Part shown: positions 1 to 64,000 of the stretch, piece after piece
How positions within the stretch are numbered: position 1 is the stretch's first letter
Layout of the letters: the number at the start of each line of letters is the position of its first letter
Assembly: GCF_000315625.1 (NCBI RefSeq)
Contig: NW_005434658.1
Coordinates: 711,139 to 775,138 of the forward strand
Length of the DNA: 64,000 bases
Reading direction: 5' to 3'
Source: Guillardia theta CCMP2712
Taxonomy: Eukaryota > Protista > Cryptophyta
Position numbers and translations under genes: made by a program
Notes under the pieces: model-generated
Seen by the model: the letters and a program-made list of their open reading frames with translations, nothing else
The model's database searches: none
What the model was told of the DNA's origin: nothing

Positions 1-6
1 AGAAGC

Positions 7-701
7 ATGGACGGGAGTGTTGACATGGACGCGGCGCTGGCGGCGGTGGAAATGCAGCAGGTGTCTGCTGGGGTAACGAACGTGCTAGTGATAGCAGGAC
101 ATAGCAAGTCGAACTTCTTCCTCTCAACTTCAGTCTACGGCACCGCAGTGTACAGATCTGCGGTAATGGACTTGAAACACAGGACAGTGTCTTTCGAGCC
201 TATGTTGGAGATCGATGATTTCGACCTTGACATGAAGGTGTTTGAAGACATCGTCAGTACGCATGAGGTGAGTTGAATCGCCCCTGATTTTCCCTGAGAA
301 CAACTGCAAGGGAAATGTCGCTTTTTTGTTGGGCACACATGGTTACACTCGTTTTGCAGGAAATGCAGAGAAATGAAATGAATTTGAGCATCACACAGAA
401 GAAAGTTTTCTCAGCGTGCCAAGGTGAAGCAGAGACTGGCCATGTCTTCTATGATAAAAATCTTACCTTGAACGGATACGATTTCTCCTGGGGAAAGCTG
501 TTGCTGGATCTGGCCAAAGGTGGGCGCCCATGGTGGGACATGAAGGAGGATGGAAAATTAGCCTTTGCAATGGTCTGCCACAGGCGCCTGGGAGAGAGCT
601 CAATCTGGAATTCGTTAGAGGAAGACCTCTTGAAGATGATAATCGAGATGATCAAAGTTATAGGATCGTTCGACAAAACCTCATTCTGCTACCAATACTA
701 G
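7..701 (+). CDS. Hypothetical protein with C-terminal F-box-like motif (possibly 5'-truncated by the window)
   Basis: ORFs 7..276 and 315..701 join in frame across a phase-0 GT-AG intron at 268-359 (GTGAGT...TTGCAG). The C-terminus reads AFAMVCHRRLGESSIWNSLEEDLLKMII. Confidence 0.55.
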
Positions 702-1407
702 AATCTCAAATGGGAAGATTGCCTCTCGACGCAGCCCATTTTTCATGGAAGGAACAGATCACCATGAAATTGACTTGCCCGGACAAATAGAATCAGTCTG
801 CTACAGCTCTTTGTTCTTCTCTTTACGCTTTCTTTTGTTTACAGAATATTGTTTGGCCCGGATTGCCCTCTTTTTCTACCTCCATCGATCCCGTACGAGC
901 AGCCGGTTTGCAGGAAAATTGGTTCTAGCCCATCACGTTTCCCTCTCAGCGTATCAGAACGACATCACAGTCATAGACAGTGGAATGACGATCATGAATT
1001 CTCTTGTCTTGGAAGACATCTACCCAAGTCGAAGTTGTGGACAGATCCAGAAGTCTTGCGGGATCAACGAGTTAGGAGAAAGAACTTGATCCACTACTTG
1101 TTTGTCTCTTCTTTCAGATACGATCGAGCATCATCATGATGCTGTTTTGACATGCCACGCCTTAACTCTTCCTACTCACCTCCAAACTTCGAAGCACAGA
1201 GAGTGAAGTCTCAGATTTGCGTGTGCCTGTCTTATGGATGATTAGAGGACTTGAGGAAGGGATCATTCTCCTCCTCCTCCTCTCCTTTTTCTTCTCTCCT
1301 TCGCCACTTTCCTGCCTTTCCTCCTCATCCTCTTCTGCCTGAGTGCCTGCATCTCCTCCTCCGCCAAAGTACCTGCCCATCATCCTCATCCTCATCCTCA
1401 TCATCAT

Positions 1408-1438
<31 letters not shown>

Positions 1439-1780
1439 ATCGTCATCATCATCATCATCGTCATCATCATCCCGTCCTCTACCTTCCTCCTCTCCACCCT
1501 TCCTGCTCTCTTGGCACCCTGTCGTATTGTGAATTTCAAACCCTCCTGTCCTCTTTGTCTCCAGATTCATCACTTGTCCATCACGTTCAAGGGGATAACT
1601 CCAGTTGCAACTGCTGCGTCTCTACGATGCACTCGTTCATGCACCCCTCTCCCCAACCCTCCTTGCTCCACCATTTCCTGTCACTCTCCTCCGGATCCCT
1701 TCGCTCTGAACTCGGCACCGAGTCCGACCTTATCCTCTCACCTTCGCATCCCCTCACTTCGACACAGCGGGATGTGACTT

Positions 1781-1781
1781 G

Positions 1782-1840
<59 letters not shown>
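1781..1840 (+). repeat. (GCAG)15 microsatellite
   Basis: Perfect tetranucleotide repeat read directly. Confidence 0.95.
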
Positions 1841-1842
<2 letters not shown>

Positions 1843-2098
1843 GGAAGACACAACTGGTGTTGTCGGCTTCTGAGCTACTTGTTGATCGATCTGACAAGTA
1901 TTGAAGAGTATAAGAGAATACTAATCCAAGCAGAGTCCAGCAAGTTTGAGTAAGTTACACGTTTGATTTCTTCATGGACTGAAAAAGAAAGGCAAACCGG
2001 AGATTTCAGTCTTTTTTATTTGACCGCCCATCAAATGGTTTCCAGTCAGTTGGCGGGGCAATGGCGCGCAACCGGGGCGGGGCCGGCACAGGACGCGC

Positions 2099-5000
2099 AT
2101 GACAGAGGAGGCAGAGGCTCTGGTTGATCCTGACTTGGCTAACGGGCTATCCATGGACAAGGGGGAGGTGATGGAGATGCAAAGAGGGGCGGGGGAGGTG
2201 GAAGCGAAGGAAGTTCGGCCGCAGGAGGAGAGCATGGAGGAGGACGGCGTCCACACGAGCGGGGTCTACGCTGAGCTGACCTCCCTCGGGGAGCGATGGC
2301 AGAGGATTATGAACCAGGTCCTTCTGTGGCTGAACCAGCCGCTTGCTCTCAACCCCCGAGGAGACTTCGTCCGTCTCGTGCGGTACCTCAGCTACCTATG
2401 CGCATTGTGGACCTCCTTGTCCTCCCCCATGCTCCTGGCCTTCGAGTTGCAGACTTCTTCCTCTCCTTCCTCTCTCTCCTCTTCGTCCTCCTCCCCACCT
2501 CGTTGGCGCTCATGGGTTCCACCTGTGATCATCCTCAGCACCATAGCCGACGTCGTGCTCATGTTTGAGATGCTAGTCGCTTCCATCACCTCCTTCCCCT
2601 ATCACCTCGACTGCGGGGCCCAGAAGAAGATGCAGAGAGACGTGATCATCTGCATGAAGCAATACGCGCGCACATGGCTCCTCCTCGACGCCTTCTCGGC
2701 GTTCCCGGCTGCCTTCCTGCTCTACTCGGTCGTCGGGGTAGGCGGGAAGCTCGGGCGCGTGCTCGAGGCGCTCCTCCTGCTCAAGGGCGTCAGCTTCTTC
2801 CGCCTGTACGCTAAGGTTCACGAGTGGGTGACGCGAGTGGACACGACCATGTGGCTGTGGGTGAGGCTGGGGGCTGCCGCGCTCATCGCGCTGGGAATGT
2901 CTTGGCAATGGAGCGCATGCGTCTGGTTGTCAACGGCGAAGGGGGCGGGGGAGGAGATGGAGGCGTGTAACTCGACCAACAGGACGGGGCCTGCGGTACT
3001 GCTGGTAGTGGAGGAGACGACAGCGGTGTGCCAGTCAAGGTGCAGCAACAGGACAACGCTAATGAGGCTGGAAGGACTGGAGCACAAGTACTTCTGTTCG
3101 CTCCTCTGGTCGCTCCGCATCCTCACGCTCTCGTCGAGCGCAGAGTCCATCCCCCAGTCGCACGGAGAGCGCATGGTGGAGGTGTTTGCCATCTTCTTCA
3201 GCGTCGTCTTCGGGCTGGCGTATGTGCTTGCCAAGCTCTTCATCCTCCACCGCTCACGGAAGACCCTCGCGCACGAGTTCCTCCTCCGGACCATCCATCC
3301 CATGTTCCACTTCCTTGAGCTGCGCTTCAGAGAGGAAGGGAGGAAGACGGGGATTGCTGATCTCGCGTGGCTGCCTCCTGCTCGCTCGACGCGGCTGCTC
3401 AAGAGGAGGATGCAGTTGTTCTACGACAACCAAGTCCATCACCTCCATGGATCCTCTGACCTGCTCGTCCTCGCTCCTCCTTGGCTCCCCTCCCGCCTCC
3501 GTGTAGCTGCCTTCCTAGAGCTGCATGCTGCCTCCCTGCTCTCCATCGACTACCTCGCCCAGTGCGTCAGATGCGCCGCATGGAATGTCGATGCTCGAGA
3601 GATCTGCCAGATGGGCATGGATCGCCCGTTTTCATGCTCCCCGTCGGAGGTGAGGAGAGAGTGAGAGGAGGAGGAGGATGAGTAGAAGAGCGAGATAGAT
3701 CAGCAGGCATCATAGTGTTACGGAAGGAGACAGCACAGAAAACGATAACGGGGGAGGAAAGGGAGGAGCGAGGGGGGGGGAGGGCGGGAGGAGGATGGGG
3801 AAGGTGCAGAGAGGCTTTAAGGGCGTGTTTCGTTAGACGGGGGAGATCTGGTATTGTGCTGACGGGGCAGCAGGGAAGTCAAGCCCAGCAGCTTATCGAG
3901 TTCATCATGCTGAACGCGCGAGTTGTCAACAACCAGCCCGACGACCTGATGGCCTTCCCGCACATGACATTCACCTCCCTCTCCATCCTCCTCCGTGGGA
4001 GGGTGCACGTGGCGGATGCCAGCATGTGGCACGAGGAGAGAGGAGAGCGATCGATCTGCAGTTGGCCAAGGTTCAACAGACAGAACCTCCTCTACACTGA
4101 TATGGAGGAGGAGGAGGAGGAGGAGGAGAACGTTCATGCAAGGAGGAGGATCAAAGGGGAGGAGGTGAGGGGCGTGCCGCATGGTTTCGGGGGGAGGGTG
4201 GAAGGAGGATGGGAAGCGTTGGCAGGAGCGGGAGCGTCGTGGGGCGAGAGTCTCTGCCAGCAGGTTGGAAACAAGAGCTCGAGGGTGCAGGAGGTTGTCG
4301 CCAAGTTCTACATGAGCGACGACAAGTGGAGCATGGAGGGGGTGGAGGAAGCGTCAGTGGTGCCGGGGACGGAGGTGCGGGAAGAGGCGAGCGCTACCAA
4401 GGACGATGGCTTGAGAGAGGAGGAGCTGGAGCTGGATTTGCTGGAGAGCAGTATGGAGCAGAGCAGGGAAAGAAGGAGGGGGGCAGTACCCTTCAAGGCT
4501 GGTAACCTGACTTACGGGGATTTTCACTCGTCTTTGGTGTCCTGTGGTTGTGCGACTGCGTACACCGAGAAGATGAAATATTTGTCTACAGGAGGGATCC
4601 TTGATACTCAGGTGCCCTCCTAATCCTCCTCCACCACCTCACCTTCATCTTCATCCTCCTCCTCCTCTTCCTCCTCCCCCTCCCCCTCCCTCCTCCTCCT
4701 CCTCCTCCTCCTCCTCCTCCTCCTCCTCCTCCTCTTCCTCCTCCTTCTCCTATTCTTCCTTCTCCTCCTCTCTTTCTCCACCCACGGCAAATATTCTCCT
4801 TTTCACTCACATTTACCGCTCCCCCTCTGCTCGGTTACATCCTAAAATCCTATTCCTCCCCCTCCCCTCCCGCCTGCAGAGGTTCGAGGTTTCGACGTTT
4901 CAACGGGCAGTTTCCCTTCTACCGGAAGCTCAGCTGGTAGTGTCGGCAAGTCCCAACGTCAATCCTTTTCCTTTGTCTGACTGTCCACCAGAGTTTCTCG

Positions 5001-6762
5001 ATGTTTGCAAACACATATACCTCCTCCCTCGTGCTCAGCGCAGGTCTGCAAGCACCCACTGAGATTGCTCTGCTGCTATCCCATTTTCCTACTCCTCCTC
5101 TCCTCCTCTACCTTGTTACCATGTGCTCCACTTCACCTCCTGCTATGACTACTCTGTCTCCTCTACTACATCTCTTTCTCCTCCCTCCTCCTCCTCCTCC
5201 TCCTCCTCCTCCTCCTCCTCCTCCTCCTCCTCCTCCTCCTCCATCATCGTCGTCCATCTCCAACACATCAAACAGGATTGCTGGAGGAGATGGCAGAGCG
5301 CTTTCCCGTCTTCGTCGCAGGTTCTCCGGCATGGCAAGAGCAACAGCAGGCAATGACTCCGAGCATGCAGGCGCAGCCGTGACAGCTAGGAAGCAAAGGC
5401 TCCTCAGAGTTCGGTAGACCGCAGAACTCAAAAACGCTCGCAGCTGACCTGCCAGTTTCGCCTCTCCCCTCCTCTCCCCCTTCTCCTTTGCTCTCCTCCT
5501 GTACCCCCTCTGTACCCCCTCTGGCTCCTCTCTCCTCCTCGCTCCTCCTCCTCTACCCATGCCTGCCCGATCCGACCTCCTTATTTTTCCCTTCCCCAGG
5601 AGGCTATGGTTGGACCTCGTCAGAGGAAAATTCCACGAGAACGTATCCTCTCCAACTTTCACTCCTGCTCCCACTCCTGCTTTCTGCTCCTGCTCCTGCC
5701 CCGCCCGCAACTTTCGCTTCTTCCCATTCTCCCTCGTTCTTGTTGCTTCAATTTTCTCCTCTTTGACCCTTTGAAATCCTTCAGGAAAACAATCTCAGAA
5801 AGCTCATCTTGTCCATATCAAAAGGTTCGGGAGCTTGGTTGCGTTCATGATTTGAACTCTTGGCAGTTGGGATGGAATGGGCAATGAAACGGAAGAAGCT
5901 CAAAGACAGGTCGATGTCCCACCTTCCCTTCCCTCCCTCCTCTCCTTCTTACTCTCCTCGAATCCTTCGCTCCCCTCTCCTCCCTCCCCTTCATCCTCCC
6001 TCTCTTCCCTCCTTCCTTTTCATCCTTCTCTTTGCTCGCCTCCTGGTCATCTCTGGGCCCTTTCTCCCTCCTGCTCCGATTTTTCTCACCTCGACCTTCT
6101 GGCAGGTTGAAGAAACTAGAGGATCTCCGCGTCAAGCAGGAAGTAAGTCTCCTTTCATTCCTGTCTTGCTCCTGCTTCCTCCCTCTCCCGCTCCCTGCCT
6201 CTCCTGCTCCTTGCCTGTCTTCCTCCCTCCCTCCCTCCCTCCCCAGTCTCCCTCCCTCCCCTACCCCCCTTCTCCTCCCCGCCTCCTCTCCTGCTTCTGC
6301 TGCTGTCTTATCCCAGCTCAGCTGGAGGAGAGAGCGCTTCGGTCTCTGTGTCGCCCTGGAGCAGGAGGCATCCTCGTCCCGGTGCATCCCGAGGCTCCTG
6401 ACCGCAGGAAGCTTGTGCTGGTGCGTTCCTAGGGGGTGAGCGCCTGGAGCTGACAGGTGACTGCAGGAGAAGTTCATCAGCCTGTGGGAGGAAGCGTGTG
6501 TTGGGCTGGAGGAGATACGAAGACAGAACGAGGTCGGGGGGGAGGAGGAAAGCAGAGCAGAGCAGAGGCAGCAGAGCAGAGCAGAGCAGAGCAGAGCAGA
6601 GCAGAGCAGAGCAGAGCAGAGCAGAGCAGAGGAGGGAGGAAGGGGTGTGGGGTGGAAGGGAGACGAAGAGACAAGTTTAGAAACAAATGTAGCTCGCCCA
6701 AGACCGTGGGGCGAGGCACAGACGAACCAGGAAGCGCTGCATGTGCCATGGGAGGGAAACGT

Positions 6763-6796
<34 letters not shown>

Positions 6797-7079
6797 CGAG
6801 GATACGCCGGGTCCCGAGGTGACCAGTTTGCAGGTCCGAGGGTCGGACGTATCCTACCGAGCGCCCCTCACCTCGCTACAGCGGCAGATCGTAGCGAGCA
6901 AGAGGAGGCAAGTGGAAAAGCTGCAGGAGGAGGAGGAGGAGGAGCACACAGAGCAGCAACTCCTCGACGTCGTTCCCTCAGACGCTCCCGGCCGGCGCTT
7001 GTCAACTATGTCAGTCCGCCCTCTCGCCAGACATTCCACCATCTTCAACTTCTTGAAACTGCCAGGAGAGTCAACATGA
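2099..7079 (+). CDS. Degenerate cyclic-nucleotide-regulated (KCNH/HCN/CNG-like) ion channel, multi-exon
   Basis: Exon 1 has several hydrophobic helices, the YARTWLLLDAFSAFP motif, a pore-helix-like KYFCSLLWSLRILT..IPQSHGERMV segment and a C-linker-like WLPSRLR. The next exon (from about 3874) resembles the start of a CNBD (QPDDLMAF..SLSILLRGRVHV). Downstream exons and the 3' end are uncertain. Confidence 0.6.
6551..6631 (+). repeat. (GCAGA)n pentanucleotide microsatellite, intronic
   Basis: Near-perfect repeat read directly. Confidence 0.9.
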
Positions 7080-7129
7080 CACTGTGGCAGCCCCCACTGT
7101 TCTTCTAGTAATCATATTTCATATCAACT

Positions 7130-7440
7130 TGTCAAGTCAACTAGTAAAAGTCTCACTGTCAGACTCGGCGGCTGACTCGACCACTGGCCGTGCTGATACC
7201 GTACGGTACCGTATGATCAATAAGTTAGTGAGTGACTGTCACAGTAGTACTAGTACGGTCGGGCGTGGCTTGACCTGCGGCCGGGCCAGTGACAGTGACT
7301 GCCGCAGTGCTAAGGCGGCCTGAGTGACTAGGCCCGAGGTGCGCCCCGGGGCCCGGCCCGGCCCGGCCGCGCCCGGCGACGCCGGGGCCCGGAGTCTGAT
7401 TCGTCCTGGCCCGCGGCCCGCTGCCACTTTCGGGAATTCA
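7130..7440. promoter_or_regulatory. Intergenic CCGG/GGCC-rich island 1
   Basis: GTACGGTACCGTA at 7201, TGAGTGACT, and GGGCCCGGCCCGGCCCGGCC at about 7350. Same motif set as eight other intergenic sites. Regulatory function is inferred. Confidence 0.5.
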
Positions 7441-7865
7441 TCATGTGGGTGGGGTAGTGGAAGGAGATCAGGGGGGTAGAAGGGATGGGGTTGATCGATA
7501 CGGCCTCCGTGAAAAATGCTGCCACGGGAACGTCGTGAAGCAGTGGGGGAGAGGGGAGAGAGGGGAGAGAGATGAGGAGAAAAGAGGATGAGAGGGAGAG
7601 ATGGAGTGTAAGGGGTACGAGGAGAGAGCGGAGGAGTTGGGGAGGGGAGAGAGAGGAGAGAGGAGAGAGGAGAGGACTGAAGGGATAGGGAAAATTTTGG
7701 TGAGCGAGGGGATCAACTGTAGGGATGCAAGAGAGGCATTATGTGCGGTAGGACGAGGGAGGACGAACATGCACAAGGAAATATGTGTGAAGCATAATAG
7801 ATTGTTGGCCTGGAGCTCGACATGTTGGTGGGATTCATACCTGACTCGTTGCAAGCAGTGTGGAT

Positions 7866-10800
7866 ATGCCGAATGATTTCCTTGGAAGTGCCCGCCACAA
7901 GAGTTTAAACCGAAGGACTTTTGCCGGAATGATCGCTCTCCTTGCGGTTAAGATTGTGAATTCGATTCCTCTTCCTCGGCCTCACGCAAGCTTGCAGCTT
8001 GAATCTTCCTCCGCATTCCATACCGCCATGGTACTGTATGAGGACCCCTCATGAAGTGGCTGATGTCTTGGGAACAGGGCAGTTTCGCCATGTTTCGAAG
8101 CAGTCGGGTTGTTCCGCAGTCGAGGTTCATCTCAGTCGTCTCTTCTGCCTTCCGTTCGCCACATGCTCTTCGTGCGCCCCACAGCAGCGCCTCCTCCCCT
8201 TCATGGTTCGGAGGACGACGCGCTGGCTGGAACGCGTTCTCCCGCCTTCGGCTGTCGGGAGGATCCGTTGACTCGGCGTCTCTCGAGACTGTCTACGTGC
8301 AGCAGTGGCTGGAGAGGAAGGTAACGCAGGCCCTCTGCGAGGCCTTCGGGGAGGAGGTGAAGGACGTCAACCCAATGGTGGCGATAGCGTCGAAGCCAGA
8401 GTTCGGGGACTACCAGTGCAACGTTGCCATGTCCCTGAGCAAGAAGGTGGGCATGAAGCCGCGGGATGTGGCAGACAAGCTGCTGCAGAGGCTCCATCCC
8501 CTCCTGCAAGACGTGTTTGAGCAGCCAGAGATCGCAGGGCCAGGCTTCCTGAACCTGAGGTTGAGGAAGGACTACATCGGAGGCAGAATCTCCAGGATGA
8601 CAGAGGACGGGGAGAGGCTCGGAATCCCCAAGACCGGCAACCCCAAGAGAGTGATCGTGGACTTCTCCTCACCCAACATCGCCAAGGAGATGCACGTCGG
8701 TCACTTGCGCTCCACCATCATCGGGGACACGCTCTGTCGACTCGAGGAGTTTCTGGTGAGAAACGATGATGGAGCTAAGACGAGGAGGAGGGTCTGCAGC
8801 CTCTGACGCGTCCGAATCTTGTCAGGGTCATGATGTGCTTCGTCTGAATCACGTCGGAGATTGGGGGACGCAGTTCGGGTGAGTGAGCAGCAGGGAAGGC
8901 CAAGGATGACGAAGTAGAAGGGGGGACAGTGAAAGGGGGGTGGGAGGGGTAGGTGGTAAGTGGGGAAAGAGAAAGAACAAGAGGGATACAGCATCGGTGC
9001 AGCCAGGAGGAGGAGGAGGAGGAGGAGGAGGAGGAGACCATACCAAGACTGTGACGCATTGAGCAGGATGCTGATAACGTACTTGCGTGAGAAGGGATTT
9101 ACAGCAGAGAAAGGGCTGGGAGATCTTCAAATCGGAGATCTCGTCAACTTCTACAAGCAGGCGAAAGCAAGATTTGACGAGGATGAAGCTTTCCAGGTGC
9201 CCTGCCCCTGCCCCTGCCACTGCCCCTGCCACTGCCCCTGCCCCGCTGCTTGATTCGAAGCCTTTGTCTAACGTAGTCGTGATGGCAGACAGCTTCAAGG
9301 AAGGAAGTTGTGGCCCTGCAGGTCTGATGAGCTTGACTGTCGAGGGGATCGAGGAAGGAGGGGCAGAAGGAGGGTGGGGAGGGGGACAGGGACGGGAAGA
9401 GAGAAGGCTGGGAAGGAGGGGTTGACAGGGAGAACTGATTTGGGGACTGATGGAACTTGGACTACCAACAGGCAGGAGACGCGACGTCTCTGAGCGGCTG
9501 GTCCATCCTGTGTGAGGCGTCGAGGAAAGAGTTTCAGGTGAAGACAAGCAGCGGATGTCGACTTGCTCGAGTGATGGAAACTTACCTTGAATCAGGTGGT
9601 TTATGACATGTTGAACGTGAGGTTGGAGGAGAGGGGTGAATCGTTCTACAACAACATGTTAGTACGCGCTTCCACATGCCACTCCCTCCTGCTTCTTTCT
9701 TTGCTCCTCCTCTGGTTCATCTTGTTCCTCGCATCTAGGCCTCCTACTCCCTTCCATCCTACCGTGCCTCCGTGCTCCTTCCCTCAGCCCCTTGTGTTCT
9801 TCTCCTCCTCCTATATTTTCTTCCCCACAAAGACTATCCTTCCCAGTTTTCTCTTTTGACTCATTCCTTCCAGGCTGTCCGACGTGATCAGCGGACTCAA
9901 GGTTGGAAGCATCCTTCCTACTGCCACCTTCACTCAAATGTCCTCTCCTTCATCCTGACGTGTTACCTGCAGGAGATTGAGCTTCTCAAAGAGAGCGAGG
10001 GAGCTCGGGTGAGATTTTTTCCTCCCGCAACGTGGACGATGACGCGATGTGATGTAGGTCGTCTATGTGGACGGATACAAGAACAAGGACGGCGATCCCA
10101 TGCCGTTCCTTGTACAGAAGGTCTCCACTCCCCTCAAGTTCCTCTTTTGTTACATCCTCCTCTTCCTCCTCCGCCTCCTCTCCTCTTTTCTACCATCAGC
10201 AGCAGCTGCTGCTGCATTACCACCGCCACCATACTTCACGGAGCTGATAAATTGAAAATAGTCTGACGGAGGATACTTGTACTCGACCACCGACCTCGCA
10301 GGTTTTTTGCCAATCCACCACCACCACCACCACCACCACCTCCTCCTCCTCCTCCTCCTCCTCCTCCTCCTCCTCCTCCTCCTCCTCCTCCCTTCTGGTT
10401 TGTCTTCTCTCGACCTCACTGTTGAGCAGCGATCCGTCATCGCGTGCAAAAGGAGAAGGCAGACAGGATCCTTTACGTCACCGACGCGGGGCAGAGCACG
10501 CACTTCGATCAGGCGAGATGCAGTGGAAGAGAATGGAGGATGGGGGAGGACGAGGAGGAAGATGAATCAGTAGGAGATGGGGAGGAGATGGGCTAGGAGG
10601 AGATGAGTGGGAGGAGAAACGGTTGAAGGAGATAATAAGGAACAGGAATGCCTCGGTCTCATTTTCTTGCAGGCGTTTCAAGTTGCTCGCCAAGCAGGAT
10701 GGGTTCCTTCCCACGTCTCGCTCGAGCACGTTCCCTTCGGCCTTGTCCAGGTCCCTTCCCTGCTCTCTTCCTGTGTTCTCATACTCCCTTCTCCCCTTGC

Positions 10801-12436
10801 CACCATCCCCTCCTCTGCTCTGCGGATGTAGCTATACATCCTATCGCCCTCCGCCTCCCTTGCGCATTCTTCTCCGGGTCTGGTTTAAGTAGTGCACAGG
10901 GCGAGGACGGCAAGAAGTTCAAGACACGATCAGGAGATACTGTGAAACTTCGGTGAAGCTCGGAGAGGATGCAAACACTGGAGAGGAGGGGGAGGAGGAT
11001 AGAACAAGGAGAAACCCAGGAGGAGGAGAGGAGGAGGAGAAGGGGAGGGAGGGCGAGCAGGAAGTGACCAGAAACGCAGGGATCTCCTCGACGAGGCGAT
11101 TGTGCGAGCAAGCAAAGACCTCAGGGAGCGATTGGAAGCAGACAACAAGGTTACCCCTGTTGCCTCCTCTTCCCGCTCCCTCCGCTCCTCCCCTCCCATG
11201 GTTTTATTCCCGTTTCCTTTTCCTGACTTGCTCCGTCAGCCCTTTACCGAGGAGACTGAAAGAACGGCGAGGATAGTTGGTCTAGCAGCGGTCAAGTACG
11301 CAGGTGAAGTTCAGGACAGCGATAGAGAGAAAAGGAGCTGATGGAAAGAGTGGAGTGTCAATGATGAACCAAAAACGGAGGAGGAGGAGGAGGAGGAGGA
11401 GGAGGATATGATTGAATATTCTTCTGACATCAGATCTCAGATCTCAGCATGAATCGAGAAAGCAACTACAGGTTCTCCTATGACAAGATGCTTGCTCTTT
11501 CAGGTGTCTCCTCCCCCCCCGTCGCCCCCTCTCATCCCTCTTGACTTCTCCATTCTCCTCCATTTCATCCTCCTCAACCTCCTTCTACAGGCAACACAGC
11601 TCCGTACATGCTTTACGCCTTCGCAAGAATCAACGGCATCCGGCGGAAGATCGGCTCCGAGATCAAGCTGGTGGGTCGCGATTCCTGTCACTCCCCTCCT
11701 CTCTTCTTCTCTCTCGCTGCCCCAGACTCCCTGCTCTTCTCCTTCGTTTCGTTGCTTCCTCTTCCTCTCCCAGCTTCCTCTTGTCCTCTCCCTCCCTGCA
11801 TCCTCACCAGAGCCCTACAGGACTCCAGCTGCAAGATCATCTTGGACCATCCAGCGGAGATGTTCCTTGCAAGACACCTCGTCTACCTCCCCGAGCTTCT
11901 GCTTGACGTGCGTTGCTCCTCCCCGTTCCTCCCTCCTCCTTCGTGCTGCTCCCATCTCCTTTCCCCCCGGTCGTGCTGCTCCTCTTCCCTGCCCCTCACC
12001 TGCTAGCAGGTAGAGAAAAGTCTGTACCCTCACCGGCTCTGCGAGTACATCTTCGAGCTTTCTCAGCGATTCAATCAGTTCTACGAGAATTGTCCCGTAA
12101 GCATGCAGACACTCTATCCTCTCCCCTTATTCTCCTTCCTCCTTCCTCCCTTGCTCCTTTCCCTTCCCCTTCACTTGCTCCTCCCTCCTCCCTCCTTTCC
12201 TTCTTCACTCCCTCCTCCCTCCTTTCCTACTTCCCTCTTGTAGCTCTGCTCATCTTCCCCTTTGCCGTGCAGGTTGCAAATGCTCCTTCGGAGGAGGAGA
12301 AAAAGTCTCGACTTGCTCTGTGAGTGCCCGGGCTCGAAGCGCATCGCTGACCTTCTCTTCCAGCTGCTCCGCCACTGCCAACACCCTCCAACTCGTCCTC
12401 AACCTTCTTGGCATCGACACCGTTGAGCGGCTGTAA
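7866..12436 (+). CDS. argS: Arginyl-tRNA synthetase with long N-terminal targeting extension, many exons
   Basis: [44 protein letters not shown] (HIGH motif), [54 protein letters not shown], and C-terminal [11 protein letters not shown] phase-0 intron at 8031-8077 links an upstream exon starting at ATG 7866. Confidence 0.95.
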
Positions 12437-12954
12437 GCCAGGAATCCACCCTGGGAAGAAGGAGAAGAGGAGGAAGAGGAGACTGAGAGAGAGCAGGAGA
12501 GTGCAGGGGAGAGGACAGAGAGCAGGAGGAGAGAGGGGAAAGGAGGGCGGATGCTCGCATATCATAGTGGAGACCGTTGGTAGCTTCACCTGTCGTTGCT
12601 TACACGTCTATCTCCTGCTGTTGCCCGACTTCTGCTCCTTGACTCCTGCAAGACTGGAGTCGCTCCTGATGCTCAACCTGACGCCGCACATCCTCCGGCA
12701 AAACAAGAGAACAGCATCCTCCTCGTACCCTCCTCCGATAGTCCTCACACTGCAGCACCTTGTGGAGACATTTGGAGAAGGGGAAGGGGAGGAGGAGGAG
12801 AGGGGAGACGGGACAGGAGCAGAGCGAGACATGTGAAAGGAGGAGAAGAGAGAAAAAGCTAGCAGAGTGGAGGAAGAGGACGAGAAGCGTCGTCACCTTT
12901 TGCGAGTCCACGAGGATCACCTCCACAGTTTTGCTCGAGTTTGCCGGATTTGTG

Positions 12955-13165
12955 ATTTTAGGGGGTAGGGGTAGTAAGGATGTGGGTATATGACCCTACC
13001 ACATTTTCATTTTGGCTACAAACAGGGGGTATGTTATACCACCCCTTCATTTTGACCAGGACCTACAGGGGGTATGACTGGTTAGTTGGACGGGTTCATA
13101 AGTCACATAGTCAGTCAAGAGAAAATACGTGGTAGGGGTACAATCTCATAGTAGGTAGGGGTAAG
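12955..13165. repeat. GGGGTA-rich intergenic tract
   Basis: Repeated GGGGTAGGGGTA/GGGGGTAT, including a local duplication of TTCATTTTG..CAGGGGGTATG. Confidence 0.6.
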
Positions 13166-13220
13166 AGTTTGTGTGCACCAGGAAGGCCAGGGCGCGCACC
13201 CATCGACGAGCACCAGCATC

Positions 13221-14087
13221 ATGCAGCGCGCGCAGTTCGACGAGGAGCTTGACCTCGGCCCATCCCTTCATGATGCCGGAACAGGAGCAGAGCTGCCCTC
13301 CTCGTCCTCCCCTCTGGAGTCTCTCCTCAACATCGATGACGCTCTTAACGATGCTAGGTTTGATGAGATCGCCGTCGATGACTTGCACAACGACGATTCC
13401 ATCTTCAGATTTCTCAACGACTACACACAGGAGGAGGAGCAGACTGTGATCAGACAAGTCAAAATTGACGAATACAGGTTGGTGCTTGACATGGGAGAGA
13501 AGCGTCTAGAACATCGCTTTGTCGAGAAGGCCTCTGCACAGGGTGGGCGTGTGAAGTTGGAGAGGATCGACTACTCTGGAGCCAGCAAGCAACAAGCGAT
13601 TGAGGAGAGGAGGATGGTGTACGCGTACGAGAACAGCTACTGGCAGCTGTGTGAGGTCGAGGTCGTGATCGAGCCCTCAGTGCCAGGGCAGCGACCCGGC
13701 ACCAAGGACATCCATGAGAGCTTCAACAAGATCGCACGCGCCGTCAAGACTGAGGTGCAGCAGTGCGGGAAGGAGAAGAGAGCGCACGACATGAGCCGGT
13801 CGGACTACAGCAACGACGTGTCGAACATGACGCTGCAGGGCGGGCTGATGACCAAGGTCACCAAGGGCAAAGGGGACAACCTTGTCAACGATTTCAAAGC
13901 GTCCTTGTTCTTGGACAGGCACGACGGTCAGTACAAGGTGTTGCTTGTGCACTGCAAGGAGGCAGTGGAAAAGTACGATGCTATCAAAGAGAAGGCGAAA
14001 GCTCGTTCGCGGAAGAGGAGGGGGACTACCGGAAGCGAGCAGGAGGAGGGGCTGGGATCAGCGAAGCGCGCTCGTGCTGAGCCTTGA
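13221..14087 (+). CDS. Intronless hypothetical protein with acidic N-terminus and C-terminal bipartite NLS-like segment
   Basis: Uninterrupted ORF with gene-like codon usage and first ATG at 13221. Ends RSRKRR...SAKRARAEP. No family recognised. Confidence 0.7.
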   Translation: MQRAQFDEELDLGPSLHDAGTGAELPSSSSPLESLLNIDDALNDARFDEIAVDDLHNDDSIFRFLNDYTQEEEQTVIRQVKIDEYRLVLDMGEKRLEHRFVEKASAQGGRVKLERIDYSGASKQQAIEERRMVYAYENSYWQLCEVEVVIEPSVPGQRPGTKDIHESFNKIARAVKTEVQQCGKEKRAHDMSRSDYSNDVSNMTLQGGLMTKVTKGKGDNLVNDFKASLFLDRHDGQYKVLLVHCKEAVEKYDAIKEKAKARSRKRRGTTGSEQEEGLGSAKRARAEP

Positions 14088-14389
14088 GTCACCGGGATGC
14101 AGTCCAACGAGGACAGAGAAGACACACCGGAGCAAGGAGATGCAGCGAATGATTGTTTGAGTCAGACTTGATTTGTTTTGGTTCTTTTGTGATCAAGTAT
14201 CCTACCACTGATAATGTTTGCATTCAGTGAAAGAAAGTGAATTGAATGCACTTTGGACAACATCAAAGGCTTGAGACTCGAAAGATGAATCGTGAGAGCT
14301 GTGGTTGTGGCACCTTGATCTTTCAACAGAACATCGTGATGATAAGTATAGTGATGGTGATGACCCGGTGAACTTCGTAAAGTAATCCT

Positions 14390-14830
14390 GATCGGATCCG
14401 ATCATCGGGGCACTGCAGTGACTTGTGAAAGTTCAACGGTTAGCCGCTGAGCTGCATTGACGAGTGTTTCATGACGGAGAGTCCGAGGTCTCGACGAGTC
14501 GTGTGGGAGTGCTGACGCTCCCAGCCTGCCTCTGCCATCTGAGACTATTCATGACGAACAGTCTGAGTAGTACTGTCCGGGCCGCCGGACCGTGGGTGGC
14601 GGCCCCGGCCAGTCGGTGGGCAACTTGAGATAATCCTCAGGGGCCTTCAAAGTTAGTTACTAAGAATGTGCCCCCCCCCCCCCCCCTCCCCCAACCCCCT
14701 GGCTCCGAGCCGCGTACTCAGTGACTCCGGGCTCAGTAGCCGCTAGTCGGACCGGCTACTAGCGGCCGGCGGCCGGGCCCGGTCTCCGAGACCGTACGGT
14801 TCAACGGTTGCCTGAAGTTCGGCATTACCT
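14390..14830. promoter_or_regulatory. Intergenic CCGG/GGCC-rich island 2
   Basis: CGGATCCGATCATCGG, ACTCAGTGACT at 14716, GCGGCCGGCGGCCGGGCCCGG, CCGTACGG. Confidence 0.5.
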
Positions 14831-14901
14831 GAGGCAGGCCTGCAAAGTCGGCAATCTCGGGGAGATGAGGCCGTAGGAGCATGAGAAACTTGACGGGGTG
14901 G

Positions 14902-15077
<176 letters not shown>

Positions 15078-15140
15078 TGTGTCTTGACATACCCTCACTC
15101 CATCCGAACTGAAGGCTGCAGCTTGTCTGAGTTGGTTGAG

Positions 15141-16092
15141 ATGTCAGCGAGCCATGTGAAGCAGGAGGGCACGCGAGGTAGCACGCACGATGAAGATCTC
15201 GTTCCGAACGTGGAAGGAGGAGGAGGGGGAGCAACGGGCAGATCGCACTTAGCGGCGGAGAAGGAAGCGAGAAAGAGAACTGGGCAGGCGAAGAAGAAAC
15301 GGTACGATCTCCCTATTCGCCTCATCAAACAACTCTTGTCGGATCCTGCACTGCATGTTCCAGCTCCATCCAAGGTTCGCCGCTCTCGGCAGGCTGTCCT
15401 CCTCCTTATCTGCGTGAGACAGGAGGGATATCGTAACAAGGCTCTGTACGGACTTGACACCTGCGAGACAAGGTGAGGGCTCGATCGTTGCTGAGTTCGG
15501 TGATCGGCCGTCCTGGCAGTATCCTGGTCAATCCTACGGTCAACGGAGCGTGTAAGGTTGTGTTTGAGTTTGTATGTTCGCGCTCCAAGCTCAAGAGAAG
15601 CTTCTGGCTGGACGTCTCCTGCAAGGTGAGCGCAGTGCCTTGCGCTCGGACTTGATGAAGGTCTCGCAGATCACGATAGGGGGCGACATCATGATGAAGG
15701 TTGCAGTGGACGAGGAGGCAGGACGGGAGGAGGAGCCCAAGTTCGATGAGGTAGGAGCATGTAAACCCTTGTGGCCTTCTCGCTCATGCCATGTCGAGGT
15801 GTGGAGGGAAGAAAAGAGCTCGCTGATCGACCTCCTCCTCCTCTTCTCCCCTGCCTTCAAGTGCATCGCCGTCCACAGGAGCAGGCGACGGGGAGTCAAG
15901 CCCACCAAGGAGGAGGAGCATGAGATTATCTATGGTGATCCGTACGTGATGGAGAAGACGCCCAACGGCATATCGTTTGCGCTCTCGCCCGATACGTTCT
16001 GTGAGGTCAACCACTACATGGAAAGGCACGTCTTTCACTTCATCAACCACTCCTGCCAGGAAGCTTGCGCAGCCCTTGTAAGTTTGCCGCCG

Positions 16093-16124
<32 letters not shown>

Positions 16125-18277
16125 ACTGGAGCTTGAGCTGCTGGTGCTGTAGTTGCTGCTGGTGCAGCTACTTTTCCTGTCTTCTCTTTGCTTTTTCCAT
16201 TCTGCCATTGTGCTGCACGTGTCCTGACGTCTCCCGTTGCTCGCAGAAGGCCAAGGACGGAGGTAGCAGACCTCTGCTGCTCACCATGGGGAGAAACATC
16301 AACTCGCTCTCTCTCGGCCTCATGTCAGCCGGCGGGTTTGCTCGGGTTGTTTCTATCACGCACTGCCCACTGGCTCACAGAGACCTGGAAATCAACCTGA
16401 AGGAGATCCCCGGCTTGATCTCGGGAGACGACAACCTCCTCGTCCGGCAGAAGAACAAGATCGGAGAAGCGATCATGCAGGTGCGAGGCCCCCGGATCGA
16501 TGGAGGGGAAGGAGGAAAGAGATGTGGGAGCTGGGGGGACGGAAGGGAGTGGGAGAATTGGGGGAAGAGAGCGAGCGTGAAGGAGGGAGGGAGGAAGAGG
16601 GTGGAACAGGGAGGGAGGGGACAGAGGGGAGGGGTTGGGAGAAAGAGAGTTGGAGAGGAAGAGGAAGTGTTCCGTTGCCTGTTTGCCTGTTTGCTCTTTC
16701 TGTGATTTTGCTCGAACAGCTTCCGGACGATTGTCCGATCGTTGTGGCAGTGACTGCGGGACGAGGAGGCTTGCATGCAAACACGATCGTTGCACTGAAG
16801 AAGAAGAAGAATGTCTGCACTGTCGTGTATGACGCCTGTAACAACCCAACACTGGTGAGCAAGCCGATGATGTGATTGGAGTCTGTGTTGCTGTCTTACT
16901 GTCTTGTTCTCACCTCCATCTCTTTACCAGACAAGAGATCTCTGCGATCTTGTGGACGACTTTGACTACTGTATTGCCAACTTTCGATCTTTCGACTTCT
17001 TCCCGCAAACAGAATTTATGGCGTCTGTAGCCAAGTTGGACCGAGCAAGGTGGGAAAAGGGGAAGGGAAGAGAAGGGAAGGGGAGGGAAGGGGAGGGAAG
17101 GGGAGGGGAGGGGAGGGGAGGGGAGGGATGGGAAGTAACTCGCAAGAGCAGGAAGACTCTCATCTTGCCCATCGGGCCCTCAGGCATCGGCAAATCGAGT
17201 CTGGCAAGAAAATGCTTGGGCAGCTTCCCCGTGCAGACTATGAGACACATCGAGCGAGATGCTCTGTTTGCGCAAGAGAGAGCACGGTGATTTTCTCTTC
17301 CTCCTTATATCATGTCTCTCCTCTCCTCCTCATTCCCTCTCCATCCTGTTTCCTGTCTCTCCTCCCCCCTCTCCTCCTCCATCCCTCCTGTTTCTCTCCT
17401 CTCCTCTCCTCCTCTCTCCCTCTCCCTCCTGTTTCCTCTCTCTCAACTGTCCTTTTTCTCTCCTCTCCCCCCTTAGATCACATCTGATGCGTTTTGATAC
17501 CAGTGAGACGGAAAGTGCACTAGCAAAGAAAGATCATCTGCTGAGCATCTCTGCTATCTCCTCGCCCATTCCTCCATCCCTTCTCTTCACACTCACTCAG
17601 CATCTCCATCTCGATTTTCTCCCTCCCTCCATCTAGTCTCACTCTCTCATTCAGTCCGGATGCCACGCTGGCAAAGGCGAAGCAAGCGACGCACGAGGCG
17701 ATGCTGGCGCAGCTGAGAGAGGAGACGCGCCTCCTTCTCCTCGACAGCACCAACGGAGACCCGCAGGCTCGCAGGCTCTACGTCCTCACGTCGGGGGCCG
17801 AGCGAGTCGTCGCCGTCAACATGCAGATGCGGCATGAAGGAAGAGCTTCCTTTCTGCTTGCCGAGGATGACGAGGACGTGCAGGAGGAGAGGTCCCTTCC
17901 AGCCTGATGGAGGCGACGATGAGAAGGACAAAGGTGGAGTTGGAGGTAAGACAGGGAAGAGGGGGAGGGAGGCTGACCGGTGGGCAGGAGGGCAGGCATC
18001 CGTCGTTCCCGCTGGAGGAGGAGAAACAGAGGGCCAAGCACGCAAAGATACTCGAGGGGCTGCAGTACGCGGAGGCGTCGGAGATTGAGGAGGTGAGAGT
18101 GAGAGGTGACGGGGGGAGGAGATCACAAGCGCGTTCAGGTTCCTATCGCAATCGTCGACGTCGAGCAAGAGGCGAGTGAGGAGGAGAAGAATGAGCTCGT
18201 GCTAATGTGGGGTGGGGCAGGAGGACGCAGAGGAAGTGACCTTCGCCGTCTTCCTGAAAGTTTTCTCCTTCCTGTGA
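15141..18277 (+). CDS. TrmA/RlmD-family RNA (uracil-5)-methyltransferase-like domain fused to a P-loop (AAA_33/polynucleotide kinase-like) domain
   Basis: GYRNK, FALSPDTFCEVN, VVYDACNNPTL|TRDL, FDFFPQT, then LILPIGPSGIGKSSLAR, IERD, LLLDSTN..QAR and GRHPSF. Exons are joined by GT/GC-AG introns. Start and last exons are approximate. Confidence 0.8.
17477..17624 (+). repeat. 148-bp dispersed intronic element, copy 1
   Basis: 144/148 identical to 31754-31901. Lies inside intron 17287-17654. Confidence 0.95.
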
Positions 18278-18329
18278 GGACCAAAGGACCAGTCTCATCA
18301 TGTCGTTTCTATCATCACCCTTCTCAAGA

Positions 18330-20825
18330 TTATACGTAAACCCACGACCCGTCCACCCTCCTCTCCTTGAAGAGACAGACACCCCACCTGTACATCTCGT
18401 CAACAAGTGTTCTCGTCCTTCCCACCCTCCCTCCCTCCCCCGTCTCCCTCCCACCTCCTCCTTCCCTCCCTTATATGGTTCTGCTTCCTCTGCTTCGACC
18501 CATTTTCTGCTTCTTCCATCCCCAACCACGCCACCACCACCACCGATGTTACTTCCTCCTCTCTTTCCTCCCCCCTCCTCCTCTCCAACCTTGACTTGTC
18601 GTTAGCTGTGTAGCACCATGGCCTTGCCGAATAATCCGTCGTGCAGGCAGTCTTGCATGTGTCTCCAGGTAACGACGTCCCTCCTACTTCAACATCATCC
18701 TCCCATCATCGGGCGCGCCTGTCACGCACCTGCCACCTCCACCTTGCATGACGCAAACGTCGTCTGCTCCCTGTCGGTGAAGCACCACAGGTTGCCGGGC
18801 ACGTGCGTCCCGTTGGGCGTCGGGCCGTCGACACAACTGCGTCAAGTTTGAGCGAGGAGTGAGGAGAGTCCAACGGACGGCAACCTTCCGTAAATCTTGC
18901 CCTCGTACAGGAAGGGAAAGCTGCAGGATGTCGCGTTGTCGTCCTCCTCGCCTTCCTCCACCTGTTCACAGCCCCGTCAGACATGGCAGGAGTCAGCCTC
19001 CTCCCCCTCCTCACCTCAATGTACTGTTCGCAGTTTCCCCATCTCGTCTGCTCCTTGTCGGCATAGCACCATGGAGCATCTCGGCCCTGTCACCCATCAG
19101 CCCCCCCGCCATGCCCCTACGACTTCCCAGCTCCTCTCACCTGAGTTGTGCACCTCGTGAAGATCTGATCGTTGAAGTAGAAGGGAAAGTGGCAGTATCG
19201 ATCCGTGGGCAGAGTCGACCCGCCAAACACCCTGATCTCCCCCAGAGGCAAAGCCATCACTCCCTACCCCAAAATCGTCACTTGCATCGGCTCAACTTCT
19301 CGTCCCTCCTCTACCTCTTTCCCAGGCAAGCCCTTGTGACCGTCTCGTCCAGGTCTGCCCCTGTACCCCACCTGCCTCATGGGTCAGCAAGGGACCTTTG
19401 CCTCCCTCCCCTTCAACTCACCTCTCCTCGCGCTCCGATGTTGCCCAGCGGTCCGGGGGAACCAGGATACCCGCGTGGACCAGGAGGCCCTGAGATCCCG
19501 GGAGCACCATAGGCTGGAGCCGGTTTACCGGGAGGCCCTTGGAAGCCTGCACTGGCGTCATCCTCCTTTACCAACCTGCCCGTCCTGACACACCGTCTGG
19601 CCCAGGTCGTCCAGGTTTTCCCTCTCGTCCTGGCATTCCTGGAGTTCCGTCCTTGCCGTTGTATCCGGGAGTTCCATCCCTATAAGCAGCTCTCAGCCTC
19701 CCCTCCTCACTCCTCCTCCTCTGTCAACCTGCCCATGGCGCCGATGGGACCTGGCATCCCATCCTGGCCATCTCGCCCTGCCGCCCCCTGCCTCCCTGGC
19801 AGCCCTGGAGGTCCTGGAGGGCCAGTCTCTCCCTGGCACAACAGGACGTGAGCGCTCACTGAGATCATCGGCCTCATCCCAGCTCACCTTGGCACCCGGA
19901 GGCCCCTTAGGCCCTGGCTCGTAGCTCGGGATCCCATCTACTCCATCCAACCCGGGGCTTCCTGGAACTCCCGGCGGACCCTCTGCTTTCACCGCGTCAG
20001 CCCTCCGTGCAAAGAGCAAGTGCGGGGACAGGACCTGGGCCAGCAACCTTGGAAGGGATCCCTGGCTTGCCGTCTATCCCTGGAGCTCCTGGCTCTCCTA
20101 CTCCTAGATCAGCAGGCGACCAGGCAAGCATCGAAACAGACTTACCTGGCGGACCCTCCGGGCCAACTGGTCCTGACTCGCCGGGGTACCCAGGAGGGCC
20201 GATGAAGCCAGGAGAACCTCTCGGCTTCTTGGCCTCAGAAACCTGCAAGGACAAGGAACCGTCAGGTCTACTCCACGTCCTGACTCAGCTTTACCTCGTC
20301 TTCCAGGTGATATTGCCTCTTTGCTGCTCGGTTGATCAGAACCTGGAGCTCGCCGAGTAGGCGATAGATCCTTTGGGAGTAGCTCAGAACTTCCTCTCCA
20401 CGAGGGTTTGGTCCAGGGCATTCGGGACCACCAGGCCCTCCACAGTGCGGCCCTGGCGCTGGAGGAGGAGGTGGTGGTGGCAAAGGTGCCCCCACAGGTC
20501 CGTTATGGATTGAGTCGATGATGGACTGCAGACGATTCATCTTGTTTTGCATGAAGTTGTACTCTCTAACATCCTGATCCCCCTCTGAGTACGCAAACTG
20601 TCTGCCCATCCCGTGGTCGATCATGTCGTTCGGCACATCGTTTACATGCGGCACCGTGTAATCGTTGAGCAACTCCTCCACCGCATGTGCGCTTCCATCT
20701 TCTCTTCTCCCAGAGGACCGGAGGAACAAAATGGCACATGACACGGAGGCAAGCAAGACAAGCATCAAGGCTGCTGTTCTCTTCCTCCCTCCCATCCTCC
20801 TTCCCCTGCCCCCGCCTGCCTCCAT
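18330..20825 (-). CDS. Signal-anchored collagen-like (Gly-X-Y) protein with three C-terminal fibronectin type II-like modules
   Basis: N-terminal RKR plus hydrophobic anchor, short coiled coils, poly-Pro, interrupted GPP/GEP/GKP repeats over several exons, then CHFPFYFNDQIFTRCTTQGRDAPWCYADKEQTRWGNC, CSFPFLYEGKIYGSCVDG..LWCFT..C and CKTACTTDYSARPWCYTANDKSRWGVC. Stop TAA at 18330-18332. Confidence 0.88.
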
Positions 20826-20849
20826 TCCACGCCCCTTCGCAGACCGTTA

Positions 20850-21230
20850 CGTAGACTCAGAGCACGTTACATACCGGCCTGCAGCTGCCGGGCGGGATGT
20901 GGGATGACTCTGTGACCGACCGTCGGACAGTGACTGAGGCGCGGCCCGGTCACCGCCTCACCTCAGGGCCTGCCACCGTGACCGACACCGCACTGCGCGG
21001 CCGCGGCCCGGTCACCGGGCCGCCGGGCTCAGCCGTAGTTGAGAGTCCCGGGCCCGTGCGGCCGCGGCCATTGTGATGGCCCCTGCCAGGCTCGGCCCCA
21101 CGGGCCCGGGCCGGGCCGGGCCGGCCTTGCCGCTCCGCCGGAGCGGGCTGTAGTACTGATTACAATTAGTAGTGGATTCAGGCTTCGAGGCGGGCACGAT
21201 CCTCCCGGCCACTTTGACGCGTCACCGCTT
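20850..21230. promoter_or_regulatory. Intergenic CCGG/GGCC-rich island 3
   Basis: CAGTGACTGAG, GGCCCGGTCAC twice, CGGGCCCGGGCCGGGCCGGGCCGGCC, GTAGTACT. Confidence 0.5.
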
Positions 21231-21239
21231 GGAACCTCA

Positions 21240-22995
21240 TCCCCACTCACACAGGATCATCAGTACCCCCTTCTCACAGACCAAAAGTACCCTACCGATG
21301 GTCATTCCATCACTACCCCTTGGCTATACACCCCAATCACTTGGTACATACACACCCTACCTCCTCGTACACCCCTGCCTCTTGCGTCCATTCCTGCCAA
21401 CCCTTCGGGACACCAGGGGTCATCTGTACCCCACCTTCGATTTCTCCTTGACTACCCCAAGTCAGAGCACATGTCGTGGGGTAGGTACCCTCGCATCCAG
21501 GTTTCAAGAAAAAGTCCGAAAATAACTCAGCCCACCCCTTGGCAGACCCTATGGTCCCCCACCCCAATCCACCAAAAAAAAATTGGACCCCTACCCACAC
21601 AATTCGCTCGATCAGCTTCTCCACCCCTACGCGTCTAAAAGGTCTCTTTACTGGAGGCCGAGCAGGCCAGCACGTTTCTCTTTGGAGAGATTTCGCTCAT
21701 TCCAAAACCAGTTTCTCAAAAGTTGATGCAGAAATTGAAAATGTTTCCTCTCACACCCCCTCTTTCAAGTTCAAAAACACCCCCAATCTTTGGAATTTCA
21801 TTTCCCACTTTCTCTCAATGCCCCTTTTCTTCCCTCGATAACAAAAAAATCACACGAAAATTTCCACCACCCCCACCCCCACTACCCTGCCCTTCATTGA
21901 CACCCCGAGGTGTCGATCATAGCCACCCCTGGTCACTAACGTATACTACCCCTACCCGGAAGAAAACTTAGACCAGTCCCACCCCCACCCATTCTTCGGA
22001 GGGTCATCGGGGATACCATTGCGTTCCGTTCGCCTCCGGAAATAGAAAATATTTCAGGGCAAGGGAGACTTTCATTCCTTTGCAACTTGGCGCCCTCTCC
22101 ACCATCTATGAAACAGGTACCACCCCATGGCAGACGACCTTGAACAACATGCACCTACCCCTACTTCCGATTGAGAATAATTTCTAATTGGCACATAAAT
22201 GTTGAATCAGACATACCAGTCCCTGTCACCAACCATTCCACCAGGTACCGTTCCGGTCAATACCCATCGGCAGAGTTATTAACGCCAACTTGGTTTCTTT
22301 CCGAGCACCCTACTCTCCTCCGAACATCACGCGATATGGTTGGGGTCCTGGCACCTCGAGGTCCAGGGAGAGCATACGTCTATCAAGGGTGTTGAAGGAG
22401 GGGGTCCAAAGAGAACTCATTGGTTTCAGTAGGGTAGGTTGTATTTAGTGAAGAGACAGTCGCTGAGGGGGTGGGGGTGATCCAGGGGGTGGGTGTTGAG
22501 AACACATTGGGTGGAGATGTAATAGAATTATCTCAGGGGGTAGGGGTACAGGGGTGACATAGGGGGACTGGATGGGGTCATGGGTGCTACAATAGGGGTA
22601 GGGGTGCGAAACGGGAGGAAAATGTTGGGTACTGCTATTGAAGTAGCCCGGGGTAAGGTAGGGTGGGGGCCTGAAAATGTAGAATACGGGGGTGGGGGAC
22701 TCAGACTTCAGGATTTCGGCGTGTAATACTAAAACCTATTAGATAAGTTCAAAAGTGATGGGGCAGTGCATTAGATTACAAGGGTGACTTGATGCAAAGC
22801 TGAGGGGTCCTTGCACAATTTGGAAGTGTTTTTACAAAAGTATCCAGCATTTTTGAAATTAGTAAACTAGGGGTAGGGGGTACTGAAACTAGCTAGGCCG
22901 ACTGATTTCAACTGTAGGGGTGGGAATTATGATTTCGAGGGTAGGGATGAAAAAGCTGGGGTAGGGGGTAGAGTTTTGGGGGGTAGGGGTACTGC
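21240..22995. repeat. TACCCC-rich then GGGGTA-rich tract between divergent genes
   Basis: C-rich form up to about 22320, G-rich form after it. No credible ORF. Confidence 0.7.
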
Positions 22996-23912
22996 GTTTT
23001 GCCACCGCACGCGCCCGCGGCTGCACTCCTCATGGCGTGAACGAAGTTGGATGACGATGATAGAGGACTTGATGCAGAGTTTTGTTTCATGAACAACACG
23101 TACAATGATAAGAGGATACGTTTGTCAAGCACATGGTAGGAGGCAGCATGCGATAGTGATGAGGTTGGAGATGTTTGTTCCGAACAAGCAATCAAGCTGG
23201 AGCTTCGTAAATGGGGTCAGGTCAAGATTTTGCGTGATAGTGTGGAGCAAGAGCTTGATGTCAATGGGAGTATTTGACATCCGGAACAAGGTTCGAAGGT
23301 TGCAGTGTCTACGTGCCAGGATGTATTGGTGTTGTATTGCCTGTTTTCGAGAAGAGAGATAGACACAGATTCGCAGGAGGTTCTTGTGCTTGTGCTCTGT
23401 TGTCGTTCACACATGATCTGTAATCGAATTTTGTTATGATCCAATCATGATGATTCAAGGAATGTTGTTGAGCAGAGCTTTCATCCTTAGATCTTGACAC
23501 CCTGTGACATGAAACCTGTGGGTTGCTCCCTTGTTGCCCATCGTTGAGCACAACTGTTTTGTGGATTACATTCTACTATCAGATTTGTTGCAACACACCA
23601 CTGATGTGGATTTCTTGTTACAGAAAGCGAGCCCGAATCGACCCCTAAGTCACATTCAGTTCAAACTCGAAACCAGGTGCATGATTCTTTCCCTTGATGA
23701 ACATGTTCTGATTTTTGAAAGCAGCAAATTTCTTGGCACTACTCAGCTTGACTGGTTGTTTTCCTTGATCAGAAATTCTTCATCTAACAGTTTGTAATTC
23801 CAGAGTATCTTCTTGCTTGGTGTAGGTACCGAAACTCCGGAGATCTACCCTAGCCTCCACTCGTTCCTTCGCAATCAAACTTGAATATCTGTCTAAGACC
23901 AACTTCATAACG

Positions 23913-25402
23913 ATGGCCACTAGCAAAGAAGCTCAACCTCAAAACGGCGCTCAAGATGCTAAGAATGCCGCTACCAAGAAACTTGAAGGCGAGGAACTGA
24001 AGGAAGCGATTAAGAAGCAAGTTGAATATTATTTTTCACGGGAGAATCTCTGCCAGGACACGTTTTTGGTCAGCAAAATGGACGCGCACTATTTTGTTGA
24101 TCTTGCAGTCATTGCAGATTTTCAGAAGGTGAAGCACTTGACGGAGGACAGCGCCTTGATTCTTGAATCGGTTAAGGACTCCGACAAGGTTGTTGTAGAT
24201 ACTGGAAAGCAGAAGATCAAGCCTGTTGCCCTGAACGCGAGGACAACACTTATCCTGCGTAACATTCCCACCTCGGCCTCTGAGGATGCAGTTCGTGCTT
24301 TGATCACTGGTGACAAATGGCCGAAGATTGTGAACGTGAGGTCTGATGTCGGCGATAACTGGTTTGTTTCGTATGAGACTGAGGAATGCACCAAGTCTGC
24401 GCTCGAACTCGCCAAGGGTTTGAAATGGGAGGGCAAATCGATTTCATGCGCGATCAAGAGCGAGAGCTTGCTTAAGAGCCTTGCTCCTGGATCGCCTCCC
24501 AAGGTGAAAATCCAATACATGATACCATCTGCGTTGACGGGTCGAACTCTGTCAGGGGGGAGTGCCTAATGTGTATTATGGGCCGACTTACGTCAACTCA
24601 AACGGAGCTTATTTTCCTTACCCTCAGGATCAGGGATTTATGCGTCAGGGACGTGGTAAGGACGATGCCAGAGCTTTGTTCAGGAGTAACAAAGGTTGCT
24701 CAGATGGAGTTGATGGGAACGGAAGGAACGGTGGTAAGAGGAACAAGGGCAAGGGTCGTAACAATAAGCATCAACGTAAGATTGGTTTTGGGTTGCTCCC
24801 TAGCGTCCTAACAAGAACAAGCAGAAGGAAGGGAAGGCCATAACCAAACTGAGAAGAAGGAGCTTGCACAGCAAGCGCCCATCAATCTTGCTGATTTCCC
24901 TAAGCTCGAGGGCTCATCGAAGAAGGCGACCGGTTACAGGTGCGCTGTTTTTGTCAGGAAATGTATTTTTCTGACATGTTGGTGTTCGCAGCAAACCTTA
25001 TAAATCTTACAGCAAGGACGAGATCGTTGACATAATCCGTGATACCAAAGTCGATGGGGCCATCAAGGATAAGGAGTCTCCATTCCTCGAGACTCGCGAC
25101 CTGAAGATGGAGTGCGACAAGACCGCTGATGACTTCAACAACCAGACCAAGCATGCTGAAACAAGAATGGACATAACGAGGCATCCAACAATACTGTTCC
25201 ATCCAATGACAAGACTGAGAGCAAGGACAAGTCTCCCCCACCAAAGGCGACTCCCAAGGAGGCCCCAGCCGTGAAACCTGCCAACGGAGACGCTCCGGCT
25301 CCTGCGCCAGCTCCTGCTGCTCCAGCTCCTGCTCAGCCCAAGAAGCTTTCTTATGCACAGATGGCAAATGGGAACCGTCCAGCTGCTGAGGCTTCGACCT
25401 AA
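23913..25402 (+). CDS. La-related protein (La motif + RRM), LARP4-like
   Basis: IKKQVEYYFSRENLCQDTFLVSKMD (La motif), TTLILRNIP...NWFVSYETEE (RRM), and short motifs ADFPKL and KLSYAQMA in the tail. Several short introns. Stop at 25400-25402. Confidence 0.9.
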
Positions 25403-25914
25403 ACACACAGTCAGGCTCAGATGTCTCTAGGTTTAGTGTGGTCGTTACTGAACTGGAGTATATGAGTGAGCGGATTCACAGGATCGTCAAACATGTGCTA
25501 TATGACCAGAAAATCTTATCTCAAAATCTCAGAAAAAAACAAAAACAAATGGAAACAGGAGTTTGTTGATGGTACTAAAGCTGGGCTGGATCCTCGGCAG
25601 GTATAACTAACAAGGATCGTTGGCTCTCAAGAAATTGCTGACCTGAGCGGGCTTAACTGGATGGAGCATGGCTGTTGCAGTGATTTTCTGTGGAAAGATT
25701 ATCACAATATTTTTCGTTGCATGGATTGATTTGATGCGGAGGTTGTGAAAAGAAACGATCGTGTTGCAATTGTTTTCTTTCGACGACTATTGGAATGGTG
25801 ATCGTCTTTCAATCTGTCAAATTGATACGTCTAGGGGTGTTCTCTAGGTCTTTCAGAATTGTTTATCATCGTTTATTACATTGCTGATTTGTTCGTATCT
25901 GGTTGTGATGAAAC

Positions 25915-26530
25915 TTCCGGCGAGTGACCGTTCTGACGCTGACGGAACTTCGGAAGTGTCCAGTAATATTCAGTGACGACGGTCATCACTCACTCCCAAC
26001 CGTTAGATTTCTCTGTCCATACGATTCCGACACTGCTTCCGTGTCACTGACGCAGCCCTGTGACCCGGTAGCGCTGCTTGCGCTTCCAAGTTCCAGACCG
26101 TGCCACAGAGTCAGACCGTACCGTGACTTCCGAGCGAGTTCGGGCCCCGGGCCGGCCCGGGCCCGGGCCTCGGCAGTGCCGGCAACGAGTCTGAGTGAAA
26201 CTCGGCCAGGAGTCTCCTCGATGTTTCACCGGGGCCTCATGTAAGCGGACTGGGGGCCGATAAACCACTACCCTACCCCCCCATTTTCTCATCCCTTACC
26301 CCCTCTATTTACAGGACATGTACCTGACCGATCCACACGGTACCCCCTTGCTGGAAGCTTTTCTCATGGCTGTCAAGTAAGACTATTTCATAAGTCCAGC
26401 AATAGGAAAAACGAGGAGGTGTAGCACACCACCTTTCAAACATGGTCCTATCACCTCCTTTTCAGGTACATACGACCCCCTACCCCTGTTGGAACCTTGT
26501 TCACCCCTAGGAAAGGATTCGCTACCCTGC
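25915..26530. promoter_or_regulatory. Intergenic CCGG/GGCC-rich island 4 followed by TACCCC tract
   Basis: GTCACTGAC, ACCGTACCGTGAC, GGCCCCGGGCCGGCCCGGGCCCGGGCC, then ACTACCCTACCCC-type motifs from about 26265. Confidence 0.5.
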
Positions 26531-26752
26531 CCGCCCCTTTTCCTGCTCCTCTTGTGCCGTCCTCCGTTCGTGACTTTCCGTCCCATCCCCAAGACCCTCC
26601 CTTCTCTTATTGTTGACCTCCTCCTCATCTCTCCTCCTCTCTCCTCCTCCCTCCTCCCTCTTCCACCTCCTCCTCTGGCTGAACTTGATCCTGCTGAATT
26701 TATCCACCATATTCTGTTCTGAGCGAAATCTTGTCCATCGTTTTTTGTCACC

Positions 26753-28059
26753 ATGTTTGCCTGGAACACAAACAAGCTTTCACAGAGGGCATTTCTTGCC
26801 TGCCGTGGCCTCGTCAAACACCAGATGTGCTTGTCGCAAGTCCGTTTGATGTCATCAAAACCAGAGATCAAAAACGATTGGACGTAATACCCCTCCAAAG
26901 CTTCTCTGTTTTTAGGACTAACTTTGGTTACAGGAAGGAGGAAGTTGCTGAGATCTACAATCGTCCCCTGATCAATTTGATTTTTGACGCTGCTTCAGTG
27001 CATAGGAAGTTTCACAACCCCCGTGAGGTGCAGCAGGCCACGCTTCTCTCGATCAAGACAGGAGGTTGCATCGAGACATGCTCCTATTGCAGTCAGAGCA
27101 GCAGCTGGAGCAAAGACACCAAGATGAAGGCAGAGAAGCTTCTCGAGCTCGATGACGTGTTTCAGGCTGCCCTCGATGCCAAGGCAGCAGGAAGCTCTCG
27201 TTTCTGCATGGGGGCTGCATGGAGAGGCCCCTCGCAAGTTGGGCCGAAGCAGTTTGAGCGCGTGCTGGACATGGTATCCAAAGTTCGGTCTCTTGGAATG
27301 GAGGTTTGCACCACTCTCGGGATGCTGACGGAGGATCAAGCGAAGCAGCTGAAGCATGCAGGCCTGAGCTGCTACAATCACAACCTCGATACGAGTAGGG
27401 AGTACTACTCCGAGATCACCAGCTCCAGAACTTACGATGACCGCCTCGACACTCTCCAGAAGGTCAGAGACGCTGGCATTAGTGTCTGCAGCGGAGGAAT
27501 CATTGGCATGGGAGAGAAGGAGCTGGACAGAGTCGGCTTGCTCCACATGCTTGCTACTCTTCCAGAGCACCCCGAGTCAGTTCCCATCAACGCCCTTGTG
27601 CCGGTTGAAGGAACTCCGCTGGCCAAGAAAGACATTAAAGGACCAACGGGTTTGGAGATGGTCAGGTGTGTTGCCACCGCCAGGATCATCATGCCCAAGT
27701 CCATGGTCAGGCTGTCAGCAGGGAGGATGGACCTTTCCATCGCTGAGCAAGCACTCTGCTTCATGGCTGGAGCAAATAGCATCTTTGCAGGAGACAAGTT
27801 GCTCACTACCCCCAACGCCGAGAGGTTAGAAATGCGATCACCGATGTCCTCTAGTTGCCTTACTCGTTCCAGGGATTCTGATGCTGAGATGTTCACGGCA
27901 CTGGGCCTCTTGAACAAGCCAGCCTTCAATGGCGAGGAGGAACCCTTTGAGATTCCTCCCACTCGTGAAGAGTCGATCAGGAGGAGAGAGGAATGGCAAG
28001 CTCTAAAGAATGTGTCGGCCTCAGGCAAAGGATGTGAGGCCATTAAGACATCGGCATAA
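26753..28059 (+). CDS. bioB: Biotin synthase (radical SAM) with mitochondrial-type presequence
   Basis: [19 protein letters not shown] (CxxxCxxC), [55 protein letters not shown]. Intron 26884-26933 restores NDWT|KEEV. A second in-frame intron lies at about 27825-27872. Confidence 0.97.
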
Positions 28060-28278
28060 GGAGCTTGGGCCAATTCCTCATGTGTTTAATTTGCAACGTG
28101 GAGAGTGAGTACCCGACATCATAATCTTGGGTCTCCCTACCTGTATTGAGATGTTGTCCAGACAGAAAGAAATACAAGTGTGCGATGGTTCTGTTTTCGG
28201 GGAATTCACGCGATTATCAAATTATTCAAAGAATTCGGGTACATGAAGAACGAAAAATGTCCAACAAGCACATGAGCA

Positions 28279-29027
28279 TTACGACTTGTTGATGTTCTTT
28301 ACAAGCCACTCCATGCCTCCCTGCAGCCCCTCACCGGTCTTGGCAGAGCATGGCTGGATGTGCCAAGCACGATCCCTGATGTTGGTGAGGCCGAGAACCT
28401 CAGTCACCTGGCAACAAATTCAGTCGCACAGTCAAAAATCATTCGGCCATGGACACACCTCATCTGGTCCCATTGCGTTCATCAAGTCCTGCTTGTTCGC
28501 AAAAATGAGCAGGGGAACACCAGCGAGCTTCTCCTCATCCAAGAGCTGGTTGAGCTCAACACCCGTCTCGTCCATTCTTCTGTGGTCAGAGCAATCGATA
28601 ACGAAGACCTGCACTAGTATTAGACATACGATGGCTCACCAGCCTGATTTCCATACCAGTGCATCAGTCTGATCGAAATAATTCCTCCAGTAAGGACGAA
28701 TGGTCTTCTGACCTGATAACCGCCATTGGTCAGACTGAACGTGGTCAAAATGAAGCTATCTCAGTGCAGACAGGCAAATCAAGCAATGAGATGGCAAATC
28801 AAAGTAATGAGATGAAGAATACCTCCAATATCCCAAACATTCAACTTAAATCCCTCATGGATAACAGACTTGATGTTGAAGCCCTGGGTTGGCATGGTGT
28901 GGGTGATATCCTCGTCGGCTAGCTTCTTGAGTGCCGTGGTCTTTCCCGCATTATCCAGACCAAGGACAAGAATGCGGAACTCCTTTTCCGACTTCTTTAG
29001 CTTCCTAAGCAACGTGAGAAGACCCAT
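28279..29027 (-). CDS. ARL3: ADP-ribosylation factor-like GTPase 3
   Basis: [64 protein letters not shown]. Short introns. Confidence 0.95.
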
Positions 29028-29269
29028 TCTGTGCTATGTAAGTTGGGAACGTAAAACTGTTGGTGTTCTCCCTTAGGTCGATCTGACACAAGCAAGTACG
29101 CGAGCAGCGAACTTGAATAAGGGGGAGCGAGGAGGAAATGTCACGGGAGACTGTGGGAAGGACAGCAAGGGGGAAGGGAGGGAGGGGGAAGCAGGAACGG
29201 TAACAAAGGGGAAAGAGAGGACAGGGCAGCAAAAGCTGCGGCGGCGATGCGATTTGAATTGAGAGGGGG

Positions 29270-29870
29270 TAGTTCAACTAGAATGAAGGGGTACTTGTAC
29301 CAAGGGGTAGCGTATGTGGCAAGCCGAGGATCTGGGGTGGGTCATTCTTATGCCTTGGGTGTGCCGGGAAAGGTGGGTAAAGTTCGGTCATGGCAGGGGT
29401 CATGAGAGTACGGGTAGTGTTCCCTGTGGATGAGAGGGAGGGGTATAGGCAAGTCAAATGCCCCACCAGGGGTGCTTGCGGGGGTGGTAGCGATTATTCG
29501 TTGGCGGTTGATCAGGGACTAATCAGAGGGGTAGGGTAGTCTGTAGCAAGGGGTGGACACCTCCTCAAGGGGTGGTTGACGTCAGGTAGGGGTAGATGAC
29601 CCTCGGATTTGACTTGTCGGTTTTAAAGTGCTTGCATGAGAAGGAGAAATAGGGGGTGGGGTAGGACATTGAATAAAAGTTCTTGGTAGACCAGAGGGGT
29701 TCAATTATCATTCGTAACAAAAAGATCTCTAGGGTAGGTACATTCGAGGCTGGCCAGGGGTACATGTGAGTCACTGGGGGTATAGTACCCTACCCCTCCG
29801 TTAAAGTTCAAAGAATCCAACGCTTTCATCCAGACCACTGTACCCACCCCTACCTCCTAGCCTCCCGACC
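29270..29870. repeat. GGGGTA-rich tract switching to TACCCC at about 29784, between divergent genes
   Basis: Many GGGGTAG motifs, then GGGTA-TAG-TACCC and TACCCC motifs. Confidence 0.65.
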
Positions 29871-30438
29871 ATCGAGCGCTCTGGGTCCAATTTGTGCAGA
29901 AAGAATAATCGTCTCAGATTTTCAAAATCTGTACAACATTTTCATTTGATACCAATGTACAGAACTTTATAAAGGTTTTGTTAAGATTGTACCAGAACAC
30001 TATAATTTTTTTTCAAGTCTTAGATAATAAATGTTTGTACCAATATGTCGATTATAATCAAAATAAAAAATCAGAATATTTCCAGCATATTCAATTGTAT
30101 TCGAAGAAAATTGAACTCTTGACAAATACTTTGAAATGGAACAAGAGTCCCGATATAGAACGGGCGGCGCAGTATGGCGGAGGGGGCGAGTGCCTTGAAA
30201 GAGGTAAAGAGCGCATGAGCATTGAGTCATCATAGAAGTCTCGGCTCAACTCGTCATTGTGATCGTTCTGTACATAATCGTCATGTTTCTGATGTTTGTT
30301 GTGCTTTGACTCTCAACGACTGCTTCTCTTGGTTCCGCTCTGCCTCTACTTCTCGTTTTCACCATCTTGGGCTGCTTTATGGAGCGCGTCATCGAGAGCA
30401 ATTTGGTGGTGCTGACGCATGATTTGATCTAGGGGAGT

Positions 30439-31940
30439 ATGGCGAAGGGGTTTTGGCACAGAGCAATGAAAACCTGGACACTCCTGTCTGCGTTGGTCCT
30501 TATTGTTGGGTGCATTGCGCTTTCAACACGGGGAATCGACATGAGAACGAAAGAGGTTCTTGTGATTGTTGATTACGATCTGGTTTCTGCTGAGTTTGAA
30601 GCTTGCAGGACAAGCTTAGCCTTCTTCAGTCTTCGCGCATTGATCAAATGCTCATGGATTTGTCAGCAGTGACCAAAGAAAGCAGCGACGATGTGAAATC
30701 GATGAAGGAGAAGATAAAGCAATTGAGGAAACAAGCAGAGGACGAGAGATCCAAAGCGGCAAATTGGGACAAGACTGTACGAAAGCAGGAGACTGGCCTG
30801 AAGAAGAAACTGGAGAAAGCCAAAGATGATGAGTTGCTTTCGTCACAAGATGAAGACTTGGCTCAAGAAGATGTTGAAAGAGCCTCAAAGATGAGGAAGC
30901 GAGCGCAGAGGCTCAAGGATGAAAGTGATGCCGCGCGTCGCAAATTTGTTGCACAAGAACATCCGATCGAGATGGCTACGAAGCTGGCAGGACATGATCA
31001 TAAGGAGTATAGAAGGGCTGAGTTGGCTGTGGCTAGCGAGGTAGCAAAACTCTCGGAACACCCGAATGACTCTGCGCTGCGAAAGAAAGTTGACCATCTT
31101 GTGAGCATTTCAAAGAAAGCGAAGGCAAGAATGGAAGATGATGGCAAACTCCTGAAGAAGCTGGAGAGCAAAACAGCTGACGCTGAGCTTGGAGGGCAAC
31201 GAGGTTATGCACACTTGAGAGCGAAGAGTGTGGAGATTGCCAAGCAGGCCGAATCTGTCGCTGAAAATGCTGTCTCTTTGGCAAAGCGAGGAGAAAAACT
31301 CAAAGCTGCAGCAAACAAGATCACTGAGAAGGTTGTGAAGGATCTCAAGGTCCCCGATGCTCTCCACCTTCGTGCGCAAAAAGAGCGAAAGGCGTATAAA
31401 GCGCATATGCTTTTGATCCGTCGTTTGCAAGCCAAAATTGACAAGTACAGCAATGACATGGACAAAAAGAAGAGTCACACTGCAGAGGAGTCTTCAGATG
31501 AGAAATATGATGAAGAGCGAACTGAGTTGGAGAAGATCGCAAACGGATCAAGCGACTCGAAGAAGAGGAAATCTCAAGGTCACTCTTCGGAAGTGGAGCA
31601 GCTGGTTGCGGCAAAAGACAGCTATGACCAACTGGAGGAGTTGGAATTGAAGAAGGAGAAGGCTAAACTGCGGATGGAAAGGGAGCACTCATCATCGCAA
31701 AGCTCGCATTCTTCTTTCTCAAGGTCAGTAATTTGTGAATATCTCCTTTTGACATCACATCTGATGCGTTTTGATACCAGTGAGACGGAAAGTGCACTAG
31801 CAAAGAAAGATCATCTGCTGAACAAAACTGCTATCTCCTCGCCCATTCCTCCATCCCTTCTCTTCACACTCACTCAGCATCTCCATCTCGATTTTCTCCC
31901 TGCCAACAAAAGTCCATGGGATACACAACGGACAATCTAA
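30439..31940 (+). CDS. Signal-anchored K/E/A-rich coiled-coil protein of unknown function
   Basis: Exon 1 encodes the hydrophobic anchor WTLLSALVLIVGCIALS. A short intron leads to a long charged helical exon. Predicted last intron 31724-31912. Confidence 0.75.
31754..31901 (+). repeat. 148-bp dispersed intronic element, copy 2
   Basis: 144/148 identical to 17477-17624. Confidence 0.95.
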
Positions 31941-32128
31941 TGGGAATATCTGTATATTTTTTCTACTTTGTTTTGGCAACTGCCGGGGCTTTACACTGAC
32001 GGCATCGCTACGGTGTCAAGATGGTAACTTTGTTTTGAATTCCAACATGTTTCATAGAATTCTCTGTATTAAAGTGTCTAACATGCGTGTGTCGACGATG
32101 TGGGCGTCTTTGTGTGCGGGGTACATCT

Positions 32129-32852
32129 CTAGTCCGATCTCTTCGATACTTCAAAGATGTACTCGAACGTAGCCTGGTGCATCATACCCTCGAATGTCTC
32201 AGGGAGTTCATCGTAAATATGACCTGCCGTCTCCCTCAGCAGGAACAGGATGCAGTACTGATAACTCCACCTGGTATTCCCCGCATGCGGGCGAAGGGAG
32301 GGACTACAGTATCGGGAGGGATCACAGTCCCGTCGTCGATTTTGCAGCAGTCGCTAAGGATCGCTCTCTTTCCCTAACACCAACCATCAGTATCCGCTTC
32401 TTGACTGAACGAACCTTACAATGATGCAGTTAGCACCGATGTCAACACAGGAACCAACCTTCAAGGCCTCCACGACGCTACCTCGCCCGATGCTAGTGTT
32501 GTTTCCTATCGTCATCGGGAAGAAGCTCGAGCCTCTTGCATTCCATATCAGCCAAGGCCCAGCCATGAGCAGGACATGTCCTTACGATTTCGATTTCTTG
32601 AAGGACGGTCGGAGGACAGCATGTGGCTTGATGACGCAGTGACGGCCGATCTTGATCTTCGCCATGTCTCCCCTCAGGATAGTGTCCGATTCTATTACAG
32701 TCTGAAAGAGAAATATCACCTATTGCTCGTTGAGCGCACAGCACAACCTTTGCTCCTAGACTGATGTTGTGAGCTCCATACAAAAATGCTCCAACGCTGA
32801 ACTTTGTCCCTTGGGATCCTTGTAAGTACTCGGAATCCTTTTCTCCTTGCAT
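32129..32852 (-). CDS. DCTN5: Dynactin subunit 5 (p25), left-handed beta-helix
   Basis: Spliced translation gives [12 protein letters not shown]|[84 protein letters not shown]. Confidence 0.92.
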
Positions 32853-33049
32853 CGTTGGCTGTTTTCAGGTTCTGCTTATCTATGGTATATGGGCCATCCT
32901 CTTGTTCACTAGTCACAAACGTCAGAAACAATCAATACCAAGTGCTCAAACTAGCACAACCCCCATCTTCTCCTCCCACATCCCTGGCGCAACAGCTCCT
33001 TCCTACTTCGCTGCTAGTCTCTACGTGCACCCTGCCATTCCTTGACTAC

Positions 33050-33850
33050 GATGAGGCGGGCCCGACACGGGATCCTGATCATCGGACCGTAGCTGAGCGG
33101 CGCGGCCCGCGGCCGGCCGGGCGGCCGGGTAGTAGCCTACTAGGCCCTCAGCTAGTACGCCGGGCCGGTCACCGGGTTTGATCAGGCTCCCGGAGTGACG
33201 GTCACGGTCCCGGAGACGGTCACAGGCTGGGCATCGGCGGACGGACTCCGGGCCGAGTCACGCTGAGTCGCCGCGGGGTCGCCGCACTGGCGCGCCCCGG
33301 CCGCGGGGCCCGGCCTGGCTGCCGGCGGCGGTGAACGGTAATAAGTAATAAACCGTTGGCCGCTTTCAATCAAGTTTGCCCCCCGGCCGGCCGCGGGGCC
33401 CCGGAGAGTCTCGGAGACGGACTCTGGCACGCCGTCCGAACACTGGGCTTCCAAAACTTAGCCCGCCGCCGGGCTCACGACCGTCGGACTCAGTAGCCGC
33501 TGGCCGCGGCCTTCCGACGTTCAAGCCAAGTTGCCAACTTCCGAAGTTTAGCAGTGCCAGTTGTGGCATAAGTCACAGTGATGGCCCGGCTGACTCAGCG
33601 TGAGTCGCTCGCCGCGGTGGCGGAGGAGGTGACCCACGTGAAATCACGGTTGAATCCGGTGGCAGTCCGATTCTGGGAAGCAAGTTCACACTCGGACGGG
33701 AGTAGTCCAGTCCGGAGCTCAGCGTCTCAGCCGCGAGCCGCTCAAGTGGAATACAAGTTCATATCCATGGCATCATCTGGTGACGCAACTGCAGTTTGAC
33801 AATCGTGAACGGTCGGGTGTATGAACAACCGTGATCATCCGATGATCTAG
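33050..33850. promoter_or_regulatory. Intergenic CCGG/GGCC-rich island 5 (the largest)
   Basis: GATCATCGG, GGCCCGCGGCCGGCCGGGCGGCCGGG, GAGTCAC, TGACTCAG, repeated AAGTT, and GATCATCCGATGATC. Confidence 0.5.
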
Positions 33851-34644
33851 CCTTGAGAGTGCTTCTCTCGTTTCTCTATCGACGAATTGTGTGGATGCGC
33901 CTCAGTCGTGCTCCCGGGTTGCACCATCGTCCTCGTCGATGTGAAGGACATGGCAGGATGCACCGATGAGCGCAAAGGGCTCTCGTCACCGAGCAAGAAT
34001 TCCTCTTCCTGCACGACAACACGTGACTCACATTCACCTCCTTGCAATGTCATGCCGCAGACCTTCAGCCTTCGAAGCTGTTTGTTCAGCTCAGTAGCTA
34101 CACGTCGCAAGGCCTGTTTGAACGAGAGAGCTGGAGATTACAAGATTTGCTTACACAATGCAGGGAGACGGGGAGGGGAGGGGAGAAGGGCAAGTGGGGA
34201 AGGGGAGAACGAGGACAGATAGAGAGGAGGGAGGAGAACGAGGAGAGAGAGAGAACGCACGAGACAGAAGAGAGAAAGGAGGGAGGGGAGAGCAAGGAGA
34301 GGAGGAGGGAGAAGGGAGCAACTGCAGCACAGCTCACATGATCTGTATTCTTGATTCTCTTGCGCGCTTTCTTGAGGCTCCTCAGAGCCATGGAAGCTTG
34401 AGGAGAGTCAGAAACATCGCAAGCATCCACCTCACGCACCACTCTGCCGTTGCTCATTGTACGTCTTGGTCGTATTCGGCTCAGTCTCGCACCACGTGAT
34501 ATCCGACGGCCAGTCTCGCAACAGCTGGCGGCATTCTGTGGATATGGACAAATCTGCTGCTGCACATGGCATTTCCGGTCCATCACACGTGGATCGCATG
34601 CGCCGGTTGGTCTCCTCACCCTCCGCGCTCATCTTGGATGCCAC
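33847..34644 (-). CDS. Possible hypothetical protein, multi-exon
   Basis: Coding-like segments (MASKMSAEGEE.., LRSLKKARKRIK) separated by a typical microsatellite-rich intron. No family recognised. Confidence 0.3.
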
Positions 34645-34996
34645 AGCCCCGTAACATCATGGTACATCATCTTGACTTCCTCCCCACCTCCTCTCCTCTC
34701 CCTCTTACTCCTTCACTTCGCTACTTCTCTCCTCTTACTCCTCCATTTCGCCGCCTTTCTCTCTTCAAACCTCCCTTCCTCGTCCCACTATCTGTCTCTC
34801 TCTTCCTAGACTCCCTGTCTCCTACTCACCTTCCCCCCTCCATTTCCGAGCCCAAGTTGCCCTTCACACCTGCTCTACACCCTTCCGTCTCTTCTGTTCA
34901 CAGGACTTGAAATTCTTTAAAAAACGAAAGTTTGAAAGTTTCCTCCTTGTTCAAACTTTGTTTTTTTGGACTTTCAAACTTCTAGCTATTCATGCG

Positions 34997-36073
34997 ATGG
35001 AGGCGCTCAGGTGCGGAAGCCGAGAGAGGGAGAGGAGGAACGAGTTGGCTGCTGCAGCACGAACATCTGATGCTATTGAATGACAATGGCAGGGATGGGC
35101 AGGGAGAATGCAGATGAGGGAGAGGCGGGCAGAGGAGAATGGAGGAATGCAGGGGAGGGAGAGGAGAGCAGGGCGAGAAGAGAGCAGAGAGGAGTAGAGG
35201 AGTGGGGAATAGAGCAGAGCAGAGGAGAGAGGGGAGGGCAGAGCAGATAGACGTAGAGGGGAAAAGAGGAGGGCAGAGAAGGGAGAGGTCATAGGCAGGA
35301 GCACGAACATCATCTTCAGCAAAATCCAGCCTTATGTTGAAGTAGAAACCTCGAATAGATGATAATAAGAGTTAAGGAAGATATGAACTGTTCGAACATG
35401 GCCAGTCACGACCTTGTCCTCAGGTGCCTTCTGTATGGTAGCTGGTTGCCGCATCACCCCAAAGGAGTCCTTGACCTCGTGAGGACAAGAAGGTGTGGGC
35501 TGAGACGTGCTGACTTGCTTTTGACCCGTCATCAACTGCAGGCATGGAAACTACAGGCATAAAGGGAAAGAGGACACCGCTGAATGGACAGGCTCTTACA
35601 TATTCTGCAACGGGTGGGAGTACTCAAACTCGGCGGATCCGCGATTCTTCTATCCTGTGATCCCCTTCAGGACAGCCTCTGATCTCTGTTTCCAACTCTG
35701 CCTTGCAGGTCGTGATAAGGATGAGGGAACAAGGGCTTGCCCAATGGTTTGATGACTCTTGCCGGGCTCAGAACATCAATTATGCGGTCACTCCCTAGCC
35801 TCCCTCCCGTGACTGTTTCTTCATATTCCTACCCCAATCCCATCACCCTCTTTCCTCCTGTGCTGTACTCGTCCGTCCCTTCCTCCACCACAATTACGCC
35901 TTCCCGCTCAATTTCTAATCTTCTGCTGCTATCCTGTCTATCTCAACCTTTCACTTGTGTAGGTGGAGAGTGAGGGAAGGGAGGAGGATGAGGTGAACAA
36001 ACAATCTTGACAGAGCCTGATCGTAATGCTACAGATTGTGATCATCGCTCTCCTCTTCTTGTACCAAATGTGA
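34997..36073 (+). CDS. Possible small multi-exon protein with C-terminal hydrophobic helix
   Basis: Series of GT/AG-bounded short exons. The last reads SLIVMLQIVIIALLFLYQM*. Reading frame uncertain. Confidence 0.3.
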
Positions 36074-36689
36074 GAGCTGTGTGTGGTCGTTGCACGAAAT
36101 GATTTTTGCTTGTAGGGGATTTGAGCTTGCAGCTTTCAGCTCTATGATAGCGTGAGACACTTTTGCATGCCCTTGATGTTCATAACAGAGATTCATCAGG
36201 CTTTGGCTGCTGAGCCTTCTACCATGAAATGATGTGGTCGTCGTTCTATTTTTTCAAGATCTCTCTTTAAATCGAAGTGTGAAATAGCTTATCTTTCCCT
36301 GAGATCGAGATAACATCAAGACATGAATCTGCAATTCGGCTTTGAAGCCTCTTCGCACCGCCGTACAGTCATCAGCAATTTTAGTCCTTTCCAAGTCGCT
36401 CTCAGTTACTCTGCCCAGTCTCATGCACGTCCGATGCAGCCGGTCACTCATTCTTCTGACCAATCGCAGCTTCCAGTCTTGCAATGCTGATGGCAAACTG
36501 TCATGGAAAAGTCCCTGAAGCTGCTAAGGACCATGATTTACACGTAATGGGCCCATTTGTATTGCTGATCCGACTATTGCCCGTTGTCTGCATGTAGCAA
36601 CAGACTTTTTTTGTCCATTTCTTCTTGTAGTTCAGTGTTCACATAAGTGTTTTATAAGTCAAGCAGGCTGGTTGGCTGTTTGAGAATCC

Positions 36690-37510
36690 GAAACTTGACG
36701 GTAACATCTTCTCTGGCGGGCCCGGCGGGGCGGACTGCGGCATCGACCATCCGATCCAATTGTTTGTGTCGCTGGGGACTCTGAGCGCTGTGATAGAACG
36801 GCGGCTGAGGGCGTAGTATGGCACTGCCGCAGGCTGCCACCGTGAGCCTGACTCAGTGATCGGACTCCGGCGTTCAAGTTCGTGGCGGGCGGCCCGGCCG
36901 GGCGCGGGGGCCGGGGCCCTGGGCCCAGGAGTACTACCGTAGTACGGCGGGGCCGCTACGGTACGGTGCCATGATCCCGGGCCGGGCCGGGCTGAGATCA
37001 GTGACGAGTCACTGGGCAGCAGGATCTAGCAAGTAGTGCTTAAGTTACTAGAGGACTTTACTAGGGCCCATGATTGTGTGACGGCGGAACGACTCTCATG
37101 CCAAAGACTTGTAAAAGGGGGCGATGCCATGAAAACAATATAGATTTAAGTATTACTCATCTTTCGGATTGGTACAATTATTCCTTTTATTTAATTATAA
37201 TTTATTCTAAATGTTTTATAAAAAAGATGATGATTTTAAAAATGATCAAACGTATCCATGTGACCCACCCCATCCATCCCCTGAAGGTCTTCCTGAACCC
37301 CTTTTTATACCCATATTCTACTATGAAGTACCCGGTACTTTACATCACTACCCACTCAGATGAAATTACTCCCACTTTTATTTTTTCGTTCCTCGTCAGG
37401 GTAGCAAGAATAACCCCCTACCCTACCCCCCTTCTCCCCTCTTCAATCATCCAATCCTCTTCTGGGTAACTACCCGGTACATTCCACTACCCCTACCCTG
37501 CTCCGGCAAA
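36690..37510. promoter_or_regulatory. Intergenic CCGG/GGCC-rich island 6, AT-rich patch, then TACCCC tract
   Basis: TGACTCAGTGATCGGA, GGCCCGGCCGGG, GTACTACCGTAGTACGG, TCAGTGACGAGTCACTG. AT-rich at 37130-37250, CCCCTACCCTACCCC at about 37415. Confidence 0.5.
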
Positions 37511-37555
37511 GGTATAGCCTGCCTTGTCCCCTGCACCATCTTCCCGTGGCCGCCC

Positions 37556-39718
37556 ATGCCGTATACGCGATGGCTGCTGCCGCTGATAGTGGCAGGAGCT
37601 GGCGCCTTTAACCTCTCGCCAGCTCCACTTGGAGGAGTAGCACGGAAGAGCCCCGTCTCGCCCGCCTCCTCTTTCATCACTCCGCCTCCCCTTGCTGCCC
37701 GCAGCTCTCGCAGGGCGGCACGCATGGGGCAAGGGAGGACTGGCAACGACTTCCTGGCAACGACGATGAGCTCAGGTAAGGAGCCACCTCTTCACTTAGT
37801 TCACATCCATGCCTTAGAGGGCATTCCTGCCCTAGCTTCCTTGTCCCAGCAGCTAGCCTCTCGTTGTTCCTTCACCTCGCTCTGAGACTGTCGTGACTTG
37901 TTGTGTAGCTGTTACGCCGGAGAATCCTCTGAAAGTTGTCATTGCGGGCGGTGGGGTTGGGGGACTTTTCCTCGCAAAAGCACTTCAGAAGAAGGGATGC
38001 AAGGTTCTGATCCTCGAGAAGACTGGGAAGTTTGCCAGATTCGGAGGCCCGATCCAGCTTGCTAGTAACGCTCTTGCCACCATCAAGGGCATCGACGAGA
38101 CGCTGTTTACTGAAGTGATGGAGAAGTTCACCTTTACGGGGACGCGGACTAACGGGATCAAGGACGGAATCAGGACGCAGTGGTACACCAAGTTCGATGC
38201 GATCACCAAGATGGCCGAGTACTTCAATCTGCCTTACACCGGCGTTGTAGACCGCCCGGATCTGCAAGAGATTCTGTTGAAGTCGGTTGGAGAAGATGAG
38301 ACGGTCAGGAGGAGCTCTCCCGTGTCGCGCTTCGAGCAGCTCGGGGACGGCAAGGGCGTGAAGGTCTACCTGGAGGACGGGACGTGCGAAGAGGCCGATG
38401 TGCTAGTGGGGGCAGACGGTATCTGGTCCACCATCAGGGCCCAGCTCTGGAACCAGGACGCCAAGGGCCCCAAGTCAGGGACGACGTACTCGGGGTATAC
38501 CTGCTTTGCTGGAGACACCATCCAGCGACCGGACTACTACTTCGACGTCGGGTACCAGGTGTACATCGGGCCAGGGAAGTATTTTGTCACCTCAGATGTC
38601 GGGAGGGGGAGGACGCAGTGGTACGCTTTCCTCGCCCTGCCCGAAGGGACCAAGAGCCGAGCCTCGAACCTCGAGTACTTGCAGGAGCTGTTCTCCAAGG
38701 GGAAGGAGGGAAGGTGGTCGGAGGAGGTCTTCAAGGTGCTGGACGCGACTCCTGAGGAGAACATCGAGCAGAGGGATCTCTTCGACAGGCCCCCGAGCGT
38801 CACCAAGAGCTGGTCAAAAGGACACGTCACCATGATCGGAGACGCCGTTCATCCCATGATGCCCAACCTGGGGCAGGGAGGCTGCCAGGCGATCGAGGAC
38901 GCGTACGTGCTGAGCGAGATCCTCGGGACTGTGGAGAAGAGGGAGGACATCCCCGGAGCTCTGCGTTCCTTCTACTTCAAGCGCCTGCCTCGCACCTCTG
39001 TCATCCAAGGCCTTTCCAGGATCGCTTCCGACCTTATCGTCTCCGCCTTCGACACTCCTTTCCAGGTGGGCCTCCTGCAAGTCTTCAACCCCCTGCTCTC
39101 GTCTCCCTACTTCACTTGCCCTCTCTCTCTTCCTTCTTCTACCCTTCTCTCATCCTCTTCCCTTCCCTTCGATCTCCTTCCCTTTCCATTATCTCCTTTC
39201 CTGACCGCTCACTGACGAAGCGATGGTGCTTGGCTCGTCTACTCGACGAACCCTATCAGCCGGCGTGGGTTGACAACCGGTACGGCCCGCTCGGTGGTCC
39301 ACTGGGCATCAACAACATCTTCACGAGGATCTTTCAGCCGTTCATGGGCCTCATCTTCTATGCTCAGTTCGGCTACGTCTACACTTTTCACCCCAAGAAG
39401 TGCACTGACGAGGAGATCAAGAACCTTGTTGACACGGTCCTGATGCTTCTCTACTCCTCTTCACTCACCTCCTCCTGTTCTGCTCCAATCCCGCTCTCCG
39501 ACTTTTTCTCCTGCATCTCCTCGCCGTGCTCTGCTCTGTTCTGACTGTTGCGCAGGTCATGGCCCGTCACAAGAAGGAGGCCGAGGCGACGTGGAAGCGG
39601 GTGGGAGGTTGGAGAGAGCGAAGGGCTCGTTGTGACGGTCTGGCAGGTCGGAATGATGTCGCAGGCAGAGATCGATGCTATGGAGGGGAGGGAAGGAGCT
39701 GGTCTTGGTTTCAGGTGA
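37556..39718 (+). CDS. ZEP: Zeaxanthin epoxidase-like FAD monooxygenase with bipartite plastid presequence
   Basis: Signal peptide LLPLIVAGAGA|F and S/P/R-rich transit peptide. IAGGGVGGL, GGPIQLASNALATIKGID, LVGADGIWS, YSGYTCF, IGDAVHPMMPNLGQGGCQAIED. Intron at 37776-37908. Confidence 0.9.
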
Positions 39719-39995
39719 AGCTGCTGGGACGATAGATGTACAACTAGGTTTTCAATACACATAAGATGAGGAGGGAAGAGCTTGTAGCGGAGACCCCGGG
39801 GGTTAGCAGGGCAGGGGACGTTCAGATCTCCTCTACTACCATGGAGCTTTTCCTTGGCAACGCCCTTCCTGCTAGTATTTTCCTTGTCTTCTCCAGGGAA
39901 TCTGCACGAACTCAGTTGACCAGGAGGAGGTGTTGGAAGAGCAAGAAAGGGTGCAAGAGAAAGAAGAGGACGAGGAAGGTGAGAAGGAGTAGGCA

Positions 39996-40037
<42 letters not shown>

Positions 40038-40047
40038 GATATCCCCC

Positions 40048-42760
40048 TCACCCCGCAGTGTCATGTCCTTGTTCAACGTCCACTCCTCTTCGTTCCATCT
40101 TGCCGTGAGCCCGCGGTGGACAGCAGAGACAGCCCCCTTTGTCCTCCTTCTCACTAGCTCCTTCTGGACTGCCAGCAGGTCTCAGGGGGGAGAGGGAGGA
40201 GCAAATCTCACCCTCTGGTGAGAGGACGCTCTCGATCAGAGGAACTCCAGACTGCAAGTGAACTCAGCTCGCGTACCGACAACCCCTCTGTCCTCTTCCT
40301 CCTCCTCTTCTCCTCCTCCCCTCCTCATTCTCCGTTCCTTCTTCCCCCTCTTCTCCTCTCTGTCCTTCCTCCTCATTCCCCTCTCCTTCTCTTCAATCCC
40401 CATCCCTACCCCTCTTCGCTCCCACCCTGCCCTACTCCCCACCCTCCTCTACTCTCATCCCCATGGTTCTCTCGTCAGCCTCCCTCTTCTTCCTGCATTT
40501 GTTTCCTCTCCTCTCCTTGAACTCTACTCTCTCAAACCTTCTGGGCTGTCAGGTAGAGATTCAGTTCCACAAGGAATCGTTTCTTGTGCTTGACAGGAAT
40601 GTTGTTGGGAATAGTGTCCTCCTCCTCCTCCTCGTGATCTCCTTCTCCATCTTTCGCCTTCCGCTCGGCCATCTGCTCAAACGACGGATGAGGAGCATCA
40701 GGTTGAAAGCAGAGGCGAGCTTAGACCTCCAAGAGCTCATCCTCCATCTCCTCCTCCTCCTCCTCCCCGCTCTTCTCTGCTCATCACGTCAGACTCGGAG
40801 CCCCAGGTACCTCCGACTGCTCACCTTTCATGAACTGAGCGTACGCCTCTGAGAACTCCGTCCCGATGACCTGACGGCACGTGACCAGGAGCCAGGAGTC
40901 ACGTGGGACGCTACCGTCGTTGGCATGGCCAGAACGACAACGCCCAGGATGGCGGCGACTCCTCCTATCAAGTAGCCCAGCGGAGTTTCAGGGGTCTGCT
41001 AGCAGTGAGCTTTGCTGGGACATCAAGTTCCACTCACAATGTCTCCATCTGTGCTCGTCCACGTCGCAAACATACCGAACTCGTCAGCCGACAACAGGAG
41101 ATAGTGGAAGGAGGGACTGAGGTAGGCGAGGAGGGGGGGAAAGGACGGGGGGAGAGGAGGGGGGAGAGAAGAGTGAGGAGTAGGAAGAATGGGAGGGAGG
41201 AGGGAGGGAGGGAGGGATATGGGAGAAAGGCAAGTGCCAGAGTTGCAACTCACATCCGATGGTTGTCATAGTCACCTGTACGCACAGGCATCATCGAGTT
41301 GCTTCCTCTACAAGTTTCACTCACCATCGACCACCACAAGGCGTTGGGGATCGAGTTGAACTGAGAGACGTTAGGCGGACTGGCTGATGACTTCCTGCAC
41401 GAACCTGCGACCTCGTGCCGTCTCTCTTGATGCACAGGTTGCCGACGTCTGTACAGACTCCATCCGGCAGGCAGGCGGATGGGTCGGGGAAGCTAGAACG
41501 AGGAGGAAGGAAAGAAGTTCATGGGAGGAGGATGGAAAAGGGACAGGAGGGAAGTTGAGAAGGATGGGAGAGAGAAAGGGGGAAGGGAGAGGAGCGCAGG
41601 AGGGAGGAGGGAAACAGAGTGAGAGAGGTAAGGCATGAGATGAGGAATCACCTTGCGTTGGGAGCGAAGGATCGGTTGTCCGTTGCTGCGGACCTGTTGC
41701 TGTAGCCGATGATGTGGACCGACGCAGATGTCAGCCACCCGACGGAGCCGTCGGCGAATGTGACGGCAGTGCAGTTGTTGTACGAATTTGACCCTCCTGA
41801 CTGCAGTGACGTGTCAGCCAAGGCTGGACGAGAGGGCTCTGTCGGGGTACTCACGCATTTGTACTCGATCAGGCAGATCTCGCCGTTCTCCACGGAGAAG
41901 ATGAGACTCGCAGTCACGATCTGAATGAGGAAGATGACGAAGGAGATCGAGACTAGAAACCTCCAGCTCCTTCTGAACGTCCTCATGATCACTGCCAGCC
42001 CCTTCTGGTGCTTTCCCAGCTTGAGGAGCCGGAAGATTCGAGCAACTCGAACCACTCGGATGATGGCCAGACCTTTCCCACCTGAAGTGGCCGCTGCAAG
42101 CTCGATGTAGAAGGGAGCGATAGCAAGGAAATCAATGACATTCATGGGCACCATGGCAAACCTGAGCCTCGACCGCAAGTACTGAGACAAGCTCTCGTTC
42201 ATGAAGCAGGAGTGTGGTGTAGGATGCAACAGAAGTCGAGCCCCATAGTCGAGAGTGAAGACGCTGATGCAGAACTCTTCGATCGAGGAGAACACGTGCG
42301 CTGAGTATGTGAAGCCGGGGGTTCCTGTCAAGCAGGCTTGAGGAGCAGGATGAGTGTGAGAGAGTATGGTACCTGGCTCTGCTTCTGTGTAGAAGTTGGG
42401 TAGGGTAGAGACACAAAAGCTGACCGTCGACAGCAAGATCACAAAGGTTGCAAGAGTTGACCAGAGTCTCGCAATCAAGCTGGAGCCTGGGTTTTCAAAC
42501 ACTTGCCAGACAAGTAGTCTGTACTTGCGAAAGTATGAGACATGAGAGCTTCGGATGTTGAAGCATATCTGCTTGAAGGTTGCGTAGTCTGTCTTGTCGT
42601 CTTGTACGTAGTTCTCGATCACAATGTGATAATGGAACTGATCGAACACTTCATGGATGGCGCTGATCAACTCCTGCTTGTCAAGGAGACGGTCTCTGCG
42701 CACATCATGCTTGATGAAGATGGACGACAGATATTCTTCGCTGGAGCAGTCAAACTTCAT
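40048..42760 (-). CDS. Voltage-gated K+ channel (Kv/Shaker-like) with N-terminal EF-hand-like domain
   Basis: WQVFENPGSS, MNVIDFLAIAPFYI, S4 IRVVRVARIFRLLKLGKH, FNSIPNALWWSM|VTMTTIG|YGDI filter split by introns. C-terminal exons approximate. Confidence 0.9.
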
Positions 42761-43028
42761 TCTTGCTGCTGATGTCCAGCACAAACTGCCCCGAGGTCCC
42801 CTCCTCTTCCTTCCCCCCCCCCTTCCCTCCCTCCTCCTTGTGCCCTTTGCGTGCCCTCTCCTCTCCTCCCACTTCTTCCCCTCTCCCTTGTTCGCTTCCT
42901 GTCCCGGCGCAGCTCCGCTTCACTTCACCTCCCCCTTTTCTCCCCTCCCCTGCATTGTGTGGGGGCTGGTGATGAAAATAAAAAAACGTCAAGTCCAACG
43001 GCCATCAGCAAGGAATGCACCAGGCGCG

Positions 43029-44139
43029 ATGAAGGAAGGACTGCTACACGCGCTTGTCAAGGAGGACGAGGACTTGGAGGCGAAGGAGCTCAAGAGGGTC
43101 CTCGTCATCGAGACGGCCGAGATCGCTTCCAGGTGATAGTTCCCCGTCTGACACCTGAGGGCTATCAACTGAATCCTTGACTCCGACTCTTTATGCGCAC
43201 TAGGTTATGGGCGAGCATGGAGAAGGATGCGGAGGGAGTCCTCAGCCAGACTTCGATGCGTCTGGTCCTGGGGAAGAACTCCGGCCTTGCTGGGATAGCA
43301 GGCCTTCAAGATTCTTTGGCAGACTGGAACGAAGAAACTCCGATCACCTTTGAGATCCTCACGTCTCAGTACAAGAAGGTCCTCTGCAACACAGAGGATG
43401 TGATAGGTTGGGTTCCTCTGCACTGGGCAGCGTCCAAAGGAAGGGTAGCAGCGATCAAGGTGCTGCTCGAGCACGGTACGGGCGACCTTCATCTACCGCG
43501 CTTCTAAGCTGCCCATTTCCAGGAGGAGACGCCAACCACAAGACCTCGGATGGTGTGACCGCAGCCCACGAGGCGGCAAGGACAGGTCTCGATGTGCCTC
43601 TGGTCTACGTGAGGTGTTGTCCTGGTTGTGATGGTGGCGGGCAGGCCGAGTCGACTGCCTTGAGATGCTGCATGAGTTCGGAGCGAACCTCGACATTGAG
43701 TCGGACAACGGCAATCGACCCTCCCACTACGCTGCCAAGTACGGGCACGAGGCGGTCCTGCGCTTCCTCTACAAGAAAGTCGACTTCCATGTGAGGAGCG
43801 GGGCGGGAAGCTGCCTTGACCTGAGAGATTGTTAGGCTCCGAACAACATGGGATGGACGCCCTATCATTTCGCAGCCAGACACGGGAAAGCTGCTATAAT
43901 CCGCCTTCTTGACATTTTAGTTCGTGTTTCTAGTCGTGACTTGACGGCCTTGAGATTCTGATCAGGATGGGTTCACTACTGCGCCAGACAAGTTGGGCAA
44001 GACAGCGATGGACCTCGCCGTGGCCAACCACCACCAGGTCGGTTGTGTTCCTCTTTCAGCATACCTCTCACTACTGCGATAGGAAGTGGTGGATGCTCTT
44101 TCAGAGAAGAAACCTGAAGAAAATGAGGAGCAAGACTGA
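43029..44139 (+). CDS. Ankyrin-repeat protein
   Basis: GWVPLHWAASKG, GVTAAHEAARTG, GNRPSHYAAKYG, GWTPYHFAARHG and GKTAMDLA across short introns. Confidence 0.88.
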
Positions 44140-44448
44140 GGGCTCTTGCCTTCGCGACATGAGAAGGTTTGGCATTCATTCACTCGATTCTGTTCGCAAG
44201 CTCACAAGCTTGTCAGGGTTCGACGTATCCAGACTTTTTCACGTCTACCAATCCGATGCAAGAGGAGGAATCGTGCCTGCAGACCAGCACTTTCAGAACT
44301 CTGTCTTGCTCCCCTCGACTCACTTGTCGCCTGCCCCTCTGCTGGTGCGCAAGTGTTTGAAACTTGCAATCACTGAATGATCAGAGAGCCTGGCTTTCCT
44401 TTCTGTCGAGGAAGTTTTCCGTTAACCGATGGCAGTGAAACGACTATC

Positions 44449-45531
44449 TCACTTACTTTGGTTCTCTTCGTTGGCCAGCGGCAGGTCAAGAGCTGCTTTC
44501 CACGTGTTGTCCAGAACAGCACCCTGTCTGTCTGCCTCCTCCATCTTGTCGAGGAGGACGAGGGTCGACCTCCGCTGGGTCTCGCCGCTGTCAGCTGCTC
44601 TCATGCGCCGTTCGGGCAAGTTGTACTGCAGCTTCATGAAGTAGAGATCGCTCCTTTTGAGCCCGAGGTCAGTCGTCAGGAGGTAGTTCACCACATCCGC
44701 ATGGTTTCGGTCTGCGGCGCATCTGATCGCCCTCTTGCCATCGATGGTCTTTGCGTTCAAGGGAGATCCGCTCGCCACCAGCAGCCTCACCATCTTCAAG
44801 TTTCCATTCCATGCGGCGAAGTGAAGGGCCGTCCTCCCGTACTGTCATGCGGAAGTTACAACCAGATCACAAGAATCAAGGTCATCAGAAGAGGAAACAC
44901 CGCAAGAACATGTAGCACGATAGTGACAGAGGCTTACCCCATCGCACACAGACAAATCTGCATTCTCATGCAGCAAGTACGTCACGTGAGCCAGGTCGTC
45001 AGTTCTGGCCGCTTGCAGGATACCACCTTCCGTACACTGCTGTTCCATAACGTGACCTGATCGTTTTCTTGAGCGGATCCATCGCCATTCAGGTCTTTCT
45101 TCAGCCCACGCACTCTGCGGAGCATCCGGATTGACTCTTGCGAGGTTGAATGCAACTGTAGGATTCTTCAGGTTAGATAGTGGATCCATCTGCACCAAAC
45201 TCTACCATGTCTGCAATCTTGGCATGATCGCGCATCGCAACCTACATCATCCGCACCGCACAATGAGTAGCAGAGTCCAGGACTTTCATCAGCCCGCTCC
45301 TTCAGAATAGGTAAGACTTCTCGAAGACAGCACGGCACTGGTTCGCGCCATCACAGCAAGCCATACATGGCGATATTCCATACAGCTCTCTTGTATTCCC
45401 ATTCGGCCAGTGAGCCTCTGTTGTTAGCATCAGGAGTGTACGAAGAACAGCACGACATCATCAGGGCAACCAGCCATCACCTGTTTGCTCGCCACTGATC
45501 GCCTGCTCCTTCCTGCCTTTGACCACTCCAT
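44449..45531 (-). CDS. Ankyrin-repeat protein, convergent with the previous gene
   Basis: ILQAARTDDLAHVTYLL, GRTALHFAAWNGNLKMVRLLV, GKRAIRCAADRNHADVVNYLL. Start codon tentative. Confidence 0.8.
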
Positions 45532-45569
45532 TTTTGTACACGCCAAGTCCTCCGCTAGTTGAGTAAAAC

Positions 45570-46240
45570 TTGGGGGCGGGGGGTGGGCGGGCCCTATCGG
45601 ATGATCGGATCGGACGCCGTCGGAGTCGGGCCACGCCGCGCCGGGTTTGAGGCTAGATGATACTACTCAGTGACAGCTGAGCAAACCCGGAAGTATGACT
45701 GCGGTCCCGGACACTGTTCTTTTGTTGGTAGTAAATTTCCACGCTTGTTACTACGGTTCCGGCTGAGCGTTTTCGAACTAATATTTCGGGGTGGATTCGA
45801 AATTTTCAAGTTCTCCAAGCGCACATTGCCAAATCACCAACAGGCATGAACTTAAGCACAATTAACCCCAAAGGCCCCGTGCCACGTGCTGCGTCTAGAC
45901 AAGTCGACGAGTCATCAACTGCCGCAGGCCTAGTTATAAACGGCGTCCACAAAGATACCGTCAGGCAACCTCTTGCTGCAGTGCCGGTACCGTAGTACAG
46001 CCGGTGGGTTGCACTTGTCTCAGTAGTACCGTAGAATCGGGCAGGGCAGGGGGGTGAGGGTAGTAGGGGCTACAGTCAAAATGAGATTCCTTTATGCCGA
46101 CTTCCCACCCCACCCCCATCAGATACTTGTAAGATTTGCTGCCACCCCGGAAACTTCCTCATTATTCTAGTCGATGCACCCCGTACTCGCACTACCCTGT
46201 TACTCACCGGGCTACGGTAGTACCTTAAATCCGGCAACGG
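45570..46240. promoter_or_regulatory. Intergenic island 7 (weaker) between divergent genes
   Basis: CGGATGATCGGATCGGA, TACTCAGTGAC, GGTACCGTAGTAC, CTACGGTAGTACC, and a short G-to-C tract switch at about 46080. Confidence 0.45.
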
Positions 46241-46564
46241 GAGATCCCTTTAAATGTACGATCATCACTTAAGAGTCACGGTACCTCGAGGTTGTACAAG
46301 TACGAAATCACATAGTTTCGAACCCTCAGGGGTTCAACTTGATGCGAAATGTATCATTTTCGAAGACGCTGGGTTTCAAGCTCAGGGGACATTGTAAAAC
46401 GACTGGCGACCGCATAACGAAAGGAAGATTTTTGGGTTGAGATCTCCTGAGAGAACGACGGGAAGGGAAAGGAACAGGACCAGAGCGGAGAACACAATCG
46501 AAGAGCAGAAGAAGTCCTGTCAAGTTTTCCTCCACCATCGTTCGCAAACATCTTTCTTCACAGA

Positions 46565-47556
46565 ATGGTTGAAACAAGGCACAAGGAGAAATCTCCTCCC
46601 GAAGCGATCAAGAAAGAGTGCGAGCTCCAGTCTCCCCTCAACAGGCTGAAGAATGTTCGTGAAAATGTTGCTGATTCATCCCGCTGCCGTCTGACATCTT
46701 GAGCAGGACAGCGCCGTTCGTTTCTCAATGCCCTACAACGAAGCTCTTCAACCAAGTTTCGAAGCACGGGTCATCACAGAAGCTAGCCACCCCTTCAGGA
46801 TAGTCCACGTCAACCCATCCTGGATGTCACTGTGCGGATTCACCGAGGAGGAGGCGGTCGGAAAGACTCTCTCCATTATTCAGGGGCCTGCGACGGACTT
46901 CGATGCCATTCAGGAGCTGGAGAAAAACGTCAATAGCTGCCGGTATGCGGCAACGATCCTGCTCAACTACAAGAAAGGAGGAGAGCCCTTCGTAAACTTC
47001 CTGCAAGTGAGCTTCTCCTCCATTTCCTCTACCACATCACCACCTCCTCAACCACTACCACCACCACCACCTAAACCCCTGCCCTCTTACACACTGACGT
47101 TCTGCTTTGCAGACGATCCCACTGGTCAACGAGGACGGGGCTATCACGCACTTCCTGGGGATCTTAGAGGATCTGAGGCTGATCGACTTGAAGAAAGGCA
47201 GCAGGAGCCTTGCAGGGAAGCGAGCAAGACAAGAAAACATGTCCATGAGCATTGAGCGACTCGTCATCTCCGATGTATGCACGAGCATTTACTGTGAGAA
47301 CCTGCCCTCACATGTCATGCAGGAACGGTCCCATAGGAAGCAGGAGGAGGAGGAGGAGGAGGAGGAGGAGGAGGAGGAGGAGAAGCGATTCCAGAGGAGA
47401 CGGTTCTCCGACAGTTCCCTCATGAATGCGAGTGAGAGAGAATCTCTCGAGGGAAAGATGGCGGCCGATGACAGTGAGACCCAAGACTCTTTCGACTCCT
47501 TCGACTTGGACGAGAAGCCGGAGGGCACAGACTTCTGCTGGCTCAGCATGATCTAG
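46565..47556 (+). CDS. Single PAS (LOV-like) domain protein with acidic tail
   Basis: ARVITEASHPFRIVHVNPSW..LCGFTEEEAVGKTLSIIQGPATD..LLNYKKGGEPFVNFLQ|TIPL..ITHFLGI. Start tentative. Confidence 0.85.
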
Positions 47557-47666
47557 CAGCATGATCTTGCATTCCTCGTCCTCCTTCTTCCATGTAAATG
47601 AACGCACACCAACACCAACACCATTGTTCTTGTACTCGATTTCACTTCTGCGCTACCATTGCACTC

Positions 47667-50600
47667 TCATCGCATTGAGCTGGGAGTGTCGGGCCTGCTC
47701 GACATGGGGGTCGACGTGCGAGAATCTCCTTTCCTGTAGTGAATTTCCGCTGGATCAAACCCTCCGTCTCCTGTCATATCATCCCCATCAATTCCTCACC
47801 ATCCCCCGGAAGACTCCTCCCCCTCCCTCCTTCTTCTCCTCGCCCTCCTTCCCATCACTCGCCCTCCTCGCTCCCCTCCTCGCTCTCCTCCTCGCTCTCC
47901 TCCTCGTTCTCCTCCTCGCTTGCAGTTTGCTCGTTCCATTTCTCTCTTTGCTCACACAAATCTCTCCTCTCACCTGGAATCCCCCGCCCGTAGACCGCCC
48001 ACTCAGGCGTCTTGGTCATGTAGTCCTACCGAATGATGTAAGACAGGAGGATTGAAACATTGAGAAGAAGAGGAGGAAGAATAGAGGCAGGCAGGCAAGA
48101 ACGAAGCAAGGAAGCTGTGTGCCGTGGACAAGGAGGAGAAGGAAGAGAAGGAGGATGAGGGGCAAGAGGAGGAGAACGAGAAGTACCAAGGAGGTGAATG
48201 GCTGGCCACTACGAACCAACTCAAAAAACTTGGGATAGTCAATCCATGTGTACCAATCTGAACCCCTGCAGACGATTTTCAGCAAGCAGCACCCCTTGCA
48301 ACATTCGTGTTCTTATGATCGCTTCAACTCAGTGTGCGTATCGACCCTCCATGACAATCTCCTTCTCATTCCTTGCCTCACCTCTTGAACTTCTTGTTTG
48401 CCAACAGGATGGCGCAGGAGTGAGCATGCTCAGAAGCAATCTCTACAGCATCAAGAGTGAGGCCCGTCAAATCTCTTCCCTCCCTTCCTCACCATATTCG
48501 TCGTCGACCATCTTACAAATTTGCGAAGCAAAACTTACGACTTCAGCATGCCAAGGTACGTTGCTCATGCCAAGCTAAGCAAAACTGTCACAGAGGACTA
48601 GCAGGGCGGATAACAGAAGACGTAGGAGCAGGAGGAAGGAGGCAGGAGGCAGGCAAACATCAGACCTGGGGCTTCTTGCCTCCAGTGAAGGTTACACCCT
48701 TGATCTCAACAAAGTCTAGCGCAAGTCTCAGAGACGACACAAGGAGAAGCTGAGAACAGCAACCTGGCCTCCCCCTACGGATCAAGTTGGCGTATCCCTC
48801 AACCTGCCTCGCTCTGTGACATGCGCAAACTTGACAGGTCTCAATCACCTCCGACATGTTGAACGACTTCACGAGCGTCAGTCGGAAGACTGTGCGCTGG
48901 CCCTTCCGGTCGAGGATGTCAATGCACCTGATGGAACCCTTTAGCAGCTTCAAGGAAGAGGAGGAGACCAGAAGAGGGGCGGGAGAGGAGAGGGGAAGAG
49001 GAGGAGAGAAGGAAGGGGAGGAGAGTTTGATGAAACGATCCAGGTGGACGTTGGAGAGCAAGAGAGAGAGAAGGAGAAAGCCTCACTCTAGGAATCTCTC
49101 CCAGAAGTCGCTGAAGAGAGGGCGATCGACGGCTTTCAGCTCCTCGGCATTGGAGGCGTCGATAGAGACGTAGAGCTGAGTGCAGGGAACAAGGTTTTCC
49201 ATCTGGGAAGGAAACTGAGCGTTGGAGACGAGGAACGTGCTGATGCTCTGCTCGTGGAGAAGGTTGATGAACCTGAAGACATTCAGATCAGCTCAACAGA
49301 CCGGAATGAGCAGGAGGAGCGGGGGGAAGAGCGGCAGGCCGGAGCGGAGGAAAGCACGAAGGATTGAGGTCTCGGGAGCAGAGGAGGAGTCAAGAGATGG
49401 GACGGAAGAAAGAGGACACTGTCACACTTGTTGATATGTGGGTAGATGATCGGCTCCCCGACGAGAGATAGAGCGCAATGCCTGCAAGACTGGGGTCAGG
49501 AGGTGATGGGGAGAGAAAAGGAAAAGACCTGACTGTGTCCGCCTCCTCCAACCTCTCGGGAATGACGCCCGGCAGTCCTCGCATCTCCTTGATCATGGCC
49601 CTGTGCTTCGACACGAACCCGTCGACGAGGAACTGCTAAGCCGTCATGGCAGTCGCAACACAGCAGAAGAGACCTGAGGGTCGTCCGTCTCCCACCTCCA
49701 GCTCGTCCCCACGGGATTCTTGTGGTGCCGCCAGCAGAACACGCACTTGTTGGCGCACGCCAAGGAAGGTGTCGCCTCCATGCACTGGTAGCTGGCGATC
49801 CCGTAGAAAGTGTGCTTGTAACACCCTCCTCTTCCTCGCAGCATCGACTTGGTCCACCTGCACAGCTTGACCCCGCTGTGGCTGCCTACGAGCTTGTAGC
49901 CTTGCTTCGTCAAGCTCGCCTCTAGCGACGGGTTCAGCATTTTCTTCGGCTTCCCGCGGAGCGTCACCACCCCCTCCTTCTCCTCCTTCCCTCTCGACGC
50001 AATCTTCCCCAGGTCCTCCAGGTCCTCCAGGTCGGCCTTCGAGCCGCACGTCCCTCCCTCCTCACCCTGCAGCATGTCGTCGAGGTCGTCTTCCTCCTGC
50101 GCACTCGATGTCGACTCCTCGTCGCTGTCCTCCTGGATGAACTGAACGGAATTCCCCATGAGCCTTGCTCCCTGGGACACCCACAGCGAGTCCTTCCACG
50201 ACCCGAAGATGGAGGGCGAGTAGTCGTCCTCCTCCCCTCGAGCACATACCCTCTTGCCCCCCAGCGCCACAAGACGATCGTCCAAGTCCCGCGCGGCCTT
50301 GCAGAAGTTGGCGGCGTACTCACTGTTTCCAAGTCCGAAGACTGTGAACTTGACGTTGTTGAAGTCTAGCTCGAGCTTGCAGCTGTCCTGCTGCAGCCAA
50401 GAGAAGAAGCTGCTGCAGGAGGGTGGGGGGGTGCCGTCGGTCCAGGTTGACGTGATGAACACAAACACGGGGGAGCTGTCGAGGGCATGCCGAGCTTTCT
50501 CTAAGAAGTCTGGGGAAGCAAGGCTGATGATGCCTACCTTGAACCCCTTCTCGCTCGCGTCCTCGTACAGGTCCTTGGCAAAGTTCTCTGCATTCCCTGT

Positions 50601-51119
50601 CTGAGAGCCATAGCAGATAATCATCGTCCCTTCCGCAGATCGTTCGTTCCCGTGCTTGCTCTTCTCCTCCTGCGCATTCTTTTTTGGCACTCTTTGCGGC
50701 AGGAGGCCGGCTTTCTTCATCCTGATGTACTCCTTCTTGGGTAGCCCGAGATTGCGGCTACGAGCTGCGTTCTCCCCACTGCTCTGCTCCTGGCACGCGC
50801 ACGCATGGCTCTCCTCACCATTGCTGCTTTGACAGCATCCTCTCTCTTCCACACGTTCCGGTGCTTGACCTCTGTCCTCCTTGGGCTCAACCTCCTGCTG
50901 CTTCTCCTCTTCGCCCAGGAACGGCGCCATTGCCTCGGGGGTGAGCATGTCGCCGATCGCATTTAGAACGTCCTCCCTCGACGAGGAGTCTGCCTGCTTG
51001 AGAGAGCGTTCCTGCGCTGCCTTCTCCTCCTCCTCTCTCCTCCTCCTCCTCCTCTCCATCATCAGAACCATGGCTGCTGCCCCAGTGGCTAGGAGTAGGA
51101 GCTTCACTTGACTCTGCAT
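47667..51119 (-). CDS. TYW1: tRNA wybutosine-synthesizing protein 1 (flavodoxin + radical SAM)
   Basis: YGSQTGNAE..VFGLGNSEY (flavodoxin), KQGYKLVGSHSGVKLCRWTK, TPSLACANKCVFCWRH, TFLVSNAQFP, TVFRLTLVK, FVEIKGVTF, WYTWIDYPKF, TPEWAVYG..GFDP. Confidence 0.97.
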
Positions 51120-52064
51120 GGCGGTGAGGTGGGAGAACGAGACTGCAAGAGGTAAGTCAGAAAGTAACTATTACCCCTCAAATGGAAGTATAAAGTACCG
51201 GTATTGAATACACACATGGAACTATTGAAAGCAAGATGTATTTCCCCTAAATGTACTTTGTAAATTTGAAATTTATCAATTAAATATTTATCTAGTTTGC
51301 TTTTTCCATGGTTCGATTTCGGGCGCAAAGAATCGTTCTGCCGGTATGAGGGGCACGTGCTAAAACTCAATTACCTCCCCGATGTTTTGAAATACCCCTT
51401 GACGACCACCCATTCTGAGAACTACCCCACCCATCTGTTGTTAAATTTCTCTCAGATCACCCTCTAAATACCTCTAAATACTACCGGTGATCACAGTTCT
51501 TTGTTCACATACCTACCCACCTTTGGCTGTACCCCACCCAGCCGAAATAGAGTAGAGCCTCCCCGATTGACAACGGACAATGAAAGAGAGGGTAGGAAGG
51601 GCATGGCTGAAAGGGATGGTGATGGAAACAAGAGCAGAGATGTCAAGGAGAGCAGAAATATGAGAGAGAAAGGTGAAGAGAAGTGACCGGTAAGGTGGGA
51701 GTTGATTGAGACACAGTGAAACAAGTACGAATAGTTACAGAGGATTGTTGTTTCAGTCAACAAGCGGGTTCAAGGATGATTGAGAGGAGCAAGCAAGATA
51801 TTGACAGTGGCTAGTAGAATGAGAGAGGAAGGAGAGTGGGTATGACTAGGTGATTGAGAATAAGATGTTTCCAAAGAATCGAGGGAAAGAATGTTTTACT
51901 GAAGGTGAATATACCTGTGATTAGAACCCACTGAGAGAATGGTGTAGAAAGATGCTGCTCATTTCTTCTGTTCGCTTTACCCATTCGATGGCCCACTGAG
52001 TCCATATTTTTGAACTTGCAGCGTCGAGCTGAATGTGTACCATCTTGGCGGCATAGTCAGAGGG

Positions 52065-55007
52065 ATGGACCCGTACAGCTCTCGAGGCTCGACACCTCAG
52101 AAGATTCTTCTCGACGCTCTGACCATGTGCTTAACTTCTCCTTCCTCTTCCTCTCCCTGTTCCTCCTCCATCCTCTACCTTGTCCCCATTTCTCGTCTCC
52201 TCCTGACCCTCTGTACCTCTTCCATATAGCTCACAGATCTCTCACGCTCAGGTCTGGCCTGGCGACATTTTCTCCTTCAGCCAATGCATGGATGATTCCT
52301 GCACAGAAATTCGATGTGAGAGTACACCCGTCTTTCTCCTCCTCCGCCACCCGCTCGCCCTCCTCCTTCCTCCCCCAGATTCTCCTCCTCCCTCACCGTC
52401 CTCGCCTGAGGTGTGCGAGCAGCCGCTGGCAGCGCAGCGTCCTCCGGTGGACCCGCAAGTGCCGCCCATGCCTTCAGCGAGTCGTCGACTCTTCTACAAC
52501 AGACAGGGAGAAGGGTGAGTGTGAGATGTAAGAGGAGAGAGGAGAAATGACTCGTGATGATTTCTAGAAGACTTCAAGATCCGGATGACCTCATAAGCAA
52601 GATCCGAAGTGCCGTGGATGAGGTGTAGATTTGAATCTCTTCCTATTTTCCCCCTCCATCGCCATCATCTCCATCATCATCTCCATCATCATCTCCATCA
52701 TCGTCCATGTTCGCATCGTAATCATCATCGTTATCCTTTTATTTCATGCTTCATTCTTGCATGTGATTGCATGTGGTTTTCTTGAGCTGACGATTTCAAC
52801 AGCTACAAAGCAGTCAGCTCATGATCTTCGGTAGTTGATGAACTCCCTTTTGTTAGTTTTGATGACACATGTGAATGTAGAGGAACAGACAGCAAACTTG
52901 CAGAACAAGAAAAAAATTGCAAATTCAGGAGAGGATAGTCGCGACCAACAAGCAAGAAGTCAAAACAACTCGAGACATCAGACACACACTGTCGATGAGC
53001 TATTTGCAGACGATTTTCATCGAGATGAAATCAAGCCTGTACAGCCAAATGGTGCATCCTTTTCCCGTCGGCACGTAGAGCAGCCGGCAGACATTCGAGA
53101 TCGCAACAACTTTGCTTCGTTCGCTCACCGACAAGATCTGTATCGCGAGGCTGCAAGCTCAGCATCCTCTGTACACGGAGATTCTCACATGCCCTATGAC
53201 GATCGTTATCGCCAGACCTCGGTCGCTGCTTGCATGCAAGAATGTGATATGCTGCTGGTGAGTGACGCTCTAGACTTGCCCTCACTCTCTGACTTGCTCC
53301 CACCCCCCCTACTCACCTCCCTCTGTTTTGCTGTCTCAACCCTCCTCCTGCTCTCGCGCCTCCTCCTCCTCCTCCGCTCGCTCGCTCGCTCTTTCTCCCC
53401 CTCCACGCTCCCCCTCCTTTCTCCTCTTCTCCGCATTCTAACTAGGTTGTTCGTAGGAGAATCTCCGCGTTCTCAAGTACGAGAAGCTCAGGTGGAGGGA
53501 GCGGGAGGATCTCCGAGTGTCTGATGTGCGAGCAGCATCGAGAAGCTTCTGATGGATGCAGTGGGAAGAGTGCGAGCGAGTCTCCTGACGGCGGATCAAA
53601 GGTGAGGAGAGTCAGGTGGGGGCCAGGTGGGAGTGCTTTTGCGCCTCCTGTCTCCCGCTGCGGTGGATGTGTCTCCTCCTCTGGTGTCCTTGTCTTGACC
53701 TCTGCTCTCAGGAGCGTGCTCGAGCAGCAACTCCATCAGATTCCCCAGGATCGTCCAGCTGAAGTAGCGAGCGCGGCGTTGGAGTTCCTCACGAGGTGCC
53801 TGTCGCAAGAATCTATCGACAAGCATCACTACATGTGGGCAGCTCGACCCTCCTGCTCTCCTCTCGCTGACTCCTCTCCTTTCAGGTCGCAGGTCTACCA
53901 GCAGAGCAAGGTGGTGGACGAGCACGAGAGGAGGATCGAGACGCTGCAGAGCCAGCTCAACTCACTGCAGGCGCCTCCTGTGCTGGCGACTGCAAGTTGG
54001 CTGACCATGCGCGCAGGCCAAGAATTCCTCCCTCGACAAGAGGCTCCACGAGCTGACCACTCAGAACACGTCCTACCGCGTAGCTCTCCAGCTCCTGCGG
54101 TCGAGGAGGAGCTAACGATGGTGACGGGGCAGGTGGAGCAAGAAAGATTCGCGGGGGAGCGGAAGACTCTGGAGGAAGAGATCAAAAAGCTGCAGAACCT
54201 CCTCGAGGACCAGCACTCACGTGAGGGAGGAGCTGACGAGTCAAGGAGCTGACAAGCAACAGATGTCAGCGTCCTCAAAGATGAGCTCTCCAAGCAGTAC
54301 GCCAACAACATCCGCATGAAGGCCAACATGACAAAAGACAGCTCTACGCGATCAGGTCCTCCTATCCTCCTCTTCACCACGCTGCACCCCGTCCCACTGC
54401 TCTCCAACTCTCCCGCGTCCTCTCCGCCCCAATCTCCCCCTTCATTTCCCCCACCCTCCTCCCCTTTTCCCGCTCGTGCGCATTAACTAGCTCCTCGCTT
54501 GCTCCCTCCTCCTTGCCTCTTCTCCTGGTCTCTTCTCATCCTCATAGCAGAGCTGCACATCAGTGATGGCCTGCCGCGGGGCGACAAGCTCCCGTCACAC
54601 TTTCAACCGGCAGAGGACACGCACTCGCCCTCGCCTGACGCTTCTCCTCCCTCCTCGAGCGACAGCCTCACCGACGTTGACAAGCACAGGATGGGACGAG
54701 GTGCCATCGCTCCTCGTCCTGCTCGCAAGAACGTTGACCACCGTGAGGTCTGCCAGAGCTGCTGAGAAGGTGGTGGGATTGAGTTCTGCAGCAGGTTAGC
54801 TCCAAGTCCACTGGTAGCTGGGGGAGAAAGAGCGACAAGACGAGAATGCGAGGAGAGAGTCTGACCGAGTTCAAGAATGGTGAGGAAGCTGGAGGGAGGG
54901 AGGAGGGAGGGAGGGTTGTATGAGGCTGATCGATCTCTGCAGAACGGGAGGAGAAAGTCGATGCTCGATCGCTGCTCAAGCGCTTCATCGCTGACTCAGC
55001 CAAGTGA
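52065..55007 (+). CDS. Hypothetical multi-exon coiled-coil protein
   Basis: Chain of GT-AG-bounded exons with coiled-coil segments (EHERRIETLQSQLNSLQ, ERKTLEEEIKKLQNLLE). No family recognised. Confidence 0.55.
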
Positions 55008-55129
55008 CCGTGACAACTTCAACGGCGGCAAGTCAGCCTGCATGTCTCGGGGGCTACTGACTCAACATCACATGTCTAAAGTAAAATCATGATCACGATG
55101 ATGTTGTTGGTGTGCGGGCTGAGGCTCTC

Positions 55130-55265
55130 TATGAGTGATCCGGCTCCGGGGCTGGGCCCGCCGCCACCACCGCCGCCCCGGGTGGCCGGGCGATCTGGAG
55201 CGGGCCGGGCATGACTTCAGTGATGAGAGTCATCCGAGTCCGGGGGGCTCATACCGTCACTTGTA
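55130..55265. promoter_or_regulatory. Intergenic CCGG/GGCC-rich island 8
   Basis: GTGATCCGG, GGGCCCG, GGCCGGG twice, TGACTTCAGTGA, CCGTCAC. Confidence 0.45.
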
Positions 55266-55440
55266 ACTGCTGTAACTGCTTCAACGAGCGTTGAAAACAA
55301 CTCCAGAAATGGAGGCGAGGGAAACGAAACCAGGAGAGGGAAGAAGCTGAGAGGGCGAGAAAGAAGAAGAGACGAGATAGTGTGAGGTTGATCAAACAAG
55401 AAGCCAACCTTGACGCACAGAGTTGCCAACTGAGAAGAGC

Positions 55441-56806
55441 ATGCCCAAGAAAGCTGCAGCAAAGACTTCGGGGAAGGGAGGGAAAGGGAAAGGCAAGGAC
55501 GGGGACGTACAGGATGTCTCTTTTCAGATGCGCAAAGTCCGTGTGGAAGTAGCTAAGTTCTGTTCCGAGCTGAGAATCCCACCAGAGCTGGACATCGAGA
55601 AGCTCTTCAACACGAAGATTTATGATGCTCTGGTGGAGAACAGCGGGAAAATGATTTTCCAGGGAGACCGGCCGGGGAGGGCAGGAGTGCAGGCTCTGAG
55701 CTGCATATTGAGGGAGACATGCCCCGTTTACATCTCGATCCGATCCTTGTTCTTTTGGAGGACGGAAGTTGGAGATGAAGGGGTAGCCTCTATATGTGAG
55801 AACTGCCTGTAAGTAGGAAGACGTAGCTGTTGGTTCTTTGGCATTGACCTTTCCTTGGACAGGGACAAGGGGAAGAACGAGTCGCACAATTGGCCAGGGT
55901 TCGTGCACCTGGAGTTGTTCGACGTGAAGATGTCTGCGTTGGGATGCCAATCGCTGTCGCGCTCATTACGGGAGAACATTCCTCTGCGTAACTTAGTCAT
56001 CGACCACAACGCGATCGGGTGGGAACTTGTCTGCGGGGCGAGTGAGATACAGGAATGGCGTGACGATGTTCCGCAGCGATGAAGGAGCGACGCATCTCGC
56101 TGAAGGTCTCAGGGGGAACTCCGAGCTCTCCTTCTTGTCCATGGCATACTGCCACATCGGGCCTGCGGGGGGCGTTGTGGTGGGGGAGGAAATCGTCCGT
56201 TGCACCAAGATCAAGCAGCTCAAGCTGAGGGTGAGGGATCGAGGAGGACGAGAGAGGAGGGTGAATGATTGCTCCTTGCCTCCCAGGGAAACAGAATCAT
56301 GGCGAGAGGGCTAACAGCTATCTCCCTGAACCTCGGAAAGAGTGAGAGCTTGGTGCAGTTAGACCTCTCGGACAACAGGCAAGTGGAGGTCAAGGAGGGG
56401 GAAGTTGCTGAGGTCACTGCAGCATCCTGTCTGATATCCATGCTGTGAACGCCTTCTGCGAGGCCCTGAGAACCAACGTCTCTCTCGAGACCGTCGACTT
56501 TGAGGTATGTTCAACTTTGACACGAGGTGTTTGGTTGACATTTGGGCAGCACAACGTGGTTGGTGCTGAGGCTACTGCTCTCATAGCAGAGACGCTTCAA
56601 ATGTGCCCCAACATCAAAAGCTTTAAGGCTTGCGGGCAGGTCAAGAGGCTCGGGCAGGAGGAGAAGGGATGAATGGCCTTGCAGGGGGTGATGAACGAGT
56701 TGTTCAAGACGACCTTGAAAGATAGCAAGGTATTTCCTGATTGGCACGTCTGTGCTCTGAGATGTGAGATCAGGGCGGGAAGAAGGGCAAGAAGAAGAAG
56801 AAGTGA
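55441..56806 (+). CDS. RNI-like leucine-rich repeat protein with basic termini
   Basis: Repeats of about 28 aa: IRSLFFWRTEVGDEG, LRNLVIDHNAI, LSFLSMAYCHIGPAG, LVQLDLSDN, LETVDF. Ends GGKKGKKKKK*. Confidence 0.85.
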
Positions 56807-57039
56807 TTCATAGCAAGGTGTCTTGTGTAATTTACTTTGAACACAACATGTAAAGTTCTCTGTCAACGCTTTCTTGCTGCTACCGAGAGGTCTTGGCTTT
56901 ACTAGGTTGACGAGGTTTGATCCGACCGAGTTTGTCCTTATCGTTTCCTCTCAACCTGACTCAACTTCATCGCTCGCGGAGGTTCCTGTCCCTGCTCAGA
57001 GGTCACGAGGGCTGCGTTGGACCGATACGATGAGAAAGA

Positions 57040-57652
57040 TTGAAAGATGATGTCAAAGGAGCCCAGGAAAGTCCATCCAAGGAATCAGTGTGTAACTACA
57101 AGGCTGTAGGAAAGCTCCTAGCCGCAGCTGAGCAGCTTATCACCCCTTTATTCACGGCCACGCTCTCATTATCTCTGCTCTGTGACCTCAGCCCGTCACC
57201 TATTCGTCGTGATCGTTTCCCAACAGCTCGCAGAAAAGAACGAGCGAGGGTTTAAACCCTCTGACCCCCAACATGCAAGAAAATCTTTTCCAACGGACGA
57301 GATCGTGGTTAAAAGCTTGATGCATACGATGGTTGATGATGCGAACTACCTCGTAGAAACCAGGAAGAGGTTGGGGAACCACGGTCTGCTGGAAGAGCTG
57401 AAGTTTACGCTGCACAAGGGGAAGAGGCCAAAGTTGCGACCACGAAATTGCAAATCTCAAATTGTTGATTGCAGAGTCGGGCATCGATCTTCAACCTGCC
57501 ATTTCGGCTGGCGACGAAAGGTAAGAACTCGCGTCTCAGTACGATGGATGCAGGGAAAACCGAACTCTATGACCGGGATATGCACTGTTAATTCAGAGGA
57601 ACTTGGTGCAAGTATAGTCAACATATCGAGGATTGTTGCGTTGACACACTAG
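57040..57652 (+). CDS. Possible hypothetical protein or gene fragment
   Basis: Two overlapping coding-like ORFs. No clear start and no family recognised. Confidence 0.25.
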
Positions 57653-57959
57653 TTCCACGCGTCCATTACCACGTGGGTGGTACTCGAGATGACTCATGGT
57701 CGAACCTTAACGCCGGGCGTTTGAAAGCAAATGTGTCGAATGAACGTCGGCAAGGAACAAGTCTTGTGTGGTAGCATTCTTGGTAGTCGGAGCTAGCATG
57801 ACACATTGGGAAGATAAGTCGAGCATCACAAAGATAGAATCTCGTACCTTTGTGACGTGATGGGAAGTCCACTAAGTTACTGTCTGCGGGAACATCATCA
57901 CCTTCACTATGAGATCAGTGTAGATCCCATTTTTGAACTTTACCACTTCAAGCAGCAGC

Positions 57960-59380
57960 ACAACTTTACTCAAAGTTAAGTTAAAAATCAGTACGAGGAC
58001 ACTCTAGGAACGCCTTGCTCGGCCCGGCGCCGACCGTTCGGAAGTTCACGGCCCGGCCACTTCTGTACCCCCACCAACGAGGCAGCCTCACCACCCACCC
58101 CCTTGCTAGTCAAGAGATCCGACCCTTGGGGGCCGTGGTAGATTCAGTCGGGAGCTCCTTCAACCCCCACCCTTGTTTACGATGTGATCCTGACCCACTA
58201 CCCCCGGTTTGAGAATGACGGATTTGACCACCTACCGATTGCTCTGTTCACCACCCGGCCTCTTCCCTGAGAAGCGACGGAGGTACCCTCTCATACCTCC
58301 AATTGCCTCCCATGTTCTTTGACCACCCCTATTTCCCTAAATAGTGACTGTGTCCTTGTTTGGTCCCCTTTGACTGCCCGTTGAGTACCCCACCTCCTCC
58401 CACGGATCTGGTCCATGGACGCTTCCACCCCTCACCCCTAGATTACCCACTGGAAACCCCGTATTTAGATGAATTGTGACCCCCATCGTCTGGTACCCCA
58501 GGGGTACAACCTGCCGCCAGGTAAAATGGTCCTCTTGATGACCCTACCTGGAACCCAGTAGTCTGACTACACCCCTGAGAAGACTACTACCCCACCCTGG
58601 GGTTCTCCACTCTTGTCTGCAGACCAGCTCCAATACCTCGCGAGTTCTCTCAATACGCAGATGTCCCATCTTGACTGCTGTTCAACCCAACAGGTCTGTG
58701 GACCCACCCTACCCTGTATAAACCAACCCAGGTTACATTGCCCGGCAAAACCACCCCACCACTACGGTTGTTCCAGTCAATTCTTCCCTCCTTCCCTGAT
58801 TGTAACCTACCCCACCACCCCTGTTCCATGGATATCTGGGGTCCTCGAAGAAGGTGCAGCAGGGGGTATCACAATGGGACACCACCCCGCCTTCATAGCT
58901 GTCTTAAAATTACTTTTTGAAAGTTCAGCAAATGGCTAGGGTCAAGAGTATCCACTCTTTCATTAGTGCCTCTGATATTAAATCTCTCATGCATGAATGA
59001 CACAATTGAATAGAACATTTCCTCTCATCACCCTCATACGCTCCAACCCTCGAAAAACTATTTTTTGGGGACTTAATTCCCTTAGGATACCCCACCCCCC
59101 TACCCGCACCCCCACCCCCTCTCCCACCCAGTCGGAAATTACACACAATGCGGAAGGTTGTACCAACACCCTACCCTATGATCCCCCTCAGGTGGGGTCC
59201 CTCCATTACCCCCACCAACAATTTTCCTTGCTGCGAGGAGGGGAACTACCGAGTGTGCAAACCCCCACCCCCTCAATTGTACCCTACCTACCCACCTCGG
59301 AACTAAAACCTCTCCGAACCCCACCCGGTTTCCACTTCCGTCCACGAACCGAAACCCCTACTACCCCTCCTGTCTCTTGC
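57960..59380. repeat. Short GGCCCGGC island 9 followed by a 1.3-kb TACCCC-rich tract
   Basis: AAGTTAAGTT and GGCCCGGC twice at 58021-58058, then dense CTACCCC/ACCCC motifs. Confidence 0.6.
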
Positions 59381-59683
59381 CCCTCTAAGAGTTCATTGCC
59401 TGACCACCACATTGTATCTCTCCTGCTTCTTCAAGTCCTCCTGCGCTCTTCGCTCCTGTCCACGGCTATCTCGTATAGTTGACATCTCCTGCTCTCTTGC
59501 TCTCCCTCCCTTGGTTCTCTCTCTCCTCTCGCTGTACTGCGGATCTGCGTCTGTTACCGCCACTTACGGTTCGACAATACTGGCAATTACTAGCATCGCT
59601 CTCATCTACTTGAACCGTCGGTGCCCTCATCAGCTTCGATCAGATTATTCCAAATTTCTCTTGTCTCAGGAAGATTAACAGAG

Positions 59684-60229
59684 ATGGCGGGAACCTCGCT
59701 TGCTCTGGCAGGGAAACGACCAAGATGCTTCATTCGCGTGGACGAGCGACAAACAGAGTGTAGCGACCAAGGCGACCGTCAGCAGCCTAGAGATCATCCA
59801 TCCCATCCTCTCGGTGGCTTACTGTGGTCAGACTTCTTAAGCTTGCAAGAGATCAACCTCAACCTGGCTCTTGCATTTGCTCTTCCTGGAACAGCAAGTT
59901 TAATATCTCAATTGCCCATGGATGCGCTGCAGCGATTGGCCGAAACTATCAGGGAGGAGTGGCTGGCTGACAGGAGGAACGAGGGGCTGCTGACACCTCC
60001 GACAAGCCCTAGAATACAACAGGAACAACGAGTCCCTCCAAACTGCAAGGTTGAGAGGAGGCTGATGAAGCTGAAGCATCGGTCGGCTATTTGCTTCGAC
60101 CATGCAAGACCGATCGCAGACGTGCTTTCATTTCCCTTTGATGCCTCAAACATTCTGAGCTTTCAGAGAGATCGAGATTTTATCCCGAAAGGATTCTTGG
60201 AAGACCATGGTGATGAGACGGCATACTAA
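59684..60229 (+). CDS. Intronless hypothetical protein
   Basis: Open frame from ATG 59684. Contains LALAFALPGTASLISQLPMDALQRL. Confidence 0.55.
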   Translation: MAGTSLALAGKRPRCFIRVDERQTECSDQGDRQQPRDHPSHPLGGLLWSDFLSLQEINLNLALAFALPGTASLISQLPMDALQRLAETIREEWLADRRNEGLLTPPTSPRIQQEQRVPPNCKVERRLMKLKHRSAICFDHARPIADVLSFPFDASNILSFQRDRDFIPKGFLEDHGDETAY

Positions 60230-60294
60230 TCTTTGTTGAGATGTACTTGTACCTTAAATGAATAAATTTGGATAGATTTGAGGGCGATGTTGGT

Positions 60295-63200
60295 TCAAAC
60301 GTGGATGGCGATGGAAAGCATGGCAAAGTACCACATAGGAAGAACCTGAGAAGGAGAAAGAATTGTCATGCAAGCATGTGATCTTTTGTCACAAAAATCA
60401 CTCTACTCCACTCTTCTCTGCCACTCCTTTTCATCTCATCTCATCTCATCTCATCTCATCTCATCTCATCTCATCTCATCTCATCTCATATCTCATCAAG
60501 TCATCATGCTAACATTCACGATATTCAAGAATGCAGACGCGGACAAATGAGAAAGCGAGACGATCTTGGACAAGTGAAATGAAGAAGAAAAAGGGTAGGA
60601 GCTAGGGGAAGCGGTGGGGAGGGGGGGGGGGGCACGTGTAGGTGAAGTAGCTTACAAGGTTGTCGATCTGCTCAGTGAAGGCTTCTAACAAGTTTGCAGC
60701 GATGGATGACATGGTAATCATGCCGAATCTGAAAGATCATGTGAGAACGTATTCACCTTTCGTCTACCTCCTCCTTGACACCATCACTACCACCACGTTT
60801 TCACTTTCCATTCCTTCCATTGATCCCCTTCCTTCATTCATCACCTCAGCATTGACCCGTTCGCTTCCGTGAGCTTCCATAGCAACAAGCATGCTAAAGT
60901 TGTCGCAAGAATCCCAGCTGCTGTCCCCTCTACCGTCTTCCCACCCTGCAGCGCGGTGAGCAAGCCGCCTCTCCTCTCTCCTCCTCTCTTGCCGCTGCTC
61001 CTCGGGTCCACCGCATCCTCCCATGCAGCTTCCCGTACACAGACGCTGCTGTGTCCCCGACCCCTGACGTGGGTCAGCACGGGAGCGCAGGACCCTCCTT
61101 GCGCCTACCAACGATGAGAGCTCCTGCAAGTGGCTCCAGGATGGAGAAGCGGCCTCGAGGTCCTGCAACTCCATTGAGTACAAGGAAAACGAGGGACAAA
61201 ATGAAGACAGTAAGGGAGGGAGGGAGAGGAAGGAGAGAGAGAGGGAGAGGGAGAGGAAGAGGGAGGGGAGGCAGAGGGAGGGAGGGAGGGAGAGGCAGCG
61301 CATGGAGAAAGAGTACAAGGATGAGGCATGTGACCTTGGTATGGCGTCAGCCAGGACGGGAGTGCGCAGCCGACGAGGAGGTAGATGTGCGTGAAGATGA
61401 AGACACCGCTGTCCCTTTCGTCCACATGCACTAATAGAGGATGAGAGGGTGGAGGAAGAGAGGAAGGGTGGTCACCGGCAACCACTCTTTCAAGTGAAGC
61501 AGAGAACGGTCGTATCCTGAGCCAAGGCACACGAGGGGGAGGGAACGTGGCCGCTGACGTCACCTCGAAGCTCGGATGAGCTCCAGGCTCACAAGGAGAG
61601 CCGTGGCAGCGGCGTAAGCCAGGCGAAGCATCTCTGAGAGAGACATGAGGAGAGGAGAGGAGAGGAGAGGAGAGGAGAGGAGAGGAGAGGAGTGGAGTGG
61701 AGTGGAGTGGAGTGGAGTGGAGTGGAGTGGAGTGGAGAGAGGGAATGAGTGGAGGGAGGAGAGGAGGAAAAAGAGGAAGAATACTGACCTGGCTGAAAGA
61801 GCTGACCGGGACAGAAGAGAAGGAGGGCTACCACGTGGTATCCTTTGCGAATGACAGTGCGAGGAAGCGATGAATGACGAGGCGGATAAAACTTGAGGCA
61901 GACACCTGCTTGCTATCAGCTGCTCCTCCTTCCTCAAACGTCGTGTCATGCTCTAGGCAGATCCTGCACTCAGCCTCTACATCTCCTCTCCATCTCCATG
62001 ATCTCCCCTCCCCCCCGCTCTGACTCTACACGCACCCATGACGATGACCCAGTAGGCCAGGAGCGCTAGCCTTTCGTAGCTTGATGATACATGATCGAAG
62101 ACCCAGAGTCCAAGATTCTTGACAAAAAGTCACAAGAGGAGGAAGAGGAGGAGGAGCAGGAGGAGCAGGAGCAGGAGCAGGAGCAGGAGAGTGGGCCGAG
62201 GAGGAAGAGGAAGGGGAGGAGGAGACAAGAGCAAGACCTGACGGAGTAGGGTAGAGGCTGAAGGGACCAAGACAAGAAGAATCAAAGAGCCAAAGAGGCT
62301 GAAGAAGAGGAGGCTGCGTCCTGCCGAAGATGTAGTCTCAAGATGCTGAGAACTTCGTTCTGTCGAGAGAAAAGCAGTGTGAGGACAGTGTGAGATCAGT
62401 TTGAGGTTTCAAGGGGTTGTTAGGCAATGTCAGGCTTGTCACAACTCACTGGGAGTGGTGGAGTCCCGGCACATGACGAAGGGAGACATCACAACAGCCG
62501 TCAAGAACGTCCCGACGATGAGGCACAGGACCACGAGGTCTACATCTGACATCTGAACGAGCCGTGAGATGCTGGCAGGCAACTCCGGCAGCTAGGCTTA
62601 CCTCTCTTGTGATGGGAGAGCGAATGGAGTAGAGGCGATCAAGCGATGTTGAAACCTACTCATTTACATCACCATCATCATTGTCACGATTTCCATCTCC
62701 ATCGTTGTCGTGGTTTCATCAGTATCATCATGATTGCCATCCCCAAAATCTCCATCGTCATCGTCATCGTCATCAACTTCACCATCATATCCGTAATATC
62801 GTACAACAATAACAATCTCATTGATTGTTTTATGGGGTTCGGCAAGTGATCAACTGACCATGTCCACCATTAAGCTCGTCAACACGTTGGCAAGGATGCA
62901 AGCTTCTCCTAGCTGGCAAGGAGAANNNNNNNNNNNNNNNNNNNNNNNNNNNNNNNNNNNNNNNNNNNNNNNNNNNNNNNNNNNNNNNNNNNNNNNNNNN
63001 NNNNNNNNNNNNNNNNNNNNNNNNNGGGGGGGGGGGCAGAGAATTGTTCAGGAGACGAGGAGGAGAAGGAAATGAATGAAGGAGGACATGGAGGGGTATT
63101 GAGAAGAGAAGGGGGATGGTCAAGGAGCAATCCTGTCCGTGCTTGCTCACCGTGAACGATCGCGGGCTCCCGTTTAACAGCAGGCGGATGATGATCGAGC

Positions 63201-63822
63201 TGCAGTATGGCAGAGGGAGAGAGAGAAACAGGGGAATCCAAGGGAACCTTCACAACTTGTAAGCGATGGAGAGACGGTCGAAGGGGGTGGAGCGAGCAAA
63301 CCTGAGGAAGAAGCAGTATCCGACGATGAAGGAGAGGAGCAGCGAGCGCGTGTACAGCTTGTCGAAGCTAGAGCTTCGAAGGGCATCCAGAAGAAGGAGG
63401 AACGAGGATGCGATGGTAAGATCCAAGTAAAAGAAGATAACGTGGACGTGCTGCGGAGATCTGATGAGCAGGGCGAGGAGGAGGATGGGGACCGTTGCGC
63501 ATCCGATCAAGACGCCCTGGTCGACTCCTGCCCGGTACATCCTAGAGAAGGAGACCCGAGAGCCGCAAAGAGCACCGAGGAGGAGGAGGAGGACAAGACA
63601 GACAAGGTCTGGCATATGCTGCTTGACTTGCGGGGTGTGGACCAGGAGAGCAAGGCTAGTGCTCATGGCGATGATACAGAGTAGCATCTCCTGCCAAACA
63701 TGAATCCTTTGAGGAGTTGGTAATGTCGGCAGAGCTGCTGCCGCCGCATCCTCCTCCTCCTCCTTCCCCTCCCTTCTCATGCTCGCCACTCTGTCTCTAC
63801 TCTTTGTCGTTGAGCAACCCAT
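60295..63822 (-). CDS. DOLK: Dolichol kinase (SEC59-like), multi-exon polytopic membrane protein
   Basis: HVDERDSGVFIFTHIYLLVGCALPSWL, KTVEGTAAGILA, LLEAFTEQIDNL|VLP and many TM segments. Start codon uncertain (63780 or 63822). Spans an assembly gap. Confidence 0.9.
60431..60497 (+). repeat. (TCATC)n microsatellite, intronic
   Basis: Read directly. Confidence 0.9.
61648..61737 (+). repeat. Compound (AGAGG)n(AGTGG)n microsatellite, intronic
   Basis: Read directly. Confidence 0.9.
62926..63025. other. Assembly gap (100 N)
   Basis: Run of N inside a DOLK intron, next to a poly-G tract. Confidence 0.99.
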
Positions 63823-64000
63823 CGGAGAGGAAAGTTCAACGCCTGCGCGGCTCAGAGTGAACCTGAGGCAAGTTGAGAGCGCAAGGCAACTACCGGCGAG
63901 GAGCAGATCGATAGTCCCTGGCACAGGCTAGTAAACAGCGACTTATTGGATCGCTAACTGCTTCATGACGCAGTATCGAGCGATCCAGACGGGGCGACTG

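Follow-up and report, generated by a model that had tools for sequence, protein, structure and literature searches.

A single gene of Guillardia theta joins a methyltransferase-fold domain, whose chemistry appears to have been lost, to a P-loop domain of the PNK type, and the exons of both parts are transcribed as one mRNA. Across protists, the fusion forms a conserved family. With slightly better than even confidence, we read the protein as an RNA-directed kinase, acting probably on tRNA or rRNA, whose predicted activity would be guided to its predicted substrate by the pseudo-methyltransferase. The window analysed here is a stretch of 64,000 nucleotides (contig NW_005434658.1, positions 711,139 to 775,138 of the forward strand), and all positions below refer to it.

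Gene structure and transcripts

The gene occupies positions 15141-18277 of the forward strand and consists of 14 exons (Table 1). Together they form a CDS of 1815 nt, a single open frame of 604 codons that encodes 604 aa, from an ATG at 15141 to a TGA at 18275-18277. The gene is present in one copy in Guillardia. Start and stop lie where the preliminary description placed them, and all motifs quoted in it lie on this strand and in one spliced frame. That description also let the methyltransferase fold run on in frame into the kinase. The two are indeed fused in the spliced frame, but the GA-rich stretch taken as their linker is a spliced intron.

A profile of 13 full-length relatives was compared with the window as 2195 six-frame pieces. 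It matched at the fusion locus and nowhere else; the matches followed the succession of the exons, covered profile positions 57-539, and had E values of 6e-26 to 5e-4 for the individual pieces. Matches confined to one locus and collinear with its exons indicate that the observation is not a product of chance.

Table 1. Exons, selected introns, and motifs of the fusion gene (window positions; E values refer to the family profile).
Feature	Positions	Strand	Content
Exon 1	15141-15374	+	Start ATG; N-terminal basic cluster KRTGQAKKKR; basic clusters at equivalent location in relatives; conserved LL..P.LHVPAPS helix; junction 15374|15423 with exon 2 present in RNA contigs, phases and GT..AG ends checked
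Exon 2	15423-15472	+	GYRNK motif (YRNK 15429-15440), start of TrmA-type central domain
Exon 3	15520-15625	+	Central domain; profile positions 57-94, E 5e-4; RNA junctions
Exon 4	15670-15750	+	Central domain; RNA junctions and phase
Exon 5	15799-16077	+	KPTK, TPNG, SPDTFCEVN; F-x-E-x-N (15997-16011) in place of uracil-binding F-x-Q-x-N, aligned with RlmCD AFYQVN; profile positions 113-204, 87.9 bits, E 6e-26
Exon 6	16247-16480	+	Former SAM motif I, GRNIN (16289-16303); motif II region THCP (HCP 16361-16369), then D 16382 and N 16394; aligned with RlmCD DAYSGIGT and VELIP; profile positions 209-259, E 2e-9
Exon 7	16720-16854	+	Motif IV TAGRGG (16753-16770), not DPPRxG; Cys equivalent to motif VI nucleophile at 16837-16839 (YDACNNP); profile positions 293-334, E 1e-8
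Exon 8	16931-17049	+	Motif VIII FDFFPQT (16994-17011); Ala (17021-17023) at general-base Glu position of m5U methyltransferases, aligned with RlmCD FPQTHHVQT; end of methyltransferase-like domain; profile positions 334-371
Intron 8	17050-17151	+	GA-rich, 102 nt, in frame, stop-free, GT..AG; exactly at domain border
Exon 9	17152-17286	+	Start of kinase domain; P-loop (Walker A) GPSGIGKS (17174-17197); ERD (17252-17260); profile positions 369-416, E 1e-11
Intron 9	17287-17654	+	368 nt, CT-rich; contains 151-bp repeated element (17477-17627); joint 17286|17655
Exon 10	17655-17839	+	DSTNGDPQAR (17743-17772); profile positions 419-490, E 1e-12; non-canonical GA donor at 17840, present in 3 runs
Exon 11	17884-17945	+	First lid Arg (MRRT)
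Exon 12	17988-18092	+	Lid GRHPSFP (17991-18011; RHPSFP 17994-18011) and EEKQRAKHAKILEGLQY; in 47 relatives R, H, P invariant and F, K nearly invariant; profile positions 490-539, E 2e-9
Exon 13	18139-18171	+	GC donor at 18172
Exon 14	18221-18277	+	Stop TGA 18275-18277; transcript extends to about 18385

A spliced contig of 1493 nt, identical in three studies, begins in exon 1 and ends 29 nt into exon 10. This length equals 325+1139+29 only if 17050-17151 is spliced out, and intron 8 is therefore removed in RNA. Spliced RNA contigs link the methyltransferase-like exons in frame with the Walker A exon and continue into the exon that carries DSTN. The locus also yields an abundant 5'-truncated transcript, unspliced from at least 17516 within intron 9, and the unspliced contig at 17516-17683 has a depth 3-12x above that of the full-length transcript. 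In the short form, an ATG in frame first occurs at 17701 in exon 10, and the P-loop cannot be encoded by this form. Most transcripts over the 3' exons thus lack the P-loop exon, which counts against an RNA-directed kinase. Trans-splicing at a loose contig end at 17502 was considered and rejected, the source being a second copy of the 151-bp element at 31754-31904. Another loose end, at 17544, had the same appearance, and the letters behind it have no counterpart in the window.

The short transcript and run X22, whose raw reads cover only the 3' part, are what would be expected of two separate genes, or of an assembly or read-through artefact joining a degenerate methyltransferase gene to an independent downstream gene. 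Such an arrangement is nevertheless scarcely credible. Of the separate transcripts considered in the preliminary description, an abundant 3' form does exist, but its start, after the P-loop exon, falls within the kinase domain rather than on the border between the two domains, and it hence cuts a domain instead of the fusion. The spliced contig spans that border unbranched. Moreover, both halves share one ORF in orthologues from independent transcriptomes and intronless contigs, and X22 is a 3'-biased run of which about 6% was read.

The N-terminal module: an m5U methyltransferase fold with probably lost chemistry

Compared with the PDB, the family profile retrieved RlmCD (E 2e-15), RumA (1e-9), and TrmA (1e-3). 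The Euglena orthologue P0007 served as a proxy for the Guillardia protein, and its AF2 model (pLDDT 84, pTM 0.80) returned m5U RNA methyltransferases as all 13 best Foldseek matches, with E values from 5e-18 to 5e-14. As modelled, the N-terminal part has the TrmA/RumA/RlmCD fold, composed of a central domain and a class I Rossmann domain.

Standard family models respond faintly to this part. PF05958 gave no match at the fusion locus at E<=10, either in a six-frame whole-genome search or exon by exon, and it matched elsewhere in the genome. Among ten orthologues it matched three, over its C-terminal 70 positions only, with 19.6-23.7 bits (cut-off 23, two just above). TIGR00479 scored orthologues at 29-53 bits against a cut-off of 183.55. 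The absence of PF05958 and PF13671 matches at the locus is due to the distance of the Pfam models at the level of single exons.

The positions that serve methyl transfer have diverged in the 13- and 47-sequence alignments. SAM motif I, DAYSGIGT in RlmCD, reads sGRDins in the family and MGRNINS in Guillardia. The acid of motif II, the Glu of RlmCD VELIP, is replaced by Q, T, N, or P before HCP. Motif IV changes from DPPRKG in RlmCD to taGRkG in the family, or more generally (t/n)(a/g)GRxG, and to TAGRGG in Guillardia, Arg and Gly alone being kept. In motif VIII, THHVQT of the solved RlmCD chain corresponds to TkYvas, so that A or M stands at the general-base position; Guillardia has Ala there (FPQTEFMAS). 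The whole family has lost SAM motifs I, II, and IV as well as the general base. On sequence grounds, methylation by this half is therefore very unlikely, and the RNA modification ascribed to it in the preliminary description is doubtful.

Other positions are under strong constraint. The motif VI nucleophile Cys (SCN; C313) is invariant in 47 relatives, together with G229-R230-D231, C254-P255, D260, N264, and R304. GRD and HCP are new invariant motifs of the family; Guillardia carries Asn in place of the Asp of GRD that is invariant in the 47 relatives. In the same set, Y63, R64, N65, and K66 of YRNK and the Q-to-E change in F-x-E-x-N are nearly invariant. That the old active site retains the Cys and has gained many invariant polar residues suggests that this module is more than a passive binder, which counts, as does the Guillardia Asn, against the reading of the fusion as a kinase guided by a pseudo-methyltransferase.

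The C-terminal module: a predicted PNK-type P-loop kinase

The C-terminal part appears intact as a PNK-type kinase, and its activity is predicted from the motifs that it keeps. Across 47 relatives, G, G, and K of the Walker A motif GxxGxGK(S/T) are invariant, as is the R-D pair (ERD) at the expected spacing from the P-loop. In PNK-type enzymes the general base is an Asp shortly after strand 2, as with Asp35 of T4 Pnk in R-D-D. The HMMER alignment sets the family R-D one turn from the CthPnkp Asp, and their equivalence is one of motif position alone. DSTNGDPQAR aligns with DATNVQESAR of CthPnkp, and D, N, and R of DxTN..R are invariant in the 47 relatives. The lid follows the pattern R-x3-R-x2-H-P-x-F-P, in which the second Arg (R480) is invariant and the first (R476) nearly so in the 13-sequence alignment. 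The Guillardia lid, MRRT ... GRHPSFP, is split over exons 11 and 12 with a spacer longer than that of the family.

By sequence profile, the best among the long PDB matches of the kinase part is the CthPnkp kinase (E 3e-4, 112 positions), and T4 Pnk follows at 0.01; single Guillardia exons gave no matches to PDB sequences. An exhaustive structural search with the kinase model placed Trl1 KIN at Z 14.9, PSTK at 14.8, and CthPnkp at 14.2, with PNK enzymes at 12.6-14.9, Kti12 at 12.4, and UMP and adenylate kinases up to 12.5. Foldseek with the same model returned the PFKFB2/3 sugar-kinase domains first (E 1.7e-7) and gluconate kinase (4e-6). The gently declining structural scores and the leading place of PFKFB in Foldseek count against an RNA-directed kinase. 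The proposal of the preliminary description, a TrmA/RlmD fold that continues in frame into a P-loop kinase of the PNK/AAA_33/Trl1 type, is supported.

No Guillardia exon taken singly reached a Pfam cut-off, another point against an RNA-directed kinase. For AAA_33 (PF13671, cut-off 27 bits), the P-loop exon alone scored 18.3 bits, and the rest of the exon-by-exon Pfam scan was noise; a six-frame whole-genome search with this model matched elsewhere and not at the fusion locus. Orthologues scored 17.7-31.7 bits, two of ten above the cut-off. A stand-alone relative of the kinase in giant viruses (hhalign 99.6%) exceeded the cut-offs of both AAA_33 (31.4 bits) and KTI12 (28.5 bits against 22) and nearly reached that of tRNA_lig_kinase. 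PHROG scans returned only generic families named 'polynucleotide kinase', 'kinase', or 'ATPase'.

Distribution and annotation of the family

The fusion family comprises at least 69 protein clusters at E<=1e-10, mostly of 550-650 aa. It occurs in diatoms (Detonula), other cryptophytes (Rhodomonas, a fragment), Euglena, and four diplonemids; relatives of 550-720 aa come from Euglena, the four diplonemids, and metagenomes. In the ESM Atlas, no fused cluster was found among the large clusters, the search by features was blank, and the search by shape gave bacterial RlmD clusters only.

Automatic JGI annotation sees both halves, as 'uracil-C5-methylase.../predicted kinase'. The architecture, which had been described as unrecognised, is thus uncharacterised rather than unseen. 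A literature search, with many journals outside its coverage, found no paper on the family or its architecture.

Proposed function and alternative readings

The gene may encode a two-module enzyme with a probably nuclear location, for which the N-terminal K/R clusters of most members in the 13-sequence alignment provide support. Module 1 (about residues 60-400) has the TrmA/RumA/RlmCD architecture, with a central domain, predicted to bind RNA, and a Rossmann domain containing a base-flipping pocket, and it has very probably lost the ability to bind S-adenosylmethionine and complete methyl transfer. Its putative role is substrate recognition, in which it would dock a structured RNA; the likeliest ligand is a hairpin loop, either similar to the tRNA T-arm or from rRNA. 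Module 2, at about residues 400-604, would act as a phosphotransferase of the PNK/Trl1/PSTK type, moving the NTP gamma-phosphate to a hydroxyl group on the docked RNA, with the 5'-OH end as the likeliest target. We infer RNA binding, kinase activity, and the identity of the hydroxyl, and healing of RNA 5'-OH ends is what fold and motifs would suggest. Guillardia has RtcB, and no Trl1 ligase/kinase domain was detectable in it, although the ligase model was silent in control genomes too. No known pathway is therefore in obvious need of this kinase, which counts against the proposed function; it may conceivably stand in for a missing Trl1 kinase.

The invariance of C313, GRD, C254-P255, D260, N264, and R304, with the nearly invariant Q-to-E change in F-x-E-x-N, represents a constraint unusual for a mere docking surface. 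It could signify that the former methyltransferase pocket now serves as a new active site, in which the retained nucleophilic Cys and the new invariant Arg, Asp, Cys, and His act on a flipped-out pyrimidine, and that the kinase phosphorylates or prepares the product. This possibility, likened to the phage 5-hydroxymethyluracil DNA kinases that prime thymidine hypermodification, gains some appeal from the occurrence of the family in Euglenozoa, which make the hydroxymethyluracil-derived base J. We nonetheless consider it unlikely: no cofactor site can be named, the PHROG matches were generic, Guillardia itself lacks the invariant Asp, and base J is not known from cryptophytes and diatoms. It is likewise rather unlikely that a remodelled TrmA pocket forms a new catalytic site that, with the kinase, installs or processes a pyrimidine of RNA or DNA in phosphorylated or hypermodified form. 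If this were true, diatoms, cryptophytes, and euglenozoans would have in common a so far undescribed eukaryotic route of nucleic-acid modification, whose kinase has a relative in giant viruses.

Other readings concern the P-loop domain. The KTI12 score of the viral stand-alone relative, the positions of Kti12 and PSTK among the structural matches, and a weak KTI12 match for relative P0018 would fit a KTI12-like, tRNA-activated NTPase switch without phosphotransfer, the protein being a tRNA chaperone or regulator. We give this little credence, given that the R-D pair, with the presumed general base, and DxTN..R, typical of true PNK-type kinases, are kept; no fusion-family member reached the KTI12 Pfam cut-off. 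The Foldseek ranking could instead indicate a small-molecule kinase, similar to 6-phosphofructo-2-kinase or gluconokinase, with the degenerate methyltransferase domain as a scaffold or regulatory part only. Such a function is quite improbable. PFK-2 and gluconokinase chains are absent from the 60 best sequence-profile matches, where CthPnkp and T4 Pnk are present, 6PF2K gave no Pfam match, RNA kinases come first in the exhaustive structural search, and the fold of the fusion partner is an RNA-binding one.

Should the kinase act on RNA, it would represent a new eukaryotic RNA kinase family beside Clp1, Grc3/Nol9, Trl1, and PSTK, equipped with a built-in substrate reader of m5U methyltransferase origin. 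The fusion would then show clearly how a pseudoenzyme can be co-opted to target another activity. With its new, strictly conserved residues, the presumably dead active site may even host unknown chemistry on a flipped-out base. The family occurs in ecologically dominant algae (diatoms and cryptophytes) as well as in euglenozoans, and it offers a defined set of residues for mutagenesis and orthologues in tractable organisms.

Comparison with known systems

With TrmA, RumA (RlmD), RlmCD, and Trm2/TRMT2 (PF05958, TIGR00479), the family shares the central domain and the Rossmann fold. It keeps YRNK, F-x-x-x-N, the Arg of motif IV, the Cys of motif VI, and the FPxT of motif VIII. In contrast to these enzymes, it lacks the Gly-rich SAM loop, the motif II acid, the Asp-Pro-Pro of motif IV, the general-base Glu, a TRAM domain, and an Fe-S cluster; it has Glu in place of the uracil-binding Gln and the new invariant GRD and HCP. 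Solved m5U methyltransferases end no more than about 10 residues past FPxT, as the preliminary description had stated, whereas a kinase of 200 residues follows here.

The kinase has its P-loop, DxTN..R, and a lid rich in Arg in common with T4 Pnk, Clostridium thermocellum Pnkp, and the fungal and plant Trl1 kinase, and its Arg-Asp pair corresponds by motif position to the one that follows strand 2 in those enzymes. In these proteins too, the kinase is joined to a second nucleic-acid-handling module. That partner is a phosphatase, cyclic phosphodiesterase, or ligase in the polynucleotide 5'-kinases and a disabled methyltransferase fold in the fusion family, whose predicted kinase bears its own signature, R-x3-R-x2-HP(S/A)FP...EQR.KH..IL.GI.(Y/W)P. 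PSTK, the O-phosphoseryl-tRNA(Sec) kinase, and KTI12 likewise combine a P-loop domain of the same subgroup with a tRNA-binding module. Unlike the TrmA-type module of the fusion family, theirs is C-terminal and unrelated to TrmA.

Catalytically inactive RNA binders of the methyltransferase fold are pseudoenzymes that retain the fold for substrate binding. The fusion family resembles them in having lost the SAM motifs while keeping the fold and RNA-facing features. It differs from them in retaining the nucleophile Cys, in its new invariant polar residues, and in the kinase to which it is covalently joined.

Gene structure and transcription of the fusion

The fusion gene of G. theta was reconstructed from contigs of three RNA-derived runs (three studies) and raw RNA reads, placed on window 15085-19000. 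All motifs quoted in the preliminary description were found on the + strand of window 15141-18277, although not within one open reading frame: they are spread over 14 exons, with short introns of 42-368 nt between them. One spliced RNA contig, 1493 nt long except in one run (1494 nt), matches the window with zero mismatches. The joint across 17050-17151 was masked by the repeat filter in contig placement and was deduced from length arithmetic, as the sum 325+1139+29 nt accounts for the contig only when these 102 nt are spliced out. This GA-rich stretch, previously taken for an in-frame linker, is thus an intron, and it resembled coding sequence because it is in frame and stop-free. With these junctions, and phases computed per exon, the frame is open from the ATG at 15141 to the TGA at 18275-18277 (1815 nt, 604 codons). 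The non-canonical GA and GC donors are both required for the frame that enters the conserved lid motif.

Transcript features of the fusion gene (window positions)
Feature	Position	Strand	Evidence
Spliced contig blocks, first half	15085-15374, 15423-15472, 15520-15625, 15670-15750, 15799-16077	+	RNA contig
Spliced contig blocks, second half	16247-16480, 16720-16854, 16931-17049, 17152-17286, 17655-17683	+	RNA contig
Junctions on second RNA contig	17839/17884, 17945/17988, 18092/18139, 18171/18221	+	RNA contig
Donor GA, GA..AG intron of 44 nt	17840	+	contigs of three runs and raw reads
Donor GC, GC..AG intron of 49 nt	18172	+	contigs of three runs and raw reads

The RNA contig starts within a long (GAGCAG)n hexamer array (14825-15106) directly upstream of the start codon, which places the array in the 5' UTR. 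An ORF of Arg-Ser repeats begins at an upstream ATG (14881). The 3' end of the gene overlaps that of a collagen/FN2 gene on the minus strand by about 150 nt (18229-18385); one RNA contig spans both genes, and joints with CT..AC ends occur from 18385 on.

A 5'-truncated transcript

An unspliced contig (17516-17683) and a downstream contig are 3-12 times as deep as the full-length contig across the three runs (1007 and 1032 versus 312; 133 and 179 versus 11; 30 and 86 versus 9.7), unitig depth being a poor proxy for expression. No branch leaves the full-length contig at the exon 9 donor, so the abundant RNA lacks exon 9 and must start within intron 9, at about 17312-17516. The first in-frame ATG of this transcript (17312-18385, +) is at 17701, downstream of the P-loop and ERD, so it cannot encode an active kinase and could encode only a kinase fragment without the P-loop. 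A 50-codon ORF opening at ATG 17485 and another ATG, out of frame, at 17660 lie upstream of that in-frame ATG. Separate transcripts for the two halves had been named as evidence against a fusion. A shorter 3' RNA does exist, but it divides the kinase domain and leaves the two domains unseparated.

Intron 9 contains a 151-bp element (17477-17627) that is 97% identical to 31754-31904, 14 kb away in an unrelated gene. The copy at 31.7 kb is partly used as an exon (splice 31723/31781, seen as a loose end) and explains at least the loose end at 17502. The copy at 17.5 kb adjoins the start region of the abundant transcript, and the element may carry a promoter or splice sites.

Conservation of the fusion

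A HMMER search of the full library, run with two adjacent exons as query (window 15670-16077), revealed no close copy of the Guillardia protein in the databases. Its hits included a fragment from Rhodomonas salina at 58% identity and a group of proteins of 549-719 aa with the same motif order, from YRNK to HPSFP. The source names of a few members, which define the taxonomic distribution, include Euglena gracilis and the diplonemids Artemidia, Namystynia, Diplonema, and Hemistasia. In a word search from one metagenomic member, 69 clusters passed E<=1e-10; most are full-length, and one includes a protein from Detonula confervacea, a diatom. Several members derive from assembled transcriptomes or from contigs lacking introns, which independently supports the production of both halves as one protein.

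A profile of 13 full-length relatives matches the 64-kb window at the fusion locus only, in eight collinear pieces (profile positions 57-539), and pieces 334-371 (exon 8) and 369-416 (exon 9) flank the domain junction. Across the whole Guillardia genome (87 Mb, 669 contigs), the family is single-copy; the one further, weaker match (E 4.9e-8) falls on contig 59, at the canonical m5U methyltransferase locus, and ordinary m5U methyltransferase genes lie on contigs 59 and 49. Two separate genes are now an unlikely explanation, because one spliced contig runs across the border between the halves and relatives encode one protein. The in-frame fusion first proposed is borne out by the spliced contig and by single-protein relatives in other lineages, and we hold with high confidence that it is real, expressed, and conserved.

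A remodelled methyltransferase fold

Compared with solved m5U RNA methyltransferases, the family profile matches RlmCD (E 2e-15 over 250 positions), RumA (1e-9), a Pyrococcus enzyme (8e-7), and TrmA (1e-3). An AlphaFold2 model of the Euglena orthologue (pLDDT 84.3, pTM 0.80) agrees with the TrmA/RlmD fold assigned earlier, its best 13 Foldseek matches all being m5U RNA methyltransferases (E 5e-18 to 5e-14). The fold therefore holds, but membership in the enzyme family fails, as scores are far under curated cut-offs.

Residue-level alignment locates the changes. In place of the SAM loop DAYSGIGT, the family has sGRD(I/S)N and Guillardia has GRNIN; the Guillardia Asn (window 16289-16303; base confirmed by RNA contigs) contrasts with an Asp invariant in 47 of 47 aligned relatives. 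The motif II acid gives way to an invariant C-P with a nearly invariant His before it, motif IV is cut back from DPPRxG to GRxG, the uracil-binding motif reads F-x-E-x-N instead of F-x-Q-x-N, and the general-base Glu after FPxT becomes Ala or Met. The nucleophile Cys is invariant in 47 sequences. As the changes are common to all lineages and the replacing residues are invariant, the site reflects old, selected remodelling rather than decay.

The kinase and its possible role

All PNK-type elements are invariant in the 47-sequence alignment: the P-loop, an R-D pair that by motif position is the putative general-base pair, D-x-T-N..R, and the lid R-x3-R-x2-HPxFP. Only two enzymes in the PDB sequence set matched specifically and at length: the kinase of Clostridium thermocellum Pnkp (CthPnkp; E 3e-4 over 112 positions) and T4 Pnk (E 0.01). 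Structural alignment of the kinase domain model (pLDDT 89.7) to 48,161 representative chains retrieved the Trl1 ligase-kinase (Z 14.9), PSTK (14.8), the uncharacterised kinase 2rhm (14.5), CthPnkp (14.2), fungal RNA kinases (13.8-13.9), PFKFB (13.6), T4 Pnk (12.6), and Kti12 (12.4). These motifs, with CthPnkp, T4 Pnk, and Trl1 among the matches, sustain the original assignment of a PNK-like domain.

Foldseek orders the matches differently and places PFKFB and gluconate kinase on top, so structure alone is compatible with a small-molecule kinase. The same subfamily includes a 178-aa kinase that stands alone (hhalign 99.6%, E 8e-24). It is encoded on a giant-virus-like, AT-rich contig of 56.8 kb (IMG/VR; L020:2986-3522), together with Rpb5 and patatin. 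It carries LPVGPPGSGKT, SRD, DTTNSNEGIR, and RDHPTF, and scores above the AAA_33 and KTI12 cut-offs and just short of tRNA_lig_kinase, which links this subfamily with tRNA and RNA kinases. Guillardia has two loci for RtcB-type RNA ligase (contigs C6:311840-313545 and C98:119215-120950), and a six-frame search of its genome detected no Trl1-type ligase or kinase domain.

We consider the protein somewhat more probably than otherwise an RNA-directed kinase with a disabled TrmA-like docking module. This module would dock a structured RNA loop, and the kinase would phosphorylate a hydroxyl of the docked RNA, most likely a 5'-OH. Most members carry N-terminal K/R clusters, which suggests a nuclear protein. 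Less probably, the remodelled pocket may still be catalytic and coupled to the kinase, or the protein may act as a KTI12-like NTPase switch or as a small-molecule kinase.

Comparison with known systems

The preliminary description did not recognise this architecture. The literature searched contained no report of a pseudo-m5U-methyltransferase joined to a PNK-type kinase, nor was the fusion found among large ESM Atlas clusters; the JGI automatic name of members, 'uracil-C5-methylase (TrmA/RlmC/RlmD family)/predicted kinase', nevertheless lists both halves. Neither fold is new. The usual fusion partners of end-healing kinases are phosphatases, phosphodiesterases, or ligases, whereas the partner here is a pseudo-m5U-methyltransferase. 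PSTK and KTI12 also join a P-loop domain to a tRNA-binding domain, but that domain is unrelated to the methyltransferase-type partner of the fusion protein.

What the first reader, a model, noticed from the sequence alone, without database searches (positions are those of the whole stretch)
18330..20825. Algal protein combining a collagen Gly-X-Y stalk with three fibronectin type II modules
Seen: splicing the minus-strand exons gives a signal anchor, short coiled coils, poly-Pro, an interrupted Gly-X-Y region, then CHFPFYFNDQIFTRCTTQ|GRDAPWCYADKEQTRWGNC (a very good FN2 match), CSFPFLYEGKIYGS|CVDG..LWCFTDREQTTFASC, and a reduced third module CKTACTTDYSARPWCYTANDKSR|WGVC. Each module is split by an intron, so the ORF track never shows one. 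Established: FN2 domains are the gelatin/collagen-binding modules of animal fibronectin, MMP2/9 and the mannose-receptor family. The type II anchor, coiled coil, collagen, ligand-binding head layout recalls class A scavenger receptors. Inference: heads of one trimer could bind the stalks of another and build a self-assembling surface lattice (periplast or scale material), or the protein is a trimeric capture receptor in a unicellular alga.
Basis: partly seen in the sequence, partly recalled or inferred. Interest (0 to 1): 0.88.

Follow-up and report, generated by a model that had tools for sequence, protein, structure and literature searches.

The report
Cryptophyte collagen-stalk protein with FN2 heads
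A unicellular alga (Guillardia theta) expresses a real, conserved protein built like an animal scavenger receptor, with a membrane anchor, coiled coil and long collagen stalk, but tipped with fibronectin type II modules, a domain usually regarded as animal-specific.

Summary
Window 18330-20825 (minus strand) is a 14-exon gene. Assembled transcript contigs from three runs show 12 of its 13 introns directly, and contig piece boundaries imply the 13th. The collagen exons and the Cys-rich exons lie on one mRNA.

The 562-aa product is the public Guillardia theta protein XP_005836983.1 (GUITHDRAFT_104401; UniProt name 'Fibronectin type-II domain-containing protein'), plus 20 extra N-terminal residues. 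So it is already in databases, but I found no paper on it.

- **Pfam:** Collagen 93.8 bits; fn2 43.5 bits. Modules 1 and 2 pass the fn2 cut-off. Module 3 is a truncated FN2/kringle-like core below threshold.
- **Fold:** a model of an orthologue's head matches only FN2 structures best (Z 7.4-7.7, rmsd 1.5-2.1 Å). Kringles score about Z 3.
- **Trimer:** a three-copy model of coiled coil plus collagen passes its controls (0.38 against 0.18).
- **Conservation:** two full-length orthologues (58% identity) keep every Cys and every Gly-X-Y interruption. One of them is intronless.

G. theta also has at least 9 collagen-SRCR loci and a collagen-H-lectin locus, so this gene is one member of a set of collagen-stalk proteins with different heads. 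Earlier first-stage notes of this scan describe similar collagen-stalk proteins on other pieces of this genome.

The trimeric stalked binding protein is well supported. The ligand, gelatin binding and the self-assembling lattice are untested.

The parts
20295..20825 (-). Exon 1 (aa 1-177): start codon, Arg-rich tail, membrane segment, conserved N domain, poly-Pro/Cys linker, coiled coil
   Evidence: ORF and splice donor. Transcript contigs reach 20835. No Pfam family. Conserved in 11 homologue clusters.
20721..20777 (-). Hydrophobic segment aa 17-35: type II signal anchor, or the long h-region of a signal peptide
   Evidence: It is the only Kyte-Doolittle 19-residue window above 1.0 (2.52). 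Six K/R lie in the 17 residues before it. AF2 predicts a helix at 14-37.
20502..20573 (-). Conserved helix aa 85-108 (motif ...RLQSIIDSIHNGP)
   Evidence: AF2 helix. 74% identity to orthologues over aa 65-110. Invariant columns in alignment A2.
20400..20495 (-). Poly-Pro run and conserved Cys pair (C128, C136), a candidate interchain disulfide knot
   Evidence: Sequence. The Cys pair is kept in 10 of 12 homologues. The disulfide role is inferred.
20295..20399 (-). Coiled-coil helix aa 143-177, directly before the collagen region
   Evidence: AF2 helix 149-176 with pLDDT 89-92. The trimer model of the orthologue shows contacts spaced 3-4 residues apart at 163-199, then continuous staggered contacts.
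19315..20242 (-). Exons 2-8 (20242-20146, 20097-20035, 19982-19888, 19832-19729, 19679-19594, 19546-19422, 19371-19315): collagen region aa 186-388, 63 Gly-X-Y triplets, three 4-residue interruptions
   Evidence: Splice joints in transcript contigs. Pfam Collagen 93.8 bits. Pro fills 30 of 63 Y positions and 16 of 63 X positions. The interruptions sit at the same positions in the orthologues.
19015..19263 (-). Exons 9-10 (19263-19141, 19086-19015): linker and FN2 module 1 (aa 410-446), split by an intron after CTTQ
   Evidence: fn2 33.9-34.2 bits over profile positions 1-42 of 42. Exon 9 alone scores 21-25 bits. phmmer against PDB: MMP-9 at 3.4e-11.
18730..18961 (-). Exons 11-12 (18961-18885, 18836-18730): acidic linker and FN2 module 2 (aa 464-507), with the intron one residue before Cys2; sequons N460 and N485
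   Evidence: fn2 28.7-29.0 bits. It is the least conserved part of the head, at 34-43% identity.
18330..18683 (-). Exons 13-14 (18683-18590, 18387-18330) with the 202-nt intron 13: reduced module 3 (aa 522-548, four Cys), conserved 14-residue tail, TAA stop
   Evidence: Kringle 18.9-24.4 bits, below cut-off. The orthologue's module scores fn2 21.2 bits over profile positions 12-42. 70-86% identity to orthologues.
18242..18329 (-). 3' UTR, overlapping the 3' end of the convergent plus-strand neighbour gene
   Evidence: In the stranded raw reads of X21 the orientation switches in the 18242-18355 bin. Unstranded contigs fuse the two convergent transcripts.

Best explanation
GUITHDRAFT_104401 encodes an extracellular homotrimer carried on a collagen stalk. 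It works like a class A scavenger receptor or a membrane collagen.

1. A short Arg-rich tail and one hydrophobic segment most likely hold the N-terminus in the plasma membrane (type II orientation).
2. A conserved helical N domain, a poly-Pro/Cys linker and a three-stranded coiled coil bring three chains into register.
3. The coiled coil nucleates a triple helix of about 203 residues (about 58 nm) with three short breaks.
4. The C-terminal end displays 3 x (two canonical FN2 modules plus one truncated FN2/kringle-like module).
5. This gives a nine-module head that binds a repetitive extracellular ligand by avidity.

Shown: gene structure, expression, domain identities, FN2 fold, conservation.
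Supported by a model only: trimerisation.
Inferred: topology, multivalent binding and the ligand. My first guess for the ligand is collagen-like or proline-rich polypeptides of the cell's own coat, at about one chance in four.
For: - **One spliced mRNA joins all the parts.** Joints appear in contigs of three runs, and stranded raw reads cover the 3' end.
- **Pfam passes.** Collagen 93.8 bits and fn2 43.5 bits on the whole protein; modules 1 and 2 each clear the cut-off.
- **The head folds as FN2.** In the model of the orthologue's head, the FN2 modules have pLDDT 70-78. Foldseek's top hits are all FN2 proteins (MMP-2/-9 at 3e-9). VIA gives Z 7.4-7.7, rmsd 1.5-2.1 Å over 53-56 residues against fibronectin, Endo180, mannose receptor and MMP-2 FN2 modules. 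Kringles score about Z 3. phmmer against PDB finds MMP-9 at 9e-19.
- **The trimer model passes its controls.** The score is 0.38 and the best of 3 controls 0.18. That mark was reached by 21 of 30 proteins solved as pairs of one chain and by 0 of 23 solved as single chains. The runs agree in at least 77% of contacts, and partner pLDDT is at least 67. Contacts follow a heptad pattern at 163-199, then run continuously and staggered over 201-290.
- **Topology signals.** There is a single hydrophobic helix, preceded by six K/R residues.
- **Animal-like collagen composition.** Pro fills 30 of 63 Y positions. The genome has at least 14 loci for P4H-type dioxygenases.
- **End-to-end orthologues.** Both keep all Cys and all Gly-X-Y breaks. 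The N domain, coiled coil and module 3 plus tail are 70-86% identical.
- **Same layout with other heads in this genome.** An anchor-coiled coil-collagen-SRCR x2 gene was read directly. Collagen hits are co-located with SRCR or H-lectin hits at 10 or more loci.
Against: - **No wet-lab data.** There is nothing on localisation, oligomer state, hydroxyproline or ligand.
- **The hydrophobic segment might be cleaved.** The orthologues have AQA-G and ALA-AS-like motifs near its end, which would make the protein a secreted collectin-like trimer.
- **The FN2 modules differ from gelatin-binding ones.** They have a 2-residue and a 3-residue deletion. The second removes the Asn-Tyr/Phe-Asp (N-Y/F-D) segment. 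The Phe before Cys4 is Asn, Ser or Leu.
- **Modest model confidence.** The head model has a mean pLDDT of only 61.5 and was built on three sequences. Module 3 is poorly modelled.
- **The trimer pass may come from memory.** Solved collagen helices are well known, and the test was calibrated on two copies, not three.
Confidence: 0.6

Rival explanations
1. It is a secreted, soluble collectin-like trimer. The N-terminal hydrophobic segment is a cleaved signal peptide, and the protein acts as an agglutinin or coat component outside the cell rather than as a membrane receptor.
For: The orthologues have small-residue motifs (AQA-G, ALA-AS) near the end of the hydrophobic segment. The conserved Cys pair in the N-terminal linker recalls the N-terminal Cys region that multimerises collectins (the comparison is from general knowledge).
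Against: The hydrophobic stretch is 19-22 residues and is modelled as a 24-residue helix, which is long for a signal peptide h-region. The strongly basic stretch before it fits the positive-inside rule for an anchor. No cleavage-site predictor was available.
Confidence: 0.2
2. It is a structural matrix protein. FN2 heads of one trimer bind the collagen stalks of neighbours and build a self-assembling surface layer linked to the periplast.
For: FN2 modules of fibronectin, MMP-2/-9 and Endo180 bind collagen or gelatin (established knowledge; these are the closest structural matches). The genome encodes many Pro-rich cellular collagens that could be partners.
Against: The binding-pocket segment of vertebrate FN2 is altered. 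The gene is single-copy, and nothing indicates the abundance expected of a coat protein. No interaction test was possible.
Confidence: 0.12
3. It takes part in a virus interface. The collagen-binding head engages the collagen-like fibres of polinton-like or giant viruses of cryptophytes, either as an exploited entry receptor or as a capture or decoy molecule.
For: The genome carries virus-like fibre ORFs with collagen repeats plus PA14 and Laminin_G_3 domains. Polinton-like viruses of cryptophytes are reported to carry collagen-repeat fibre proteins (PMC12220804). FN2-2 is the fastest-evolving part of the head.
Against: The case is purely circumstantial. Viral fibre repeats (GATGPQ type) are Pro-poor and unlike gelatin. 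There are no expression or infection data.
Confidence: 0.06
4. It is an artefact: a chimeric gene model, animal contamination, or a recent transfer from an animal.
For: FN2 has been classed as deuterostome- or vertebrate-specific (PMC2394772; 10.1101/2021.03.15.435234).
Against: - The gene sits in a 1-Mb scaffold among ordinary nuclear genes (La-type RNA-binding protein, biotin synthase), with typical short G. theta introns.
- The introns cut inside the modules at three different positions, which I recall is unlike the one-module-one-exon pattern of vertebrate FN2.
- Transcripts come from seven studies.
- Orthologues occur in other cryptophyte-like sequences.
- At least 9 other FN2 loci exist in the genome.
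- An FN2 cluster is commonest in diatoms.
Confidence: 0.02

Closest known systems
Class A scavenger receptors (SR-AI/MSR1, MARCO, SCARA5) and CL-P1/COLEC12
   Same: Same order of parts: short cytoplasmic tail, type II membrane segment, spacer, alpha-helical coiled coil, collagenous stalk, C-terminal Cys-rich recognition head. A trimer that presents several heads.
   Different: The head is FN2 x2 plus a truncated module, not SRCR or a C-type lectin domain. The N-terminal region has no detectable sequence similarity to these receptors (no Pfam hit). The host is an alga. G. theta also has true collagen-SRCR proteins elsewhere.
Membrane collagens with interrupted triple helices (collagens XIII, XXIII, XXV; also XVII)
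   Same: Type II orientation. The coiled coil sits N-terminal to the collagen and is expected to nucleate folding from N to C. The collagen region is broken by short non-collagenous interruptions.
   Different: These collagens have no globular Cys-rich head. No furin-type shedding site is recognisable here. There is no sequence homology outside the Gly-X-Y repeats.
Collagen-binding domain of gelatinases MMP-2 and MMP-9 (three tandem FN2 modules)
   Same: These are the best sequence matches (MMP-9 at 9e-19) and the best structure matches. Modules are in tandem with a similar Gly-Gly-containing linker. In the Atlas search the MMP-9 cluster aligns over model residues 1-166 (135 aligned residues, TM 0.50 by query), a span that includes all three modules.
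   Different: In gelatinases the modules are inserted in a protease; here they cap a collagen stalk. The loops between Cys2-Cys3 and Cys3-Cys4 are shorter. The third module lacks the first hairpin.
FN2 domain of the mannose receptor family (Endo180/uPARAP, MRC1, PLA2R, DEC-205)
   Same: An FN2 module used in the ectodomain of a membrane receptor. Structural matches at Z 7.5-7.7, rmsd 1.5-2.1 Å, 32-38% identity for Endo180 and the mannose receptor and 24-28% for PLA2R and DEC-205.
   Different: Those are type I receptors with a single FN2 beside C-type lectin domains, and they have no collagen stalk.
Collectins, ficolins and C1q (soluble defence collagens)
   Same: A trimeric collagen stalk with a clustered recognition head. 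A Cys-containing N-terminal segment.
   Different: In collectins the coiled-coil neck follows the collagen; here it precedes it. The heads are CTLD, fibrinogen-like or gC1q, never FN2.

Membership tests
Fibronectin type II domain (Pfam PF00040) | Score at or above the Pfam gathering threshold (22.2 bits) | tested here: met
   Module 1 scores 33.9-34.2 bits over profile positions 1-42 of 42, and module 2 scores 28.7-29.0 bits. The whole protein scores 43.5 bits. Module 3 does not meet it: no fn2 hit in the window's protein, and 21.2 bits in orthologue P0002.
Fibronectin type II domain (Pfam PF00040) | Four conserved Cys with the FPF...C...WC...C pattern | tested here: met
   Modules 1 and 2 have C-x13-C, then C-x9-C (module 1) or C-x16-C (module 2), then C-x11-C, with the FPF and WC motifs. 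All Cys are invariant in three orthologues. Disulfide pairing was not determined.
Fibronectin type II domain (Pfam PF00040) | FN2 fold (two short antiparallel sheets), closer to FN2 than to kringle | tested here: met
   In the AF2 head model of orthologue P0002 (FN2 modules at pLDDT 70-78), module 1 gives Z 7.4-7.7 and module 2 gives Z 6.3 against solved FN2 modules. Kringles give Z of about 3. The model is of medium confidence and is of the orthologue, not the window's own protein.
Fibronectin type II domain (Pfam PF00040) | Aromatic pocket used for gelatin or collagen binding | tested here: inconclusive
   The FPF/Y cluster, the Trp before Cys3 and the aromatic residue three before Cys4 are kept. 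The Asn-Tyr/Phe-Asp (N-Y/F-D) segment is deleted, and the Phe before Cys4 is replaced. Which residues form the pocket is recalled from memory, not taken from a tool.
Fibronectin type II domain (Pfam PF00040) | Binds gelatin or collagen | not testable with these tools
   Needs recombinant protein.
Collagen triple helix repeat (PF01391) | Long Gly-X-Y repeat above the Pfam threshold, rich in Pro | tested here: met
   93.8 bits against 27.2, in 4 stretches. 63 triplets. Pro fills 16 of 63 X positions and 30 of 63 Y positions.
Collagen triple helix repeat (PF01391) | Forms a homotrimeric triple helix | tested here: inconclusive
   The three-copy model of P0002 residues 150-290 scores 0.38 against 0.18 for the best of 3 controls ('supports, does not show'). 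That mark was reached by 21 of 30 proteins solved as pairs of one chain and by 0 of 23 solved as single chains. The runs agree in at least 77% of contacts, and partner pLDDT is at least 67. Contacts are staggered by one residue. The pass may come from memory of solved collagens.
Collagen triple helix repeat (PF01391) | 4-hydroxyproline in the Y position | not testable with these tools
   Only the capacity was checked: at least 14 loci match PF13640 above its cut-off.
Class A scavenger receptors | Type II membrane topology | tested here: inconclusive
   One hydrophobic helix at aa 17-35 follows six K/R. Cleavage as a signal peptide is not excluded.
Class A scavenger receptors | Coiled coil followed by a collagenous domain | tested here: met
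   Helix 149-176, then Gly-X-Y from aa 186. Heptad-type contacts in the trimer model.
Class A scavenger receptors | SRCR (or C-type lectin) C-terminal head, and sequence homology to SCARA proteins | tested here: not met
   The head is FN2. Pfam finds no SRCR or Lectin_C. The N-terminal region has no family hit. The protein therefore works like this family but is not a member.
Collectins | Domain order: collagen, then alpha-helical neck, then C-type lectin domain | tested here: not met
   Here the coiled coil precedes the collagen, and the head is FN2.

The most novel reading that the evidence does not exclude
Cryptophytes have a recognition repertoire of trimeric proteins on collagen stalks with interchangeable heads: FN2 here, and SRCR, H-lectin, VWD and PA14 elsewhere in the genome. 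It would be either homologous to or convergent with animal defence collagens and scavenger receptors. The FN2-headed member would specifically recognise collagen-like polypeptides, such as the collagen fibres of the polinton-like or giant viruses that infect these algae, or collagenous coat material.
Probability: 0.15. Interest if true: 0.85.

Novelty: new variant of a known kind. Interest (0 to 1): 0.58.

Why it matters
Collagen-stalked trimeric receptors and FN2 modules are usually treated as animal inventions tied to extracellular matrix and innate immunity. FN2 has been classed as deuterostome- or vertebrate-specific (PMC2394772; 10.1101/2021.03.15.435234).

Here a photosynthetic protist far from animals has an expressed, conserved protein that joins an animal-style Pro-rich collagen to FN2 modules that pass Pfam's cut-off and model as FN2. 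The same genome also holds MARCO-like collagen-SRCR genes.

This has three consequences:
- It pushes the FN2/kringle split outside Metazoa, or else implies an ancient transfer.
- It gives a tractable non-animal system for asking what a collagen stalk plus a multivalent head is for in a single cell.
- It offers candidate molecules for the poorly known surface layer of cryptophytes, or for their contacts with viruses.

The protein is already deposited and auto-annotated. What is new is the reading of it, not the sequence.

Tried and rejected
**1. Naive splicing.** Two of my first splice sites were wrong (a 29-nt intron, and an acceptor 6 nt too early). I corrected them from transcript joints.

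**2. Pfam on exon 1.** No family was found.

**3. ESM Atlas feature search with the head.** No usable hit.

**4. Word-based homologue search with the head.** It found only two orthologues and one salmon-louse FN2 protein. It missed the window's own public protein, which a later search with the N-terminal region did find.

**5. Is the intronless orthologue on TARA metagenome contigs viral?** Rejected, for these reasons:
- GC content is 54-74%.
- The neighbours are eukaryotic (bromodomain, PARP/MORN).
- The neighbouring 1006-aa ORF has a 49%-identical homologue in G. theta.
- A neighbouring gene looks split into exons.

**6. Contamination or recent animal transfer.** Rejected; see the last rival explanation.

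**7. Is this gene part of an endogenous virus, like many collagen-repeat ORFs in this genome?** Rejected. Those ORFs are intronless and Pro-poor (GATGPQ repeats), with PA14 and LamG domains, and lie on small scaffolds. This gene has 13 introns and cellular neighbours.

**8. Paper searches.** I searched FN2 with Guillardia, collagen with Guillardia theta, scavenger receptor with collagen and cryptophyte, and SRCR with Guillardia. None describes this protein.

**9. A search for a citable list of FN2 pocket residues.** Nothing usable was found. The pocket comparison rests on memory and is marked as such.

**Note on method.** The result was later reproduced by reference with P0022. Read laying was given 3401 letters.
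Full report
**Gene structure and expression**

On the minus strand, an ATG at 20825 opens a 531-nt first exon. Thirteen GT-AG introns follow. Twelve are 46-55 nt long and one is 202 nt. The frame closes at a TAA at 18330.

Eleven runs guessed to be RNA hold about half of the sampled words of the stretch, as expected if only exons are present. Four other runs hold 87-100% of them; their type is not on record, and I read them as DNA. The holders come from seven studies.

I laid contigs of three of those runs on the stretch. They carry 12 of the 13 junctions as CT..AC joints. The 13th is implied by the piece boundaries 20145-20240 and 20293-20835. A single contig of about 2.2 kb joins exon 1, all the collagen exons and all the Cys-rich exons.

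The joints corrected two of my own splice choices: the exon 3 acceptor is at 20097 and the exon 6 donor at 19594. Both corrections make the Gly-X-Y pattern more regular.

Stranded raw reads (X21, 3'-biased, low depth) lie in opposite orientations on this gene and on the convergent plus-strand neighbour. The two 3' ends overlap around 18242-18355. This overlap explains why unstranded contigs fuse the two transcripts.

**Identity of the genome and the protein**

The genome has 87.1 Mb in 669 contigs. The spliced 562-aa protein equals P0022 from residue 21 onward. P0022 is XP_005836983.1 / EKX50003.1 / UniRef100_L1JPL0, 'hypothetical protein GUITHDRAFT_104401 [Guillardia theta CCMP2712]'. UniProt names it 'Fibronectin type-II domain-containing protein', with Pfam Collagen and fn2 precomputed.

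The sequence and its two domain labels are therefore already public. The public model starts at an internal Met. I prefer the ATG at 20825 for two reasons. The contigs reach 20835, and the orthologues also have a basic stretch before the hydrophobic segment.

Four paper searches found nothing on this protein or on FN2 in cryptophytes.

**Anatomy, from N- to C-terminus**

| Residues | Feature | Evidence |
|---|---|---|
| 1-16 | Arg-rich tail, six K/R | |
| 17-35 | The only strongly hydrophobic segment (Kyte-Doolittle 2.52); modelled as helix 14-37 | |
| 65-110 | Conserved domain with a helix at 85-108; 74% identical to orthologues; many invariant columns across 12 homologues | |
| 111-142 | Poly-Pro run and a Cys pair kept in 10 of 12 homologues | |
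| 149-176 | Helix with pLDDT 89-92 | |
| 186-388 | 63 Gly-X-Y triplets in runs of 13, 7, 27 and 16, separated by three 4-residue breaks | |
| 410-446 | FN2 module 1 | |
| 464-507 | FN2 module 2 | |
| 522-548 | Four-Cys module 3 | |
| 549-562 | Conserved 14-residue tail | |

Pro fills 30 of 63 Y positions and 16 of 63 X positions. From memory, this resembles animal collagens and is unlike the Pro-poor bacterial or viral collagens. The helical length would be about 58 nm.

**Are the modules FN2?**

- **Whole protein (by reference):** Collagen 93.8 bits (E = 5.2e-27), fn2 43.5 bits (E = 3.2e-11), Kringle 24.4 bits, which is below its cut-off.
- **Module 1:** 33.9-34.2 bits over the whole 42-position profile.
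- **Module 2:** 28.7-29.0 bits. The cut-off is 22.2.
- **Single exons:** exon 9 alone reaches 21-25 bits.
- **Module 3:** it matches only the C-terminal half of the kringle profile (18.9-19.7 bits as an isolated module) in the window's protein. In orthologue P0002 it matches fn2 positions 12-42 at 21.2 bits. I read it as a truncated FN2/kringle-type core without the first hairpin, not a third canonical FN2.
- **Sequence matches to solved structures:** module 1 hits human MMP-9 (3.4e-11), fibronectin (1.5e-7) and factor XII FnII (1.1e-6). The orthologue's whole head hits MMP-9 at 9e-19.
- **Structure:** the AF2 model of the orthologue's head has a mean pLDDT of 61.5 and 70-78 in modules 1 and 2. 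Foldseek's top hits are all FN2 proteins (MMP-2/-9 at 3e-9). VIA gives Z 7.4-7.7 at rmsd 1.5-2.1 Å over 53-56 residues for module 1, and Z 6.3 for module 2. Kringles score about Z 3. In the Atlas search the MMP-9 cluster aligns over model residues 1-166 (135 aligned residues), with TM 0.50 by query.

Compared with vertebrate modules, both FN2s have two changes. There is a 2-residue deletion before the Trp-Cys. There is also a 3-residue deletion that removes the Asn-Tyr/Phe-Asp (N-Y/F-D) segment. In addition, the Phe before the last Cys is replaced. As I recall, those positions contribute to the gelatin-binding pocket, so binding specificity cannot be read off from homology.

**Trimerisation**

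I folded three copies of P0002 residues 150-290. The score was 0.38, against 0.18 for the best of 3 controls. That mark was reached by 21 of 30 proteins solved as pairs of one chain, and by 0 of 23 solved as single chains. The runs agree in at least 77% of contacts, and partner pLDDT is at least 67.

Contacts are spaced 3-4 residues apart over 163-199. They then run continuously over 201-290 with a one-residue stagger. This is what a three-stranded coiled coil leading into a triple helix should look like.

The tool warns that such a pass may come from memory of solved collagens, and that it was calibrated on two copies. I count it as support, not proof.

The genome has at least 14 loci matching the P4H-type dioxygenase family. 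This shows capacity for prolyl hydroxylation only.

**Conservation and distribution**

A full HMMER scan of 1.84 billion representatives with exon 1 found 11 related clusters and nothing else convincing.

Two are full-length orthologues. P0002 (578 aa) comes from 2.1-kb JGI contigs. P0013 (582 aa) comes from TARA and ENA marine metagenome contigs of up to 35 kb. Both align end to end with the window's protein at 58% identity and almost no gaps. Every Cys and all three Gly-X-Y interruptions are kept. A Hanusia phi fragment falls in the same 90% cluster.

Conservation is highest in the N domain, the Pro/Cys linker, the coiled coil, and module 3 with its flanks (70-86%). It is lowest in FN2-2 (34-43%).

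The gene is single-copy in G. theta.

In the uncultured relative the gene is one uninterrupted ORF in DNA. It sits in a gene-dense eukaryotic region containing a bromodomain protein, a PARP/MORN protein and a 1426-aa Collagen + H_lectin + PA14 protein. Another ORF on that contig has a 49%-identical homologue in G. theta. So it is a cryptophyte-like eukaryote, not a virus.

The three introns that split the modules in G. theta lie at three different positions within the module. As I recall, vertebrate FN2 modules are each encoded by one exon. Both points argue against a recent transfer from animals.

**Genomic context of the domains**

G. theta has at least 9 loci that reach the fn2 cut-off, including the window's own. 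Some lie in giant ORFs, and one is a tandem pair in GUITHDRAFT_140296, which has a Hanusia orthologue. It has one true Kringle, fused to a methyltransferase. An ESM Atlas cluster of FN2 proteins is commonest in diatoms. FN2 is therefore not confined to animals, contrary to older classifications.

The genome gives at least 137 six-frame Collagen hits. They fall into two classes:
- **Virus-like:** intronless, Pro-poor giant ORFs with PA14 and Laminin_G_3 domains on small scaffolds. These resemble the fibre proteins described for polinton-like viruses of cryptophytes.
- **Cellular:** Pro-rich collagens.

Among the cellular class, collagen hits lie 0.3-0.6 kb upstream of SRCR hits on the same strand at 9 or more loci, and about 2 kb upstream of H-lectin hits at one locus. 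I read one of these loci directly (L033). It encodes a hydrophobic anchor, a coiled coil, collagen and two SRCR domains, which is a MARCO-like protein. Another has collagen followed by VWD, and another has an anchor followed by collagen.

The FN2-headed gene is thus one member of a set of collagen-stalk proteins with different heads. Earlier first-stage notes of this scan describe similar genes on other pieces of this genome.

**Neighbourhood**

- Downstream, convergent with overlapping 3' ends, lies a plus-strand gene that earlier notes read as a methyltransferase fusion.
- Upstream lie GC-rich spacer, a La-type RNA-binding protein and biotin synthase.
- Nothing nearby suggests a functional cluster or a mobile element.

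**Interpretation**

- **Best supported:** an extracellular homotrimer on a collagen stalk of about 58 nm. It is probably anchored in type II orientation and presents nine Cys-rich modules for avidity binding. It works like class A scavenger receptors and membrane collagens.
- **Not a member of those families:** the head is not SRCR or CTLD, and the N-terminal part has no detectable homology.
- **Open questions:** the ligand, the topology (anchor or cleaved signal) and any lattice formation remain inference.

**Verdict**

I class it as a new variant of a known kind. The sequence is already deposited and auto-annotated, but I found no published description. Interest is moderate to high for the evolution of matrix and recognition proteins.

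Noticed in passing
G000 C33:30300-34800 (L033, minus strand). Also C165:23499-24610, C72:120192-120977, C94:216294-216929, C188 (three loci), C113:86-935 and C32:208905-209608.: At 9 or more loci a collagen repeat lies 0.3-0.6 kb upstream of SRCR domains on the same strand. L033 reads as hydrophobic anchor, coiled coil, collagen and two SRCR domains, a MARCO/SR-AI-like protein in a cryptophyte.
   Followed up: partly
G000 C175:3335-6297 (+), L029: Collagen repeats are followed about 2 kb downstream by two or three H-type lectin domains, a collagen-stalk lectin. In the TARA relative, a 1426-aa Collagen + H_lectin + PA14 ORF lies 2 kb from the FN2-collagen orthologue (L031:3368-7648).
   Followed up: partly
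L013, L031 and L032 (TARA/ENA marine metagenome contigs, up to 35 kb): The orthologue is a single uninterrupted 582-aa ORF in genomic DNA of an uncultured, GC-rich (54-74%), gene-dense cryptophyte-like eukaryote. G. theta has 13 introns in the same gene. One 84-aa member of its protein cluster is labelled as a Promethearchaeia MAG in NCBI, which is probably a mis-binned contig.
   Followed up: partly
G000 C291, C318, C210, C94:205000-215000, C184 and C164 (L019-L021, L024-L026): Intronless giant ORFs (about 950-2000 aa) carry Pro-poor GATGPQ-type collagen repeats plus PA14/GLEYA and Laminin_G_3 domains, and share a conserved MSC(R/D)N... start. They look like fibre genes of endogenous viruses, as described for polinton-like viruses of cryptophytes.
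   Followed up: partly
G000 C11:296500-303000 (L008:2222-3727, minus strand): A 502-aa open frame joins a full Kringle domain (80.4 bits) to a class I SAM methyltransferase domain, behind a hydrophobic N-terminal segment. This is an odd fusion.
   Followed up: no
G000 C44:545000-552500 (L002:3176-4282, minus strand): GUITHDRAFT_140296 has a tandem FN2 pair followed by a Cys-rich EGF-like tail. It has an 82%-identical Hanusia phi orthologue and 40%-identical metagenomic relatives.
   Followed up: partly
window 18388-18589: Intron 13 is 202 nt, four times the length of the other twelve. It is purine-rich (GGAGG runs). The reads tool skipped 18412-18452 as a repeat.
   Followed up: no
window 17900-18355 (+): The convergent plus-strand gene has GT..AG introns at 17944-17985 and 18091-18136, and a third near 18170-18218. 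Its 3' end overlaps the 3' UTR of the collagen-FN2 gene by roughly 100 nt.
   Followed up: no
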